Notes under the pieces: generated by a model
What the model saw: only the letters and a program-made list of their open reading frames with translations
Told to the model about the DNA's origin: nothing
The model's database searches: none
Position numbers and translations under genes: made by a program
IMG/VR virus record: IMGVR_UViG_3300046009_011911
Location: 1-64,000 of that record
From: a virus
Length of the DNA: 64,000 nt
Reading direction: 5' to 3' (one strand)
Shown: positions 1 through 64,000 of the stretch, one piece after another
How the letters are laid out: each line of letters opens with the position of its first letter
Position numbering within the stretch: position 1 is the stretch's first letter

Positions 1-433
1 GGATAATTTGGCTAAGGAATTTAATATATTAATGATTACGGCCAGTCAGCTTAATCGGAGTGCAGTAGAAGAAATTGAATTTGATCATAGTCATATTAGC
101 GGTGGTATCAGTAAGATTAATACTGCAGATAATGTATTTGGTATTTTCACTAGCCGAGCTATGCGTGAACGTGGACGTTATCAAATCCAGTTAATGAAAA
201 CACGTAGCAGTTCAGGTGTAGGGATGAAAGTAGACTTAGATTTTGATTTGGAAAGTCTACGTATTACTGATCCTGGGGAAGATGCTCAAGGCACTCCGGG
301 GACTGTTAAGCCACAGATCGGTAGTATTATGAGCTCGATTAAACCTAAAGTCTCTGCAGATGATGGCGCAAAAGTCGACGCAGAAATACAAAGCAACAAG
401 CTTAAGCAAATGCTGGCTGGACTGAAAAGATAA
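1..433 (+). CDS. DnaB/gp41-like SF4 replicative helicase, C-terminal part (truncated by window edge)
   Basis: ITASQLNRS, GGISKINTADNVFGI and QLMKTR motifs. Confidence 0.85.
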   Translation, partial: DNLAKEFNILMITASQLNRSAVEEIEFDHSHISGGISKINTADNVFGIFTSRAMRERGRYQIQLMKTRSSSGVGMKVDLDFDLESLRITDPGEDAQGTPGTVKPQIGSIMSSIKPKVSADDGAKVDAEIQSNKLKQMLAGLKR

Positions 434-437
434 AGCA

Positions 438-1562
438 ATGAAAAATTTATATTGTCCCATGATTCATTCAGGCCTGAATATTAACTTTAAAAATTCAGAT
501 AATAAACTGGCATTTAATCAATGCTGTTTGAGTTCGAGGCCTTTAACTTATGTAGAAGATCCTAAAACAATATGGCTGTCTAAAGACTTACAAGAATTAA
601 GAAAAAAGAATGATCAAAATCTTTGGGATGAAGGCTGTTGGGAATGTGAAAGATTAGAAAACGCAAATTATAAAAGTTTTCGACAAACCATGACTGAACG
701 ATTGGGCACTGAAAAGAGCACAAAAGGGCCTTCAAGAATAGATTTTTTATTTGATAGAAGTTGTAATTTGGCATGTATAAATTGTGGACCTCGACATAGT
801 ACATTCTGGCAGAAACATTTAAACGATAATAATTTGACATCATTTAAATTTGATAATAATTCGACCTATACTCAACTTGTGGATGTAGTTAATAATTTAG
901 ATTTATCCAACTTAACAACAATTCAGTTTTGTGGCGGCGAACCAATGATCAGTAATTCATATTGGAAAATATCAGAATTAATCGCAGGAAAAATACCCAA
1001 CGCTCATGAAAAATTAGATATGGCTATTAATACAAATGCCACACAATCTTTAAACGAAAAACATTTTCGGATTATTGAAAAATTTAGGTTAGTAAAATTT
1101 ATCATCAGTATAGATGGTACAAAAGATAAATTTGAATATTTACGTTGGCCTGCTAATTGGAATAAACTTATTGATAATCTAAAAAATTATAAAGAAACCC
1201 TTCCTGTGAATGTAATGTTCATGGTACAAGAAGTGATTAATCCCTTGAATTTGTATTATTTTGATGAAGTTAAACAATGGGTAGCACAAAACTTTTCTAG
1301 CAATAGATTGGGTGACGCAGTTGATTACAATTTTCAATTATCTATGCATGGTGACTTAAATGTTAACTTTATCACTGAAAAATATTATCAGAACCTAAAC
1401 AACGAAATAAAACCAGTGTTAAATGCTGACTGGAAAGAAAATCCTCAACAAATAAAAAGAATGATAGAATATTTGAACAAATTTGATAAACTTAGGAATC
1501 TGAGTTGGATCAAAACGTTTCCAGAAGTAGCAGAATTTTATTCTGATTATTTAACTAAATAA
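438..1562 (+). CDS. Radical SAM protein with N-terminal Cys-rich (SPASM/twitch-like) segment
   Basis: CNLACINC (CxxxCxxC), GGEP, ISIDG; N-terminal CP..CC..CxxC. Confidence 0.85.
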   Translation: MKNLYCPMIHSGLNINFKNSDNKLAFNQCCLSSRPLTYVEDPKTIWLSKDLQELRKKNDQNLWDEGCWECERLENANYKSFRQTMTERLGTEKSTKGPSRIDFLFDRSCNLACINCGPRHSTFWQKHLNDNNLTSFKFDNNSTYTQLVDVVNNLDLSNLTTIQFCGGEPMISNSYWKISELIAGKIPNAHEKLDMAINTNATQSLNEKHFRIIEKFRLVKFIISIDGTKDKFEYLRWPANWNKLIDNLKNYKETLPVNVMFMVQEVINPLNLYYFDEVKQWVAQNFSSNRLGDAVDYNFQLSMHGDLNVNFITEKYYQNLNNEIKPVLNADWKENPQQIKRMIEYLNKFDKLRNLSWIKTFPEVAEFYSDYLTK

Positions 1563-1587
1563 GCTTAATCTGTCCGGAGATTTCATT

Positions 1588-1839
1588 TTGTTGCGGAAAA
1601 CACGTAGTATATTAGATGAACTAGATTCATTGAGATTAATTAAAGATAAGCATAATCTAGTAGAATCTAAAGCTAGTCATCTAATACAAGGTACAATTAA
1701 TCTAATTAATTTCATTAAAGAAAACTACGATGCTGAACAAGCAGATGAATTAGAAAGACGGTTAATAAACAGTATTAGGTCTCAAGATTCTTCTAAATTT
1801 TCTCGAGGCTTAAAACGAATTACAAATGAAAGTAAATAG
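1588..1839 (+). CDS. Hypothetical phage protein
   Basis: ORF with GGAG SD and TAAATA at 1556. Confidence 0.7.
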   Translation: MLRKTRSILDELDSLRLIKDKHNLVESKASHLIQGTINLINFIKENYDAEQADELERRLINSIRSQDSSKFSRGLKRITNESK

Positions 1840-1856
1840 TATTCTTGGAATAAAAT

Positions 1857-3242
1857 ATGAAATTATTCGAGATTAAAAAACAAACTCCAAATTGGTTATT
1901 GCTGGAAGGTTCTGAAGATCAAGCCACACACTTAGAACATCTTGAAGATGAAATCTTCAATAAAGGATATTGGGGTGCGTTAGAAGCATTTAACTATGTA
2001 AACAGTGTCAGAGCTATGTTGGCTGTAGGAGAAGGAGAACCCAGTCAAGTTACAGTGAAATGGGATGGTGCACCTGCTATACATTGTGGAACTGACCCTG
2101 TTGATGGCAAATTTTTTGTTGGAACTAAAAGTGTATTTGCAAAAACAGAACCCAAACTGTGCAAAACACCAAAAGATATACAAAACTGGTACGGCGACGA
2201 GGGATTAGCAGTAAAACTACAATTATGTTTAAAGTATCTCCCAAAACTAGGCATCAGTGGTGTAATTAAAGGAGATTTGTTATTTATAAATCAAGATCTT
2301 GAGGAAATCACCATTGATGGTAAACCTATGTTAGCCTGTACGCCTAACACAATAACATATACAACTGATGCAAATAGTGAACTAGCAAAAAAATGGCGTA
2401 GAGCTAAATTGGGTATAATTTTCCATACTGTATACGATTGGGATCCTCCTTCTCAGGAAGAACTAGATGCAGGTGCTAAATCATTTGCAAATGTTCCTGA
2501 AATGAGAGCAAAGTTTGGATTCAGAGCTGCCGGACTAACGCAGAATGCTGATGTATGGTTTGATGACGCTTATTATAATGATTATACTGGAATAGCCAGC
2601 TTGACCCCAGAAGAAAATCAACGTATTATTTCTGGGCTGAATCAAGTAGCAGGCACTTTGACTAAAATCGATCCTAAAAAGTTTGACAAATTTTTAAGCC
2701 ATGAATTTGGAAAATATGTTAAACCTTTTATAAACAGTGTGGTAAAAAGTCCCACTCATGCAGTCAGTCCTGCAGGTACTAGTCAAGTTAATAACCCAAT
2801 AGAGTTTTTGAAAGACTTTATGGCTTATGTAAGAAATGTTAAAGAAAAAGAAATAGCAGGCATTCAACAAAAATCGCAAGATAAAAAAGACGCAGATCCC
2901 ACAAAACAAAAACCTGAACCTGTTGCTATACAAAATCGTAGAAAAGAAATAGACGACATGGAAAAATTTATTGCCGATAATTCTAATACATTATTAGGAA
3001 TATTAGCAGTATACAAAAAAGCTGTAGAATTAAAATTAGAATTGATACAAAAACTACAGCAAATTGAAGGTATTACTGGCACATTTATTAAAAGTGATAC
3101 GGGATACAAAGTTACTAAACCTGAAGGTTTTGTAGCAGTAGGTCATGATGGCAGTGCAGTAAAATTAGTAGACAGAATTGTGTTTAGTCGAGAGAATTTT
3201 CTTAAACCCAAAACTTGGCAAAAGCCTGCTACAACTAACTAA
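1857..3242 (+). CDS. DUF6267-like protein with ligase-type nucleotidyltransferase motifs
   Basis: HLEHLED, TVKWDGAP, KGDLL, EGFVA, VKLVDR. Confidence 0.65.
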   Translation: MKLFEIKKQTPNWLLLEGSEDQATHLEHLEDEIFNKGYWGALEAFNYVNSVRAMLAVGEGEPSQVTVKWDGAPAIHCGTDPVDGKFFVGTKSVFAKTEPKLCKTPKDIQNWYGDEGLAVKLQLCLKYLPKLGISGVIKGDLLFINQDLEEITIDGKPMLACTPNTITYTTDANSELAKKWRRAKLGIIFHTVYDWDPPSQEELDAGAKSFANVPEMRAKFGFRAAGLTQNADVWFDDAYYNDYTGIASLTPEENQRIISGLNQVAGTLTKIDPKKFDKFLSHEFGKYVKPFINSVVKSPTHAVSPAGTSQVNNPIEFLKDFMAYVRNVKEKEIAGIQQKSQDKKDADPTKQKPEPVAIQNRRKEIDDMEKFIADNSNTLLGILAVYKKAVELKLELIQKLQQIEGITGTFIKSDTGYKVTKPEGFVAVGHDGSAVKLVDRIVFSRENFLKPKTWQKPATTN

Positions 3243-3302
3243 TTTTGTCATTTGGATAAATAAAATTATGCGTTAATCGCAGATATTTAAAAGGAAACTA
3301 AA

Positions 3303-3695
3303 ATGGCAGTTTTTACACGTACAAATGGTAATGCACAAAACGTCGTAAGCGTTGGCAACATTGCATTAAGCACAGAAGCTTCTAGCTTAACTATTCCTAT
3401 CAGTACTGGTATTGGTAAGCCAATTCAGGCATTTGGTATTACTTCTAACGTTACTATGGCAACACAAATGGGCACAGGCGAAGCAGTTGAAGGTATTCTT
3501 CGTGTAGTTGGCGTCAATGCTACATTGCTAGCTTACCAAGTAAACACCACTTTACTAAGTGTTGTTATTGAAGAAAGCAGCTGGAATGCAACTGATTTAC
3601 AAGCTAACATTCGTGCTGCAAATGGTACAGTTGGTTCTTACAACCTAACAGGTGTAACAGTTACAGACGTTGGTCTAAAGTTAGCAACATCATAA
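3303..3695 (+). CDS. Probable virion structural/decoration protein
   Basis: Late motif TAAATA at 3257, strong SD, A/T/G/V-rich composition, followed by a terminator. Confidence 0.5.
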   Translation: MAVFTRTNGNAQNVVSVGNIALSTEASSLTIPISTGIGKPIQAFGITSNVTMATQMGTGEAVEGILRVVGVNATLLAYQVNTTLLSVVIEESSWNATDLQANIRAANGTVGSYNLTGVTVTDVGLKLATS

Positions 3696-3717
3696 TCATA
3701 ACACAACGTTATGATCC

Positions 3718-3745
3718 AAGGCAGCTTTTTAGCTGCCTTTTTTTT
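3718..3745 (+). terminator. Intrinsic terminator
   Basis: AAGGCAGCT-tttt-AGCTGCCTT followed by a T run. Confidence 0.85.
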
Positions 3746-3761
3746 ACCTATAAATATTGGC

Positions 3762-4187
3762 ATGAATACAATATTTGTAATGGCCACACTGATTGATATC
3801 ACTCAAACTCATGTTATCAGAGGCAATAACAAGCATCGTGATCAACAAAGAAACTGGGAAACAGTTTTACAAGTTTTAGGTTTGAAAACGCAACCACTAA
3901 TACTAGAAGGCCCAGTTAAAGTGAATGGTTTAGATTTTGAAAGACACACTGGATGGTTTGGGGATTTCTACCGAGATTTTCCTGGGATACATACATTTTG
4001 GGGTGTTAGATTTAGCAGCGAATTGGCTGATATTTATAATATAGAAAATCTTTATAAAGACTTCGAACAGGTCCCTATTGTCGCAGGGTTAGATGAAACA
4101 GTAAAATTTATGTTGCCAATATTTCACAGTTATGGGTCATTAAAAAACATTCATTTTATTGAAGCAGATGAACTAAATAATTATTGA
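3762..4187 (+). CDS. Hypothetical protein (start revised to ATG 3762)
   Basis: The longer ORF start overlaps the terminator; TATAAATA lies 5 nt before ATG 3762. Confidence 0.65.
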   Translation: MNTIFVMATLIDITQTHVIRGNNKHRDQQRNWETVLQVLGLKTQPLILEGPVKVNGLDFERHTGWFGDFYRDFPGIHTFWGVRFSSELADIYNIENLYKDFEQVPIVAGLDETVKFMLPIFHSYGSLKNIHFIEADELNNY

Positions 4188-4269
4188 TGCATGGCATTAT
4201 TAGGGTGTTCATTATGGCAAAACTAGGCATTTTCAAACGCATCTCGGTGTTAACAATAAGAGACAAGAT

Positions 4270-4536
4270 ATGGCCAATAACCCCACCAGCATCGAAAAAA
4301 TTAATTTAGAAGCTCATGTCGAGCTTTGTGCAGAGCGCTATGCTTCATTGGAACAAAAATTAAATCATTTAGACCGTCGATTATCCACACTAGAAGAGCA
4401 CATCGTTGAAATCAAAGACAGTGTCGCGAATAAATCAGGTGGCTTTAACAAACAACTTATTACCCTGGGAACAGGCATCATTGGTGCTATGTTTGCAGCT
4501 ATTATTACATTACTGATTCATTTAGCATCAAAATGA
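4270..4536 (+). CDS. Coiled-coil protein with C-terminal TM helix
   Basis: Heptad pattern and hydrophobic C-terminus. Confidence 0.65.
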   Translation: MANNPTSIEKINLEAHVELCAERYASLEQKLNHLDRRLSTLEEHIVEIKDSVANKSGGFNKQLITLGTGIIGAMFAAIITLLIHLASK

Positions 4537-4772
4537 AAATTATTGAATTAACTGAGCAATTAAAAATAGCCATAACAAACGAAGAAGCAGATTTGCTGAA
4601 ACGATTTGATGAAACTACACCTGCATTGGCAAAACGCGATTTAGATGAACGTGAACAGATTATGGCAAATCAATTAGTAAATAAATCTATATTAAAAAGA
4701 ACAAAAGATGAACAAGGTAGAATCAATTATAAAAGAAGAACTAGGGAAAACTCTAGTAGATCTAGCAATTAA
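4533..4772 (+). CDS. Hypothetical protein
   Basis: Coupled ORF (ATGA overlap). Confidence 0.65.
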   Translation: MKIIELTEQLKIAITNEEADLLKRFDETTPALAKRDLDEREQIMANQLVNKSILKRTKDEQGRINYKRRTRENSSRSSN

Positions 4773-5229
4773 AGAAATTAGAGGATGGGCTAAAAAAGAA
4801 CTTAATTACTTAAGGTATGCATTAAATATTCCGGTGGTGATTCCAGTCAATAATCAACATTATGTAATAGATGAATATACAATTTATATTACGGACGATT
4901 ATAATCACATAGTTAAAAAAGAAGGTAAGTTAATTCATAATTTCTTTAACAAAAAAGCAGCCATTATTTACATTGTATTAGAAAAAACAAGAAACTATTC
5001 CATGGCACAAGAATTAACAGAGCGAGATAAAATTGCAGGCAAAATGTTTAATGAATTTATGTTTTATTCGTCTAAACTTACAAGTGGCAGACCTCAAGAT
5101 ACATTTCAAAAAGAGCTTTGGATTTCTAGATATTTAGAATCCAAAGCTCAATACAGCCAATCTAAAAGAGAATTGGAAAAAACTATTTCAAATGCTAAAT
5201 ATATGAAAATCTGGGATAAGATATTATGA
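4708..5229 (+). CDS. Hypothetical protein
   Basis: ORF in operon. Confidence 0.6.
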   Translation: MNKVESIIKEELGKTLVDLAIKEIRGWAKKELNYLRYALNIPVVIPVNNQHYVIDEYTIYITDDYNHIVKKEGKLIHNFFNKKAAIIYIVLEKTRNYSMAQELTERDKIAGKMFNEFMFYSSKLTSGRPQDTFQKELWISRYLESKAQYSQSKRELEKTISNAKYMKIWDKIL

Positions 5230-5906
5230 ACTTAAAAGAACTTGCACCACAAAAAACCAAACGTCTTAATAAAGTTATCGAAAGTCGATTTGGTTTTCGT
5301 ATTGATTATGACAATCTTTCTTATGCAAAAGCACAAAGATTATATCATGCTTTAGAAGAAAGTTTGAATTATATTCGTAAAAGTTATGGAGCACATACTG
5401 CTGAGCGCAATCCAAAATACATGGAAATGCTCATGGTCAGAGAAAGTTTAGGTTCTTGGTTAGAAAATCAAACTTATCTAACAGAAGGTGAACTAGAAAC
5501 AGCCGAAGCAGTTTTAGCTGCCAAAGACATGGTTGATAGTGTTCAGGACATGATCACTGATGCTAGTAAAATGATGAATGAGGAATTACCTCCCTTAATT
5601 GATACTATCAAAGATCAAGTTGGCACAGCACAAGCTGACCAATTTAAGGGCACTGTGACTGCAGCGTTACAGTCATTGATGGACGCTTTAAACTCTGCTA
5701 GAGACGCATTAGATAATGGAGCAAGAGCACTGGCAGGAGAACCCATTGACACTGGCGCAGAAATGGGTAGTGTAATGGGTGCAACACCTCCCCCAATGCC
5801 TGGCACAAATTTACCTCCTCCTGAACTTGGGGATGGCGGCGATGAATTTGCCACAGCTGATGTTGCCGCGGGCGGTGATGAGGAAATGGGCAGAAAGCGT
5901 CGTTAA
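5226..5906 (+). CDS. Hypothetical protein, possibly head/scaffold related
   Basis: Acidic helical protein with LTEGE and a Pro-rich tail; coupled ORF. Confidence 0.6.
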   Translation: MNLKELAPQKTKRLNKVIESRFGFRIDYDNLSYAKAQRLYHALEESLNYIRKSYGAHTAERNPKYMEMLMVRESLGSWLENQTYLTEGELETAEAVLAAKDMVDSVQDMITDASKMMNEELPPLIDTIKDQVGTAQADQFKGTVTAALQSLMDALNSARDALDNGARALAGEPIDTGAEMGSVMGATPPPMPGTNLPPPELGDGGDEFATADVAAGGDEEMGRKRR

Positions 5907-6286
5907 TGCGAGCAACTGATTTCATTTGGGAAGATCTTAGCGACAGTTATAATAGTCGAGTGGCTGATATTGTCACAGTCTTAGCCCTTCTTCATAAAAG
6001 AGTAATGGATGACGAAATTCCATCCGAACTGCCAACAGCCATGATTTTACGATATATTCGTAATACTGGTCTTACTAATATAGAATATCAGGATTTAATC
6101 GATGCCAATGAACAAGATTCTGCCATGAAGGAATTGTTGGCAAATATAACCCCCGAAAAAATCAAATTTAAAACTGAAATACAAACCACAGCAAACAATC
6201 CAGATGAAGTTAAATCTGCAGCCGAAAATCCAGAAGAAAAAGTAAGCAAAATGGCTGACCGTGCTCTAAAACGTAGACAAAAGTAA
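5906..6286 (+). CDS. Hypothetical protein
   Basis: TAATG overlap with the previous gene. Confidence 0.65.
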   Translation: MRATDFIWEDLSDSYNSRVADIVTVLALLHKRVMDDEIPSELPTAMILRYIRNTGLTNIEYQDLIDANEQDSAMKELLANITPEKIKFKTEIQTTANNPDEVKSAAENPEEKVSKMADRALKRRQK

Positions 6287-6328
6287 CTTCTTAAACTCAC
6301 AAATCGGAGCCCCGACATAAATATTTGT

Positions 6329-6940
6329 ATGAAACACAAATATGGAGTCACGAAAAATTGTAAGTTTTGCGGAAACTTATTTTCTACTAGACCCAGATTT
6401 TTATTATTTTGTTCTACCGTTTGTAAGAATCCTCTAAATAGGGGTGAATATGAACCCTGGAATAAAGGAATAAAACTTTCAACAGAACAAAAATCTAAAC
6501 AAAACTTGTCAGGTTTAAAAAAAGGACATGGGTGGAATAAAGGAAAGAAAAATGTGTTACAGAGTATACGGTGGAAAGAAAATAATCCAAATGCTGACGG
6601 TAAACTCAATAATTTAAGACCAAAAAAATCTGATTCAGTTAGAACTGAATTTCAAATATATAAAAGTGAAGTAAGAAAAACAACTTATCGAACAATAAAA
6701 AAGTTAAAAGCAGACGGGCATTTTTTACCAAAATTTGGCAAATACAAAACAGATTATCAAATTGATCATATAGTCTCTATTAAACAAGGATTTGAATTAG
6801 GTATACCTGCTGCTTTACTAGGCGACATAAAGAATATACAATTTTTAAAAGCACACGACAATAGAGCCAAATGGCATGCTAATCAGTCTATGGCATTTAT
6901 TAGAATAATAAAAGGAAAATATTATGGCATACAGCAGTAA
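6329..6940 (+). CDS. Free-standing HNH homing endonuclease (Zn finger and NUMOD3-like WNKG repeats)
   Basis: CKFC..FCSTVC, PWNKG/GWNKG, QIDHIVS..NIQFL..HDNRAK; very basic protein. Confidence 0.75.
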   Translation: MKHKYGVTKNCKFCGNLFSTRPRFLLFCSTVCKNPLNRGEYEPWNKGIKLSTEQKSKQNLSGLKKGHGWNKGKKNVLQSIRWKENNPNADGKLNNLRPKKSDSVRTEFQIYKSEVRKTTYRTIKKLKADGHFLPKFGKYKTDYQIDHIVSIKQGFELGIPAALLGDIKNIQFLKAHDNRAKWHANQSMAFIRIIKGKYYGIQQ

Positions 6941-7319
6941 AGTGATTAATCACTTTGAAAACCCTAGAAATGTAGGAAGTTTCGATAAAGGAGAAGCGCA
7001 CGTTGGGACCGGTATAGTCGGTGCCCCAGCGTGCGGTTAGATAGGCGATGTAATGAAACTTCAAATTAAAGTACAAGATGGTGTTATTACTGATGCAAGA
7101 TTCAAGACCTATGGTTGTGGTTCGGCGATTGCGTCAAGTTCGTTAGTCACTGAATGGGTTAAAGGTAAATCGCTAGATGAAGCAGGACAGATTAAAAATG
7201 TCCAAATTGCTGAAGAACTTGCCCTACCTCCTGTTAAGATTCATTGTTCAATACTTGCTGAAGATGCTATCAAAGCAGCAATAGCAGATTACAAACAAAA
7301 AAATGATTCAATTAACTGA
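6924..7319 (+). CDS. iscU: Fe-S scaffold IscU interrupted by a 9-nt insert with in-frame TAG (7038-7040); recoded or split gene
   Basis: SD AAGGA; [49 protein letters not shown]. Confidence 0.9.
6997..7035 (+). promoter_or_regulatory. GC-rich mRNA hairpin ending at the putative take-off codon of iscU
   Basis: CGCACGTTGGG/CCCAGCGTGCG (11 bp) plus ACCGG/TCGGT (5 bp), 2-nt bulge, 5-nt loop. Confidence 0.65.
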
Positions 7320-7623
7320 TATTGCAGCTGAAAAAATTAAATTAAACCTTAATAAACGCGGTAAAGGCATCGGATTAAGAGTGGGTGTGAAAACTACTGG
7401 ATGCAGTGGTTTAGCATACGTATTAGAATTTGTCGATGAACCTCAGTCTGAAGATCAATGTTACAATTTGAAAAATTGTAAAATTTTTATTGACCCAAAA
7501 AGTAGTGTTTATCTCACAGGGCTAGAAATTGATTGGGTTAAAAAAGGTTTGAATGAAGGTTTCGAGTTTATAAATCCAAATGAACGTGACCGTTGCGGTT
7601 GCGGAGAGAGTTTCAGAGTTTAA
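7303..7623 (+). CDS. iscA: Fe-S carrier IscA
   Basis: TGCSGLAY and RCGCGESF. Confidence 0.95.
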
Positions 7624-8307
7624 ATGTTACTACAAAAATTTGAATATAAAGCTGTTGATAGAACTACAGTTAATGGTAAACGGCATTATTGTCTGCCAGA
7701 CGGAACTAAAGTTCCCAGTGTTACTACAATCTTAGACGCAACCAAGCCCGAGGAAAAGAAAAAGGCACTAGCAGATTGGAAACGCAGAGTAGGAACTGCA
7801 CAAGCACAACAAATTAGTACCGAAGCTAGTAGTCGAGGCACCAGAATGCACAAGTGGTTAGAAACTTATGTTAAGGAAGGTGAAATTGGTATGCCAGGAA
7901 CCAACCCTTTCAGCCAGCAAAGTCACAGCATGGCCAATGTGATAATTTTTGAAGGATTGGCTAAAAACATCACAGAGTTTTGGGGTGTAGAAGTTCCTGT
8001 CTATTACAGTGGATTATATGCGGGTACAACTGATTGTATTGGAGTTTGGAAAAATCGTGCTGCAATTTTAGATTTCAAGCAAACCAATAAGCCAAAGAAA
8101 AAAGAATGGATCGACGATTACTTTATTCAATTGGCTGCATATGCCATGGCACATAACAATACATATAACACTAATATCAATACTGGGGTAATATTGATGT
8201 GCAGTGCAGATAATCAGTACCAAGAATTCGAAATTAAGGAAACTGAATTTGAACACTGGACAGACCAATGGTTACGCAGGGTAGAACAATATTATGTTAC
8301 AAGCTAA
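7624..8307 (+). CDS. PD-(D/E)xK exonuclease
   Basis: PSVTTIL, GTRMH, AGTTD, DFKQ, QLAAY. Confidence 0.85.
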   Translation: MLLQKFEYKAVDRTTVNGKRHYCLPDGTKVPSVTTILDATKPEEKKKALADWKRRVGTAQAQQISTEASSRGTRMHKWLETYVKEGEIGMPGTNPFSQQSHSMANVIIFEGLAKNITEFWGVEVPVYYSGLYAGTTDCIGVWKNRAAILDFKQTNKPKKKEWIDDYFIQLAAYAMAHNNTYNTNINTGVILMCSADNQYQEFEIKETEFEHWTDQWLRRVEQYYVTS

Positions 8308-8331
8308 ATATACAAAACTGGATATTTAAGT

Positions 8332-8871
8332 ATGGCTATTGTACAAATTTCTCAAGTAAAACATAGACATGGTGTTCAAACAGATTTACCCCAACTGGCT
8401 ACTGCTGAGTTAGGTTGGAGCGTTGATACTAGAAAATTATACATTGGTAATGGTACCTTATCCGAAGGTGCTCCAGAAATCGGCAACACAGAAATCTTAA
8501 CAGAACACAGTAACATACCAGGCTATACTGTTTATACTCAGGCTATCAGTGCTAACACTACAGCAAATTTAGCTTCTGGTATTGTAGATTATAATAAACC
8601 AGCCATTTATGTTCAGTACGCAGCAACAAGAGATATTGGTACTAGAGTTGGGTGGATTAAAATAGCTAGGAATTTGGCTAACGCTGCAAGTTATAGTATT
8701 GATGAAGAATACACCGAAACCGATGGGGTCACAGCGGTGGGGTTAACGTGGGAAGCCATTGGTGTTGGGGGTGGTGGTCCAGGTAGCTATGTTCAGTTAG
8801 TTGCTAATTTGGATAACAGCACTGCCTTTGCAGCTAATATTCAGTACACAATCAGCACATTATCATTCTAA
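8332..8871 (+). CDS. Virion protein with Mtd-N/hyaluronidase-like N-terminal domain
   Basis: LATAELGWSVDTRKLYIGNG; TAAATA at 8305. Confidence 0.6.
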   Translation: MAIVQISQVKHRHGVQTDLPQLATAELGWSVDTRKLYIGNGTLSEGAPEIGNTEILTEHSNIPGYTVYTQAISANTTANLASGIVDYNKPAIYVQYAATRDIGTRVGWIKIARNLANAASYSIDEEYTETDGVTAVGLTWEAIGVGGGGPGSYVQLVANLDNSTAFAANIQYTISTLSF

Positions 8872-8874
8872 AAC

Positions 8875-9321
8875 ATGTGGAATTTAAACCCAAGCGAACG
8901 GCTTCGCTTTTGGTATGATTTTCGACAAAAACTTAATCTTATACCTTTAGACCAAGCAATAAAGGACACCACACATCTTTGGTCATATGCACCATTCGTA
9001 AAACATTATTTACATTATCATGATGTAATTAATTGGCCCAGCCCATGGGATTTGGTCTACGAAAACACCTATTGTGATCTTGCAAAAGCTCTTGGAATGT
9101 TATATACTTTACATCTTTGTAATCATCGACCTGAGATGGAAATAAGAATATATAATGATATTTCAACCAAGGAACAGTATAATTTAGTTTGGATTGAAAA
9201 AGGAAAATATGTTATTAATTATGTGTTTGATGACATCGTAAATAAACAACAAATTGAAAAAAATTTAAAATTAATTAAAACTATCACAGTCGACGACTTA
9301 GCAGTAACAAAATTAGAATAA
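8875..9321 (+). CDS. Hypothetical protein
   Basis: ORF in operon. Confidence 0.65.
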   Translation: MWNLNPSERLRFWYDFRQKLNLIPLDQAIKDTTHLWSYAPFVKHYLHYHDVINWPSPWDLVYENTYCDLAKALGMLYTLHLCNHRPEMEIRIYNDISTKEQYNLVWIEKGKYVINYVFDDIVNKQQIEKNLKLIKTITVDDLAVTKLE

Positions 9322-9335
9322 AAAGAGAACGATCA

Positions 9336-11639
9336 ATGACACAGATTCAAGTGACAAAAAGAGATGGACAAAAAGAACCATTAGATTTAGAAAAAATGCA
9401 CAAAGTAGTATTTTGGGCTACTAAAGACATAGCAGGAGTTAGTGCAAGTGAATTAGAACTACGCAGTCATCTACAATTTTATAACGGCATTAAAACCAGT
9501 GACATACAAGAAACACTAATCAAAAGTGCAGCAGACTTAATTTCGGAAGACTGCCCAAACTATCAATATGTTGCAGGTAGGCTAATTAATTACCATATCA
9601 GAAAACAGGTTTACGGTGATTATCACCCGATAAATTTGTTGGATCTGGTGAAACGTAATGTGCAACGTGGTTTTTACGATAAAGATTTGTTAACAGCATT
9701 TACAGAAGAAGAATGGCAAGAATTAAATTCATCAATAGATCATAATAAAGATTTGAATTTTACATATGTGGCCATGGAGCAATGGAGAGGCAAATATCTA
9801 GTACAAAATCGTGTGACTGGTGAGATTTTTGAAACTCCACAAATGGCGTATATATTAATTGCAGCTACATTATTTCAAAACTATCCTAAAGAAACTCGAC
9901 TACAATGGATCAAGGATTATTATAATGCTATATCTAATCACGATATTAGTCTTCCCACTCCCATTATGGCTGGTGTACGCACACCTCAAAAACAATTCTC
10001 ATCGTGCGTTCTCATTGAGACAGGTGACAGCCTTGATAGTATCAATGCTACTGCTGGTAGTATTGTTAGGTATGTCAGCCAAAAAGCTGGCATTGGAATT
10101 GGGGCTGGTCGCATTCGTGCCTTAGGCAGTCCTATACGAAATGGGGATGCATATCATACCGGGGTAATTCCATTTTATAAGCACTTTCAAAGTGCTACCC
10201 GCAGTTGTAGTCAAGGTGGAGTTCGCAATGGAGCAGCAACATTATATTATCCAATTTGGCATTTAGAGGTTGAAGATCTTCTTGTGTTAAAAAATAACAA
10301 GGGCACAGAGGATAATCGTGTTCGCCATATGGACTACGGAGTACAGTTTAATAAATTGATGTATGAAAGATTAGTGTCAGGCGGTGACATTACTTGCTTT
10401 AGCCCGCATGATGTTCCAGAAATGTACGAAGCATTTTTTAATAATCAGGAAAAATTTAAAGAACTGTACGAACGGGCAGAACGCAATACCAAGTTACGTA
10501 AAAAAACTTACAAAGCAATAGATTTGTTTAGTAAATTTATGCAAGAACGAAAAGACACAGGCAGAGTTTATTTGCAAAATGTAGATCATGCAAATACCCA
10601 CAGTCCTTTTAATGAACTAATTGCACCTATTAAAATGAGCAATCTTTGTTGTGAGATTGATTTGCCTACTGTCCCGCTTGATGATATCAATGATCCCGAC
10701 GGTCGTATTGCACTTTGCACTTTAAGTGCTACCAATTGGGGGAATGTAAAAAGTCCTCGTGATTTTGAACGTATGTGTACTTTGGCAGTCAGAGGTTTAG
10801 ATGCATTATTATCTTATCAGTACTATCCAGTAATCGCTGCAAAATACGCCACAGAAGAATTTCGACCATTAGGCATTGGCATTATTAACTTTGCATATTT
10901 CCTAGCAAAACATGATGTCAGTTACAGTGATCCCCAAGCACTGAAATTAGTAGATGAATATGCAGAGGCTTGGAGTTATTACTTGCTTAAGGCCAGCGTG
11001 GACTTGGCCCGTGAACAAGGTCCATGTACACGTTGGCAGGATTTAAAATCCTCACACGGAATTTTACCCGTCGATACTAGGAAAAAAGAAGTGGACGAAC
11101 TAGTGCCACACACTGAACGAATGGATTGGGAATCACTTCGTCTGGACGCTACCAGATACGGACAGCGCAACGCTACACTAATGGCACTGATGCCAGCCGA
11201 AACAAGTGCACAGATCAGTAACAGCACCAACGGAATTGAACCACCCAGAAGTTTTGTTTCAGTAAAACAAAGTAAACATGGTGTGTTAAAACAAGTAGTT
11301 CCTGAATATAGAAAATTAAAAAACAAATACGAATTGCTATGGGATCAGCGTAGTCCTGAAGGATATTTAAAGATTTGTGCAGTATTACAAAAATACATTG
11401 ATCAAGGTATAAGTGTCAATACTTCTTATAATCCTCATTACTACGAAGATGAAAAAATTCCAATGAGTGAAATGTTGAAACACTTATTGATGTGTTATAA
11501 GTATGGTACTAAACAACTGTACTACTTTAATACAATGGACGGGCAGGGTGAATTGGACATTGAAAAGATGGTTACAAAACGTGCAGAACCCTCACCAGAA
11601 ATAAGCAGCCAAGAAGATTGCGATAGTTGTGTCATTTAA
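9336..11639 (+). CDS. nrdA: Ribonucleotide reductase class Ia alpha subunit
   Basis: ATP cone VTKRDG, QFSSCVL, SNLCCEI, LYY, C-terminal CDSC. Confidence 0.97.
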   Translation: MTQIQVTKRDGQKEPLDLEKMHKVVFWATKDIAGVSASELELRSHLQFYNGIKTSDIQETLIKSAADLISEDCPNYQYVAGRLINYHIRKQVYGDYHPINLLDLVKRNVQRGFYDKDLLTAFTEEEWQELNSSIDHNKDLNFTYVAMEQWRGKYLVQNRVTGEIFETPQMAYILIAATLFQNYPKETRLQWIKDYYNAISNHDISLPTPIMAGVRTPQKQFSSCVLIETGDSLDSINATAGSIVRYVSQKAGIGIGAGRIRALGSPIRNGDAYHTGVIPFYKHFQSATRSCSQGGVRNGAATLYYPIWHLEVEDLLVLKNNKGTEDNRVRHMDYGVQFNKLMYERLVSGGDITCFSPHDVPEMYEAFFNNQEKFKELYERAERNTKLRKKTYKAIDLFSKFMQERKDTGRVYLQNVDHANTHSPFNELIAPIKMSNLCCEIDLPTVPLDDINDPDGRIALCTLSATNWGNVKSPRDFERMCTLAVRGLDALLSYQYYPVIAAKYATEEFRPLGIGIINFAYFLAKHDVSYSDPQALKLVDEYAEAWSYYLLKASVDLAREQGPCTRWQDLKSSHGILPVDTRKKEVDELVPHTERMDWESLRLDATRYGQRNATLMALMPAETSAQISNSTNGIEPPRSFVSVKQSKHGVLKQVVPEYRKLKNKYELLWDQRSPEGYLKICAVLQKYIDQGISVNTSYNPHYYEDEKIPMSEMLKHLLMCYKYGTKQLYYFNTMDGQGELDIEKMVTKRAEPSPEISSQEDCDSCVI

Positions 11640-11648
11640 GGAAAAAAC

Positions 11649-12776
11649 ATGAGCGTTTTTAATATTACCAATAAAAAGAAACATACCGAATCATTGGCAT
11701 TTCTGGATTCAAGTGGCCCTGTAAATGTTCAAAGATATGAAACTCTAAAATATAGACAGTTCGATAAACTCACGGACAAACAGTTGGGTTTCTTTTGGCG
11801 GCCCGAGGAAGTTGATTTGCTTAGGGATGCAAAAGATTTTAAGGAACTTACCAGTTTCGAAAAACACATTTTTACCAGTAACCTAAAACGACAAATTCTT
11901 TTGGACAGTGTACAAGGTCGCAGTCCTAACTTGGCATTTTTGCCATTGGCTACCATTCCCGAATTAGAAACATGGATTGAAACTTGGGCATTTAATGAAA
12001 CTATTCACAGCCGAAGCTACACACACATTATCAGAAATGTATATGCTGATCCCAGTGAGATTTTTGATAATCTACTAGATATTGAACCTATTGTTAATTG
12101 TGCCAAAGACATCAGCAAATATTATGATGATCTAATAGAATATGGGACATGGTACAGATTGTTGGGAGAAGGTACACATAACATTAACAATCGCCAACTG
12201 ACTATTGATCGTTATGAATTAAAAAAGAAACTGTGGTTGGCAATCAACAGTGTAAATGCACTAGAAGGTATTAGATTTTATGTTAGTTTTGCCTGCAGCT
12301 GGGCATTTGCTGAATTAAAGAAAATGGAAGGAAATGCTAAAACTATTAAGTTGATTGCAAGGGATGAAAATATTCATTTAGGCAGTACGCAAATGATGAT
12401 TAAACTGTTGCCACAGGACGATCCAGATATTGCCAAGATTCGTGAAGAAACAAAGAATGAATGTGAAAAAATGTTTTTGGCTGCAGCACAGCAGGAAAAG
12501 GATTGGGCTGAATATCTGTTTAAAGATGGATCAATGATAGGTTTAAACAAACAACTATTATGTGATTATGTAGATTGGTTGACTTGCAAACGTATGACTG
12601 CAGTAGGACTAAATTGTGGAATAAAACCCGGCAGTAACCCATTGCCGTGGACTGCGAAATGGATAGCCGGTGCAGAAGTTCAAGTAGCACCGCAGGAAAC
12701 AGAAATAAGTAGTTATGTTATCGGCGGAACCAAACAAGACGTCGATCTTAACACTTTCAAAGGATTTAGTTTATAA
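11649..12776 (+). CDS. nrdB: Ribonucleotide reductase class Ia beta subunit
   Basis: [43 protein letters not shown]. Confidence 0.97.
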
Positions 12777-13030
12777 TGCTAACTGTATATTCAAAAAATA
12801 ATTGTTCATTTTGTGTTCAGGCAAAAAATTATCTCACTCAAAAAAATATACCTTTTACAGAAATTAAAATTGATGAAAATCAAGAAGCAAAAGAATTTAT
12901 TTTAGAGCAAGGTCATAGAACTGTACCTCAAATTTATTTAGGCGAAACATTATTTGTTCAAGGCGGTTATCAAGGACTAACAAAATTAACTGAAGATCAA
13001 TTAAAGGAAAAATTAAATGTTAATGGCTAA
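12776..13030 (+). CDS. Glutaredoxin
   Basis: CSFC, TVPQI, GGY. Confidence 0.9.
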   Translation: MLTVYSKNNCSFCVQAKNYLTQKNIPFTEIKIDENQEAKEFILEQGHRTVPQIYLGETLFVQGGYQGLTKLTEDQLKEKLNVNG

Positions 13031-13328
13031 AGAATACACAAAAGATGATATTGTAGGTTTCAAAATGGTAAATGGCGATGAAATTGTTGCAAAAGTACTT
13101 TCCGCCAATAATGAAGGATGGTCGGTATCCCGACCTTGTACAGTAATCCCTGGTCCGCAAGGTATTGGTTTGATGCAAAGCCTAATTTCGGCTGATATAA
13201 ATACTGAAGTGACTCTTGGACGTCAACATGTTATGTTACATGCTCCTGTAATTAAACAAATGCAAGATCATTATATTCAGACTACAACTGGAATTCAAAC
13301 AGTCAGCAAAGGTTCTATTTTAACTTGA
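13017..13328 (+). CDS. Sm-like hypothetical protein
   Basis: FKMVNGDEIVAK pattern. Confidence 0.55.
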   Translation: MLMAKEYTKDDIVGFKMVNGDEIVAKVLSANNEGWSVSRPCTVIPGPQGIGLMQSLISADINTEVTLGRQHVMLHAPVIKQMQDHYIQTTTGIQTVSKGSILT

Positions 13329-13338
13329 TTGGAAAAAA

Positions 13339-13833
13339 ATGGCGGGTGGCTTAGTAAGAATAGGAGACATTTTAGGTCCCGGAGGGCTGGTAATAGGAAA
13401 TGCCAGTTCCTCAGTCACTGTCAATGGTCGTCCTGTAGCCTTATTAGGAGCAGCATATACTCCACACTTAGGATGCAGTCCTAAAAAACCTTTACATTGT
13501 TTTGGTACTATTATTGATTTTGCCGGCGGCTTAACTATTGAAGGACAAATTCCTTTGACAAAAGGAGGAAAAGGCATATGTGGTCACGGTATTATGGTAG
13601 CAAGTGATGATGTTATTAGTTTAGGTGGAGGTGGATTACTAGGCCTAGTTGTGGGGTTAGCGTTAGGACAAGTCGGTTCAGGGTTTAGTGTGGATGCTGC
13701 CGGTGGGTTTGGAAGTTTTGCAGCAGGATTTGAAGCAGCTACAGCACCTATTGCCACAGTTGCTTCTACAGTAGAAAGAAGTTTAAGTTTGTTAGGTGCT
13801 GCAAAACTAGGTATAACTTTATTGCGAAGCTAA
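13339..13833 (+). CDS. PAAR-like spike tip protein with C-terminal extension
   Basis: RIGD, VTVNGRPVALLG, PH, CGH. Confidence 0.75.
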   Translation: MAGGLVRIGDILGPGGLVIGNASSSVTVNGRPVALLGAAYTPHLGCSPKKPLHCFGTIIDFAGGLTIEGQIPLTKGGKGICGHGIMVASDDVISLGGGGLLGLVVGLALGQVGSGFSVDAAGGFGSFAAGFEAATAPIATVASTVERSLSLLGAAKLGITLLRS

Positions 13834-13835
13834 TT

Positions 13836-14420
13836 ATGGCCAGTATTCCAAAACAATATAGCAGTTTTCAAAACTTACCAGACAATCTATCTGGCGGTTT
13901 AAGTCCGTTACAATTGGCTGCAGCTTACTACATGATTCAAGGACAACAAGTTCCATTTTTTGTAAATCACGATTGGTTAAGAGCGTTAAGAGTTTATTGC
14001 GACAGTGGTATTGTTGATCCTAAAAAAGTGGGTGGCACAGGTCCTGTTGTAGTAAAGGGCGATGACGTATATACTATTGAAAGAGCACCAGACTGCGGAC
14101 CAGATGAAACAGACCGTACAGAATTAGTGTACAGAGGAAAAATAAACAATTTACCTGTCACAGCATGGCGTAGTGGATCAGACTTAGTAGTTAGAGGAGG
14201 ATCTACAGCTAACGGTGCAGGTGGCCCATGGGCTACAGGTGGCATAACTGGGCCAAGTCCGGTCCCAGGTAATTCAGTGGATCAGCCCGATCCTATAGTA
14301 TCAAATCTAGCAGCAACTTACTCCTTACCACAAGTAGAACAGACGTATCTGCAACAAGTGATTGATAATCCCGAACTTACTGGAAATAGTGCACCTATTG
14401 ATTTGTTAGGGATCACATAA
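13836..14420 (+). CDS. Hypothetical protein, probably structural
   Basis: ORF after the PAAR-like gene. Confidence 0.6.
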   Translation: MASIPKQYSSFQNLPDNLSGGLSPLQLAAAYYMIQGQQVPFFVNHDWLRALRVYCDSGIVDPKKVGGTGPVVVKGDDVYTIERAPDCGPDETDRTELVYRGKINNLPVTAWRSGSDLVVRGGSTANGAGGPWATGGITGPSPVPGNSVDQPDPIVSNLAATYSLPQVEQTYLQQVIDNPELTGNSAPIDLLGIT

Positions 14421-16192
14421 TGGCATTGGACACAGGAAATACTACAAGTGCAGGTCCAGAAATTCCTGCAGGAATAATCGACCCATTAGCAAATGGTGTA
14501 AATTATGGCATAGATGTACCTGCCTATATTAGGGTGCCCAGTCAAGATTCCATTTATACAGGCAGTTTATCTGCTCATGGAAGTATATTGGCCATGTCCT
14601 TAAACGTAGGAAATTACAATGCGATAACTGTAGGCACGACCGACGACGGTAACAATGCTTATACTTACATACCCTGGCTGACTGGATACCTCAGAGAGTA
14701 TTGGAAAAATCCAAAAACATGCACCTTTGGAGCTAACTCTGCTATTCCTGCTATCACTGGAGTTATGCCACCCAGATTCACTGAAACCCCAGGTAATGCT
14801 TTGTACTATATAGATTTGCAAATGACAAGGCTGACTGGCAGTAATTACTTTAATAATTATAGTTTTATCAACACGTTCAATCAATTACTAGGTTGGTTAA
14901 CTAATGCTAACAACTATTTGTTGGCCATCAATAACAGTGAAAAAAGAAATTTAAGTTATTTTGGTGTAAGTAGTTACCAAGAATTTTTAAGTCAAGGTTT
15001 TAATAGATATGCAGAAGGTGTAGCACTAAAAACTGCAATAGCTAATATAGGCACATTGATACAGCAAATACCCTCGGGTCGATTTGGAACTAGTAACAGT
15101 GTAGCAAAACATTTTGTTGATAATGGATTAGGAGCTATCGGAGACTTAAGTGTAAAAATACAGGCAGCTGGAATTAATTATGCAGATATTTTAGATCCTA
15201 TCTATACAAGTCAACTTGATGTTATTTTACAGTCTATAAACAATAAAGCAGACTTATCTACCATTCAAACTGTTTTGCGTAGTAAGGTTCCGAACTTAGC
15301 AAATGCACTTGATTTTACTAGTATCTCAATTGTAAGTGGTAGACCAAATGACAGCGTGTTCGCAACTTTTGCAGAATTTGGAAAAGATTTATATCAAAAA
15401 ACTCCAAATTTCAACATTACTACTGGACAAGAACTATCCGAGTTGATAGACACTGTTCTAAATCAAGCCACATCAAACGTGGAAAATTTAGCGACTAATT
15501 CTAGCTTACTACCAGAAGATATAATCGACAGTTTCAAATCATTTTTGCCAAAAACACCCGACGGTGGTCCAGCTTCGATATTAGATGTAATAGGTTGCGC
15601 AAGTGGTTACCTAATTGAAAATTTAAATGAGGTTAATCAAGGGTTGGATATAATCAATAAATCTTCCTATGGTCCACAAATCCATAATGCATTGACACAG
15701 ATAGCCGACACTTATAAACTATACAATGAAGCATTAAGTAACAGTTGGACCGAAGTAGGAAATCCCTCTGTGGGTCATACCGGTTATATACAATTACCTA
15801 TAGATATTAGAATTAAACAAAATTATGATCAAGCAGTGCAAAACTATTTCAATTTGTTAAATCAATTATCCAACGATGCTGCCTATAAAAATATTGTGCA
15901 AAACATTAATTTGAATTGGGACTTATTATGTGAAGGTATCAATACTGAGGTGGTAAACTATAACAAAGCCAATATGACTACAAGTGAATTTCAAGATAAT
16001 ACTGTGATCTACAGTTTTGTAAGTAGTTTACCTAGTTATGCATTGGACAATTCTGGGTTAGGCACAGATTACTTTTTGTATGCAATGTGCCAACCAAATC
16101 AAGCTGGTGACATTGTAAAGTCTATTTTAAATCAATATAAAAACACCGAAATTCTTGCCAATGCTGGTGTTCAAATCAAAGGTGTAGTGTAA
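14420..16192 (+). CDS. Large hypothetical protein, probably baseplate/tail
   Basis: 590 aa, N/S/T/G-rich, coupled to the PAAR cluster. Confidence 0.6.
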   Translation: MALDTGNTTSAGPEIPAGIIDPLANGVNYGIDVPAYIRVPSQDSIYTGSLSAHGSILAMSLNVGNYNAITVGTTDDGNNAYTYIPWLTGYLREYWKNPKTCTFGANSAIPAITGVMPPRFTETPGNALYYIDLQMTRLTGSNYFNNYSFINTFNQLLGWLTNANNYLLAINNSEKRNLSYFGVSSYQEFLSQGFNRYAEGVALKTAIANIGTLIQQIPSGRFGTSNSVAKHFVDNGLGAIGDLSVKIQAAGINYADILDPIYTSQLDVILQSINNKADLSTIQTVLRSKVPNLANALDFTSISIVSGRPNDSVFATFAEFGKDLYQKTPNFNITTGQELSELIDTVLNQATSNVENLATNSSLLPEDIIDSFKSFLPKTPDGGPASILDVIGCASGYLIENLNEVNQGLDIINKSSYGPQIHNALTQIADTYKLYNEALSNSWTEVGNPSVGHTGYIQLPIDIRIKQNYDQAVQNYFNLLNQLSNDAAYKNIVQNINLNWDLLCEGINTEVVNYNKANMTTSEFQDNTVIYSFVSSLPSYALDNSGLGTDYFLYAMCQPNQAGDIVKSILNQYKNTEILANAGVQIKGVV

Positions 16193-16309
16193 ACCGTTTT
16201 TCTTGATTTTTCGTGAGTTAAGTGCTATTATTGTCAAACAATAAAGTAGCATTTATGTCTTAACAATAAAACATATATAAAAACTACACTCTATAAAAAG
16301 GAGGTCAAT

Positions 16310-16945
16310 ATGACTACAACTATGAGTTTATCTCATACCTCTTATAAAGCAGTGATAAGCAGCATCAAACTGTTAATTTTTGGTTTAGGCCTAAGTTTAA
16401 CTATTTTTGCAGTGTACGAAATAACTGCGAATAAGTTACGTAATTTAAAGCTGGAAGAAACTGTACAAATAGAAAGATTGCACCATGCCATCCTGACAGA
16501 GAATTTAAAACAGGCAGAACTAATTAAAGCACAACAAGCTCATACAGAAAGGTTGAAACAATTAGAATGTTTGGCCAGAAATGTTTATTGGGAAGCAGCA
16601 TCTGAACCATTTGAAGGTAAAGTGGCAGTAGCGCAAGTAACCATGAATAGGCTAGAATCAGGTCGTTACGGAAATACTATCTGTCAAGTTGTTTTTCAAC
16701 GAACAAAAGTATATGAAACTGTAATTTGCCAATTTAGTTGGACTTGTACTGGTAAATCTAGAGTGCCCCCAAAAAATCTCAGATTATTTAAAGAAAGCGA
16801 AGACATTGCCAGAAAAGTTTATTTTGAAAATTATCGATTACCGACTATGACGAAAGCCATGTATTTTCATAATACCACTGTTCGACCAGGTTGGAACAAA
16901 GTTAAAATTGCGCAAATAGGACAACACGTTTTTTATCGGGATTGA
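16310..16945 (+). CDS. SleB-like cell wall hydrolase (Hydrolase_2) with N-terminal TM
   Basis: CLARNVYWEAASEP..VAQVTMNR..CQFSW..HVFY; SD AGGAGG. Confidence 0.9.
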   Translation: MTTTMSLSHTSYKAVISSIKLLIFGLGLSLTIFAVYEITANKLRNLKLEETVQIERLHHAILTENLKQAELIKAQQAHTERLKQLECLARNVYWEAASEPFEGKVAVAQVTMNRLESGRYGNTICQVVFQRTKVYETVICQFSWTCTGKSRVPPKNLRLFKESEDIARKVYFENYRLPTMTKAMYFHNTTVRPGWNKVKIAQIGQHVFYRD

Positions 16946-16949
16946 CATC

Positions 16950-17279
16950 ATGAAATTATCTACTATTAAATTTAGTTTTTTAAGATTTTACTTGTTAGTG
17001 AAAAAATTCTTTTTGATTCATTTGCAAAAAATTACCGCAAATACTTTGGGATGGATGGCTGCAATTGTATTACATGCTGCAACCATTCCCAGTCTTATTG
17101 CATTGATGAGCGCATTAACTGATAGATTACCTAATTTAGAAATGATTTTATTCATTTGGACTGCACTGGTCTTGTTGTTTACCAGAGCTATTATTTTGAA
17201 AGATCAGTTAAATATTATTACTATCGGCGCAGGATTCATAGCGCAGGCAGTAATGATGGCGTTCATACTTTTTAAATAA
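16950..17279 (+). CDS. Small multi-pass membrane protein
   Basis: Three hydrophobic segments. Confidence 0.65.
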   Translation: MKLSTIKFSFLRFYLLVKKFFLIHLQKITANTLGWMAAIVLHAATIPSLIALMSALTDRLPNLEMILFIWTALVLLFTRAIILKDQLNIITIGAGFIAQAVMMAFILFK

Positions 17280-17280
17280 A

Positions 17281-17937
17281 ATGAATTATTTTCAATTATT
17301 GTATAATTTGCACAACATCTATCATAAGTTTGATGGTCAATCAATGGATAGAAATTCTATTTTAAAATGTATAAAACGTAGTATTCCTTTTAAAGAATGT
17401 CAAATTTATAGTTTGGAAACACTGAGTTTACCTAACGGAAAATTTAATGTTTCAGGTTTATATGATCCTGATCAAGATGAACAAGGCAAGCCCCCTATTG
17501 TAATCGAAATAGCATTTCCTAAAAAAAGAAATTTTGTTTTTGATGAATCAGACTTGCGCAGAGAACACTGGGCCGAGCTCTGTATAGATTTAGCAAGCAC
17601 ACTTGGTCATGAGTTTATTCATTTGAACCAATTTAGAAAACGTAATTATCGTTGGACAAGACAGTATAAAAGTAAAACATCGGATCTCAAACTGAGAGAA
17701 ATGCAAGAGTATTATGGAGATTCAGATGAAATAGGAGCCTATGCCTTTATGGCAGCAGCTGAACTGACACTGAATAAAGCGTCAGTGGATGATTTTAATT
17801 TGGAAGACACAAATACTTACAAAGTATATGCACAAGTTTTCGGCGACAAAGACCCCGTTGTACTTAAATTGTCTAAGTTAATAAAACAATATAACAAAAA
17901 ACTGGAGAAACAATATCATGCCACGAATTTCCAATGA
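17281..17937 (+). CDS. HExxH-motif protein (putative metallopeptidase)
   Basis: LGHEFIHLNQ ... DEIGAYA. Confidence 0.55.
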   Translation: MNYFQLLYNLHNIYHKFDGQSMDRNSILKCIKRSIPFKECQIYSLETLSLPNGKFNVSGLYDPDQDEQGKPPIVIEIAFPKKRNFVFDESDLRREHWAELCIDLASTLGHEFIHLNQFRKRNYRWTRQYKSKTSDLKLREMQEYYGDSDEIGAYAFMAAAELTLNKASVDDFNLEDTNTYKVYAQVFGDKDPVVLKLSKLIKQYNKKLEKQYHATNFQ

Positions 17938-18133
17938 AGTAGAAGATATTAGCGAGGGCGATTTTTTAGACAGTCTAGATGATGACGATTTTGTATTTGT
18001 AATAGATGGCGATGGTAATCTAAAATCATTACTAATGCCTGAGATGGCAGATGAAGAAGCAGTGCCCGAAAACGTTGTTTCTATTCTTAAGTTTTTTGGA
18101 ATCTCAAAAATGAATCCTGCAACACTACATTAA
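17918..18133 (+). CDS. Small acidic hypothetical protein
   Basis: SD GGAG. Confidence 0.65.
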   Translation: MPRISNEVEDISEGDFLDSLDDDDFVFVIDGDGNLKSLLMPEMADEEAVPENVVSILKFFGISKMNPATLH

Positions 18134-18136
18134 CGG

Positions 18137-18165
18137 TTGACAAATATATTCAATATCTCTATAAT
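18137..18165 (+). promoter_or_regulatory. Sigma70-type early promoter
   Basis: TTGACA-17-TATAAT. Confidence 0.85.
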
Positions 18166-18194
18166 ATATAGATACTGAACTTTAGGAGCAGCAC

Positions 18195-18398
18195 GTGGGA
18201 TACCGTGTGTTAGGCGAAATGGAGCGTAAGTGGCAACCCCGTAAAGGGCTAGAAGGTCCCTTTTATTACCCCAACGGGCGTGTTTTGTACTATGATGCTA
18301 AGGCGGGGGAATATTGGGATCCAACTACAGATTTTTACGTAGAACGGGATGAAATTGCTCAGTTGCAGGGCGATTTCATGCGTACTTTGGCCCAATAA
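18195..18398 (+). CDS. Small early hypothetical protein
   Basis: SD AGGAG, GTG start. Confidence 0.7.
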   Translation: MGYRVLGEMERKWQPRKGLEGPFYYPNGRVLYYDAKAGEYWDPTTDFYVERDEIAQLQGDFMRTLAQ

Positions 18399-18403
18399 TT
18401 TGG

Positions 18404-18432
18404 TTGACAAATATTCCATTATTTCATATAAT
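18404..18432 (+). promoter_or_regulatory. Sigma70-type early promoter (repeat family)
   Basis: TTGACAAATATTCCATTATTTCATATAAT. Confidence 0.9.
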
Positions 18433-18438
18433 AATGGT

Positions 18439-18753
18439 ATGATGAAACGTAAAGCACGCCAAGACCGCAAGCACGCCGTGTACATGATCATGAACACGGA
18501 GACTGGTGAACACTACATTGGTATTACTGTATGTGGTCAACAGCTTCGCAATGCCATTAAGGTTCGGTGGCAAAAACATGTCCGTCGTGCGCTGACAGAA
18601 GATAAAGATTGGAACCTGTGTCGTAATATTCGCCAACATGGTCCTGACGTTTTTGAAGTTGAAGTTCTCGAAGTTGTTCGTGGTCGCAAACCTGCTCACC
18701 AACGTGAGCGTGAATTGATTTCTGAATTGTGTCCCTCTCTTAATCAATATTAA
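18439..18753 (+). CDS. GIY-YIG nuclease domain protein, probably leaderless
   Basis: AVYMI..HYIGIT..RW..H..E..LN. Confidence 0.75.
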   Translation: MMKRKARQDRKHAVYMIMNTETGEHYIGITVCGQQLRNAIKVRWQKHVRRALTEDKDWNLCRNIRQHGPDVFEVEVLEVVRGRKPAHQRERELISELCPSLNQY

Positions 18754-18768
18754 TTTAAGGAACTGACT

Positions 18769-18918
18769 ATGATGAAAATGGAAAAGACTGACAAAACCAT
18801 GCTGGGCCCCAACGAATTCGGATTTTATCTGGATGCATGGGTTCATTGTTGGAAAAATAAATTCGACATTGGCAGGATCAAACGTAAAAGCTGGGACGTT
18901 TGGTTTGTGGAAGCATAA
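18769..18918 (+). CDS. Small hypothetical protein (49 aa, not in ORF track)
   Basis: SD AAGGA; MMKMEKTDK..VWFVEA. Confidence 0.55.
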   Translation: MMKMEKTDKTMLGPNEFGFYLDAWVHCWKNKFDIGRIKRKSWDVWFVEA

Positions 18919-18919
18919 C

Positions 18920-19066
18920 ATGCCTTTTATTCTAAGAGGTATTTTGTACGCTACTTTAGGTTTCCTATTAGCAGAGCAAAATATTACAGTATCACAAGCA
19001 CCATTAGACTTTGTTTTGATTCTTGGTAATGTAATGCTCATTGACTATTTTGCAGGCCAATCGTGA
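18920..19066 (+). CDS. Small membrane protein
   Basis: Hydrophobic 48-aa ORF. Confidence 0.45.
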   Translation: MPFILRGILYATLGFLLAEQNITVSQAPLDFVLILGNVMLIDYFAGQS

Positions 19067-19452
19067 TATTTGAAGATTCAGAAGATTTCGAAATTTCCAA
19101 AACTTATCTATTGAGTTGGGATTGTGAAGGTTTGGAGTCAGTGGTCTGTATATCAGATATTGCCAAGGAAGAAACTTGGCAAGCTTTAAAAAAGGATCAT
19201 CAAAAAGAAGACAACTTGTCAGGACGAACTGAAACAGTAACTTCAATTGTTGGCAAGTTAGTCATGCGGGCTAGATTTAATAGCCATCGTTTTTATGAGA
19301 TATATGCAATAGATGTAGAAGACGGTATTACATCTGATGACATTAGAGACTGGTTCGAATCTGCCCCTCGAGAGATGGCTGATCTAATACGACAGCGTGG
19401 TAGAAAACTCTACAGCGATCGCAGAGATAAACGCAGAATAAGGATAGAATAA
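19063..19452 (+). CDS. Hypothetical protein
   Basis: Coupled ORF. Confidence 0.65.
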   Translation: MIFEDSEDFEISKTYLLSWDCEGLESVVCISDIAKEETWQALKKDHQKEDNLSGRTETVTSIVGKLVMRARFNSHRFYEIYAIDVEDGITSDDIRDWFESAPREMADLIRQRGRKLYSDRRDKRRIRIE

Positions 19453-19462
19453 ATATTTAATC

Positions 19463-21010
19463 ATGATTTTTGGATTTTTTACTTTAATTGTAGCACTAAT
19501 TATCAGCGGCATAGCAGCCTATTATAGTATAGCGGGTTTGACTGCCATTTTTTCTACAGCAGTGGTGCCTATAATTATTATGGGTGCAGCACTAGAAGTG
19601 GGAAAAATTACTGCGGCAGTTTGGTTAAAATTAAATTGGTCCAGGGCCAGTATTACATATAAGCTCTATTTGGTTCCCGCTGTCACTGTTCTAATGTTGT
19701 TGACTAGTATGGGAATTTTTGGCTTTTTAAGTAAAGCCCACAGTGATCAAACATTGATTACTGGCAACAGCAGTGCTCAGATTGCATTGTTTGATGAAAA
19801 GATCAAAATACAAAGAGAAAACATTGACACTGCTAGACGAGCTCTTGCTCAACTTGATTCCCAAGTCAACGAACGTCTATCACGTGGTACCAGTGAACAA
19901 AGCGTTGAAAGAGCTGCCCAACTTCGCAGGCAACAAACTGCTGAACGTAATAAACTACTCAAGGATGTTGAATCTGCTCAAAATGAAATACAAAAATTAA
20001 ATGAAGCTAGGGCACCATTAGCAGCAGAATTAAGAAAAGTAGAGTCTGAAGTTGGCCCTATAAAATACATCGCTGCATTAATATATGGACCTAATCCCGA
20101 TGCAGATATATTAGAAAAAGCAGTAAGTTGGATGATAATTTTCATTGTGGCAGTATTCGATCCACTGGCTTTGGTTCTTATTTTAGCTGCGCAACAAAGC
20201 ATTAATTGGAATAGATCTCATAGAAAAAACATTATTGAACCCTCGCCAGAATTAGATTCCAAACAAGAGTCGGTGGATGATTCGGCTCAAAAAAAAACAG
20301 TAGAGAAAACGTCTCAACCTCTTGAAACAGAATTTGACATTTCTAAACATGCTTATTTACATAAACCATGGATTCATTTTCCGTCTGGGTTGAAACCTTT
20401 AGTTGCCGAAGTGCCAATTGAACCTGTTGCAACGGTGGTACCGCCAGAAGTTAATACAGTTAAATCTACTACCAAAAAGCGATCTAAAAAAATACTACAG
20501 GAAAAACCTGTACTTCCAGTTATTGAACAACCATTGGTACAAGAAAACACATCTGCTGTGCCTGATGAATCAGTTGAATTTACTGATGATAAAGATGAAG
20601 TATTGATAAGCGGAATTAAAATTAAAAAAATAGCTGGCGGTTATTACGAAGTAAATGATAAACGATACAGCAAATACGTGTTTTACTCAATGTGGCCTGA
20701 AGTGGCGAAAAAATACGACAGTATAGTTGATGAATTATCAATTCCGCATGTGGAAACTAATTTCGGTAACCAGTTTCCTGTTTATGCAAACAAAGGTGAC
20801 CTGTTTTTAAGAACTGACAGCGTACCAAATAAACTACACAAATTTAACGGTGTAAAATGGATTGAAGTAGACAAAAACAAAACAGACAGCTATTCTTATG
20901 ATGATAAGTATATACAGTTCTTAATTGATAAATTACAATCAGGTGAATACGAATTAGATCAACTTAGTGCTACTGAACAAGATTTGGTAGCTGCAAAACT
21001 TCAAAAATAA
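19463..21010 (+). CDS. Membrane protein with coiled coil
   Basis: Three N-terminal TM helices, coiled coil, fourth TM; TAAATA at 19450. Confidence 0.75.
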   Translation: MIFGFFTLIVALIISGIAAYYSIAGLTAIFSTAVVPIIIMGAALEVGKITAAVWLKLNWSRASITYKLYLVPAVTVLMLLTSMGIFGFLSKAHSDQTLITGNSSAQIALFDEKIKIQRENIDTARRALAQLDSQVNERLSRGTSEQSVERAAQLRRQQTAERNKLLKDVESAQNEIQKLNEARAPLAAELRKVESEVGPIKYIAALIYGPNPDADILEKAVSWMIIFIVAVFDPLALVLILAAQQSINWNRSHRKNIIEPSPELDSKQESVDDSAQKKTVEKTSQPLETEFDISKHAYLHKPWIHFPSGLKPLVAEVPIEPVATVVPPEVNTVKSTTKKRSKKILQEKPVLPVIEQPLVQENTSAVPDESVEFTDDKDEVLISGIKIKKIAGGYYEVNDKRYSKYVFYSMWPEVAKKYDSIVDELSIPHVETNFGNQFPVYANKGDLFLRTDSVPNKLHKFNGVKWIEVDKNKTDSYSYDDKYIQFLIDKLQSGEYELDQLSATEQDLVAAKLQK

Positions 21011-21020
21011 TTGTACAAAA

Positions 21021-21725
21021 ATGACACAGCCAAAAATATCTATCCTTTTGCCTACTCGAAAAAGAGTAGATGCAGTAATTAAAAGTATCAGCAGTATTTT
21101 AAGTCTTGCTAAAAATCCCGGAGACATAGAAATATTAATCGCTTACGACAACGACGATGATGAAAGTAGAGAATTTTTCAGCACAACTTGGTTTCCGTTT
21201 GTGGCACAATCGGGTGCGACTACTAAGGTATTTGAAACTGAAAGATTTGGATACTTACGTCTTTACAAGTATGTGAATTTTTTAGGTGAGCAAGCTTCAG
21301 GTGATTGGTTAATGTTTTGGAATGATGATGCCTTAATGTTAACAGAAGGATGGGATGAGGAAATTATTAAGAATCGGGGCTATTGGGGTTTGTTACGTAT
21401 GCCTTGCATTAACATGGATCATCCTTTTGCACTGTTTCCTATTATTCCAAAAGATTGGATAGATTTCTTCGGAAAAATTAGTCCAGTTAATCACAGTGAT
21501 TGGTGGATCTATCATGTAACGTATCATCTAAACAGAATGAAAAATATAGATGTTAAAGTTTTCCATAATAGAGCAGATGTCACAGGACAAAATAATGATG
21601 ACACATTCCGTGAACAAAGTTATGCTGCAGATGGCAAAGATCCAACAAACCCAGAAGATTACAGTCACCCTGAACGTAGACTTGAATTGGAACAATGGAT
21701 TTCAAAATTAGCAAATAAATCATGA
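21021..21725 (+). CDS. GT-A fold glycosyltransferase
   Basis: ISILLPTR, FWNDDA. Confidence 0.8.
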   Translation: MTQPKISILLPTRKRVDAVIKSISSILSLAKNPGDIEILIAYDNDDDESREFFSTTWFPFVAQSGATTKVFETERFGYLRLYKYVNFLGEQASGDWLMFWNDDALMLTEGWDEEIIKNRGYWGLLRMPCINMDHPFALFPIIPKDWIDFFGKISPVNHSDWWIYHVTYHLNRMKNIDVKVFHNRADVTGQNNDDTFREQSYAADGKDPTNPEDYSHPERRLELEQWISKLANKS

Positions 21726-22504
21726 CAACAAACCTATTAGAGAATATTCGTAATTATTGGAACTCGAGACCCTGTAACATTAAGCATAGTCAAAGTCCTA
21801 TTGGAACTAAAGAGTATTTTGATGAAGTTGAGGCAAGACGCTATGCCAATGAACCACATAATTACACCTTTGCAGAATTTGAAAGATGGAAAGGCAAACG
21901 GGTATTAGAAATCGGTTGCGGTATTGGCACCGATGCAGTTAATTTTGCTCGCCACGGAGCAGTTTATACAGGCATCGATTTAAGTTCCGAAAGTATTAAA
22001 ATTGCAAAGCGAAGATTTGAAGTATTTAATCTTCAAGGCGAATTGTTCGAAGCAAATGCCGAAGACCTAAGTTTTATTTTTGATCCCAGTGATCGATTTG
22101 ATTTAATTTATAGTTTTGGGGTAATACACCATGCTCCCAGGCCAGACAAAATTGTACAAAGTTTACCTAAATTATTAACTCCAGATGGTGAAGTCAAGGT
22201 AATGTTGTATGCTAAAAATAGTTGGAAAAACATTATGATTAATTCAGGTTTGGATCAGCCTGAAGCTCAAAACAATTGTCCCCAAGCACTGACTTATACC
22301 AAAGAAGAAATTAGAGAATTATTTTCTTATTTTCCTTATGTAGAAATCGAACAAGATTTTATTTTTCCATGGGTAATAGAAAACTATATTAAATATGAAT
22401 ACGTCAAACAGCCTTGGTTTGATGTGATGCCGCCTGAACTGTTTAGGATTTTAGAAAAATCATTAGGATGGCATATGCTAGTAAAGGCAAAACTTAACGG
22501 ATAA
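21722..22504 (+). CDS. Class I SAM-dependent methyltransferase
   Basis: VLEIGCGIG, FDLIYSFGVIHH. Confidence 0.9.
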   Translation: MTTNLLENIRNYWNSRPCNIKHSQSPIGTKEYFDEVEARRYANEPHNYTFAEFERWKGKRVLEIGCGIGTDAVNFARHGAVYTGIDLSSESIKIAKRRFEVFNLQGELFEANAEDLSFIFDPSDRFDLIYSFGVIHHAPRPDKIVQSLPKLLTPDGEVKVMLYAKNSWKNIMINSGLDQPEAQNNCPQALTYTKEEIRELFSYFPYVEIEQDFIFPWVIENYIKYEYVKQPWFDVMPPELFRILEKSLGWHMLVKAKLNG

Positions 22505-22507
22505 TAT

Positions 22508-22783
22508 ATGCCAAGAATTTTTACTCCACCAGACTGTGAATTTGACAGGTCAATCAAAAAAATTCTAATTAGGAATTGTGATTGGACCGACGAACAAATT
22601 GCTTCTTATATTGATAACCTCAGTGACAAAGTTTATGACATTTACATTTACAATGATAGAATGAATGATGTGCAATGGTATGAAGGTATAAGAACGTCTG
22701 CAGTAAAAGTTATTGATTATAGAAACTATAAAAATTTAGATCCAGTTGAATGGTTAAGGACTTTAGATGACATTGTACAATAA
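22508..22783 (+). CDS. Hypothetical protein
   Basis: ORF in operon. Confidence 0.6.
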   Translation: MPRIFTPPDCEFDRSIKKILIRNCDWTDEQIASYIDNLSDKVYDIYIYNDRMNDVQWYEGIRTSAVKVIDYRNYKNLDPVEWLRTLDDIVQ

Positions 22784-23009
22784 AAACAAAATTATATCGG
22801 GAACTACTGTAATTGTAGTAGATGATAATCTTGAGAAAGCCATGCGTAAATTTAAAAAGAAGGTCGCAGAAAATAATATTTTGCAAGATTTACGTAAAAA
22901 AGAATTCTATGAAAAACCCACCATCGCCAGAAAGAAAGCAGCGGGTGCAGCAAGAAGTAGGTGGCTAAGAAAATTACAATCCGAAGCACTTCCGAAAAAA
23001 ATGTATTAA
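22767..23009 (+). CDS. rpsU: Ribosomal protein bS21
   Basis: LEKAMRKFKKK..LRKKEFYEKPT..RK. Confidence 0.9.
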   Translation: MTLYNKNKIISGTTVIVVDDNLEKAMRKFKKKVAENNILQDLRKKEFYEKPTIARKKAAGAARSRWLRKLQSEALPKKMY

Positions 23010-23245
23010 TGTATGTTGAATTTGATTTAACTGATGTTTACTATCCAACTTTAGAACAAGAAATTCAAAGTTGGAGTCAGCAATATTCAGTGAAATATTA
23101 TCTTAAAATACACAAACATAAAGCCAAATTAACTTTTGTGGATGAAAAAAATTATTCTACATTTTGCATGTCGTGGAATCCTACTCTTAGCGACTATTTA
23201 AAATACACAATAATTGAACCAATGAAAGTTGACAAGACCAAATAA
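23009..23245 (+). CDS. Hypothetical protein
   Basis: TAATG coupling to rpsU. Confidence 0.55.
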   Translation: MYVEFDLTDVYYPTLEQEIQSWSQQYSVKYYLKIHKHKAKLTFVDEKNYSTFCMSWNPTLSDYLKYTIIEPMKVDKTK

Positions 23246-23263
23246 ATCCTGTATAAATACAAC

Positions 23264-23328
23264 TGTAGTGCCGATAGTCGGGCTACACTATGTCATACTT
23301 GCTTAATAGAAAGGAGAATATTATGACA
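23264..23328 (+). promoter_or_regulatory. ROSE-like RNA thermometer in the Hsp20 leader
   Basis: CTTGCT (23298) pairs with SD AGGAG with a bulged G; TGTCATA pairs with TATGACA over the start codon; upstream hairpin. Confidence 0.7.
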
Positions 23329-23766
23329 CAATTTGAACTTCGCACAATCGATCTTCCTACTTTTGCTCGTCACACAATTGGTTTTGACCGTCTATTCAAT
23401 GAGATGGGTCGTACTTTTGCCAATAGTCGTAACGACAATTATCCACCCTATAATATTGCACAACTAGATGACACACACTATGTGATCGAAGTGGCAGTTG
23501 CAGGGTTTGAGGAAGATGAGCTTGACATCGAACTTAAAGATCAAGTTCTTTTAGTAAAAGGATCCAAGGTTAAAAAAGACACACCAGAAATTACTTACGC
23601 CCACAAAGGCATCAGTACAAGAAATTTTGAACGTGTATTTACTTTGAATCCCGATGTGCAAGTCCGTGCAGCTACCGTTAAAAACGGTATTTTGGCTGTT
23701 GCTTTGGAACTAGTAATTCCAGAAGAGCAGAAAGCCAAAAAGATTGCAATTACTTACACTAAGTAA
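23323..23766 (+). CDS. Small heat shock protein Hsp20 (IbpA-like)
   Basis: YPPYNI, AVAGF, HKGISTRNF, NGIL; overlapping TTGACA (23229) and TATAAATA (23252) promoters. Confidence 0.93.
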   Translation: MTQFELRTIDLPTFARHTIGFDRLFNEMGRTFANSRNDNYPPYNIAQLDDTHYVIEVAVAGFEEDELDIELKDQVLLVKGSKVKKDTPEITYAHKGISTRNFERVFTLNPDVQVRAATVKNGILAVALELVIPEEQKAKKIAITYTK

Positions 23767-23773
23767 TACAATC

Positions 23774-23798
23774 TTAGGGGGAGCAATCCCCCTAATTT
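23774..23798 (+). terminator. Probable intrinsic terminator
   Basis: TTAGGGGGA-gcaa-TCCCCCTAA. Confidence 0.65.
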
Positions 23799-23812
23799 AA
23801 TTTAAGATTAAC

Positions 23813-24127
23813 ATGACATCAATTGCTGAACCCAAGACTGTAACTAAAATTAAACCTAAATCAGACATCGCCAAGCCTGTACAATGGCATGTTATCTATA
23901 TCAATGATGAGGTCACTACTCAAGAATTTGTAATTGAAACTTTAATCATTGTGTTTAATTATGATAGAGACATGGCAGAAGAAATGACAATGAAGGTACA
24001 TACCGACGGGTCGGCCATAGTTGCTACACTACCATACGAAATGGCAGAACAAAAAGGTGTAGAAGTTACTCTACTAGCACGAAACAATGGTTTTCCATTA
24101 GTAGTAAAACTAGAACCAGAGTATTGA
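23813..24127 (+). CDS. clpS: ClpS N-degron adaptor
   Basis: VIYINDEVTTQEFV, VHTDG, EMAEQK, FPL. Confidence 0.9.
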   Translation: MTSIAEPKTVTKIKPKSDIAKPVQWHVIYINDEVTTQEFVIETLIIVFNYDRDMAEEMTMKVHTDGSAIVATLPYEMAEQKGVEVTLLARNNGFPLVVKLEPEY

Positions 24128-24128
24128 A

Positions 24129-24659
24129 ATGGACATAATGTTGGATTTAGAAACTCTGGCAACTAGCCCAGATAGTGTTATCCTTACTTTCGGCGCAGTG
24201 AAATTTGATCCCTTTAATACAGAACAAGATTTTGATACAGGCCTGTATTACAGAATAGATGTGGATGAACAAATTGCTTTGGGTAGACAAGTCGATCAAG
24301 GCACAGTTGACTGGTGGGGCTCTCAAAATGAAGAAGTGAGAGAAGAAGCACTAGGGGAACATGACAGAATCGGTCTGGAACAGTTTACCCAATCACTGAA
24401 TAAATTTGTAGTAGGTGCTAATCGAATTTGGGCCCAAGGTCCAGTGTTTGATATTGTTATTTTAGAAAATTTATACAGGCAATTAGGCAAACCTACTCCA
24501 TGGCCATACTATTTGATTAGGGATAGTAGAACGTTACTTAAAGCATTAGGCGACACTAGATCACCTGGCACTATGCTACATAATGCATTAGCAGATTGTG
24601 TAAGCCAAGCACAAGCAATTCAACATGCAGTATCTAAATACAAATTAACACAATTATGA
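24129..24659 (+). CDS. DEDDh 3'-5' exonuclease (DexA/Rv2179c-like)
   Basis: MLDLETL, FDIVIL, RDSRT, HNALAD. Confidence 0.85.
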   Translation: MDIMLDLETLATSPDSVILTFGAVKFDPFNTEQDFDTGLYYRIDVDEQIALGRQVDQGTVDWWGSQNEEVREEALGEHDRIGLEQFTQSLNKFVVGANRIWAQGPVFDIVILENLYRQLGKPTPWPYYLIRDSRTLLKALGDTRSPGTMLHNALADCVSQAQAIQHAVSKYKLTQL

Positions 24660-25105
24660 ATAGAACATATTACTTAGCATATGGTATGAACACAAATCTC
24701 GATAGCATGAAATCGAGATGTCCTGCCGCCATTAGTTTAGGCAAAGTCTGGCTAGACGATCACAGATTACAGTTTAAATATTTCTGTGATGCAGAATATC
24801 ATCCAGGGTCCAAAATGCCTTGTGCACTTTGGTCTATCACTGATCGCTGCGAACAAAGTTTAGATAGGTTAGAAGGTTATCCAGATTACTATCTGAAAAA
24901 AGAAGTTTCAGTCATCTATGAAAATAAAACAATTAAAGCTATGATTTATTTTATGCCTGATGGTAATGACGTTCAATTCCCCAGCGAATATTATTTTGAC
25001 ACAGTGGTTACAGGGTATAAACAACATGGTATGACTCTGGAATCAATACTTAATGCATTAACAGATGTTACAAAGGAATCACAGAATGTTTATAGTATGG
25101 GATAA
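24656..25105 (+). CDS. Gamma-glutamylcyclotransferase-like protein
   Basis: YLAYGMN, LDRLEGYP. Confidence 0.8.
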   Translation: MNRTYYLAYGMNTNLDSMKSRCPAAISLGKVWLDDHRLQFKYFCDAEYHPGSKMPCALWSITDRCEQSLDRLEGYPDYYLKKEVSVIYENKTIKAMIYFMPDGNDVQFPSEYYFDTVVTGYKQHGMTLESILNALTDVTKESQNVYSMG

Positions 25106-25385
25106 GAATGTAGTTGAGAAACTACAAAATAATTACACTGTTCTAGAACTCGAAACTTTTACTAAAGATCAGACTGAAATCACTGCATATTGTGTGCTCG
25201 ACGAAGTCAGTGTTGCCGAACTTCCCACGTTAGATAATTCTAGACAAATGCATAATGCGTTTATAAACGAATATAAAAAAGGTAATTATAAATTTTGTGT
25301 AGATGCAGCAGAATTTTTGCGTGGTAAGTTCAACGGTGAATTAGATTCATTCTATGATGCTATTTTACAAAAAATTACCAATTAA
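25086..25385 (+). CDS. Stand-alone paralog of the adenylate cyclase C-terminal region
   Basis: YTVLEL..H..YKK..LRGKF..LDSFY aligns with the cyclase tail. Confidence 0.65.
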   Translation: MFIVWDKNVVEKLQNNYTVLELETFTKDQTEITAYCVLDEVSVAELPTLDNSRQMHNAFINEYKKGNYKFCVDAAEFLRGKFNGELDSFYDAILQKITN

Positions 25386-25398
25386 CGTATAAGAAAAC

Positions 25399-25438
25399 TT
25401 TTCTTTTCTCTTTTTTAAATAATAAGGAGGAAAGAAAA
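25399..25438 (+). promoter_or_regulatory. RBS-sequestering hairpin with late promoter in the loop
   Basis: TTTTCTTTTCTCTTT / AAGGAGGAAAGAAAA; loop contains TAAATA. Confidence 0.65.
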
Positions 25439-25899
25439 TGACTAAACTAGCAATTTCATTAGTTTTTTTCGCTGTCGTAGCTAAGACAGCCTCTTCTGCT
25501 CCGCTACCCGATTTTTCTTTTAAAAATCCCAGTTTTAATGGCATAGGATATAGTAGCCATGTTCTTACAATAGAAAATCAGGAAGCAGTTAGAAAAAAAG
25601 CAGTTGCAGATAAAATTCAAGCAGAATTAGATAAAATTAAAACTGCTGAGCAAAACAGCAATATCAATAAATTTTTGAACAATCTCGAGTCAAGGGTCTA
25701 TGCTCAAATAAGTCAAAATCTTGCAACCGCTATGTTTAAAGATGGTGGAAGTAATAGTGGTATTTTTACTTTTGACAATGCAACCAATACTCAAATAGCG
25801 TGGGAAAAAAATAGCCTTGATGGCACAATCAAATTAATTGTAACAGGTCCAGGAGTCAATACCACTGTGGTAGTGCCCTTAGGACAGTTTCAATTTTGA
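25438..25899 (+). CDS. csgF: Curli assembly protein CsgF-like
   Basis: Signal peptide, FKNPSFNG, FLNNLESRVYAQIS. Confidence 0.75.
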   Translation: MTKLAISLVFFAVVAKTASSAPLPDFSFKNPSFNGIGYSSHVLTIENQEAVRKKAVADKIQAELDKIKTAEQNSNINKFLNNLESRVYAQISQNLATAMFKDGGSNSGIFTFDNATNTQIAWEKNSLDGTIKLIVTGPGVNTTVVVPLGQFQF

Positions 25900-26708
25900 T
25901 TAGACGATATTTTATTTCATTAATTTTACTGCTCACATTATCAGGATGTGCTTTGCATCAACGGGCTAACGATTTAGAATATAAGCCTGAAATTACAAAA
26001 TCAATGATGCAAAGAGAATTAGAAAATGTCCCAGCCCCTGCCAGCGGAAAACCTGTAAGTGTGGCTGTCTACAGTTTTTTAGATAAAACCGGGCAACGCC
26101 GTCCTCAGACTAATGTAGCCAGTTTAAGCACAGCAGTTACACAAGGTGCTGAAGCTTTTCTCATTAAGGCTTTACAAGATGTTGGTCGTGGCAAATGGTT
26201 CGAAGTTGTAGAACGTGTTGGGTTAGACAATATTCAAAAAGAACGTTTGATAATTAGGCAAATGAGAGAAGCCTATGAAGGCAATAATGCTAAACCCTTA
26301 ATGCCCATGCAATTTGCAGGAATGATAATAGAAGGCGGTATAATAGGTTATGATACTAGTACTAAATCTGGAGGTTCAGGTGCAAGATGGTTGGGTATCG
26401 GTGCTCAAACGCAATATAGTGAAGACATTGTTACGGTCAGTCTAAGAGCAGTAAGTGTTAACACGGGAAAAGTCTTAATCACTGTAACAGTTCAAAAAAC
26501 AATTCTTAGCACAGCAGACAGTATTAATGCATTAAGATTTTTTGATTTGGGGACAAAAGCTTTTGAGGCTGAAACCGGATTAACTATAAATGAACCCGGC
26601 ACTTATGCAGTTAAAACAGCAGTTGAAGCGGCTGTTATAGAACTAATAAAAGAAGGTCAACGGAGAGGAGTATGGGATTTCAAAAAAGAAACTAAAGGAA
26701 CTGATTAA
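25896..26708 (+). CDS. csgG: Curli secretion channel lipoprotein CsgG
   Basis: Lipobox LSGC, VYSFLDKTGQ, STAVTQGA, WFEVVER, EGGIIGYD. Confidence 0.9.
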   Translation: MIRRYFISLILLLTLSGCALHQRANDLEYKPEITKSMMQRELENVPAPASGKPVSVAVYSFLDKTGQRRPQTNVASLSTAVTQGAEAFLIKALQDVGRGKWFEVVERVGLDNIQKERLIIRQMREAYEGNNAKPLMPMQFAGMIIEGGIIGYDTSTKSGGSGARWLGIGAQTQYSEDIVTVSLRAVSVNTGKVLITVTVQKTILSTADSINALRFFDLGTKAFEAETGLTINEPGTYAVKTAVEAAVIELIKEGQRRGVWDFKKETKGTD

Positions 26709-26731
26709 GGAATACAAACTTAATCTTATAA

Positions 26732-27511
26732 ATGATGACTAAAAAAATATTAATTACAATTTTGGCTAGTTTAAGTTTAATTAGCTATGCCGCAGACAAT
26801 ACAATTTATATTGATCAAGCGGGAGATAATGCAACTATAACCATGTTGCAGGACGGTGCAGGAAATAGAATCAGGGGTATTCAAGGAGTGGGCACAGGCA
26901 ATACAACTCCTGCAAAATTAACAGGTGATGCTATAACCGTAGACGTTCAACAAATTGGTAGTGGTAATGTATTGAATATGGGCATAGTTACTGCAACAGC
27001 TAATGGTAGTAGTCCTACTAATATTACCTATGTTCAAACAGGTAACAATGCAACTGCTACTTTAAATCTTAATAATTCTGGAGCAGGAACTAATGCCAGT
27101 ACAAATTTAAATATTACTCAAACTGGGGATGGTGGAATAACTGACCTTAACATTTTAGGATCTAACAACACAATGACCAGCGTTCAAAGCGGTGGTAATA
27201 ATAATGAATTAGTGGCAACTATTAATGCTAATCAAACCACCGTTAATATAAGCCAGACTGGCGGTGGTGGCAACGAAACTACATTAAATTTAACTGGAAA
27301 TAAAGGCACAGTTGACATTACTACAGTTGGAGCTACCAATACTACCAGTATTACACAAAGCGGGGGAAGTGTATCGGGCCATAATACAACTTTGGATTAT
27401 ACTGGTTCTGGTAACAATACCATTATAAGTCAAACTGGAACCATTGATACCACAGTTAATATAAAAAGTGTAGGATCCGGAAACGCATTTACAATCACTA
27501 CTCATAATTGA
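26732..27511 (+). CDS. Curlin-repeat secreted protein (CsgA/B-like)
   Basis: Signal peptide, repeated xQxGxxN motifs. Confidence 0.75.
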   Translation: MMTKKILITILASLSLISYAADNTIYIDQAGDNATITMLQDGAGNRIRGIQGVGTGNTTPAKLTGDAITVDVQQIGSGNVLNMGIVTATANGSSPTNITYVQTGNNATATLNLNNSGAGTNASTNLNITQTGDGGITDLNILGSNNTMTSVQSGGNNNELVATINANQTTVNISQTGGGGNETTLNLTGNKGTVDITTVGATNTTSITQSGGSVSGHNTTLDYTGSGNNTIISQTGTIDTTVNIKSVGSGNAFTITTHN

Positions 27512-27518
27512 GGTAAAT

Positions 27519-28625
27519 ATGAAATTATGCAACCTACTTGCTTTACCCTTAATGATTACATTTTGGAACTGCAACGCAGGGATAGGGCAAGTTACGGAAC
27601 AATTGAATACCCCAGCAGTGATACAGAGAAAGGCAGAGAACCTTCAAGGGATCAAGGGTCAACAGGTGGAAATGTTAGATTCGATTCGAACTCAGCAGGG
27701 CAAAGTAGGAATAACATTTGAAGACAACACAAGAGTTCAAGTTAATGAAAACAGTAAACTTGTAATTGATGATTTTGTATATGATCCAAAAAGCAAGGGC
27801 GGTAAGTTAGGGGCCAAAGTCGCATTAGGCACAGTAAGATATGCCAGTGGACAGATTGCAAAAACTACCCCACAGAATGTTGCATTAAATACTCCTACTG
27901 CAACTATTTCAGTTCGCGGCACCGATTTTACTGCCACAGTTGAAGAATTTGGGCAAAGCACGGTTATTTTACTACCCAGCTGCCCCGACGACAAACCTAC
28001 TAGAACGAAAAATGATATTGCAAGTAATTGTATAGTGGGAGAAATTATAGTCGAAAGTGATGCAGGCACAGTGATACTAAATCAACCATTCCAAGCTACC
28101 AGAGTAGAATCAAGATCTGCGGCCCCATCCAGGCCTGTTATATTAAATTTAAGTGAAGATGCTATCGGTAACATGATAATTTTGAGTCCGCCTAAAGAGT
28201 TGAAAGATTCCAGAGAACAACAAAATCTTCAGAAAAGTTATCTAGATATGGATTTTTTAGCTGCAAACGGTCTAGAAAATGCATTAGATAAAGTACAGAT
28301 GCAGATATGGCAAGATAAATTAAGTTATACGTTTTTAGATAATAGCTTTCTAAACAATGTATTTGATATGATAGCAGATTCACTGAATGAAAAATTATTG
28401 GATGAAGTGGATACAGTTCTGCCAGATTATCGTAAAAGTAGCGGAGTTATCGCAGTAAAAGACGATCCGTTTGTCACATTATGTCGTGATAGCGGACAAG
28501 ACAAACAGTGTGTTACTACACCTATAAACCAAAGTGCCACATTGACGCAAACACAAGGATCAGTTACTATAAAGAACAGAATTAATCAAGGTACAGGCAC
28601 TATAATTACATTGATACAAAGATGA
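27519..28625 (+). CDS. FecR-domain secreted protein
   Basis: ITFEDNT..NSKLVID, TPTATISVRGTDF. Confidence 0.8.
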   Translation: MKLCNLLALPLMITFWNCNAGIGQVTEQLNTPAVIQRKAENLQGIKGQQVEMLDSIRTQQGKVGITFEDNTRVQVNENSKLVIDDFVYDPKSKGGKLGAKVALGTVRYASGQIAKTTPQNVALNTPTATISVRGTDFTATVEEFGQSTVILLPSCPDDKPTRTKNDIASNCIVGEIIVESDAGTVILNQPFQATRVESRSAAPSRPVILNLSEDAIGNMIILSPPKELKDSREQQNLQKSYLDMDFLAANGLENALDKVQMQIWQDKLSYTFLDNSFLNNVFDMIADSLNEKLLDEVDTVLPDYRKSSGVIAVKDDPFVTLCRDSGQDKQCVTTPINQSATLTQTQGSVTIKNRINQGTGTIITLIQR

Positions 28626-29233
28626 AATTTTTAATATTATTTTTATTGCCAGCTATAGCTTTTGCATCCGATAATACCATTTATATCGACCAGATCGGTA
28701 ACAATAATATTGTAACGATTACTCAAACTGGAAGTTCTAATACAGTATCTGGAGTGTTAAAACAGGCCTCTTCAGTCCAGGGCGATTCAAATCAAATTTC
28801 CATTTCGCAAGATGTTTCTAATCAAATTAAACTAGATTTAACCGGCGACTATAATAATATTACAGTTAATCAAACTATTGGTAATATGGCAGAAACTACT
28901 GTCATCGGAAACAACAATACACTAAACTTTCAACAATTAAATTCTGGTTCTAAATCTATTACTGCGTCTATAACTGGAAACTCAAATCAAATTTCATCTA
29001 ATCAACAGGGCACCGGGCAACATCAATTAAATGTTTCATTAACGGGTAATGGGCACAATGTAACAAGTTTACAAAAAGATTCTGGTAATCACGCTGCTAA
29101 CATAAATCTTACTAATGCTGGTGGCGCTGCAACAGTAAATTTGACTCAGCAGGGATCGCTCGGTCAAACTTATTCATTGACACAAAGTTGCAGTATGGTT
29201 GGTGGATGTTCAACTTCAATAACACAACAGTAA
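28622..29233 (+). CDS. Second curlin-repeat secreted protein
   Basis: Signal peptide, DNTIYIDQ shared with 26732, QxGxxN repeats. Confidence 0.75.
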   Translation: MKFLILFLLPAIAFASDNTIYIDQIGNNNIVTITQTGSSNTVSGVLKQASSVQGDSNQISISQDVSNQIKLDLTGDYNNITVNQTIGNMAETTVIGNNNTLNFQQLNSGSKSITASITGNSNQISSNQQGTGQHQLNVSLTGNGHNVTSLQKDSGNHAANINLTNAGGAATVNLTQQGSLGQTYSLTQSCSMVGGCSTSITQQ

Positions 29234-29245
29234 TTCAAAAAAATT

Positions 29246-30064
29246 ATGGAAAATAAAATTCAAGTATTTGGTGGTTTAGGTTTTGTTGGCTCTGAGTTTG
29301 TAAAACAAAATCCTGAATGTATAGTAAACGAACGACACGACTACACAGTTAAGTCAAACAATATACTTTACTTGATCAGCACCATTAGTAACTACAACAT
29401 GCTTACTAATCCCTATATTGATATAGACACTAATCTTACTACATTGATGCGGGTACTAGAACAATGCAAGAATAACAATGTTACTTTTAATTTTGTAAGC
29501 AGTTGGTTTGTGTACGGTGATACCGATATGCCTGCCAGCGAAACAAGTATCTGCAGGCCCACTGGTTTTTATTCTATTACTAAAAAGGCGGCAGAAGATT
29601 TACTAATAACCTATTCCAAAGTTTTCGATATCAAATATAGAATTTTAAGATTAGCAAATGTAGTAGGTCCAGGAGATCCTAAAGCTAGTTTAAAGAAAAA
29701 TGCTTTACAACATCTTATTAATGAATTGAAAGCAAATAGAGATATCAATATCTATGACAATGGCAATATGTATAGAGATTATGTGCATGTGGAAGATGTA
29801 GCAAGAGCTTTGAAATTAGTAATGGACAAAGGGTTGACCAATGAAATATATAACATTGGCAATGGCAAACCTATTAAATTTAAAACTATTATAGACTATG
29901 CACATAAAATTCTTGCAAGTTCCAGTAATATGCATAATATTGATCCTCCCGAATTTCATAAAATAGTGCAAGTTCATAGTATGTTCATGAATACAGAAAA
30001 GTTAAAACAATTGGGTTATAAACCCAAGTTCAACATGGAACAGATAGTAGAAGATATGATATAA
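29246..30064 (+). CDS. NAD-dependent epimerase/dehydratase
   Basis: GGLGFVG, YSITK, RDYVHVED. Confidence 0.9.
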   Translation: MENKIQVFGGLGFVGSEFVKQNPECIVNERHDYTVKSNNILYLISTISNYNMLTNPYIDIDTNLTTLMRVLEQCKNNNVTFNFVSSWFVYGDTDMPASETSICRPTGFYSITKKAAEDLLITYSKVFDIKYRILRLANVVGPGDPKASLKKNALQHLINELKANRDINIYDNGNMYRDYVHVEDVARALKLVMDKGLTNEIYNIGNGKPIKFKTIIDYAHKILASSSNMHNIDPPEFHKIVQVHSMFMNTEKLKQLGYKPKFNMEQIVEDMI

Positions 30065-30091
30065 ATATTTTGTCAGCAACTTTAAACAAAT

Positions 30092-32152
30092 ATGAATATT
30101 AAAAAAATACTGTTGTCCCCCTGGACAGCTCTACTAACTTTAGCTATTATTGTATCTATTAGAATAGCAGATCCCGCTTTTGTTGAATCTGTTAGGTTAC
30201 GGTATTTTGACAGTTTAATATTAAGTAAACCTGTAACTGAAAATAATATCTATACAGTAGATATTGATGAAGCTGCATTAGACAAATATGGCCAATGGCC
30301 TTTGCCCAGAGGTATATATGCTGAAATTATTGAGGATTTGTATAGAAGGAATGCTGGTCTTGTTGTTTTCAACGTTCTATTGCCTAATGCTGATAGAAGT
30401 AATCAAGATAATCGTTTGGTTAAAACATTAGAAAAACACGAAGTCATACTGCCTAGCGTACCCGCAGATAAAACAAGAAATACTCCTCGTAATCCAGGCA
30501 GCGTGGTTTTAGGTCCAGAATATTCTGACAGAATCGTGAACTATCCCGGTATCATTGCCAATATACCAGCCTTAGAACTTGCAGCAGCTGGTATAGGCAC
30601 AGTCCATACTTTACCTGAAATTGATGGCGTCAATAGACGAATGCCATTAATTATAGCTGTAGGAGATCGATTGTATCCTAGTTTATCAATTGAAACTCTT
30701 AGGGTAGCCGCAGGTGACACTACTGTTCAAATAAAACTAAATGAAAATGGTGTAGAAAAGTTACGGGTTCCTGCATTTGGTCCAGTGACAACAGACAGTC
30801 TTGGTCGTATATGGGTAGACTGGCAACAGCAAGCACAACAAGTAAGTTTAATGAACCTGCCTGATAATTTTGAAAAAGCAATTGTTGTGGTAGGTGTAAC
30901 AGCAGCAGGTTTATCTAATCCGGTTCCAACTAGTAAGGGTGCAGTGTTTCCGCATCATGCGCAGGCAGGAGTTATTGCAACTTTGATAAATCAAGTGGTA
31001 ATTCAACGCCCCGATTATGCAGATGGATTAGAAATTATTGCTATGATTGTGATTGGGTGTGTTATTTTATTTTTAACAAGGAAAATATATGTCGGTTTGG
31101 CTTCAGTTATTGTTTTGGTTGTCTCTAGTATTTTGGGTAGTATCTATGTTTATCAGTCCTTATTATTCCTTATTGACATTACTGCCATTACTGGCAGTAC
31201 ACTATTGGTCAGTCTTCACGCATACGGAATAAAATTTGTAAGCGAATATTTACAAAAACAACAAATTAAAAAACAGTTTGGAACTTATCTAAGCCCTGCA
31301 ATGGTTGAGAAACTGCAAAAAAATCCTGAACTGTTAACTTTAGGTGGTGAGTCCCGCGAATTAAGTATCATGTTTACTGATGTTAGAGGATTTACCAGTA
31401 TCAGTGAACATTATGGCAAAGATGTTCAGGGATTAACAAAGATTATGAATCGTTACATGACTGCCATGACTGCTAAGATTTTAGATAACCAAGGCACCTT
31501 AGACAAATATATCGGGGACGCACAGATGGCTTTTTGGAACGCACCATTAGATGATGCAGATCATGCCAAGAACGCAGTACGTACAGGTTTAGCTATGATG
31601 GGAAGTTTAGATGCATTTAATCGTGAAATTACGGCAGAAGGCGTACCGCCTTTTGGTATGGGTCTTGGCATTAATACTGACACCGTTGTGGTGGGTAACA
31701 TGGGAAGTAGTCAGCGTTTTGACTATACTTGCTTGGGTGACGGCGTCAATTTGGCATCCCGACTGGAGGGCCAGAGTAAACCGTACGGCGTCAAAATCGT
31801 ACTTGGCCCAAAAACTGCTGAATATGTAAAAGATGAGTATTTCGTTTTAGAATTAGACAAAATTGCAGTCAAAGGTAAAAAAGAGGGTGTTAATATTTTT
31901 ACAGTATTGCCTGAAACAGATGCAGGTGCATTGGCTGAATGGTTATTAGCAAAACAAGAACATGATCTGATGTTATCTTATTATAGGAAAAAACAATGGG
32001 ATCAGGCTCGCAAATTATCGCAGCAGCTTAAGGGTGAATTTGATTCTAATATGGATTTGTATTACGAAAGTTGGATTGAAAGAATCGAAGAAATGAGACA
32101 GAAAGAATTACCTGATAACTGGGATGGTACTTATGTGGCAACATCCAAATAA
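30092..32152 (+). CDS. CHASE2-domain class III adenylate/guanylate cyclase
   Basis: GQWPLPR CHASE2, three TM, FTDVRGFT, DKYIGDA, GDGVNLASRLEG. Confidence 0.92.
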   Translation: MNIKKILLSPWTALLTLAIIVSIRIADPAFVESVRLRYFDSLILSKPVTENNIYTVDIDEAALDKYGQWPLPRGIYAEIIEDLYRRNAGLVVFNVLLPNADRSNQDNRLVKTLEKHEVILPSVPADKTRNTPRNPGSVVLGPEYSDRIVNYPGIIANIPALELAAAGIGTVHTLPEIDGVNRRMPLIIAVGDRLYPSLSIETLRVAAGDTTVQIKLNENGVEKLRVPAFGPVTTDSLGRIWVDWQQQAQQVSLMNLPDNFEKAIVVVGVTAAGLSNPVPTSKGAVFPHHAQAGVIATLINQVVIQRPDYADGLEIIAMIVIGCVILFLTRKIYVGLASVIVLVVSSILGSIYVYQSLLFLIDITAITGSTLLVSLHAYGIKFVSEYLQKQQIKKQFGTYLSPAMVEKLQKNPELLTLGGESRELSIMFTDVRGFTSISEHYGKDVQGLTKIMNRYMTAMTAKILDNQGTLDKYIGDAQMAFWNAPLDDADHAKNAVRTGLAMMGSLDAFNREITAEGVPPFGMGLGINTDTVVVGNMGSSQRFDYTCLGDGVNLASRLEGQSKPYGVKIVLGPKTAEYVKDEYFVLELDKIAVKGKKEGVNIFTVLPETDAGALAEWLLAKQEHDLMLSYYRKKQWDQARKLSQQLKGEFDSNMDLYYESWIERIEEMRQKELPDNWDGTYVATSK

Positions 32153-32291
32153 TTATTATAATGCTTGGTTTGACTACTGGATATACTGTAATTTGGTAGC
32201 TCAATATTTGCCACTAATGCTGTACACTAGTTATGATGAATATTTTAAAACTGTGTGTATGAATGGAATTAAAAATAATACAAAAGTTTAA
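32133..32291 (+). CDS. Possible small protein (52 aa)
   Basis: Open frame filling the gap after the cyclase. Confidence 0.35.
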   Translation: MWQHPNNYYNAWFDYWIYCNLVAQYLPLMLYTSYDEYFKTVCMNGIKNNTKV

Positions 32292-32665
32292 CCTTCACCT
32301 GCATTAGCAGTTTGTTGATCTTCTTTATCTGGTTTTTTATCTGCCTTTTTATCTGCGTCCACTATAGCTTTTTTAAACTTACGATCCGCTTCATTATCGA
32401 CTTTAACTGCTTCTAAAACACGTTCACTTTCTATAATTTTACCTCTGAGATGAAGAACTGTGTTGACCTTCTGTTGCATTCTAATTAAATCATTATCTAA
32501 CATTCTTATGCGATCAATTAAGGCAATAAGTGTAGTGTTAGCTTCACTAAGTACAGGCTTTATTTCTTTAGTAGCCCATTCCCAAACATAATATATCAAA
32601 TACCCCATTCCTGCGGCTGCTACAATGGGGAATCCGTATTTGTTTATTAATTCAACTACATCCAC
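32288..32665 (-). CDS. GFPI-motif membrane protein
   Basis: YGFPIVAA TM segment plus coiled coil. Confidence 0.7.
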   Translation of the reverse strand: MDVVELINKYGFPIVAAAGMGYLIYYVWEWATKEIKPVLSEANTTLIALIDRIRMLDNDLIRMQQKVNTVLHLRGKIIESERVLEAVKVDNEADRKFKKAIVDADKKADKKPDKEDQQTANAGEG

Positions 32666-32846
32666 AACTATGCCCTTCCATTAAAAATTGTAACATAGGG
32701 TCTACTTTTTTCAACACAAGTTTGCCGTCATGTTCAATCATTTGCCAATAATCCCCCGACTTCCATTCTAATTTGTTTGTATTGATTTCACAGTCTGGTA
32801 TAATTACAGTAGGGCTTAGATCCCAAATATAGTCTACATACAGCAT
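32652..32846 (-). CDS. Small hypothetical protein
   Basis: ORF between two paralogs. Confidence 0.55.
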   Translation of the reverse strand: MLYVDYIWDLSPTVIIPDCEINTNKLEWKSGDYWQMIEHDGKLVLKKVDPMLQFLMEGHSCGCS

Positions 32847-32848
32847 TT

Positions 32849-33130
32849 TTAATCTCGCCTAGCATCATTTTTCCCGTCAGCTCGGGCAATACGATCTACA
32901 TCGGGTTTCAATCCTAATGCATTGCTCACAATGGTATCTATCCTTATCACATCATGGTTCATAGTCTTAACACGATTATCCAAGGCCATAATAATACCTT
33001 TTAAGCCGTTCACACTGCCAGTTACACCAGCTAAAATAAATTTAAGGGTCAAAAATACAAAGTAACCCGCAGCGATTGCACCAGCTATAGGAAATCCAAC
33101 TTCGGCAACTAATTTGAAAAATTCACCCAT
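32849..33130 (-). CDS. GFPI-motif membrane protein, paralog of 32288
   Basis: VGFPIAGA..LDNRVKTMNHDVIR vs LIDRIRMLDNDLIR. Confidence 0.7.
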   Translation of the reverse strand: MGEFFKLVAEVGFPIAGAIAAGYFVFLTLKFILAGVTGSVNGLKGIIMALDNRVKTMNHDVIRIDTIVSNALGLKPDVDRIARADGKNDARRD

Positions 33131-33154
33131 GGTAAACTCCGTTTACCAAAATAT

Positions 33155-34321
33155 TTATCGTAAAAACAATTTTCTAACGTTGTCAAAATCAACAAGGTGA
33201 ATAGGAATATCAGTATCATCATATCTTGCGTGGTTATAAATTCTTACACAAGTTTGAAAATTATTTAACAATTCGTCTACAATAATTGTTTTAAAATCAT
33301 TGTAGAAATGATTAAAATTGAATTCAAGGACAGATTGCATTTCCTTGTGCATATCTCGAAGTTGGTTCATATTTAACAATGATAATTTGCGTAGTTCGTT
33401 TACAATCATTGAAATTCTTTTATCGTTATCTGTTTCAAGATCATAACTTTCATCTATCCATCTATCAAAAGTTTGAAATCCATATGATTTCAGATATGAT
33501 AAATTATGAGCTGCACCTACTAACATAAATGGTCTTTTACTAACTATTGGTTTGAATATTTTTTCTGTTAAGTGTAGTTTATCATGATAAAAAATAGTTT
33601 CACTTACAATGTGCCATAAAGCAGATTGATATTTTTGAAGTTGGGAGCCACCACATTCTGCACTTAAAAAACCTTCGGGATTTACCTTGTCTATAATTAA
33701 TGGTCCGTTTAAAGATGTTAAATTATCTTTAATTTCTTTAAGTTTATGTTGCGGTAAAAGGGTATACGGATTATCTAATTCTTGCTTCCATGAATCAGAG
33801 TCATTGGTCAACGGTAAACTTACTGACCCATGTTGTAACAGATCGTATTTGATATATTCATTGACCAAATTAAGTCGATAGCTACGCAAATTTGTATGCA
33901 GTCTATTATAGCTTATAAATAATTTTGTGAATGGATTTTCAACTTGGGCCAAGTATTTGTAATCATTGTACCAATATAAAGATGCAAACCCGTGATAGAA
34001 ATAATACCAATCGAGAAATTGATTTTTTTTACAAACTACCTTTTTAATTTCAGACTTTTCACTGTTAGCTAAAATTTTACAAAACTTATTAGTGAACAAA
34101 GCCCGATTAATATATGTTAAAGTTTCATTTAGTATTGGTTCCTGATCATAAAAAAGCATTGAATGAAGATGGTCAGAATGAAGTCTATATTCAAAATCCC
34201 ACATAAATCTACTAGATTGTAAATCTGTTTTACCGAAAGGGTAATAATAATTAGGAGTAATTCTAGTATGTTCAAGCAAATTTTTGTATAATACGTAATA
34301 AAAGTTATCAACGGAGATCAT
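33155..34321 (-). CDS. Putative glycosyltransferase-like protein (SET..TEK..K..GF.TF..IDESYD family)
   Basis: Motif shared with 39290..40435. Confidence 0.55.
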   Translation of the reverse strand: MISVDNFYYVLYKNLLEHTRITPNYYYPFGKTDLQSSRFMWDFEYRLHSDHLHSMLFYDQEPILNETLTYINRALFTNKFCKILANSEKSEIKKVVCKKNQFLDWYYFYHGFASLYWYNDYKYLAQVENPFTKLFISYNRLHTNLRSYRLNLVNEYIKYDLLQHGSVSLPLTNDSDSWKQELDNPYTLLPQHKLKEIKDNLTSLNGPLIIDKVNPEGFLSAECGGSQLQKYQSALWHIVSETIFYHDKLHLTEKIFKPIVSKRPFMLVGAAHNLSYLKSYGFQTFDRWIDESYDLETDNDKRISMIVNELRKLSLLNMNQLRDMHKEMQSVLEFNFNHFYNDFKTIIVDELLNNFQTCVRIYNHARYDDTDIPIHLVDFDNVRKLFLR

Positions 34322-35578
34322 ATGCAAGTTAATCGAAAAAAAATTGGATTCATTGGAATAGGAAAGCTGGGACTAGACTGCGCCGAAGTAATGGCAGAAA
34401 AGCATGAAGTCCGCGGCTATGATATTTACCCTAAACAAAGTGACAGTGTAAAAGTTTGTGGTATTGAAGAACTCATCAATGAAAGTGAGTGGATTTTTAT
34501 TGCAGTACCCACCCCACATGCTGAGGGGTATGACGGCAGCGTGCCTAGCAGTCATATGGAACCTAAAGATTTTGGGCATGATGCAGTTCTAGATGCTATT
34601 GAAAATGTTAATCGCTTTGCAAAAACACAAAAGAAAGTAGTTCTAATTAGTACGGTACTGCCAGGCACGACTCGAAGAAAGTTTGTTCCGTTACTAGATA
34701 AAAAACATTTGTTCCTGTACAACCCTTATTTGATTGCCATGGGCAGTGTAAAATGGGACATGGCCAATCCAGAGATGGTTATTATTGGAACTGAAGATGG
34801 TAGTCTAACAGGTGTAGCTGGTGAACTTATTGATTTGTATAAAACTATTATGCAAAACGATCCGCGCTATGAAGTTGGCACTTGGGACGAATGCGAAGCC
34901 ATCAAGATTTTCTATAACACTTTTATCAGTGCTAAAGTTGGTTTGGTGAACATGATTCAGGATTTTGCATTGCGTATAGGTAATATTAATGTCGATATAG
35001 TGACGAATGCGTTAGCCCGTAGCACCATGCGGATTATGGGTCCAAAATATATGACTGCTGGAATGGGAGATGCAGGTGCATGTCATCCCAGGGACAATAT
35101 TGCACTACGTTGGTTGGCACAAGAGTATGACATTGGGTACGATTTGTTCGACACTGTGATGCATGCTAGAGAAATTCAAGCAGAAAATCTTGCTAAATTT
35201 TTAATTGAAGTCAGTGCCAACAATGGTGGACTTCCCATTGTGATTCATGGTAAAGCATATAAACCTGACGTGCCTTACTGTATTGGGTCTTATTCAACTC
35301 TGGTGGGTCACTATGTAACCAAACATGGACATACGGCGTTAAAATATGTAGATCCATTGGCAGATGATCCGGCTGATGTTGTAGCAGACATCGATCATCC
35401 ATCAGTGTTTTTGTGGGCACATAGTAGAAAAATTACTTATGAGTATACTGGAGAACAGGCAGATACGAAACCTTATTGCACGATACCTGATGGTTCAATC
35501 ATTGTGGATCCTTGGAGGAAACTGTCTTCTACCGAGGCTGTTAAAGTGATCCACTATGGCAACACTAGACATAGTTAA
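34322..35578 (+). CDS. UDP-glucose/GDP-mannose dehydrogenase family protein
   Basis: GIGKLG, IAVPTP, STVLPGTT, GACHPRD. Confidence 0.9.
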   Translation: MQVNRKKIGFIGIGKLGLDCAEVMAEKHEVRGYDIYPKQSDSVKVCGIEELINESEWIFIAVPTPHAEGYDGSVPSSHMEPKDFGHDAVLDAIENVNRFAKTQKKVVLISTVLPGTTRRKFVPLLDKKHLFLYNPYLIAMGSVKWDMANPEMVIIGTEDGSLTGVAGELIDLYKTIMQNDPRYEVGTWDECEAIKIFYNTFISAKVGLVNMIQDFALRIGNINVDIVTNALARSTMRIMGPKYMTAGMGDAGACHPRDNIALRWLAQEYDIGYDLFDTVMHAREIQAENLAKFLIEVSANNGGLPIVIHGKAYKPDVPYCIGSYSTLVGHYVTKHGHTALKYVDPLADDPADVVADIDHPSVFLWAHSRKITYEYTGEQADTKPYCTIPDGSIIVDPWRKLSSTEAVKVIHYGNTRHS

Positions 35579-36074
35579 ATTGCATATTGATCCGTTTTGG
35601 GATCACGAATACCGATTTCTTTACTACATTCACGAATCATTTAATGATGTCGACAGTTTGAATCGTTGGAGAAATTTAGGATATAGCGGTCTCTTTACTG
35701 GAGCAATGTGTGATATGCGTAGTCGCCAACCAAGTTGGAATTCAAAGTTTATTGAATATTTTTCCAAACTTGGTTGGAATAACATTGGTACTAGCTACTA
35801 TAGAATGGACACAGGAACAGTTCTTCCAACTCACAGTGACTTGTATACGAAATATATAGACTTATTTGGCCTACATAACAAGAAAACATCTATTTTCAGA
35901 GCAATTGTGTTCTTAGAAGATTGGCAGTCTGGACACTACGCTGAATATAACAACCAACCTTATGTAAATTGGAAGGCGGGAGACTGTGTCTACTGGCAAT
36001 ATGATTTACCTCATATGGCAGCAAATATAGGAATAGCTCCTAGATATACACTACAAATTACCGGGCATATATGA
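35556..36074 (+). CDS. 2OG-Fe(II) oxygenase-like protein
   Basis: PTHSD..PHMAAN..RYTLQITG. Confidence 0.6.
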   Translation: MATLDIVKLHIDPFWDHEYRFLYYIHESFNDVDSLNRWRNLGYSGLFTGAMCDMRSRQPSWNSKFIEYFSKLGWNNIGTSYYRMDTGTVLPTHSDLYTKYIDLFGLHNKKTSIFRAIVFLEDWQSGHYAEYNNQPYVNWKAGDCVYWQYDLPHMAANIGIAPRYTLQITGHI

Positions 36075-37084
36075 AAGTTTCAAGTAAAAATGAATACGAC
36101 ATGTTGAAATCTTGTATAGTGGGGGACGCAACTGGTGCAAGATTTCCCAAATTGGATGAAATATTTGACTATAATAAACAAATAACCAATTGGAAAGAAA
36201 CACCATTACCTGAGGGTGAATTTCCAAAACATATTATAGAAGAAACTAACGAAGATTTAGAAATCCTGTCAAACACTTTAAAATCCTTTGGAGTAGAAGT
36301 TTATAGACCAAATGATTTGGATCACAGTCACATTGTACGCACTCATGAATGGGAAACTGATGGTATGTACAAGTATTGTCCCAGGGATGTGTTATTGGTA
36401 GTAGACGACCTTGTCATTGAAGCACCCATGGTGTATAGAAGTAGACAGTTCGAGGTCAGTGCGTATTGGAAAATTAAAGTCAAAGCCATAAGAGACAATG
36501 CCAGATGGATTTCGGCACCTAAACCCAGATTGCTCACACAGGATTCATATGTTGTAGATAATAACATAGTGTTAAGTGAACGGGAGCCTATGTTCGACGC
36601 TGCAAATATATTAAGACACAATGATGACATTTTGTACTTGATCAGTAACACTGGTAATAAACTAGGTGCCAAATGGTTGCAGAATATTTTGGGATCGAAT
36701 TATCGTGTGCATGTATTGGAAAATTTGTATTCATACGCTCATATAGACAGTACCATTTCTATTCTAAGAGACGGGTTGGTCATGTTGAACGCATCACGTA
36801 TAAAATCACATAATTGTCCAGATTTCTTCGACGGCTGGAACAAAATTTATGTAGAAGATGTAATTCCGCAATCTTTTTACAATTATCCATATGCTAGTAA
36901 ATGGATAGCTATGAACGTGCTAAGTATCGATCCCAATACAGTAATTGTAGATAAGACCCAAATTAGTCTAATTAAACTAATCGAATCTTATGGAATTACT
37001 GTAGTGCCTCTGGAATTAAGACATAGTAGAACTTTGGGCGGCGGATTTCATTGTGTGACTCTTGATTTACTGCGGGTATACTAA
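36071..37084 (+). CDS. Amidinotransferase (glycine/inosamine-phosphate family)
   Basis: CPRD, FDAAN, HID, GGGFHCVT. Confidence 0.9.
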   Translation: MKVSSKNEYDMLKSCIVGDATGARFPKLDEIFDYNKQITNWKETPLPEGEFPKHIIEETNEDLEILSNTLKSFGVEVYRPNDLDHSHIVRTHEWETDGMYKYCPRDVLLVVDDLVIEAPMVYRSRQFEVSAYWKIKVKAIRDNARWISAPKPRLLTQDSYVVDNNIVLSEREPMFDAANILRHNDDILYLISNTGNKLGAKWLQNILGSNYRVHVLENLYSYAHIDSTISILRDGLVMLNASRIKSHNCPDFFDGWNKIYVEDVIPQSFYNYPYASKWIAMNVLSIDPNTVIVDKTQISLIKLIESYGITVVPLELRHSRTLGGGFHCVTLDLLRVY

Positions 37085-37094
37085 ATATCATATT

Positions 37095-37817
37095 ATGCGT
37101 AACTTTGTTGATTATAGTAGTGTGATATCAGATGCGTACGATCTTCATACAAAAAAATCTGAAATTATTGACAGAAAAAGAGAAATCTTGGACAAAGTTT
37201 TAGAATATTACAATCTGAGCCCAAAAAGTTATCTCTTTATCGGATTTAATCCTTTAATTTTTACTTTGTCCAATTCTTGTTCAGTGACTGTTTCACAGGT
37301 CAGCGATTCTATTGTGCAAACTTTAAACAAACAAAGAGCAGTAAATACTTTAAAAAACGTCCAGTCTGAAAAATTTGATTGTGTTATTGCAGCAGATGAA
37401 TTTCTGACCTTTGCAGAAACTGACGAAGAACAAAAAAATAACATAATGACACTTTGTACCTTAAGTAAAGATATAATTATAACTACAGTAAAAGACTACA
37501 AAAACCAGGACTTTAAAGATCGTGAATATAGTAGTCCTGCAATAATCAAATCACAATCAACAACAACTGCATTTACTGAAATTCACAATTGGGATTTTCA
37601 AGACAAAAATAAATGGACTACAGCAGTGTATCAACTTCAAAATGAATCTGCAGTTTGTCGTGGTTTGTATTCAAGAAGAACTTTATATTTCAAACAGTTA
37701 GCTAAATTCTGCAAAGATTATGGAGCTGCCGATTTTCTTGTGCATAAAAATTTAATGTATAAGAGTTTGATCAAAAAAAATTATGAACATGTAATCAGCG
37801 TAAGATTTGACAATTAA
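37095..37817 (+). CDS. Hypothetical protein, possibly a degenerate methyltransferase fold
   Basis: LFIGF, KFDCVIA; TAAATA at 37082. Confidence 0.5.
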   Translation: MRNFVDYSSVISDAYDLHTKKSEIIDRKREILDKVLEYYNLSPKSYLFIGFNPLIFTLSNSCSVTVSQVSDSIVQTLNKQRAVNTLKNVQSEKFDCVIAADEFLTFAETDEEQKNNIMTLCTLSKDIIITTVKDYKNQDFKDREYSSPAIIKSQSTTTAFTEIHNWDFQDKNKWTTAVYQLQNESAVCRGLYSRRTLYFKQLAKFCKDYGAADFLVHKNLMYKSLIKKNYEHVISVRFDN

Positions 37818-37835
37818 TAGAAAATATTCTATAAT
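37807..37835 (+). promoter_or_regulatory. Sigma70 promoter of uvsE (leaderless)
   Basis: TTGACA-17-TATAAT, 6 nt before ATG. Confidence 0.8.
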
Positions 37836-37841
37836 TGTTGC

Positions 37842-38885
37842 ATGACTACAATTCAACGTATTGGTTTCGCTTGCAAATGGATCGATCACCCCGATCAAAT
37901 AAACGGTATTCGACCAAAAGACGCCGCCAGAAAGTATAACACTGGCACCACCACTATTACTTGGCTAAATCGTCAAAGTAAAAATATTGCTGAACAAAAA
38001 CTTTGGGATTTGATGAAACAAAACATCGAATCTATTCGTAATTTAGTCGCAAAAGTTGGAGAACAAGAACATGAGCTTAGGATGGTTCGTCTTTCAAGTG
38101 ATATTTTGCCTGCTTTTACTGAGCCTGGCTGGCGTTACTTTTGGAAGCTACCTGATGTACAAAGATATGCAGAGCGGGAGTTTGCTAAAGTCGGAGTGCT
38201 GGCTCGGGATCGCGATGTTCGTCTTAGCTTTCATCCTGGCCAGTTCACTGTGCTTGCTAGTGATAACCCTGAGATTGTTGAACGTAGTATAGAGGAGTTT
38301 GAATATCATGCTACAATGGCCGCTTGGATGGGCTTTGCCCAAAGATTTCAAGACTTTAAAATCAATGTCCACATCGCGGGTAGAGCCGGTCCAGAAGGTA
38401 TCCGACGGGCCTATTCGCGACTCAGTCCAGAAGCCCGTAACACACTCACAATCGAAAATGAAGAAATAAGTTATGGACTGGAAGATTGCCTTAGTATTAG
38501 CGACATTGTGCCTATCGTTCTTGACATACATCATCATTGGATACGCGAAGGGGTATACATTGACCCAAATAGCGATAGCGTTAAAAGAGTGGTGGATAGT
38601 TGGCGCGGTCGTAGGCCTGCTATGCATTACAGTGTATCTCGGGAAGATCTTTTGGTGGATCATCCCCGAGACCGGGTTCCCAATTTTCAAACCTTAATGG
38701 AATCTGGGCACAAGCGACAAAAGCTTAGAGCTCACAGTGACTTTTATTGGAATGACATGGTCAATCGTTGGGCAGTTAGTTTTTTGCCCAACTTCGATAT
38801 CATGTGCGAATCCAAAGGAAAAAATCTAGCCAGTTTTGCACTGCATAAATTTCGTAAAGAAATTTTAGATCAGACTAGCAATTAA
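37842..38885 (+). CDS. uvsE: UV damage endonuclease
   Basis: RIGFAC, RLSSD, SFHPGQF, IENEE, LDIHHH, HYS, RAHSD, ESK. Confidence 0.92.
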   Translation: MTTIQRIGFACKWIDHPDQINGIRPKDAARKYNTGTTTITWLNRQSKNIAEQKLWDLMKQNIESIRNLVAKVGEQEHELRMVRLSSDILPAFTEPGWRYFWKLPDVQRYAEREFAKVGVLARDRDVRLSFHPGQFTVLASDNPEIVERSIEEFEYHATMAAWMGFAQRFQDFKINVHIAGRAGPEGIRRAYSRLSPEARNTLTIENEEISYGLEDCLSISDIVPIVLDIHHHWIREGVYIDPNSDSVKRVVDSWRGRRPAMHYSVSREDLLVDHPRDRVPNFQTLMESGHKRQKLRAHSDFYWNDMVNRWAVSFLPNFDIMCESKGKNLASFALHKFRKEILDQTSN

Positions 38886-38889
38886 AAAC

Positions 38890-39252
38890 TTACTTGGAAT
38901 TAGCTGCTTTCTTTTTAGCTACAGGTTTTTTGACTCTTGCCTTTGCTGCAGGAACCGGTTTCTTAGCTGCAGGCTTACTTGGTTTTTTGGGTTTTTCAAC
39001 TGAAACAGTTTCTTTAACTGTGGCAGATTCTACCTTAGTGTCAGCCACAACTTCTAAGGGTTTGATTGCAACTTGTTCAGTTGCTTTAGCCGGTGTAACA
39101 ACAGGTTCAATTGATTCTACTTTGTAAGGTGCTTCACTTTCTTCTTTAACTAATCTTGCTTTAGTATCTGCATCAGATTTCTTCTGCCAGGTATAGTTAA
39201 GCCACCATGCTGCACCAATTGCTGCAATGAAAAAAAGTATTAGTAATTCCAT
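38890..39252 (-). CDS. Membrane-anchored Lys/Ala/Pro-rich protein
   Basis: N-terminal TM, KP-rich tail; TATAAATA at 39287-39294 (minus) and SD. Confidence 0.7.
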   Translation of the reverse strand: MELLILFFIAAIGAAWWLNYTWQKKSDADTKARLVKEESEAPYKVESIEPVVTPAKATEQVAIKPLEVVADTKVESATVKETVSVEKPKKPSKPAAKKPVPAAKARVKKPVAKKKAANSK

Positions 39253-39289
39253 AATAGATCTCCTATATTATCATTCAAGATGAAATTAT

Positions 39290-40435
39290 TTATAAAGACT
39301 TAGCATAGTTTGAAATAAAAGATTGTATTTTTCCAATATTTAAATTACTTGTGGTGATTAGGTTAAAATTATGTTCTAATATTGATTGTGCTTGTTGATA
39401 AATTTTTACAGGATCACAAGTAGATAAAAATTTAATTTGGTCAAAAGCTTTGTGTAATCTTTTAATTTGATTGGGTTCAAAATCGTAACTTTCATCAATA
39501 ATGCCATGAAATGTTTTGAATCCTTGGTCTCTTAAAAATTGTAAAGATCCTGGACCAGCGAATAATACAAAAACACGTTTAGCAAATAAACATTTAGCAG
39601 TTTTTTCGGTTAAAAATCTAAATTCATTAAACATGGTCTCAGAGACAATACTAAACCATGAATTTTGATAAATTTTGTGACTTATAATCCAGCTTGCACT
39701 TATGTCAATCGATGGCAAAGTTTTTTTGCTTGTGCTGTAGTTTGCATATTTTTTCGAAGGGTCAGTCAACGCAGCATGTTTCCATTCTAGAATTAATGGA
39801 TCTTCGTAAGAATTTAAATTGGGAGTTTGGTATTCTATAAATTGTTTTTTAGAAGGATCAACATCATATAAAAATGCTAAACATTCATCTATTAGATTGT
39901 TTTTCATTAATAAATTTAGTATTTCTTTTCTAAACCATCTATTAACACCCAATAGTGCGTCAAATTTGTATAATCTTTTTCCATCGCACCCGGTGTAATC
40001 TATTTCTGTATTACATCTATTCACGGTCATGAAATAGTACAGATAAGGTGAGAATAGTCTATTCTCAGGATAGTTTTTATTAGCAGTACCACCTGCTATG
40101 TAAATTAAATTTTTATTTTGAAATAAAATAGAAACTATTCTGTTTTGTTCTTCCCAATCTAAATAAATTACCTCTGGAGTAAAGCACACAACTACATCTG
40201 CCCAAGATAAATCTGAGATAGGAGATACATCATTTAAATTTATGGTCCACAATTGTAAATCAGTGAAAACTATCTTTTTCTTGTTCGAATTGATATCAAA
40301 ATTGTCTTTTATAATTTTAGCCGAATCAATGATAGGGTAGCCCAATGTTTCTAGTAAAAAGATTTCCGCACAATTATTAGAAAATGATAAAAATTCTTCT
40401 AGTTGGTTGTTTAAATTTTCAGACATTTGTTGCAC
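39290..40435 (-). CDS. Putative glycosyltransferase-like protein, paralog of 33155
   Basis: IVSET..LTEKTAK..GFKTF..IDESYD. Confidence 0.55.
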   Translation of the reverse strand: MQQMSENLNNQLEEFLSFSNNCAEIFLLETLGYPIIDSAKIIKDNFDINSNKKKIVFTDLQLWTINLNDVSPISDLSWADVVVCFTPEVIYLDWEEQNRIVSILFQNKNLIYIAGGTANKNYPENRLFSPYLYYFMTVNRCNTEIDYTGCDGKRLYKFDALLGVNRWFRKEILNLLMKNNLIDECLAFLYDVDPSKKQFIEYQTPNLNSYEDPLILEWKHAALTDPSKKYANYSTSKKTLPSIDISASWIISHKIYQNSWFSIVSETMFNEFRFLTEKTAKCLFAKRVFVLFAGPGSLQFLRDQGFKTFHGIIDESYDFEPNQIKRLHKAFDQIKFLSTCDPVKIYQQAQSILEHNFNLITTSNLNIGKIQSFISNYAKSL

Positions 40436-40477
40436 TGCAGCATAAATAACTGTATAATATGTTTTTAGGAGACTATT

Positions 40478-40753
40478 ATGTTTACTTATGATTCAATGAT
40501 CGACGCAGTCCAAAATGGCAAAAAACAGTTTGTAAAGACTTTCGTTACCAATGAAACTATTGCAACTAATCTAACAAAATTCATTGATGCCCAAGCCGAT
40601 TACACCAAGGCAGCATTTAAAGTAACATCTGACACAACCACTGCTATTGCTCAAGAAATGGTTAAATCTATTCAGGAAGCAACCAAATTTGATTATTCAA
40701 AATTTGGTGAAGGCATTATGAAAGCTTACCAAAATAATTTTACCCGAAAGTAA
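40478..40753 (+). CDS. Small helical (phasin-like) protein
   Basis: SD AGGAG, TAAATA at 40443; amphipathic helices. Confidence 0.55.
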   Translation: MFTYDSMIDAVQNGKKQFVKTFVTNETIATNLTKFIDAQADYTKAAFKVTSDTTTAIAQEMVKSIQEATKFDYSKFGEGIMKAYQNNFTRK

Positions 40754-40789
40754 ATCAAACGTTACTATATGTCAACTGAAGAAATTTGG

Positions 40790-40818
40790 TTGACAAATAT
40801 TTTAATCCCTCTTAGAAT
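40790..40818 (+). promoter_or_regulatory. Sigma70 early promoter
   Basis: TTGACA-17-TAGAAT. Confidence 0.8.
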
Positions 40819-40854
40819 AGGACTATAGTTTAATAGTTCACTAAGGAATCACAC

Positions 40855-41085
40855 ATGGGTAACCCTTGGCATTGCGTAAGTTGTGGAACTGCACTGAGTC
40901 AGGTAGGCTATAGCCATTGTAATGTTTGTAAGCAGACAAACACTATGGCTGCTATTTTTTCAAATTTAAACTCTAATAATCATTCCTCTGGATGGGAAGA
41001 ATTTCGTGATTTAATCTATGCATTTATCCAATTGATTTTTTGGGTAGTTTTGGGGTTTGTCATGTACGTGATTTTCAAAGGTTGA
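40855..41085 (+). CDS. Small Zn-finger membrane protein
   Basis: CVSC..CNVC plus TM. Confidence 0.6.
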   Translation: MGNPWHCVSCGTALSQVGYSHCNVCKQTNTMAAIFSNLNSNNHSSGWEEFRDLIYAFIQLIFWVVLGFVMYVIFKG

Positions 41086-41140
41086 CAAATATTCCAATAT
41101 TTCATATAATAATGGTACTGTAACAATTTTGGAGTAAACG
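41082..41140 (+). repeat. Early promoter/RBS module
   Basis: TTGACAAATATTCCAATATTTCATATAAT..GGAG. Confidence 0.85.
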
Positions 41141-41353
41141 ATGATTGAGTACGAAGACGAACTGGCCAATGACATGCTCATGTACGAACTGGACATGGAA
41201 CGTATGTACGAAGATGAAACTTTTACTCTCGACATGATTAATGCCGAACTGCAAGAAGCAGCCCAAGATCTTCAGGAAGAAGAAGCAGAGCAGGCCTACG
41301 ATGAAATGATGGCCAGTTGGTTGCGCATGTATGTCGATCTAGATTTGATTTGA
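41141..41353 (+). CDS. Very acidic small early protein
   Basis: D/E-rich 70 aa behind the module. Confidence 0.7.
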   Translation: MIEYEDELANDMLMYELDMERMYEDETFTLDMINAELQEAAQDLQEEEAEQAYDEMMASWLRMYVDLDLI

Positions 41354-41409
41354 CAAATATTCCAATTTCCGATATAATTACTTCATACAGTAACAAAACG
41401 GAGCAAGAA
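41350..41409 (+). repeat. Early promoter/RBS module
   Basis: TTGACAAATATTCC..TATAAT..TACAGTAACAAAACGGAG. Confidence 0.85.
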
Positions 41410-41676
41410 ATGCACTACGTTGTTTTTCACACAAAGTTCCCCCATCAAGACAAGCGTTATTTTAAATCCGCTGCCGGGGCGAAGCGTTCGGCGACCTGTT
41501 CTAACCGTAACGCTGGTGCAGAAGTTTACCAAGCATTGGAAGAAACCCTGTTCATGCTGAAGTACCCCGTAGGCATGAAAACGGTTAAGAATCTGATGAC
41601 GGGGCAAGACATCAACATCCCCGAAGATACGCCTTACTGTTGTGACCCATCCACTGAACGTTATTGGAGTATGTAA
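41410..41676 (+). CDS. Small early hypothetical protein
   Basis: TPYCCDPSTERYWSM C-terminus; SD. Confidence 0.7.
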   Translation: MHYVVFHTKFPHQDKRYFKSAAGAKRSATCSNRNAGAEVYQALEETLFMLKYPVGMKTVKNLMTGQDINIPEDTPYCCDPSTERYWSM

Positions 41677-41677
41677 T

Positions 41678-41890
41678 ATGAACCAGCGTGATCGTGCAAA
41701 CTTGGAATTTCTTTTGAACATCGGTCCTGGTCTTGCTAATTGGTATGCGCAAGCATCTGCTGAAGATATCGAATACGCCACTGAGCTTTTAGAAGCTTAT
41801 GAGCAGGAATTGGCTGAACAAGAAATGAATCTTCTCGAAGAAGATTATGGTGTAAACTTGATCTCGGCATCTACCCGAGTGCTTCAGTAA
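41678..41890 (+). CDS. Small hypothetical protein
   Basis: ORF in operon. Confidence 0.65.
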   Translation: MNQRDRANLEFLLNIGPGLANWYAQASAEDIEYATELLEAYEQELAEQEMNLLEEDYGVNLISASTRVLQ

Positions 41891-41900
41891 GGATAAAATT

Positions 41901-42290
41901 ATGGGGTTGGATCAATGGGCATATGTTGCTGCCAAAGATAAAGATAATTGGGATAATCATCAAGAACTTGCTTACTGGCGTAAGCATCCAAATCTCCAGG
42001 GATGGATGGAACAGCTTTGGCTCAGCAAAAATAAACCTAACGGTAGTTCAGGGCAGGAAGAAGAATGGGGCTCCGGGTTCAATGGTGTAGAGCTTGAACT
42101 GACCTGGGATGACGTAGAGCAACTAGAAAAAGATATCCTGTCAGAGCAAGTGTCCAAACTACAAACAGTTGGGTTCTTTTTTGGTTCTGCCAGTGATGAC
42201 CATTACAGAGAACACGACTTAGAATTTTGTAGGAAAGCCAAAGCTGAATTGTTTATTGGTCGTAGAGTGTTCTATAACTCAAGTTGGTGA
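41901..42290 (+). CDS. Phage hypothetical protein (MGLD..YWRK type)
   Basis: SD AAGGA. Confidence 0.7.
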   Translation: MGLDQWAYVAAKDKDNWDNHQELAYWRKHPNLQGWMEQLWLSKNKPNGSSGQEEEWGSGFNGVELELTWDDVEQLEKDILSEQVSKLQTVGFFFGSASDDHYREHDLEFCRKAKAELFIGRRVFYNSSW

Positions 42291-42294
42291 TATT

Positions 42295-42636
42295 ATGGCA
42301 GGTTACAACACTATTCTTAAAATTCGTAGACTGGAAGAAGAATTCGATAGGTTGGGTTTCAAGATGTGCGCACCTGATCACTATCATTCAAAATATGGTG
42401 ATACAGTGGCGGTGAAACCTAAAGATAACGACAGTTTGCCTATTTACAGTCGTGATGCAGAATTGTTTGTTGGTACTTTAGAGGATTTGGAGATTTGGCT
42501 AGAAGGTATAGAATGGGCTAGAAAATATGACGCAATGTTGTTTGGTCGAACTCATAACAGTAAACGTGAACGAAAGGAACAGGACCACAGAAATATTAAG
42601 TTGATGGACACGCTTCAAGACAAAGAAACAGTTTAA
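42295..42636 (+). CDS. Hypothetical protein
   Basis: ORF in operon. Confidence 0.65.
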   Translation: MAGYNTILKIRRLEEEFDRLGFKMCAPDHYHSKYGDTVAVKPKDNDSLPIYSRDAELFVGTLEDLEIWLEGIEWARKYDAMLFGRTHNSKRERKEQDHRNIKLMDTLQDKETV

Positions 42637-42654
42637 TTAATCATGGAGAACACG

Positions 42655-42813
42655 ATGTCAAAAAATGTAATTGATGTTGCAAACCAAGCTATTTTTCATC
42701 TTCAACTTAACACTAACGATGCTATCAGGTATGTGGTAAAAGAAGCAGAAGTGGATGCTAAACAAGCGGGTCAAGCTCTTAAACATGTCATGCTAGGTTA
42801 TAAGTCAAAATAA
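42655..42813 (+). CDS. Small hypothetical protein (52 aa)
   Basis: SD GGAG. Confidence 0.55.
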   Translation: MSKNVIDVANQAIFHLQLNTNDAIRYVVKEAEVDAKQAGQALKHVMLGYKSK

Positions 42814-42825
42814 TCTAATATTTTG

Positions 42826-42866
42826 AAAAAGCCCTCTAAGAAATAAATATCTTGGAGGGCTTTTTT
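42826..42866 (+). terminator. Terminator hairpin containing a late promoter (loop) and the next gene's SD (3' arm)
   Basis: GCCCTCTAAGA-aataaata-TCTTGGAGGGC followed by T6. Confidence 0.8.
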
Positions 42867-43325
42867 GTGGCTAGACCAAATCCACTCAAACAGTTAATGA
42901 AGACTCCATTGCCTTCAATTACCTATCAAAAAAGAAAATTATATAGGCCCTGTATAAGGGAAGTTAAACAAATATATAATTTATTAAACTATTACGTATT
43001 TGATCAGCAATTAGTAATGCCGCCAATTGAAATAGGTATTTGTAGAAAATATTGGGGTATGTGTTACGGACATGAAAAACCTACAAAAAAAGGTACGTAT
43101 TGTACAATAAAATTAATGAATAAATGGTTTTGCATTCAATGGTTAGTCACTACGCTTGCTCACGAAATGGTTCATCAGTATGAATGGGATGTACTGAAAA
43201 AATCAATGACACATCGCCAAAATTTTTTTAAATGGAAGGCAAAATTAGCTAAATTCGATATAGATTTAAAAACTTATCATGGATATAGACGGTGGTTCAA
43301 ATATCAGGATTTCAAAAAATCCTAA
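42867..43325 (+). CDS. SprT-like Zn metalloprotease
   Basis: LAHEMVHQ..H..F; GTG start 8 nt after GGAGG. Confidence 0.75.
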   Translation: MARPNPLKQLMKTPLPSITYQKRKLYRPCIREVKQIYNLLNYYVFDQQLVMPPIEIGICRKYWGMCYGHEKPTKKGTYCTIKLMNKWFCIQWLVTTLAHEMVHQYEWDVLKKSMTHRQNFFKWKAKLAKFDIDLKTYHGYRRWFKYQDFKKS

Positions 43326-44202
43326 ATATTTAAAAATTATTTACAGTAATCCGAATAATCACAAGGACACATTAGATGTTTATTTTAACCTAAATGACAA
43401 TCCTGTAGTGGATTTATGGATTAAAAAACTACAAGAAGCTAAAAATCTATATAAAATTGATCACCCTGACAGGTTTTATGGATTCGGTGATTTACAAGAG
43501 CAAAAAGAAAAAGCCTACAGCAGTCTAATAGACTGCATTAACATTATTAACTCCCACAACAAAATCATAACACGGGAAATAAAATTCCTACCAAATCAAG
43601 ATGATTTGAACTACTTGCACAATATTTTTGAAGTTTATCACGGACTATTAGATTGTCAAACTCATCCATTTTATCTGTCGGCTAATGTTCAAGTTAGAAC
43701 AGCATTGGCTGACTTGAACATTATTGTTCATAGATTTGAATCTATTAGCAGAGGTGCTAAACCTAGACATGTAATAACTTATTTTGGACTGCCAAAAAAC
43801 CAAACACTGTGCTTAGATCATTACAAGTGGTTTACAGATTTCTTTAAATTTGGCACCATTTATCTAAATTATGTAGAAATAGGAAAAACTATAGAAGATC
43901 TAGCCTTAGACAATGATCAATATATTTCCGACACAGCTTTCAAACCTTTTAGACTGTACAGTGCAGATTTCTTTGTATGCTACTATGATTCACAAATCAA
44001 TGAAGTTATGCACAAAAGAAAGTTAATTAAAGAATTTTATGATCGTAATCAAGATTTTTTCTCATCTTTCAATTACAACTTAGATCATCCTTATTTACGA
44101 CCAGGAAGAATTCCGTTGGCCACAATTCAATCGCATGGAACAGAAATATTAGACTTACTTAAATCTAAACAACATGTTAAGGAAATAGAATTAATAGACT
44201 AA
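43279..44202 (+). CDS. Hypothetical protein
   Basis: 307-aa ORF; start uncertain. Confidence 0.6.
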   Translation: MDIDGGSNIRISKNPKYLKIIYSNPNNHKDTLDVYFNLNDNPVVDLWIKKLQEAKNLYKIDHPDRFYGFGDLQEQKEKAYSSLIDCINIINSHNKIITREIKFLPNQDDLNYLHNIFEVYHGLLDCQTHPFYLSANVQVRTALADLNIIVHRFESISRGAKPRHVITYFGLPKNQTLCLDHYKWFTDFFKFGTIYLNYVEIGKTIEDLALDNDQYISDTAFKPFRLYSADFFVCYYDSQINEVMHKRKLIKEFYDRNQDFFSSFNYNLDHPYLRPGRIPLATIQSHGTEILDLLKSKQHVKEIELID

Positions 44203-44311
44203 ATTTGTTTTAAATACTTGATATTTAAATCCATTTGTAATTTCTTTAAAAACCTTATACAATAAAATTTTGATAAAATTCAATTACTAAATTTGCCTAT
44301 ACTAATCTCGT

Positions 44312-45625
44312 ATGCCTAATCAAAAAATTTTTTGTAGTGTTCCTTGGACTAATACTCATATATATTGGGATGGGTCGTTTGGTGTTTGCTGTTCAGAGTC
44401 TGAAAAACCTTATGAATTAACTCAAAGCGAACAATATAATTTAAAAAATATGACTGTTCAACAATGGTATAATGATAGACCCATGATAGAATTTAGGAAA
44501 AAAATACTGTCAGATGCTCCTCTAGTGAATTGTAATGCATGCTATTCAGAGGAGAATTTTAACTATGAAAGTAGACGTATTAGAGAAAACTTCAAAACAG
44601 TTATTTTTACTGAACACAATTTCTACAAGAGTTTTAGGCAAACACATTGGAATCAGAGATTCGAATCTGCACACACAGAATCTAAACAACACCCTCCCAT
44701 AGATTGGCATATAGACTTAGGAAATGAATGCAATTTATCCTGCAAGATGTGTGGCCCATGGGCAAGCAGTCAAATAGCATCCAAATATCGAACATGGGGA
44801 ATACCTGTTGAAAAAAAACAAAACTGGACAGAAAATGTAGATAGCTATAAGAATTTTTTAAACAGCTTAAAATTTTGCAGACCCACTAGGTTGCATTTTA
44901 TGGGCGGTGAACCTATGTTAAGCAAAAAGTTCAAATCCATAGTAGAATTTCTCATTGATGAGAACTTAAATGCAGAAACAAGTATAAGTTTTGTCAGTAA
45001 TGGAACAATATTGGATTTGGAATTTGTTAACTTACTTTTAAATTTTAAATCTGTTGACATAGAAATAAGTTTAGAATCGGTGCATGATAATAATCATTAC
45101 ATTCGTCAAGGCAGTGATACTGACAGCGTTATTAAAAATATATTATTATTAAAAACATTACAAAATTCCAAATTCCAACTAGTGCTCAGAAGCGTGCCTC
45201 AACTTTTAAACATCAATAATTACAACGACTATATTGAGTGGGCGTGGAACCATAAATTTTCAATTCAGGGTATTCCACTTACAAGACCGGAATATCTTTC
45301 TATAAATGTTTTACCTTTAGATTTGCGAAAAAGTTTTGTACACCGATACGAAAAAGTCAAAAATAAAATATTGGCAGAAGCAAATAGGAAAACTTCAGTG
45401 CTTGTTACAGGCAGGGATGCTAGTAGGCTAGATATCCAATTAGTCAAAGAATGTGAATCCATGATCTACTTCCTAAATCAACCAGATCATGTCAGACAAC
45501 ACCAGTTACAAAAAGAATTGGTTTTCTGGCTTAATAGATGGGATGATGTTTACAATATTGATGCAAGAAAATTTTATCCTGAATATAGTAACTTTTTAGA
45601 TGCAATTGGATATGGATCTTTATAA
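44312..45625 (+). CDS. Radical SAM protein with N-terminal SPASM/twitch-like segment
   Basis: CNLSCKMC, GGEP; FCSVPW..CC..CNAC. Confidence 0.85.
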   Translation: MPNQKIFCSVPWTNTHIYWDGSFGVCCSESEKPYELTQSEQYNLKNMTVQQWYNDRPMIEFRKKILSDAPLVNCNACYSEENFNYESRRIRENFKTVIFTEHNFYKSFRQTHWNQRFESAHTESKQHPPIDWHIDLGNECNLSCKMCGPWASSQIASKYRTWGIPVEKKQNWTENVDSYKNFLNSLKFCRPTRLHFMGGEPMLSKKFKSIVEFLIDENLNAETSISFVSNGTILDLEFVNLLLNFKSVDIEISLESVHDNNHYIRQGSDTDSVIKNILLLKTLQNSKFQLVLRSVPQLLNINNYNDYIEWAWNHKFSIQGIPLTRPEYLSINVLPLDLRKSFVHRYEKVKNKILAEANRKTSVLVTGRDASRLDIQLVKECESMIYFLNQPDHVRQHQLQKELVFWLNRWDDVYNIDARKFYPEYSNFLDAIGYGSL

Positions 45626-46049
45626 TACACAAATTGAAATTGGTTTAGCGCCGCATGGGTCTAAAATTCCCAAAGTTCAGTGTCTTTTAAACAATCAAAA
45701 AATTAGTACAATATCCTTATCTCATTGCACTAAGTTATTCTTTGACCTATCACTAGAGAAAAAAAAACATAAATTGATTATTGATTTTTATAACAAATCA
45801 GAAAATGATGCAGATACTGCGGTAGAAATTAAGTATGTCCGCATAGAAAATTTCACATTAAACAGTTTTCTTTGGAATAATAGGTATTATCCTCGTTATC
45901 CAAAACATTTATTGCAGCAAAAAGACCTGCCCGAATTTTACCAAAGTTCAACTTACATGGGATGGAACGGTATTTGGGTATTTGAATTTGAAGTTCCTAT
46001 TTTCACATGGGTGCACAAACTAGAAAACGTAGGATGGATTTTTGACTAG
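45600..46049 (+). CDS. Hypothetical protein
   Basis: ORF overlapping the radical SAM gene end. Confidence 0.6.
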   Translation: MQLDMDLYNTQIEIGLAPHGSKIPKVQCLLNNQKISTISLSHCTKLFFDLSLEKKKHKLIIDFYNKSENDADTAVEIKYVRIENFTLNSFLWNNRYYPRYPKHLLQQKDLPEFYQSSTYMGWNGIWVFEFEVPIFTWVHKLENVGWIFD

Positions 46050-46098
46050 GTTGATAAACTGATATGTATCATTTTAAGTTAGAAATAAATACTAGACT

Positions 46099-48219
46099 AT
46101 GCGATATACTGAAATCAAATCACAAATAAAAGAAGATGACTTACTAGAAATCCGTATGGATCCTACTAGTTTGGCTGCAGCAGTAAAGAATATTGATGCT
46201 AGAGTGGGCATGGAATTTGAAATGATTGTGCCCAATGTAGGCGAAGAGGGCTACTCCGACGATGTCGAGTATGAACCCAATTATGCAAATGATCCCGCTC
46301 CCAGAAATATCAGTGACATATTAGATTTTTTCTATGATGGGGACTATAACGGCCGACGAGATATTAGTAATTTAGAAAGAGAACTACGCAATGATTTCAG
46401 CGAATGGGCCTCAGAAGCATTCAATTCCAGATGGGAATCAGATAAAGAAACTTTTGTCTATGATTACATAAGAGACAACATGACCGGTGAAGATGTTGCC
46501 GAAATACTGGGATTAGATCCAGACAGCGTAGACGCAATAACTAAAGCCCAAGCCGAACAAGCAGCAGATATAATCGTACAAGAGGGCGGTAGTCGATTAG
46601 ATAACATTCGCGAACATGAAGAGCAAATGTTCATGGAGGACTCGGACTTAGAGGAGCAGTGGTTAGAAGACATAGGAATGTCTGTTATGAGCGATGTCTC
46701 AAACAGTTTCTCTATTGCTTGGCCTCATTATGAGGAAGTAACGCCCAGTGGTTCAGCATCAGGCGCTAGTGTAGATGAAGTCGCAAACGCATTCAGTGCA
46801 GCAATTGGACGACCAGTTAATGCCAGTGAAAGATATCATGGTGCACGTAGAGAACCAGGAAAATATGTAGTAGAACCCGACGGCAGCTTAAGCGCAGATG
46901 ATGACAGTGACATGGGATTAGAATTTGTAAGCCCTCCTTTGTCTGTGCCAGAAATGATTGAAGATTTAGAAAAAGTTAGACGATGGGCAAATAGTGTTGG
47001 TGCCTATACTAATAACTCCACTGGTTTACATATGAACGTAAGCATTCCTGACTATACCGACGATAAATTAGATTACGTTAAATTAGCATTATTGTTGGGT
47101 GATAAGTATGTGTTAGATCAGTTTGGTAGATCCGCAAACAATTATACTGCCAGTGCTTTGGGTAAAATACAAGACCGCGCTAAGAATCTGTCGCCCGATC
47201 AGATTCAAGGGTTGTTTGATCAAATGAGAGCAGGACTTAACACTTTGGCCAGTAGATCAATCCACGGCACAAGTGCCAGCAAATATACCAGTATTCATCC
47301 CAAAGGCAACTACATAGAGTTTCGTAGTCCAGGTGGTGATTGGTTATCTGAAGATCCTAAAACTTTGGTATCTACTATGATGAGATTTATTGTGGCATTA
47401 GATGCAGCAGTAGATCCCCAAAAATATCGCAAAGAATATCTAGGTAAATTACGTAAATTATTGGCTCCAAAATCAGAGGATGATCCTATTGGTTATTTTG
47501 TGAAATACAGTTCGGGCGAATTACCCAAACAGGCACTAAAGAGTTTTATCCGACAAGCACAACAACAAAGAAAAGTAAAAAAGGGTACCGCAGAGAAAAT
47601 GTGGTGGCGTGTGGGTCTAAAGTCCAATCCTAATTACTCTATCGAAGTTGTAGGTAGTACCAGAGACGAAGCTGTTGAAGCTGCTATGAGAGCCGATGGG
47701 GAACTGATGAGCTACGATTTTGAGAATGATTTTACCGCTGAGCCATTGAGACCTTTTGATCAACCCCGGCCACAAACACCTACACTGACTGCACCAGAAA
47801 CCCAACCTGACGCCAATTGGGCCGTGGTTCGCCAACACGATGGCAGACCTGTCGGTTACTTTACTAGAAATACCAGGGACGAAGCTGAACAAGAATTTGA
47901 TCGTATAACTATGGGAGATGCGTGGACTTATGAACTAAGACCTGTACAGCCCAGAAACAGTTTTAGACCTCCAAGGTCTTCGAGTGTACTACAGGGCAGT
48001 ACACAGGATCTTCAACAGCAACGATCCCAAGGTTATTTTACAGGATCTTGGAAAATTTTAGTAGATGGTGAAGAAGTACATAGATTTGGTGGTGTGGGTA
48101 ATATACAAGCAGATGCAGTAAGAATTGCCACACGTTGGCTTTTAGATCAACAAAGAACAGGCAATCTAACTATTGGCGACTCATCTGAAATTGAAGTGTT
48201 GCCCATAATGGGCAATTAA
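46099..48219 (+). CDS. Putative amidoligase (COOH-NH2 ligase type 2) with extra domains
   Basis: GMEFE, DGSL, EFVSP, GLHMNVS, IEFR. Confidence 0.75.
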   Translation: MRYTEIKSQIKEDDLLEIRMDPTSLAAAVKNIDARVGMEFEMIVPNVGEEGYSDDVEYEPNYANDPAPRNISDILDFFYDGDYNGRRDISNLERELRNDFSEWASEAFNSRWESDKETFVYDYIRDNMTGEDVAEILGLDPDSVDAITKAQAEQAADIIVQEGGSRLDNIREHEEQMFMEDSDLEEQWLEDIGMSVMSDVSNSFSIAWPHYEEVTPSGSASGASVDEVANAFSAAIGRPVNASERYHGARREPGKYVVEPDGSLSADDDSDMGLEFVSPPLSVPEMIEDLEKVRRWANSVGAYTNNSTGLHMNVSIPDYTDDKLDYVKLALLLGDKYVLDQFGRSANNYTASALGKIQDRAKNLSPDQIQGLFDQMRAGLNTLASRSIHGTSASKYTSIHPKGNYIEFRSPGGDWLSEDPKTLVSTMMRFIVALDAAVDPQKYRKEYLGKLRKLLAPKSEDDPIGYFVKYSSGELPKQALKSFIRQAQQQRKVKKGTAEKMWWRVGLKSNPNYSIEVVGSTRDEAVEAAMRADGELMSYDFENDFTAEPLRPFDQPRPQTPTLTAPETQPDANWAVVRQHDGRPVGYFTRNTRDEAEQEFDRITMGDAWTYELRPVQPRNSFRPPRSSSVLQGSTQDLQQQRSQGYFTGSWKILVDGEEVHRFGGVGNIQADAVRIATRWLLDQQRTGNLTIGDSSEIEVLPIMGN

Positions 48220-48230
48220 AGTTAATTTGG

Positions 48231-48259
48231 TTGACAATTAATTCAATTTAATTTAATAT
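48231..48259 (+). promoter_or_regulatory. Sigma70 early promoter
   Basis: TTGACA-17-TAATAT; leader hairpin AAAGGCTGT/ACAGCCTTT. Confidence 0.65.
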
Positions 48260-48302
48260 AAAGGCTGTGTTTTTGTTTTTTAACCTTCGACAGCCTTTAA
48301 TT

Positions 48303-49409
48303 ATGAGCAAAATCAGCAAAACCAAACAGAAAGAACAGCGGATCAAAAACTTTTTGGCTAACTATCCAATTCAATTTGAAATGGAAGATGCGGCTATTGA
48401 TTTGCGCACAATGTCTCAAAATTACGAAAATGGTATCATTCCTAGTAAAGATATTACTGAGGCAGTTAACGCCGTATTGGGTCCCCCACCTATGCCCCGG
48501 GCCAGTGTAGATCCCAGACAACTAGGTGTTCCTCTGTTTGCTTGGGCACCTATTGATGATGTTGGGATTGATCCCCGATTTCAACGTGATATTGCACCCA
48601 ATCACTGCGCTAAGATCGAACCCGAATTCCGCGCTGATATGATTATTGTTCCCTGTGCAGTTAAAGATCCAATTACAGGCAAGTATCTGCTTTGGGATGG
48701 TAACCACACTAGGCAAGTCTGTGAACGTATGGGGTGGAGCCATATTCCTGTTTGGTATACTGAAGCACAAATCGACGACGAACACAGCCTTGAAGAAGCA
48801 ACTAAAATTTTGGTGCTTAAGGCTGGTCGAAGTTTCCTGACTATCAATAAGAAAAATAAACGTCCTGTAAGTAGATACGATGAGCATATGGTATCTGTAG
48901 AATGTGGTGAACCCGAAAGCATTGTGGTCCAAAATATCTGCGATGCTAATCAAGTTCAGATTCGCCGTGCTAGTACCAAACCCGGAGACATCAGTCACAT
49001 TGAACACCTTTACGGTGCTTACAATCTTGTGCAAGCGTCCAGTGGTGTCAAGGGAATTTACCTTGCCCGTGCGTTGAAGTTTTGCCGCACTACTTGGCCC
49101 AAAGAAGAAATTCGTGCGATTGTGATGTTGGGTATGGCACGTCTGTATCAACACACCGAAACTCAAACTGGTGCATTGCTGCCACAAGAGTTCGACGATG
49201 AATTGGGCGATATTCTTAAAAAGAAATATGGACCAGCAGAAGCAGTACACGATGAAACCACAGGATTCAAGGCTCAATACATCCAACATTTCGGATCTTT
49301 GGCAGGACACCCTGAAGTTGTAACCAGTGGACTGATTCTTACTTATAATAAACACAATAAAAAAGGTTATAAGTTGGCCCAACCTGAATCTACCTATCCT
49401 GTAAAATGA
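48303..49409 (+). CDS. ParB/Srx-like N-terminal domain protein
   Basis: IDPRFQR..LWDGNHT. Confidence 0.6.
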   Translation: MSKISKTKQKEQRIKNFLANYPIQFEMEDAAIDLRTMSQNYENGIIPSKDITEAVNAVLGPPPMPRASVDPRQLGVPLFAWAPIDDVGIDPRFQRDIAPNHCAKIEPEFRADMIIVPCAVKDPITGKYLLWDGNHTRQVCERMGWSHIPVWYTEAQIDDEHSLEEATKILVLKAGRSFLTINKKNKRPVSRYDEHMVSVECGEPESIVVQNICDANQVQIRRASTKPGDISHIEHLYGAYNLVQASSGVKGIYLARALKFCRTTWPKEEIRAIVMLGMARLYQHTETQTGALLPQEFDDELGDILKKKYGPAEAVHDETTGFKAQYIQHFGSLAGHPEVVTSGLILTYNKHNKKGYKLAQPESTYPVK

Positions 49410-49831
49410 TTAAAAGCTACGTGCTATACATGAAAACATGTCCAGGAGTGGAAACTCCCAGGCATTTTAAAATTGGTATAGCTGCCCTTAAAACAGTACG
49501 AAGTAGACTGGCCAGTTATCAAAATGCTGTAGGTCCAGTCTGGGAAGAAAAATTTATTAGAGTTTGGGTAGGTGCCGAAAATCATATTAGATTGGCAGAA
49601 AAGGCTTTTAAACGTCAGTTCAAATCTAATATTAGTAGTGCTGAAGCAGGCTTGAGCGAATGGATCTGTGATGTAGAGTTGGATTCACTATTGGCATATA
49701 TAGTTGAATTACAAGAAGAACACTTTTTGAAATTTTTGTCGGTGCCCGATTGTTTTCAACCATTGACCATGGCATTATGTGAAGATTTGCAATCTTGGTT
49801 TGAATCACAGGGCAGTTTGTTGTTGGAGTAA
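49406..49831 (+). CDS. T5orf172/GIY-YIG-like protein
   Basis: FKIGIA..RLASYQ..E..SEW. Confidence 0.5.
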   Translation: MIKSYVLYMKTCPGVETPRHFKIGIAALKTVRSRLASYQNAVGPVWEEKFIRVWVGAENHIRLAEKAFKRQFKSNISSAEAGLSEWICDVELDSLLAYIVELQEEHFLKFLSVPDCFQPLTMALCEDLQSWFESQGSLLLE

Positions 49832-49833
49832 TT

Positions 49834-50460
49834 TTGTCTGAACAAATTATTAAAATAAGACCCATAGAAAATATTTTTTCGATTACATGGGCCATAGGCA
49901 AACGATGTAATTATGATTGCATGTATTGTCCTGAGCGTCTGCACAACAGTTATAGCAACAACAAATCATTCGAAGAATTACAAAGTTATTGGCTTAAGAT
50001 TTTCGAAAATACACAGGAGCAAAATTTAAAGTACAAGATTAGTTTTACTGGTGGGGAGATCACTGTTAATAAAAACTTCCTACCTTTTGTGATTTGGTTA
50101 AGACAAAACTATAGCGATAGAATAGATAAAATCCTTGTAACTACAAATGGCAGTGCCAGTCTTAACTATTACAAAAAGTTGTTTGAACAGGTCGATAATA
50201 TTAGTTTCAGTGTGCACAGTGAACATATCGATGAGAAAAAGTTTTTTGATACCGTAGTCAAGTTAAAGAAAACGCTAAATCCAAAAAAGTTTGTTCATGT
50301 CAATATTATGAATGAATTTTGGAATCAAGAACGGATACCGATTTACATTAAAATTTGTGAACAAAATAATATAAGCTATTCATTGTCGGAAATTGACTAT
50401 AGTTTAAAAACTAGAGCAGTTCCAATTTTAAAAGGTCGTCACAATTATGACGTTCATTGA
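49834..50460 (+). CDS. Radical SAM core domain protein
   Basis: CNYDCMYC, FTGGE, TTNG. Confidence 0.85.
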   Translation: MSEQIIKIRPIENIFSITWAIGKRCNYDCMYCPERLHNSYSNNKSFEELQSYWLKIFENTQEQNLKYKISFTGGEITVNKNFLPFVIWLRQNYSDRIDKILVTTNGSASLNYYKKLFEQVDNISFSVHSEHIDEKKFFDTVVKLKKTLNPKKFVHVNIMNEFWNQERIPIYIKICEQNNISYSLSEIDYSLKTRAVPILKGRHNYDVH

Positions 50461-50755
50461 GCATAAGTTCTATAATTGTGAAGTTACCACTACTAGTGGA
50501 TCAGTATACAAAATTAATGCAGATTCGTTGCATACAGACAAATTAGATTTTTGGCAAAACTGGTATTGTGATACTGGACATCATCGAATTTTTATTGATG
50601 TAGATGGGAATATATATGGCGGTACTTGTAAAAATGATCATTTAGGTCATATAGACACTGATTGGCAAATACTAAGTAAATCAACAATATGTAAAAGAAA
50701 TAGATGTGTTGGATGTACAGATGATCTTATGACTGCAAAATCAAAAACAAAATAA
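50447..50755 (+). CDS. Stand-alone SPASM/twitch-like Cys-rich protein
   Basis: C.TG..IFIDVDGNIY..C..LG.I..C....C..C. Confidence 0.65.
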   Translation: MTFIEHKFYNCEVTTTSGSVYKINADSLHTDKLDFWQNWYCDTGHHRIFIDVDGNIYGGTCKNDHLGHIDTDWQILSKSTICKRNRCVGCTDDLMTAKSKTK

Positions 50756-50769
50756 ACACGGTATTTGTT

Positions 50770-50922
50770 ATGTTACATAAAATTAAAAATTTTATATCTC
50801 GACCCTTAGTAACATGGTTGATTGTGGCAGTGCTTTCATGTGTATCTGTATACCTAACAATTATTTTATACAATATAGGAAAAGTCATTTGGTGGTTGTA
50901 TAATATCACTAAACCTGTTTAA
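50770..50922 (+). CDS. Small membrane protein (50 aa)
   Basis: Hydrophobic ORF filling the gap. Confidence 0.45.
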   Translation: MLHKIKNFISRPLVTWLIVAVLSCVSVYLTIILYNIGKVIWWLYNITKPV

Positions 50923-50926
50923 TTAT

Positions 50927-51322
50927 ATGAAAATTGGACTATCATTTAGCCGCTGTGTACGTGATATCTTTGATGGCCGAGTAGACATTGGAGATGTTTT
51001 AGTGATCGTTGCCCGCACTAATTTCGATCCCAGAGATGATGAACAATGGTCAGACATCTGGAATGGATATACAAACAGAACGTCTTTCACTGCACCCGAA
51101 TGGGCCAGTTATGCAGAAAGCGATCAAGAGCGTTTTAGGCAGATTGCTTTGGATCTTTATGAAACCGGCAAACTGCATCAACCCAGACAGTTTGGTTGGC
51201 ATCCTGCCAGATTGCCTTATTATTGGTTGGAGACTATTGTTCCGCCCGATGAATCCACTGAAGCACTTAAAAATGCTTGGGAACAATATCAAATTCTTGC
51301 TCAGTTAACTAAACAATCGTAA
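50927..51322 (+). CDS. Hypothetical protein
   Basis: MKIGLSFSRCVRDI..GKLHQPR. Confidence 0.7.
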   Translation: MKIGLSFSRCVRDIFDGRVDIGDVLVIVARTNFDPRDDEQWSDIWNGYTNRTSFTAPEWASYAESDQERFRQIALDLYETGKLHQPRQFGWHPARLPYYWLETIVPPDESTEALKNAWEQYQILAQLTKQS

Positions 51323-51338
51323 GAATTGAATAGTTTGG

Positions 51339-51374
51339 TTGACAAATATTCCAATTAATTGTATTATATAAATA
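51339..51374 (+). promoter_or_regulatory. Overlapping early (TTGACA/TATTAT) and late (TATAAATA) promoters
   Basis: Sequence match. Confidence 0.7.
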
Positions 51375-51393
51375 CTGTACAAGGGAATTTGAC

Positions 51394-51609
51394 ATGAAAC
51401 TTACTGAAATCCGCAAACCCAGTGATCGTAAATTGTTTGAAGAATTTGACAAAGACAACAATACTGGGTTTGCAACTGAGGATCTTGTACAAATTTATAA
51501 ACAGCATACCGAGGGACGTTGGCTTCCTCCGGTTTCTGCTGAACAACTGTTGGCCGAGGATGAAGCAGAATATCAGGCTTGGCTGGCTGCTGGGGGCAAA
51601 ACTGAATAA
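51394..51609 (+). CDS. Small acidic protein, candidate antitoxin
   Basis: TAATG-coupled upstream of a YafQ-like gene. Confidence 0.5.
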   Translation: MKLTEIRKPSDRKLFEEFDKDNNTGFATEDLVQIYKQHTEGRWLPPVSAEQLLAEDEAEYQAWLAAGGKTE

Positions 51610-52019
51610 TGCCCCAACAACCTGTCGCTAAAACCACCCCGTCATCGGTTGATTTTTATCGAGCGGACGGTTGGTTCAATGCTACAAAAATCTCTAAGGT
51701 TTTTACTAATTCTGTAGCAAGAAATAGGTTTGGTGGCCAAAACGGATTTATGGAAATAAAAAGAAAGAATCCTAATACTCCATTTGGTGCAAGTGATAAA
51801 CCATTCGTGCCCAACGGAAAATATGGCACTGCAGTACCGGGACTGCGGCATGCCCACATCACGCATGATCTTAGTATAGTATATAAAGTAGAAGGGAACA
51901 ATATCTACCTTTATGGATTTTATACTCATGATGATTTGGGCACAGGAAATCCTGCTAATAAACGTAAACAAGACTCCATGGCCGACAGATTCCGTAATGC
52001 TACATTTACAGAAGAATAA
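51609..52019 (+). CDS. RelE/YafQ-like mRNA interferase
   Basis: LRHAHITHDLSIVYK..LYGFYTHDDL. Confidence 0.6.
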   Translation: MPQQPVAKTTPSSVDFYRADGWFNATKISKVFTNSVARNRFGGQNGFMEIKRKNPNTPFGASDKPFVPNGKYGTAVPGLRHAHITHDLSIVYKVEGNNIYLYGFYTHDDLGTGNPANKRKQDSMADRFRNATFTEE

Positions 52020-52025
52020 CTTCGG

Positions 52026-52084
52026 TTGACAAATATTCCATTATTTCTTATAATATTGGTATAGTAAACAAAACGGAGTAGCAG
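52026..52084 (+). repeat. Early promoter/RBS module
   Basis: Near-identical ~55-bp repeat. Confidence 0.9.
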
Positions 52085-52258
52085 ATGGAATACCTTAAAC
52101 GAGCAGAACTCTACGCTGAAGCCCGCGGTGACCAAAACTACTTCCGCGAAGTCTACACTATTCTGCGGGAGAGCCGCTCAGTGGAAGATAGCATTTGGGA
52201 GGCCCTGCGATACCTCTATGACGGCTATGTGGCAGATATGCTGCTGGACTTTCAATAA
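52085..52258 (+). CDS. Small early protein (57 aa, not in ORF track)
   Basis: MEYLKRAEL..LLDFQ behind the module SD. Confidence 0.75.
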   Translation: MEYLKRAELYAEARGDQNYFREVYTILRESRSVEDSIWEALRYLYDGYVADMLLDFQ

Positions 52259-52266
52259 TAAAACGG

Positions 52267-52325
52267 TTGACAAATATTCCATTATTTCTTATAATATTGG
52301 TACAGTAAACAAAACGGAGCGGCAA
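52267..52325 (+). repeat. Early promoter/RBS module
   Basis: Near-identical ~55-bp repeat. Confidence 0.9.
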
Positions 52326-52553
52326 ATGCTTGCAAATACCAAACAGGTTCGTAGTGTTTTTAATTCTTGCGGAATTATTCCTGTTGCAACGGATAAAAGC
52401 CGCGGAAATAAAGATAAATCTGTTCGTATTGTAGTTGGCTATGGAACTGAGGAACAATTGGAAACTGTACGTAATACTTTTCAAAGTTGGGGATACACCA
52501 ATAAAGTCTATCGTACCAGTTTTTATATCCGTGTCAAAACCCATTTGGCCTAA
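52326..52553 (+). CDS. Small early protein
   Basis: Start behind the module SD. Confidence 0.7.
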   Translation: MLANTKQVRSVFNSCGIIPVATDKSRGNKDKSVRIVVGYGTEEQLETVRNTFQSWGYTNKVYRTSFYIRVKTHLA

Positions 52554-52564
52554 AGGATTTTGCA

Positions 52565-52837
52565 ATGCGTACTAAAGCAATTATCGAAGGTCTCAAAAAC
52601 AGTCAAAAATTTCGCTTTATTCTTACTGCTCAAAGTGGTGAAGATGTAGGCATGGTTATTACCATCCAGCAAATGATGGACAATTTTGCTACTCGAGATG
52701 CCCGTATTGCAGTTTGGGAAGCTCTGCTCAAGTTGTCATTGCAACGTCGTCTTGCTGCCGAAAAGGCTCAGCCTATGCCCACTGGGTTGGTGACCGATGC
52801 TCCCGGATTCCGTCAAGTGCAAGTGGATCTTCATTAA
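52565..52837 (+). CDS. Small early protein
   Basis: SD AAGGA. Confidence 0.7.
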   Translation: MRTKAIIEGLKNSQKFRFILTAQSGEDVGMVITIQQMMDNFATRDARIAVWEALLKLSLQRRLAAEKAQPMPTGLVTDAPGFRQVQVDLH

Positions 52838-52845
52838 AAATTTGG

Positions 52846-52904
52846 TTGACAAATATTCCAATATTTCTTATAATATTGGTATAGTAAACGATACGGAGCA
52901 GACG
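52846..52904 (+). repeat. Early promoter/RBS module
   Basis: Near-identical ~55-bp repeat. Confidence 0.9.
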
Positions 52905-53255
52905 ATGGAACAGTTCAAGACCTGGGAAGAGATGAGCGAACTGGAGCAACTTGAGTGCACCTACTGTGAGATGCACAAGGATGTCTATGGTGTTAAGGCC
53001 CGTTGGTATCGTGCAGAGTCTGTTGAGCAGGCCCGCAAGGACTTGGAGTCCCTGGCACAGGCATTGGAGGCCGAGATGGCCCGTGAGAAGGCTGCACAAG
53101 AGGAAGCTGTAGCTGGCTTTATGAAGTTGGCTGATCAGTACGGCTTTGAGAACGCAAAGCGGTACCAACACGATGCCTACGGTACGCAAGGCGACGACGA
53201 GTACCTGTGCTATCACCTGGGCTTGCCCTACGGTTTCTTCCGCAAGGCAGCTTAA
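52905..53255 (+). CDS. Early hypothetical protein (GC-rich gene)
   Basis: HKDVYGVKAR..YLCYHLGLPYG. Confidence 0.75.
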   Translation: MEQFKTWEEMSELEQLECTYCEMHKDVYGVKARWYRAESVEQARKDLESLAQALEAEMAREKAAQEEAVAGFMKLADQYGFENAKRYQHDAYGTQGDDEYLCYHLGLPYGFFRKAA

Positions 53256-53268
53256 CAAGCTTGTTTGA

Positions 53269-53327
53269 TTGACAAATATTCCAATATTTCTTATAATATT
53301 GGTACAGTAAACGATACGGAGCATAAG
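53269..53327 (+). repeat. Early promoter/RBS module
   Basis: Near-identical ~55-bp repeat. Confidence 0.9.
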
Positions 53328-53621
53328 ATGCTTGAACAGATCCTCAAACAGCGTTTTGCAGAAAAGCCCACCCAAGAACAGCGTGAAATTCGGATGTATG
53401 GCTGCACCGTTGAACAGATGCGCGAAGCGGTAGAAGAAAGCCTCACTTATCGTTTTTCCGGCCCGGCCATGTACGTGATCAGTATGCTGAGCGATGCACA
53501 GGAAATGACCGCGCACTACACTGGGGCTCATGTTGACATGATGGTGATCGAAGATCAGCGTCAACTGCTCAATCGTGCTAAATGGATTTTGTCTACTTAT
53601 GTTATGGAACAGCGGAGCTAA
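53328..53621 (+). CDS. Early hypothetical protein
   Basis: Start behind the module SD. Confidence 0.75.
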   Translation: MLEQILKQRFAEKPTQEQREIRMYGCTVEQMREAVEESLTYRFSGPAMYVISMLSDAQEMTAHYTGAHVDMMVIEDQRQLLNRAKWILSTYVMEQRS

Positions 53622-53631
53622 GGAGAGCGAG

Positions 53632-53832
53632 ATGAAAACCTATCAAGAAACAATTTTCCGTGAAGGCTGTGTGGCCCTTAATCAAGGATACATGGGAGAG
53701 AGTACTCGGCCCGATTATCAACGTGTAAACTTGATTGCCGAAATTTACGGTATTAGTTCTGAGGTTGTTCGCCGAGATATTCAGGCAGCAGTAGACAGTC
53801 CAGAAGTTCAACGTCGTATTCGTGGATACTAG
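53632..53832 (+). CDS. Small hypothetical protein
   Basis: SD AAGGAG. Confidence 0.65.
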   Translation: MKTYQETIFREGCVALNQGYMGESTRPDYQRVNLIAEIYGISSEVVRRDIQAAVDSPEVQRRIRGY

Positions 53833-53844
53833 GAGATTTACAAA

Positions 53845-54033
53845 ATGATCAAGGTCATTACTAATAGCCTGGGCAGTGGTGATTGGCTTTACATTAAGCA
53901 TCATGATGAAGTAGTATATGAAGGGCATCGCCCCAGTGTCCGGGATATCAAGTTCATGTTGGAACTCATCGGGCACAAAGTTGAGATGATCGAAGTCACA
54001 GACGAGCAAATGGAAGAAGGTGTTGAGGAGTAA
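53845..54033 (+). CDS. Small hypothetical protein
   Basis: SD AGGAG. Confidence 0.65.
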   Translation: MIKVITNSLGSGDWLYIKHHDEVVYEGHRPSVRDIKFMLELIGHKVEMIEVTDEQMEEGVEE

Positions 54034-54040
54034 TTGAACA

Positions 54041-54463
54041 ATGAGTACTAACAGCACTATTGCTTTTGAAAATGAAGATGGCTCAGTGTTTCAAATCGGT
54101 TGCCATTGGGATGGATACATTGAACACAATGGCAGGTTGCTCAATGAACACTGGCAGGATCCTGCTAAAATTTTGCAGTTGATACAGTTGGGAGATTTGA
54201 GCAGTCTGGGTCGAGAAATTGGACGTCAACAACATTTTGACAAAAGAAATTCAAATTGGTGCCTTGCGTATGGTCGTGACCGCGGCGAATCGGATGTAGG
54301 TGCCAGAAATTTCGAAAGTTTTGATCAGTACACTACGTACGGTGACTTTGCTGAATTCAACTACATTTTCCGTAATGGTCGTTGGCTAGTTGCTCAAGAA
54401 GATCTCAAATTTCAACCCTTGTCTGCCGCACTGAATAAAATTGCTGTGGAAGCTTTGAAATAA
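54041..54463 (+). CDS. Phage hypothetical protein (CHWDGY type)
   Basis: MST..CHWDGY..AYGRDRGE. Confidence 0.7.
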   Translation: MSTNSTIAFENEDGSVFQIGCHWDGYIEHNGRLLNEHWQDPAKILQLIQLGDLSSLGREIGRQQHFDKRNSNWCLAYGRDRGESDVGARNFESFDQYTTYGDFAEFNYIFRNGRWLVAQEDLKFQPLSAALNKIAVEALK

Positions 54464-54490
54464 TTTTGGTAAAAAGAATTCACATTATGG

Positions 54491-54519
54491 TTGACAACAT
54501 GTTCGAACTCAACTATAAT
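54491..54519 (+). promoter_or_regulatory. Sigma70 promoter
   Basis: TTGACA-17-TATAAT. Confidence 0.85.
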
Positions 54520-54584
54520 TTGGATATGTTTGCAATGGTGCAAGCATTCAATTTCAACTAACTTGTAAATTCTAGGAGTGTTAT

Positions 54585-54920
54585 ATGTTTAAAGTTGCTG
54601 GTGTTTCGACTCTCAAAGGTGAAGTCAAAGTTCGTTTTGCTAATGACATGACCCGTGTTAAGGTTTTGGCTAAGAATGGTCATACTGACATTGAACTGAT
54701 GGAACTGCCCGAAGCTATGGATAAGCCTGCTGTGGTCAGTTTCCTCAAGACCAGTGCTCTGTATCTTGACAGCCGTTTCACTGCAGCGATTGATGCTGCG
54801 GATGCAAAGTATAACGGTGAGACTACTGTTAAGGTCACTAAGTCCAAAGACACTAAACCCAGTCTTGAGGACCTTAAGACCCGTGCAAAATCTACTGAGG
54901 CAGTTCAAGTCGCCGAATAA
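54585..54920 (+). CDS. Hypothetical protein, likely highly expressed
   Basis: Own promoter, SD and terminator. Confidence 0.75.
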   Translation: MFKVAGVSTLKGEVKVRFANDMTRVKVLAKNGHTDIELMELPEAMDKPAVVSFLKTSALYLDSRFTAAIDAADAKYNGETTVKVTKSKDTKPSLEDLKTRAKSTEAVQVAE

Positions 54921-54943
54921 CTGCAAGTGTGCAAAAACCAGTT

Positions 54944-54966
54944 AGCCCGCTATATGCGGGCTTTTT
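54944..54966 (+). terminator. Intrinsic terminator
   Basis: AGCCCGC-tatat-GCGGGCT followed by a T run. Confidence 0.85.
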
Positions 54967-54978
54967 CATAAATACCAA

Positions 54979-55188
54979 ATGGATCAACCACCTAAACTAA
55001 GAATAAGAAATCCTAAACTTGTAAATTTACAATCCGATTCTCTAAAACCTAAAACTACTGTCAAAAAGTTTTTGGATAACGAAGATTTCGTTTTAGGAAT
55101 AGTAATAGGTATAGTAGGACTAATAGCGTTAGAATTGTTTATTCTAATGATATATGGTTTGTTTGGTGCAATTTTTTCTAGTTTGTAA
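54979..55188 (+). CDS. Small membrane protein
   Basis: C-terminal TM; TAAATA 4 nt before ATG. Confidence 0.6.
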   Translation: MDQPPKLRIRNPKLVNLQSDSLKPKTTVKKFLDNEDFVLGIVIGIVGLIALELFILMIYGLFGAIFSSL

Positions 55189-55343
55189 TGAACATGTACA
55201 AATATCAGCTTTGGGTAAGGATCAATAGCTATCAAACTGCTCACACCATCGTGTATGCCAGTAATGATTTTGAAGCTAAACAGTTGGGTGAAGCACAGTA
55301 TGGTGTAGGTAATGTGCTAAATTATACCAGACTGGATGACTAA
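55188..55343 (+). CDS. Small hypothetical protein (51 aa)
   Basis: TAATG coupling; MNMYKYQLWVRI.. Confidence 0.55.
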   Translation: MNMYKYQLWVRINSYQTAHTIVYASNDFEAKQLGEAQYGVGNVLNYTRLDD

Positions 55344-55350
55344 ATACCAA

Positions 55351-55851
55351 ATGCGTGTAAAAGACATCATTACCGAATCTGAGGACATTTATGATTTACA
55401 AGATAGGCTTGAGAGGTCAGGCTGGCGTAAAAATGTTAAGAACGTTTTGACCGATTTATTTTCTCAACGATATCCTCAAGTAAAATTATATTTTGCTAAT
55501 TCAAATATGGGCGGGTTATTTGTTACTACAGACAAAAACAATCTTGCTGATCAAAATGTTATGCAGTATTATAGCGATCCAACTGATCATTTTAATGCCA
55601 GCATCATTGGACCCATGATTGAAGAAGATGAAACAGAACAAAGATATGTTGGCTACGGTTTTGATTCTATCAGTAGCGGTAAATTCAAAGGTATAGTTGT
55701 GCCAATGCTACAAACTCTAGTTCCACCGCTGGCCAAGAAGTTAAATGCTCAACCTGCTGTGATGATAGCGGTAGAAGACCAAAGTGCTGGTGTTTGGCCG
55801 AAGATTGCTCAAAAATTAGGATGGAAATATTTTGATCCTGACCAGGATTGA
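55351..55851 (+). CDS. Hypothetical protein
   Basis: TAAATA 4 nt before ATG; MRVKDIITE start. Confidence 0.65.
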   Translation: MRVKDIITESEDIYDLQDRLERSGWRKNVKNVLTDLFSQRYPQVKLYFANSNMGGLFVTTDKNNLADQNVMQYYSDPTDHFNASIIGPMIEEDETEQRYVGYGFDSISSGKFKGIVVPMLQTLVPPLAKKLNAQPAVMIAVEDQSAGVWPKIAQKLGWKYFDPDQD

Positions 55852-55876
55852 CCATACCTTAAAATAAATATATACT

Positions 55877-56188
55877 GTAGTTTATTGTTGTATGAAGGAA
55901 GTCGAAAGACGAGCAAGACTCCGGGGCAGTGCCGGACGGGTCCACCAAAAGCATATTGGGTGTTCTTCGGTCGAGAATACTTAAACGACACATCCCTCAG
56001 GTGTGCCAGTATGCTTCTGATGGGCCCGAAACAGTATCGATTGGCGTGTAATAGATGACTGGACAACACGGTAGGCGATCTCCGTAAAAGAAGCAAAACA
56101 AGTATCTGCAAATGATGATACATTCATTGGAGCCCTCAAGCTAGCTGCTTGAACTTCACGGGGTTGGTAACCTTGTAACCCAATAACC
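55877..56188 (+). ncRNA. ssrA: Circularly permuted (two-piece) tmRNA; outer ends approximate
   Basis: T-arm plus CGGGTCCACCA (ends 55947) precedes 5' acceptor strand GGGCCCG (56022) with a G3:U70 pair; tag ANDDTFIGALKLAA* at 56108-56152. Confidence 0.9.
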
Positions 56189-56213
56189 AAAAGGCACCTC
56201 TGGGTGCCTTTTT
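56189..56213. terminator. Bidirectional intrinsic terminator
   Basis: AAAAGGCACC-tctg-GGTGCCTTTTT between convergent units. Confidence 0.85.
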
Positions 56214-56511
56214 ATTTGACTGAGTTTTTTAATTCGTCGTAGATTTTTACAATGTTTAATTGACTGGGATCGGATAGTCGATCTGAAGGCACTGGCAATT
56301 GCTGCCATTCTTCTTCAGACAGATCACAGGCAATAAAAAGTTCGTATTCGTGACCATCACTGGTGTAGAAAGTTACAGTCTCCATTCCAATTACACTGCG
56401 TGATGCTGATTCAGCTGCCCGAGCCAGATCCCGTAGTGCCTGAGGTTCCGCCACAATGTAAGCTCTTGTTTTAGGACCTTTATTGGAATGGAGATGTAAT
56501 CTTGTTTTCAT
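56212..56511 (-). CDS. Hypothetical protein coupled to the dnaE-like gene
   Basis: ATGA overlap. Confidence 0.65.
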   Translation of the reverse strand: MKTRLHLHSNKGPKTRAYIVAEPQALRDLARAAESASRSVIGMETVTFYTSDGHEYELFIACDLSEEEWQQLPVPSDRLSDPSQLNIVKIYDELKNSVK

Positions 56512-58178
56512 TCTAGGTGTTTAATTTCACTAAGTTTCAACTTCTTGTGTTTGTATATTGTAACATACTCTGTATTGTTTTTGTAGCCTAGTTTTCCCAT
56601 TCCCCATAGAATCTGATGTTCATGAAAACTAGTTGCATGTCTTAATACAACATCTAAATAACGACCATTGCCTGTGCCTAATGTAGCAAAGGTAATATAA
56701 TCCTTGGGACCAGATTTGAACACACGATAGTTAGCCACAAGACCACAAAATTCCACTTCACCAGGGCGTCTTATTTCTCTGCAAGCTGGAATGAATCTTG
56801 GACTGTTCCAACGCCCTGTTGTCATTAGTTCACTTACTTCATAACCTTCAAATGGTGATCCAACTACACCAGCCAGTTTTGCTTCCTGCCAATAGACCCA
56901 TTGTGCATAGCTGCCTTGACAATGTTTTAATGCTGCCCGCCAAAACTCTTTAGTGTTATGTGCTTTATGATAAGCCAATGCCCAAATTAAACGACCTAAA
57001 TTTGTAGCATGAGCTCTACAAAGACCAAAATGACTGAGTTCTTTAAGTGCGGCAAATACATCATCTCGTCGGGGATGGTCACCTACTAACTGCATAAACT
57101 CAAACATTTTTTCTTCGTTCTTTTTAGCGAATGCACGCCGCCACATGTCTGCTTCATATTGATCGCAGCCTAAAATTTCTCCAATCAACTCGATGGCATC
57201 ATCCTCAAATACTATGGTATTATCAAATCCATCTTTGCTCCAGTCTTGAAAGAAACTGGCACGCCGACGACCTTGCGTGGCCACTGGTCTGATCAATGCT
57301 GTGGCCATGACACAATCTGATCTATTCTTAGGCTGTATTGCACGAAACAGTCTTTTCATAGCAGGGCTTTCTGCCTGTGTAACCCCCAATACATCACCAC
57401 GGGCCAATAACTCTGCGGTGGCTTCATCCTCTTCAGGATAGTCTAGTATATCACGTTGATCTATTTCCCACAGTTGACTTAGTCCTCTGTTGGCCAATAT
57501 ATCGATTTTGAAATGTTCTAGATCCTCGATTTCATATTTGTCTAACAATATTTGATTTTCTGCATTTATAAGACTTTTTGGAACAGCACGATCAAATATC
57601 AGTATACCACCACAATGCTTAGATATACAACGTTTTTTACCTAGCAATTTTTTAGCTAAACGATGTGCATCTTCTGCATACTCAGGTACCACATCTTCTA
57701 ATTTAAAATTACGTTTTAGCTTTCCTTTGGCACCATATCGTTTAGCTGCCTCACGCATAGCAGATTTTTCTTTGTAAGTAACGTAATTACTGACTCGAGC
57801 ACTTTGACCAGGCCAGCGACGAAAGATTCGATTCATCACAGTTTCTTGCTGCCAATGCGGAAAGTCTAAATCGATGTCAGGAAGATCATCACGTTTTGGA
57901 TTCATGAAACGTGACAGGGGTATACGATCTGCTACTGGGTCCACGCTAGAAATACCCATGAGCCAACAAATCAAACTGGACCCTGCTGACCCACGGGTAA
58001 TGTGAGGTATATCTTTGGTTAGATCTAGTATTTCACGCACACGTAGAAAGTGTTTTGCAAAACCTAGTCGGGCTATTAATTCTAATTCTTCTTTGAGCCT
58101 TAAATTATATTCTTCAGTGTCTGGTATTTCTCTAATAAATTTATTAATTAGTAATTGAAGTTCATCATATCTATCCAT
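56508..58178 (-). CDS. Compact DNA polymerase III alpha-like (family C) protein lacking the PHP domain
   Basis: RGSAGSSL, PDIDLDF, KHCGG, KIDIL, ALIRP. Confidence 0.85.
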   Translation of the reverse strand: MDRYDELQLLINKFIREIPDTEEYNLRLKEELELIARLGFAKHFLRVREILDLTKDIPHITRGSAGSSLICWLMGISSVDPVADRIPLSRFMNPKRDDLPDIDLDFPHWQQETVMNRIFRRWPGQSARVSNYVTYKEKSAMREAAKRYGAKGKLKRNFKLEDVVPEYAEDAHRLAKKLLGKKRCISKHCGGILIFDRAVPKSLINAENQILLDKYEIEDLEHFKIDILANRGLSQLWEIDQRDILDYPEEDEATAELLARGDVLGVTQAESPAMKRLFRAIQPKNRSDCVMATALIRPVATQGRRRASFFQDWSKDGFDNTIVFEDDAIELIGEILGCDQYEADMWRRAFAKKNEEKMFEFMQLVGDHPRRDDVFAALKELSHFGLCRAHATNLGRLIWALAYHKAHNTKEFWRAALKHCQGSYAQWVYWQEAKLAGVVGSPFEGYEVSELMTTGRWNSPRFIPACREIRRPGEVEFCGLVANYRVFKSGPKDYITFATLGTGNGRYLDVVLRHATSFHEHQILWGMGKLGYKNNTEYVTIYKHKKLKLSEIKHLE

Positions 58179-58259
58179 GTATAACCTTTTTGTGCCTTGA
58201 GTATTGATATTTATTGGTAAGAAGTTGTATAATTAATAATCTTTACCAGGATTTACAAA

Positions 58260-58883
58260 ATGATTCTTTACCATACATTCGAAGAGCACACTCAATTACC
58301 AGAATATATAATTCAAGAAGTCAACTTTTTTAAAAATAATGAATTCCACGACAGGAATTTAGAAACTTACAATAAAAGTCAGTTTGGATTTAGTGGGTAC
58401 ACATCCAGAGTTTTAACAAAAAATGGTAAACAATATCCTACTACAAAAACTCAGAGAACTGCATTAGGAGCAGACAGTCAACAATGGTTCAAAGATAATA
58501 TCTGTTCGTCATGGACTGAATGTAGTTTTAGCCTAACTTCCCCAGTCAGTGAATCTCACGGTCCACATACTGATGTAACTAGACTATGGCTACTAATGTA
58601 TATTATCGATACTGGGGGTGATGATGTTACGAATTGCTTTTGGAAAGAAAAAGGTAAAGAGTTGTTGCGACCAGGTATTGAATCTATTACTGTTTGTGAT
58701 TATAAGGATTTGGAATTAGTGGCAGAAACAAAATTTGCCGCTAACAAATGGGCACTTATAAATACCAAAGTCTTACACAGTGTAGAAAATATTCAAAAAC
58801 CTCGAATTAGTATCCACATTGGAATGAATGATCTTTCAGCATTGAACACTTCATTCGCTCAATCTCTGAATATTCGAGCATAA
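58260..58883 (+). CDS. 2OG-Fe(II) oxygenase-like protein
   Basis: PHTD..LHSVEN..RISI. Confidence 0.55.
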   Translation: MILYHTFEEHTQLPEYIIQEVNFFKNNEFHDRNLETYNKSQFGFSGYTSRVLTKNGKQYPTTKTQRTALGADSQQWFKDNICSSWTECSFSLTSPVSESHGPHTDVTRLWLLMYIIDTGGDDVTNCFWKEKGKELLRPGIESITVCDYKDLELVAETKFAANKWALINTKVLHSVENIQKPRISIHIGMNDLSALNTSFAQSLNIRA

Positions 58884-58893
58884 TGTTCAATAA

Positions 58894-58928
58894 TTGTACT
58901 AGACAAATCTAGTACAAAACTTTATAAT
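58894..58928 (+). promoter_or_regulatory. ahpC promoter with palindromic operator over the -35 box
   Basis: TTGTACTAGA-caaa-TCTAGTACAA; TAGACA-17-TATAAT. Confidence 0.65.
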
Positions 58929-58950
58929 CACTTTTTAAAAGGAAAAAAAT

Positions 58951-59526
58951 ATGAAAACAGTTGGTGATCGACTTGAACCTTTTGTTGTTACCGGTGTGCG
59001 GCCGGGACAACCCGATGATGCTTTTTTCGATATTACAGAAGAAAGTTTTAGTGGTAAATGGAAAGTTATCGTTTACTACCCAAAAGATTTTACCTTTGTT
59101 TGTCCCACAGAGATTGTGGCCTACGACAAACTGGCCCAAGACTTTGAAGACCGTGATGCTGTACTGCTTACTGGCAGCACTGACAACGAATTCTGTAAAG
59201 TTGCTTGGCAACGTGCTCATCCTGATCTACAGAAAATTCGCCACATTCAATTTGCCGACACGCAACGTAATCACTGGAATGAGTTTACCGGTGAAACTGT
59301 TCGTCGAGGACTGATTGATCAATTGGGTTGTTTCTATCATCCTGCTGGTGCTGCGCTTCGTGCAACTTTCATCGTGGACCCCAACAATGAAATTCAACAT
59401 GTCACTGTGAATAACCTCAATGTTGGACGTAGTCCAGAAGAAACGTTGCGTGTTCTAGATTCTCTTCAGACAGGAGAACTTTGTGCTTGCAATCGTGCTG
59501 TTGGTGGCGACACTCTAAAGGTATAA
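58951..59526 (+). CDS. ahpC: Peroxiredoxin AhpC
   Basis: YPKDFTFVCPTE, GRSPEE, GELCACN. Confidence 0.95.
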   Translation: MKTVGDRLEPFVVTGVRPGQPDDAFFDITEESFSGKWKVIVYYPKDFTFVCPTEIVAYDKLAQDFEDRDAVLLTGSTDNEFCKVAWQRAHPDLQKIRHIQFADTQRNHWNEFTGETVRRGLIDQLGCFYHPAGAALRATFIVDPNNEIQHVTVNNLNVGRSPEETLRVLDSLQTGELCACNRAVGGDTLKV

Positions 59527-59530
59527 AATC

Positions 59531-60205
59531 ATGCTAGAGATGCTTTGGGCATTAGGTGCTATTATACTAATCGACGTTGTACTTGGTGGGGAAAATGCCT
59601 TGGTTATTGCCATGGCAGCAAACAAGTTGCCCGAGCATCTTAGACGTCGAGCAATGGTCTGGGGAACATTCGGTGCTGTGGCAGTTAGATTCTTGTGTGT
59701 TGCGGCATTGACTTACTTGCTAATGATTCCAGGATTAAGATTGGTAGGAGGGCTTGCGCTAATTTATATTGCCTGGAAACTAGTTAAACCTAGTGAGCAT
59801 AATGAAGTTCGTGCTGCAGATACTTTCTGGGGAGCAATGGGTACTATTGTGTTGGCCGATGCTGTTATGGGATTAGATAATGCATTGGCTATTGCTGGTG
59901 CTGCTAATGGTAACTGGTGGTTAATTATCTTTGGATTGATGGTTAGTGTGCCAATCATTATTTTTGGCAGTACACTAGTAAGTAGTATACTTACCCGATA
60001 CCCTAGTACAGTTTATGTTGGCAGTTTTGTACTGTTTGTTGTATCATTTCAAATGATGCTTAACGAACCATTTGTTAAAGAAAAATACCAACAGATTGAT
60101 TCATGGCTTACTGCTGTCGTACCTTGGTTTTTAGCCGTAGCACTTGTATCCCATCAATATTATTTGAATAACATAAGGAATAAAATTAAAAATGCAATGG
60201 GTTGA
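59531..60205 (+). CDS. TerC family (YjbE-like) membrane protein
   Basis: IDVVLGGENALVIA, LADAVMGLDNALAIA. Confidence 0.9.
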   Translation: MLEMLWALGAIILIDVVLGGENALVIAMAANKLPEHLRRRAMVWGTFGAVAVRFLCVAALTYLLMIPGLRLVGGLALIYIAWKLVKPSEHNEVRAADTFWGAMGTIVLADAVMGLDNALAIAGAANGNWWLIIFGLMVSVPIIIFGSTLVSSILTRYPSTVYVGSFVLFVVSFQMMLNEPFVKEKYQQIDSWLTAVVPWFLAVALVSHQYYLNNIRNKIKNAMG

Positions 60206-60704
60206 TACTTTAAAGGAAGGCTTACCTGACTACGCCAAAGATACTAAATTAAATTTAGATTCTGTTATGAAACGCAGTACGCTGGATCCTATTGAGGCTC
60301 AATGCGTAGCGTTGGCAGCAACATTTGCTACTGGAAATAGTAAATTGTGGACTTGGATTTCAAGTCAGATTGCTGAATCTGCAGAAACTAATGCTGCGAT
60401 TACTGCAGCCAGTCTTATGGCCATGAACAATGTGTGGTATCCCTATGTGGAAATGGCCAACGATGCACAACTAAAAGGACTGCCTGCACAACTACGCATG
60501 AATGCCATTGCTACCCACGGTGGCACTACTAAAGCAAGATTTGAAGCATATAGTCTTGCTGCAAGCATTGTAGGCAAATGTCATTTTTGTGTCAGTGCAC
60601 ATTATGAAACTTTAAAACAAGAAGGTTATTCAGTAGAACAGTTACGTGACATTGGCCGTATTGCTGCGGTTATGACTGCAGTCAGTCGTGTAATGGTAAA
60701 CTAA
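60192..60704 (+). CDS. ahpD: Alkyl hydroperoxide reductase AhpD
   Basis: LPDYAKDTKLN, MAMNNVWY, CHFCVSAH. Confidence 0.93.
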   Translation: MQWVDTLKEGLPDYAKDTKLNLDSVMKRSTLDPIEAQCVALAATFATGNSKLWTWISSQIAESAETNAAITAASLMAMNNVWYPYVEMANDAQLKGLPAQLRMNAIATHGGTTKARFEAYSLAASIVGKCHFCVSAHYETLKQEGYSVEQLRDIGRIAAVMTAVSRVMVN

Positions 60705-61029
60705 GCCTTTGGCTTTTGGGTTCCGTTTTAGGCGGACTAAAGAAATTGGATTTGTATCCTATACCAAGAATACATCCAATTTCTTTACCTGCTTCAATTA
60801 TAGTAAAAGCACTGTTATCAAAGTTTAGAAAAAGATAAAATTCTGTTTTTTGGTCATCTCTTTGACCTAACCAAACAGGTTTTTCATTTACTTCTTTATC
60901 AGCAAGACCTTTTAACAATTGTTCTATTGGACCACAAAGAACAGGTTTGTTTACATTAACAAAATTGGATTGAGCGTTGGCTATGGTGCTGGTTAAGCAG
61001 AATAACGACGCCACTAGCAATTTTTTCAT
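60682..61029 (-). CDS. Secreted hypothetical protein
   Basis: Signal peptide, SD AAGGAG, TAAATA at 61048 (minus). Confidence 0.7.
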   Translation of the reverse strand: MKKLLVASLFCLTSTIANAQSNFVNVNKPVLCGPIEQLLKGLADKEVNEKPVWLGQRDDQKTEFYLFLNFDNSAFTIIEAGKEIGCILGIGYKSNFFSPPKTEPKSQRLSLPLHD

Positions 61030-61050
61030 AGTGGCTCCTTAAAACAGTAT

Positions 61051-61485
61051 TTAACACCAACTGGTCTTGGCTTCGCCAAAATATTCTCGAGCAAAGCCAT
61101 TTTGAATTAACATCATACGAAGACTTTGCCCGTTTAATAGTATATCACCAAGGACACGACCACCAAATTTGTCCCATGAATATAATACCACTTGTCTTTG
61201 CTGACTTTGACTGACCATTTTTTTGGTGAACTCAGTTGCTGCCAATCCCCTTTGCTTTTCAGATTCGCATTTAGCCAAGTGATTCTTTTCTGGAGTGTCC
61301 ACTCCGAACACTCTGACTGCCAATTCAGGTTTGAGCGGTGCAGGTAGAAAGGGTGCAGCAATTACTACGGTGTCCCCATCATTGATACGAACTATTTGTG
61401 CATCGTAAGTCACACCTTGGGGTTGTCTTTGTGCTTGCGCATTTAACGCAATTACAGCAAAAAAAAGAGCAAAATATTTCAACAT
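61051..61485 (-). CDS. Secreted thermonuclease (SNase family)
   Basis: DGDT, VRVFGVDTPE, DKFGGRVLG. Confidence 0.88.
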   Translation of the reverse strand: MLKYFALFFAVIALNAQAQRQPQGVTYDAQIVRINDGDTVVIAAPFLPAPLKPELAVRVFGVDTPEKNHLAKCESEKQRGLAATEFTKKMVSQSQQRQVVLYSWDKFGGRVLGDILLNGQSLRMMLIQNGFAREYFGEAKTSWC

Positions 61486-61526
61486 ATAAATTCCTTTGAT
61501 ATAAAGTATTTAATCAAATTCTTATT

Positions 61527-61544
61527 TTGTAACAAAGTTGTAAC
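61527..61544 (+). promoter_or_regulatory. Pho box upstream of pstS
   Basis: TTGTAAC-aaag-TTGTAAC, 11-bp direct-repeat spacing. Confidence 0.7.
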
Positions 61545-61583
61545 ATTATTGTGTTTAAATATTAAAAACCACAAGGAGACTAG

Positions 61584-62591
61584 ATGAAAAAATTTTTAAT
61601 GGCTATTGCAGCCACAGTATTTACAGTATCAGCACAGGCACAGATCACAGGCGCTGGTGCTACTTTCCCTTATCCAATCTATGCTAAATGGGCCGAAGCT
61701 TATCACAAAGAAAGTAAGATTGGCCTTAACTATCAGAGCATTGGTAGTTCAGGCGGTATACGTCAAATCAATGCCAAGACAGTAACGTTTGGAGCCAGCG
61801 ATGCTCCAGTCAAAGGAGAGGATTTAGACAAAAATGGCCAGATACAGTTTCCTGCTATCATTGGGGGGACAGTTCCTATTGTAAATCTTGATGGATTTCA
61901 GCCGGGAGAACTACGCATTACTGGACCTGTTCTTGCTGAAGTATTCATGGGGAATATTACAAAATGGAATGATCCCAAACTCACTGTATTGAACCCAGGA
62001 AAGAGATTACCCGACATGCCTATCACTGTGGTTCATCGTGCTGACGGATCAGGGACAACCTTTAATTGGACAGATTATCTCACAGTGGTCAGTAAAGAGT
62101 GGGCAGATCGTGTTGGCCGCGGCGCAGCAGTCAAGTGGCCCGCTGCTAGTTCTGTAGGTGGAAAAGGCAACGAAGGTGTGGCTGCTAATGTTCGTAGAAT
62201 AAAAGGATCAATTGGTTATGTAGAGTATGCATATGTTAAGAAAAACAACATGGTTCATATGAAACTGCAAAACCGAGATGGCAACTTTGTTGACCCTGAT
62301 GACACATCATTTGCCGCAGCAGCCGCTGGTGCAGATTGGTTTAGTGTGCCCGGTATGGGTTTAAGCATTGTTGAACAACCAGGTAAAAACACTTGGCCGG
62401 TCAGTACTGCCAGTTTTATTATTATGTATAAAGAACCCACTGATAAAAAGGCCAGCCAGGAAGCAATTAAGTTTTTTGATTGGGCTTTTAAGAATGGTGC
62501 AAAAATGAGTGAAGATTTAGATTATGTACATTTGCCTGAATCTTTGCAAAACGAAATTCGTAAACGTGTTTGGAGTCAAATCCGGCACTAA
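61584..62591 (+). CDS. pstS: Phosphate-binding protein PstS
   Basis: GAGATFP, GSSGG, RADGSGTT, GKGNEGV. Confidence 0.96.
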   Translation: MKKFLMAIAATVFTVSAQAQITGAGATFPYPIYAKWAEAYHKESKIGLNYQSIGSSGGIRQINAKTVTFGASDAPVKGEDLDKNGQIQFPAIIGGTVPIVNLDGFQPGELRITGPVLAEVFMGNITKWNDPKLTVLNPGKRLPDMPITVVHRADGSGTTFNWTDYLTVVSKEWADRVGRGAAVKWPAASSVGGKGNEGVAANVRRIKGSIGYVEYAYVKKNNMVHMKLQNRDGNFVDPDDTSFAAAAAGADWFSVPGMGLSIVEQPGKNTWPVSTASFIIMYKEPTDKKASQEAIKFFDWAFKNGAKMSEDLDYVHLPESLQNEIRKRVWSQIRH

Positions 62592-62604
62592 CTGTTTATT
62601 TGGG

Positions 62605-62636
62605 AATAAAAAGGACCGCAAAGGTCCTTTTTTATT
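62605..62636 (+). terminator. Intrinsic terminator
   Basis: AAAAAGGACC-gcaaa-GGTCCTTTTTT. Confidence 0.85.
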
Positions 62637-62671
62637 GACAACAATAGTATTTTTTGCTTTAATACATTATT

Positions 62672-62890
62672 ATGTCAAAAACTTCAATACCAAATTTTCT
62701 AGATGTATTTGAAAAAAGAATAGAACGCACTAAAGAAAAAATCAAAGAAGAACTCAAAAAAGATAAAAAAGATAGAGATAAAGAAAGTCTTAAACTTTTT
62801 TTAAAAGACATTAAGGATATTAGAAAAAGTGTAAGAGAAGCCAAAAAAGACCATATCAAAGTCTGTCCACACTGTGGTGGAAAACTTTGA
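62672..62890 (+). CDS. Small basic coiled-coil protein with CPHC
   Basis: Promoter TTGACA (62635) -17- TTTAAT. Confidence 0.6.
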   Translation: MSKTSIPNFLDVFEKRIERTKEKIKEELKKDKKDRDKESLKLFLKDIKDIRKSVREAKKDHIKVCPHCGGKL

Positions 62891-62924
62891 CAAATTATTT
62901 GAATTTAATTAAAATGTAACGTAA

Positions 62925-63047
62925 ATGAAAACAGTAATATTTTGGTTCGGCGCTATGATTGCAACCCTATTTGTGTTGGGATCATTCAACATAGGAAATT
63001 TTGTTCTCTATTATGGTCCAGATAAAATGTCTTGTGTAAAGGAATGA
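62925..63047 (+). CDS. Small membrane peptide (40 aa)
   Basis: Follows TTGACA (62887) -17- TAAAAT. Confidence 0.5.
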   Translation: MKTVIFWFGAMIATLFVLGSFNIGNFVLYYGPDKMSCVKE

Positions 63048-63048
63048 A

Positions 63049-63318
63049 ATGAACAAACAGATAAAACTACTTGGTGACCAAGCAAGAACGTACTATCCCG
63101 GAACAAAATTGTCTGGGGAATACTGGGTATTTGATGAACAAAAATTTGCCGAGCTAATTAAACAGGCAATTTACGATCAGGTAAAAGATGAACTGATCCC
63201 CGATGAGCTTATTGCTAAAGAACCGCCAGAATGGCAACAATATCTTCGAGGCTGTAATGCTGGCACTGTGGATGCTTTGACTCATATCAAAAACTTTGGG
63301 GTAGACATTGAACTCTGA
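63049..63318 (+). CDS. Hypothetical protein
   Basis: SD AAGGA. Confidence 0.6.
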   Translation: MNKQIKLLGDQARTYYPGTKLSGEYWVFDEQKFAELIKQAIYDQVKDELIPDELIAKEPPEWQQYLRGCNAGTVDALTHIKNFGVDIEL

Positions 63319-63499
63319 TCAAATTTTAGGCTACAGTAGAACTGGAGATCCAATCTACCCTCCACAAAAAGGACAGATCACAACCAAGGCTTTTATTCTT
63401 TGTGATCGTTGCCAAGCAGTGATTAGCCCAGTAATGGGACCGAGATACGGTAGTCTTTGCGTTCGTTGTTATACTAGGGAAGAACAAAGTGAACAGTAA
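63308..63499 (+). CDS. Small Zn-finger protein
   Basis: CDRC..CVRC. Confidence 0.55.
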   Translation: MNSDQILGYSRTGDPIYPPQKGQITTKAFILCDRCQAVISPVMGPRYGSLCVRCYTREEQSEQ

Positions 63500-63737
63500 A
63501 ATTATTCAATTAATTGAACAAGCAGGTTTCTGTCTATGGCAAAATGAAAGTTGGAATCCTGGAGATGTAGTTGACTGGAGTGTTAGGTATGATGATGAAC
63601 TGAAAGCCTTAATTGGATTAATCATCAACGAATGCCAAGATGTCTGTGTTCGTACTGGTCAATTAGAAATGCAACCTGCTGACGGTGAAATGTATGCTAA
63701 TGCCATTCGAGAACATTTTGAGATAAATGATGAATAA
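63489..63737 (+). CDS. Hypothetical protein
   Basis: Overlapping ORF chain. Confidence 0.6.
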   Translation: MNSKIIQLIEQAGFCLWQNESWNPGDVVDWSVRYDDELKALIGLIINECQDVCVRTGQLEMQPADGEMYANAIREHFEINDE

Positions 63738-63906
63738 TCCTGAACAAGATATTGTATATCGACTGAAAAAAAGAGCAGAGATACGTAGACAAATTCCTAG
63801 TCGCAAAAGTGTTCAAGAAGGCCGTCCGGATCGTATCGCTGATATCTTAGAAGAAGCGGCCACAGAAATAGAAAGGCTTAGAAATGAGATATTACAGTTA
63901 CAATGA
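63727..63906 (+). CDS. Small hypothetical protein (59 aa)
   Basis: DIVYRLKKRAEIRRQI..DRIADILEEAA. Confidence 0.6.
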   Translation: MMNNPEQDIVYRLKKRAEIRRQIPSRKSVQEGRPDRIADILEEAATEIERLRNEILQLQ

Positions 63907-64000
63907 ATACGATCCAGGAAGCCCCTTAGCAGATGAAACAGGCGGCTACATAGTTACTAAATCGGAAAAAGAAATTCGTAGTGAATACTGGCCCTATTGG
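63884..64000 (+). CDS. Hypothetical protein, truncated by window end
   Basis: MRYYSYNEY.. open to the edge. Confidence 0.45.
   Translation, partial: MRYYSYNEYDPGSPLADETGGYIVTKSEKEIRSEYWPYW

Follow-up and report, generated by a model that had tools for sequence, protein, structure and literature searches.

The locus studied here raises the question of how an iscU gene that is broken by a stop codon could still encode IscU, and what the nuclease-like gene directly upstream has to do with the break. The window, by which we mean the whole stretch of 64,000 nucleotides analysed (positions 1 to 64,000 of IMG/VR record IMGVR_UViG_3300046009_011911), contains nine extra bases, TAG ATA GGC (7038-7046), between GGT (Gly38) and GAT (Asp39) of iscU, as the initial annotation had claimed in placing a 9-nt insert at the CGD codons. 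Our reading is that positions ~6287-7046 are probably a mobile 'intronless homing' cassette, with an insert in iscU that ribosomes would bypass. Its parts would be an HNH-type gene with its own leader, the first 38 iscU codons and the 9-nt insert at Cys37-Gly38/Asp39 (Table 1).

Table 1. Features of the putative cassette and of the interrupted iscU gene, in window positions.
Feature	Positions	Strand	Basis
Conserved cassette leader 5' of HNH start, with ATAAATA (6317-6323)	6296..6328	+	~45 related cassettes
Putative HNH-type endonuclease gene, free-standing, 203 aa	6329..6940	+	ORF, motif alignment, phrog_5104
iscU 5' segment, codons 1-38, ends ...GAPACG	6924..7037	+	NifU_N profile positions 1-35
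Shine-Dalgarno-like AGGAG inside iscU, 3 nt 5' of hairpin	6989..6993	+	81/84 insert alleles
16-bp hairpin, 2-nt bulge, 5-nt loop	6997..7035	+	MFE, covariation
Proposed take-off codon GGT (Gly38)	7035..7037	+	GGN directly before stop in 84/84 insert alleles
Bases proposed to be skipped: stop TAG + 3-nt spacer ATA	7038..7043	+	window sequence
Proposed landing codon GGC, then resume codon GAT (Asp39)	7044..7046	+	GGN-GAY in 84/84 insert alleles
iscU 3' segment, Asp39 to stop	7047..7319	+	NifU_N 38-124, from Met41 (7053), E 6e-34

The Pfam family NifU_N spans both halves of the gene, with profile positions 1-35 and 38-124, and the motifs APACG/D, TYGCGS and LPPVKIHCS are all found. Cys37 lies in the 5' segment, and Cys63, LPPVK and Cys106 are intact in the 3' segment. 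With a whole-length profile, three Cys ligands, Asp39 and LPPVK, the window gene belongs to IscU/NifU_N. The ATG of iscU at 6924 overlaps the end of the upstream ORF (6329-6940) by 17 nt, and the in-frame TAG (7038-7040) follows 98 nt past the stop of that ORF. This agrees with the earlier description of a free-standing HNH gene that overlaps the iscU start by 17 nt and ends about 100 nt from the insert.

The protein encoded upstream combines a four-Cys finger at its N-terminal end with WNKG/NNPN repeats, and its C-terminal part contains a D-H...N...N motif. In an alignment of 26 sequences the residues D146-H147, N169 and N178 are invariant, and the protein matches phrog_5104 (E 1.6e-11). The best VIA-align match is weak (Gme HNH nicking endonuclease 4h9d_A, Z 5.2, rmsd 9.5, 74 residues), the remaining HNH nucleases reach Z 2.7-3.6, and the HNH domains of colicin, Cas9 and McrA are weak Foldseek matches with E ~1. 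McrA is also the JGI label on some relatives of the protein, and a sequence search of the PDB found no relative. The HNH identity assumed from the start is motif-based: the invariant D-H...N...N motif and the weak fold matches point to an HNH-type nuclease, but Pfam HNH gives no match even at E<=10.

Immediately 5' of the HNH start codon lies the ATAAATA-bearing leader of ~33 nt, whose consensus CTCACAAAyGGG..CC.AgATAAATActtgt-ATG is kept in ~45 related cassettes, essentially all of those known. The initial annotation had given the HNH gene its own late motif, and this holds in part. CATAAATA is located at 6316-6323, in the conserved leader, but no enrichment is seen for the T4 late motif TATAAATA, with 10 observed in the window versus 8.4 expected. 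CATAAATA was observed three times in the window, with 6.9 expected.

The extent of the moved unit follows from a comparison with L003, a relative of the window with ~90% identity, which has neither the HNH gene nor the nine bases. The gap in L003 begins at ~6287 of the window, and the leader (6296-6328) is the left border of the inserted DNA relative to this empty site. The iscU 5' segment is 60-86% identical to L003, and immediately past the insert the identity is 90-100%. Since L003 has neither HNH gene nor insert and diverges only in 5' iscU, the unit that moved comprises the HNH gene, 5' iscU and the insert. Two filled/empty pairs (window/L003 and L136/L029) have a precise HNH insertion of 603-621 nt with a divergent iscU tract that begins at the HNH side, and for window/L003 this tract ends exactly at the insert. 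These alignments mark the 5' iscU segment as a co-conversion tract that travels together with the HNH gene. In the proposed cycle, the enzyme would cut or nick insert-less phage iscU near the CGD codons, and repair off the cassette-bearing genome would copy in the whole unit of HNH gene, 5' iscU tract and insert. The insert would split the recognition site, so that the carrier would be protected.

A protein search found 13 HNH homologues, each of them directly upstream of an iscU and abutting it. An HNH gene or remnant was found directly upstream in 59 of the 82 insert alleles with enough flank, versus 2 of 75 insert-less alleles. The check suggested earlier, co-occurrence of HNH gene and insert across relatives, came out positive: among distinct alleles, 54 have both, 20 only the insert, two only the HNH gene and 72 neither (Fisher p ~1e-20, uncorrected for phylogeny). 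On a tree of the IscU C-part, which is built on 88 aa only, the insert state changes 28 times, versus 51 for shuffled labels. An independent-pairs test on the same tree gave 3.5 pairs in the same direction versus 0.2 in the opposite one, and with only five supported pairs it has too little power. Because the HNH gene is missing from 23 insert alleles and the insert from two HNH alleles (L083 and L091), the link is historical and not obligatory. The HNH gene has been lost in many insert-bearing lineages. L083 and L091 carry substitutions immediately downstream of the CGD codons.

More than 100 viral contigs from many metagenomes share the insert architecture, with varied inserts, and an assembly artefact is ruled out for that reason. 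At the CG/D junction, all 84 distinct insert-bearing iscU alleles read GGN, stop, 0-4 nt, GGN and GAY. Together they hold at least 26 different insert sequences with lengths of 6, 7, 8, 9 and 10 nt, which cover all three frames, and the stop is TGA in 42 alleles, TAG in 27 and TAA in 15. The insert length differs even between sister HNHs (L105 8 nt versus L121 6 nt, L122 9 nt versus L163 8 nt). The most frequent take-off/landing pair is GGU to GGA (25 alleles), with a mismatch at the wobble base. Re-pairing from Gly to Gly yields ...ACG-DV... in every insert allele, and given inserts of 6-10 nt with three stops and in three frames, only such a hop restores IscU in every allele. The first 120 matches listed for the degenerate junction pattern in bacterial genomes are all chance matches, none of them in iscU, and have no bearing on absence.

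In the window, a ribosome would reach GGU (7035-7037) with peptidyl-tRNA-Gly and with UAG in the A site. The tRNA would then unpair, the mRNA would slip forward, and after re-pairing at GGC (7044-7046) decoding would restart at GAU, so that the product would be the normal 126-aa IscU. The hop would be programmed by the 16-bp hairpin ending on the take-off codon together with the AGGAG immediately upstream of the hairpin. The mRNA would probably be pulled through by anti-SD pairing and by the hairpin as it refolds behind the ribosome. Such pulling would have parallels in the 5' stem-loop that has been proposed as a 'driver' in T4 gene 60 and in prfB with its SD-driven shift. We infer bypass, and hence full-length IscU, from purifying selection and the conserved signals.

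The hairpin is found in all 84 insert alleles, and its 3' arm stops at the first G of the take-off codon. For the stretch from -48 to 0, the MFE is -25.1 kcal/mol in insert-bearing alleles versus -12.8 kcal/mol in insert-less ones (MWU p 5e-27). The GC content of 6997-7037 is 68% versus 36% for the remaining iscU. The iscU codons just before the insert had indeed been described as GC-richer, and the stretch in question is the conserved hairpin. In the alignment 95.7% of cells are paired, versus 32-40% with the partner slid. Examples are the pairs 18-48 (CG21/AU20/UA3/GC1) and 21-45 (UA28/CG8/UG5/GC3/GU1), and these compensatory substitutions, together with the G-U pairs, agree with a sense-strand RNA. 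Since the 3' arm reaches the P-site codon, the hairpin cannot be fully formed at take-off. An Rfam search of 6200-7400 found no family. The hairpin is the strongest 48-nt fold of the 79-kb contig. Other strong hairpins lie at 57952-57999(-) in an uninterrupted ORF and at 10991-11038 in the long nrdA ORF, so that no second bypass site is seen among the strong hairpins elsewhere in the contig.

AGGAG or GGAGG is present at -53 to -45 in 81 of the 84 insert-bearing alleles versus none of 78 insert-less ones, and it is preserved in two codon registers, K-E-D and K-G-E. The 23 insert alleles that lost the HNH gene keep both the hairpin (-25.3 kcal/mol) and the motif. L083 and L091 have neither of the two, and likewise the 78 insert-less alleles. 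The hairpin and the SD-like motif thus track the insert and not the HNH gene.

A second site was found in iscU, at LPP/VK and 190 nt from the CG/D site. It reads AGAGGAGG, hairpin, CCN, stop, then CUN or CCG, so the layout of SD, hairpin and take-off codon is present in both sites, and at each the hairpin stops precisely at the take-off codon. The hairpin at LPP/VK has -23.1 versus -8.9 kcal/mol. Its landing codon is mostly CUN, for which a G-U pair at the middle base is needed. The site adjoins a different nuclease ORF, located downstream of iscU, and the layout appears to have been assembled independently there, with a different nuclease. The initial annotation had included neither this site nor the hairpin and SD-like signals, the span of insert lengths (6-10 nt) or the HNH losses. 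On balance we favour the view that freshwater jumbo-type phages carry a modular and evolvable short-range bypass element, consisting of AGGAG, hairpin, take-off codon and stop, with a cognate landing codon after 0-4 nt. In iscU it would have been taken up at least two times, at CG/D and at LPP/VK, by different homing endonucleases that would gain self-immunity while sparing the gene.

The plain reading of a stop in frame after codon 38 is that the insert inactivates iscU, and that the alleles are dead or are dispensable auxiliary genes carrying a selfish cassette, with no bypass. iscU is an auxiliary gene, and homing elements may persist without benefit to the carrier. Against this, the 88-codon part downstream of the insert contains no stray stop or frameshift in the 84 insert alleles, and among alleles sharing one insert its dN/dS is 0.04-0.13 with dS of up to 1.6. 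The iscU coding part 3' of the insert is under purifying selection with dN/dS of about 0.1, while the HNH genes at the same loci decay to remnants. The additional GGN kept in every insert allele, and the covarying hairpin and SD-like motif maintained even after HNH loss, also speak against inactivation, which we regard as improbable.

Bypass could also occur without help from the signals. The hairpin and AGGAG would then serve expression control of HNH or iscU, RNA processing or protection of the DNA target, and the hop would be unassisted and rare. RNA hairpins regulate T4 homing endonuclease genes, and at take-off the 3' arm of the iscU hairpin is within the ribosome, both of which would suit such a role. 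Nevertheless, hairpin and motif go with the insert and not with the HNH gene, and the same layout arose independently at LPP/VK, with both hairpins ending at the take-off codon. A role of the signals outside bypass is improbable as well.

Any single allele could instead be rescued by ordinary recoding, namely read-through for inserts of 6 and 9 nt, +1 frameshifting for 7 and 10 nt and +2 for 8 nt, and the IscU made would be longer by 2-3 residues, within its CGD loop. An A-site stop preceded by an SD-like element does resemble prfB +1 frameshifting. The family as a whole would need three mechanisms in one cassette lineage, in which sister HNHs differ in insert frame, and it uses all three stop codons with no suppressor tRNA on the contig. 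The +1 re-pairing of GGU to GUU would be poor, and the added residues would fall between the cluster ligand Cys37 and Asp39. We consider ordinary recoding quite improbable. A prfB-type +1 frameshift in particular was rejected, as the insert of the window, with its 9 nt, keeps the reading frame, all three frames occur across the family and the SD-like motif lies ~41 nt upstream in linear sequence, versus 3 nt for the prfB type. No tRNA genes, suppressors included, were found in the window or the 79-kb contig.

A further possibility is a two-polypeptide IscU, in which translation stops and restarts at Met41, via a GGAG in the insert or the AGGAG approached through the hairpin, and the two pieces assemble. 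The ATG two codons past Asp39 is kept in 67 of the 84 insert alleles, and several inserts make a GGAG 7 nt 5' of it. The other 17 alleles have no ATG after Asp-Val, having CTT, CTA or TTA instead. In 13 of these 17 the next in-frame start is at least 31 codons downstream, beyond Cys63, and L197 has none. The LPP/VK site has no start codon past its stop. Restart would moreover lose Asp39, split the ligand Cys37 from the remaining protein and leave the invariant duplicated GGN unexplained, which makes it very improbable. Genome-wide recoding of TAG, TGA or TAA was rejected, since read-through fuses similar numbers of ORFs for all three stops (TAG no more than TGA or TAA) and TAG is an ordinary stop, terminating 12 of 129 long ORFs in the 79-kb contig.

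Bypass of the insert, as we propose it, has one close parallel. Bonocora et al. reportedly described a mobile bypass cassette in 2011, T4 mobA/gene 60. In both systems a free-standing HNH endonuclease gene adjoins the target gene, the cassette consists of a replacement target coding stretch plus a non-coding insert, and insertions recur, with the nuclease gene being lost by 'hit and run'. As in gene 60, a GGN take-off codon is followed directly by a stop and has a matching GGN landing codon (here in 84/84 alleles), with mRNA structure and an SD-like element at the site. The target is iscU here and a topoisomerase there. The gap comprises 6-10 nt in total (3-7 skipped), compared with 50 nt in T4 and 20 nt in an Aeromonas clade, and unlike gene 60 it has no internal stem-loop. 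The SD-like motif precedes the hairpin here and lies 6 nt before the landing codon in gene 60, and the nuclease gene lies upstream of its target without splitting it, in contrast to T4 mobA (T4 cassette as in Manning and Atkins, bioRxiv 10.1101/2022.08.31.505936). The T4 mobA region (positions 1-9000) gave no tblastn or profile match to the HNH protein at E<=10, which bears out the earlier proposal of an independent origin for the insert strategy. If ribosomes do hop over the insert, as the conserved hairpin, the ribosome-binding-like motif and the paired glycine codons indicate, the iscU cassette would be a second counterpart of the gene 60 bypass, of independent origin and far more compact. 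A literature search found no paper describing an iscU HNH/bypass cassette.

SegF, SegG and MobE are free-standing T4 endonucleases with intronless homing. The HNH gene resembles them in its intergenic position, in the cutting of a neighbouring conserved gene in naive relatives (which we propose here) and in its spread with a co-conversion tract. For those endonucleases, point polymorphisms of the target provide the immunity, a pattern that only L083 and L091 show here, whereas most alleles use an insert that would need bypass. Unstimulated stop-hops in E. coli are inefficient and unprogrammed, in contrast to the iscU inserts with their conserved set of stimulators and more than 100 natural instances. 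Synthetic E. coli stop-hops at a low level were described by Weiss et al. 1987, as reported in the 2016 review PMC5009743. According to the review no natural in-frame stop-hop is known, and shorter counterparts of gene 60 have long been presumed to exist. The mitochondrial byp elements of Magnusiomyces capitatus are likewise short mobile inserts in coding sequence that ribosomes skip (as proposed here for iscU), and imperfect take-off/landing matches are tolerated, as at the LPP/VK site. Unlike the iscU inserts, byp elements are 27-55 nt long, independent of mRNA context and reliant on an unused A-site codon, with no linked endonuclease known (PMC5009743).

For decades programmed bypassing in bacteria and phages has had a single example, T4 gene 60 with its homologues, all of them topoisomerase genes. 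The iscU case would end this isolation with an independent and much simpler system and, if true, would show that T4 is not alone in coupling a homing endonuclease to an insert that gives immunity and can be bypassed. The more than 100 natural variants in gap (6-10 nt), stop, codon pair and stem sequence form a natural mutagenesis series, and an upstream hairpin and anti-SD pairing as drivers of sliding are testable on an element of ~70 nt. If efficient, the hops would be the first natural family of programmed stop-hops and would offer a minimal, transplantable system for studies of ribosome sliding. iscU calls that appear split in phage metagenomes may be intact genes.

The iscU gene of the window reads normally up to ...GAPACG and then runs GGT TAG ATA GGC GAT GTA ATG, after which it is open as far as 7319. 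Its two halves match the Pfam family NifU_N at profile positions 1-35 and 38-124, and deletion of the 9 nt TAG ATA GGC brings back the conserved C-G-D. The stop-containing insert seen by the initial annotation is confirmed and all of its coordinates were correct, including the 17-nt overlap of the HNH gene with the iscU start and the distance of about 100 nt to the insert; the codons before the insert are indeed GC-rich (68% versus 36%). A sequence error is ruled out by the same interruption in more than 100 IMG/VR contigs, a genetic-code change by TAG terminating 12 of the 129 long ORFs of the contig, and stop recoding by TAG read-through fusing no more ORFs than TGA or TAA read-through.

The window covers bases 1-64000 of one contig (79,237 bp, 37% GC, no tRNA genes over this length), which encodes nrdA, nrdB, a DnaE-like polymerase, two radical-SAM proteins and a phosphate-binding protein. 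Several related contigs measure 260-520 kb, and therefore the window is probably a piece of a very large freshwater phage. In another viral locus, L006, a radical-SAM gene lies immediately upstream of iscU. The radical-SAM genes could plausibly explain why the phage retains a functional iscU-iscA pair.

Features of the window and of other viral loci (L-numbers)
Feature	Position	Remark
Radical-SAM proteins	438-1562; 44312-45625	Fe-S-cluster-dependent
ORF, unknown function	5906-6286	
Leader upstream of HNH	6296-6328	
HNH-like ORF	6329-6940	203 aa
iscU	6924-7319	
SD-like AGGAG	6989-6993	3 nt 5' of stem
iscU hairpin	6997-7035	
Second site, uninterrupted	7225-7248	
iscA	7303-7623	
PD-(D/E)XK exonuclease	7624-8307	
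nrdA	from 9336	
Fold within nrdA ORF	10991-11038 (+)	-25.2 kcal/mol
Fold within DnaE-like polymerase ORF	57952-57999 (-)	-26.5 kcal/mol; ORF uninterrupted across hairpin
Second-site loci	L214:1660-2530; L132:740-1621; L221:7530-8396	plus 14 other viral loci
Cys63 intein-like insertion	L165:~2245-3540(-); L196:6579-7880; L177:7604-8950	alleles also bearing the first insert
HNH-bearing, insert-less alleles	L083:3593-3985; L091:3582-3998	hairpin-less
Relatives of HNH C-terminal domain	L346:1524-2243 (Aeromonas phage AS-zj); L345:2144-2782 (Escherichia phage 121/2022-2B)	37-40% identity, unannotated

Searching proteins with the HNH ORF turned up 13 viral loci; in all of them the gene sits immediately upstream of iscU, and in most it overlaps the iscU start by 10-25 nt. 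A second search, for the codons of V-G-A-P-A-C-G followed by TRR, matched at least 118 contigs, nearly all of them iscU genes; the deduplicated set comprises at least 84 insert-bearing and 78 insert-less alleles. Every insert allele (84 among the matches listed) has the form GGN, stop, 0-4 nt, GGN, GAY, with TGA in 42, TAG in 27 and TAA in 15 of these 84, and spacers of 0, 1, 2, 3 and 4 nt in 3, 43, 18, 16 and 4 of them. One additional allele (L177) has a 10-nt insert as well. The search pattern itself demands a stop, yet each of the 14 insert alleles recovered independently of that demand has one. There are at least 26 distinct inserts, 6-10 nt long and occupying all three frames, and closely related HNH genes adjoin inserts of unequal length (8 nt in L105 versus 6 nt in L121; 9 nt in L122 versus 8 nt in L163), to which a single frameshift or read-through mechanism is unfit. 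A hop of the peptidyl-tRNA-Gly from the first GGN to the second would fit every allele, and its product would always be the native ...ACGDV....

The 3' segment of about 88 codons is open in all 84 insert alleles listed, except six with a second regular insert at another site (LPP/VK), and dN/dS is 0.04-0.13 at dS 0.7-1.7 among alleles with an identical insert. After Asp-Val, CTT, CTA or TTA replaces ATG in 17 alleles; in 13 of these the nearest in-frame start lies at least 31 codons further 3', and L197 lacks one altogether, and therefore a restart product cannot explain this conservation.

The mean fold energy of the 48 nt before the stop is -25.1 kcal/mol in insert alleles versus -12.8 kcal/mol in insert-less ones (Mann-Whitney p 5e-27). 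The hairpin consists of a 16-bp stem, a 2-nt bulge and a 5-nt loop, its final pair includes the first G of the take-off codon, and no other 48-nt stretch of the whole contig folds more stably than the window's copy; the next strongest folds are listed in the table. Over 45 distinct sequences, 95.7% of cells are paired, versus 32-40% with the partner slid by 1-3 nt. Pair 18-48 is C-G in 21, A-U in 20, U-A in 3 and G-C in 1 of the sequences, and pair 21-45 is U-A in 28, C-G in 8, U-G in 5, G-C in 3 and G-U in 1; at one covarying position a His/Gln toggle in the protein preserves the pair. AGGAG or GGAGG stands at the SD-like position in 81 of 84 insert alleles versus 0 of 78 insert-less alleles and is retained across two codon registers. 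These RNA signals go with the insert: they are undiminished in the 23 insert alleles without an HNH gene (-25.3 kcal/mol) and missing from both insert-less alleles with one (L083, -8.8 kcal/mol; L091, -12.3 kcal/mol). No Rfam family matches the insert region.

In the mechanism we propose, UAG in the A site would be decoded slowly while the 5' arm and loop of the hairpin are already outside the ribosome. Zipping of the stem would then draw the 3' arm, which is continuous with the take-off codon, from the mRNA channel, promoting unpairing of the tRNA-Gly and a forward slip, and the frame would be set by re-pairing at the next GGN. The hairpin would carry AGGAG near the hop site, where a hop of 6-10 nt would correspond to normal SD-to-P-site spacing. 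Anti-SD pairing to AGGAG may contribute strain or fix the distance, a role which would parallel the SD-driven +1 frameshifting of prfB. The proposed action of the hairpin parallels the 5' stem-loop 'driver' model of gene 60 (bioRxiv 10.1101/2024.12.09.627546).

At the second site, LPP/VK, CCN, TAA or TAG, CTN and GTN-AAR follow one another in 17 contigs (with CCG for CTN in L221), giving a 6-nt, stop-containing insert. Here a hairpin of about 45 nt lies 3' of AGAGGAGG and extends to the take-off CCN, with compensatory stem changes and a fold energy of -23.1 kcal/mol versus -8.9 kcal/mol in alleles without the insert. The gene immediately downstream of iscU in most of these contigs is a different ORF (about 243 aa), with an N-terminal Cys finger resembling that of the HNH protein and a borderline DUF559 match. 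Three contigs have a large intein-like insertion, a few hundred residues long, at the Cys63 codon, immediately 3' of K-T-Y-G. With the CG/D insert, the LPP/VK insert and the Cys63 insertion, each Cys-ligand region of phage iscU therefore has a different selfish element, and two of the three share one bypass-type module.

The invariant architecture across frames, the covarying stimulators tied to the insert, the purifying selection and the convergent second site together lend strong comparative support to bypass in iscU. Manning and Atkins 2022 (bioRxiv 10.1101/2022.08.31.505936) described dozens of gene 60 homologues, in topoisomerase genes only and with iscU/NifU unmentioned, and according to a 2016 review (PMC5009743) a natural in-frame stop-hop was not known. 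Searching the bypassing literature for homing endonucleases, iscU, stop-hops and jumbo phages yielded gene 60 work only; within the literature searched, the iscU system is undescribed.

Curated profiles did not recognise the HNH ORF. In the family alignment (26 sequences, 45-65% identity) a four-Cys finger and D146-H147...N169...N178 are invariant, and WNKG and NNPN motifs are present. The AlphaFold2 model (pLDDT 74 overall, about 90 at residues 110-170) is closest to the Gme HNH nicking endonuclease (Z 5.2), followed by T5 SciA (Z 3.5) and GVE2 HNH, a Cas9 HNH domain, VcaM4I and BrxU (Z 2.5-3.1); Foldseek matches were weak (E ~1) and mostly to colicin, pyocin, McrA and Cas9 HNH domains. At 33-40% identity, the C-terminal domain resembles free-standing ORFs that some T4-like phages carry between their tail sheath and tail tube genes; those of L346 and L345 probably encode homing endonucleases belonging to this subfamily. 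From the motifs, weak fold matches and T4-like relatives we call the ORF, with moderate confidence, an HNH-type free-standing endonuclease. Comparison with the T4 mobA region found no similarity, and a MobA orthologue is rejected.

The relative L003, which aligns collinearly with the window (89-90% nucleotide identity), lacks the 9-nt insert and has 23 nt in place of the HNH gene (net gap ~603 nt across 6287-6908); identity is 60-86% over iscU codons 1-38 and 90-100% directly 3' of the insert. A second pair of loci, L136 and L029, differs by a 621-nt HNH gap plus a 7-nt insert, and its divergent tract extends to about +440 of iscU before 90-100% identity resumes. All cassettes have in common a leader of about 33 nt upstream of HNH, with a GC-rich box GGGyGCrCC upstream of an ATAAATA that stops 5 nt before the ATG. 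No Shine-Dalgarno sequence is visible in this leader; should ATAAATA be a late promoter of the T4 type, the mRNA of the HNH gene would have almost no leader.

Of the insert alleles, 44 have a full-length HNH gene, 15 a partial gene or remnant and 23 none, which matches the homing-element cycle of invasion then decay. HNH genes were present in 54 and absent in 20 insert alleles, versus 2 and 72 insert-less ones (Fisher p ~1e-20, raw); a phylogenetically controlled test had too few supported contrasts. This co-occurrence test, proposed by the initial annotation, supports its interpretation of the HNH gene and bypass insert as a mobile, self-protecting cassette, in which bypass during translation, cleavage and immunity are putative. 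L083 and L091, the two alleles with an HNH gene but no insert, carry changed amino acids immediately after CGD: L083 has D-L-L-Q-L-S there and L091 P-S-C-G-D-V-L-K around the site, and both may be immune via target-site substitution.
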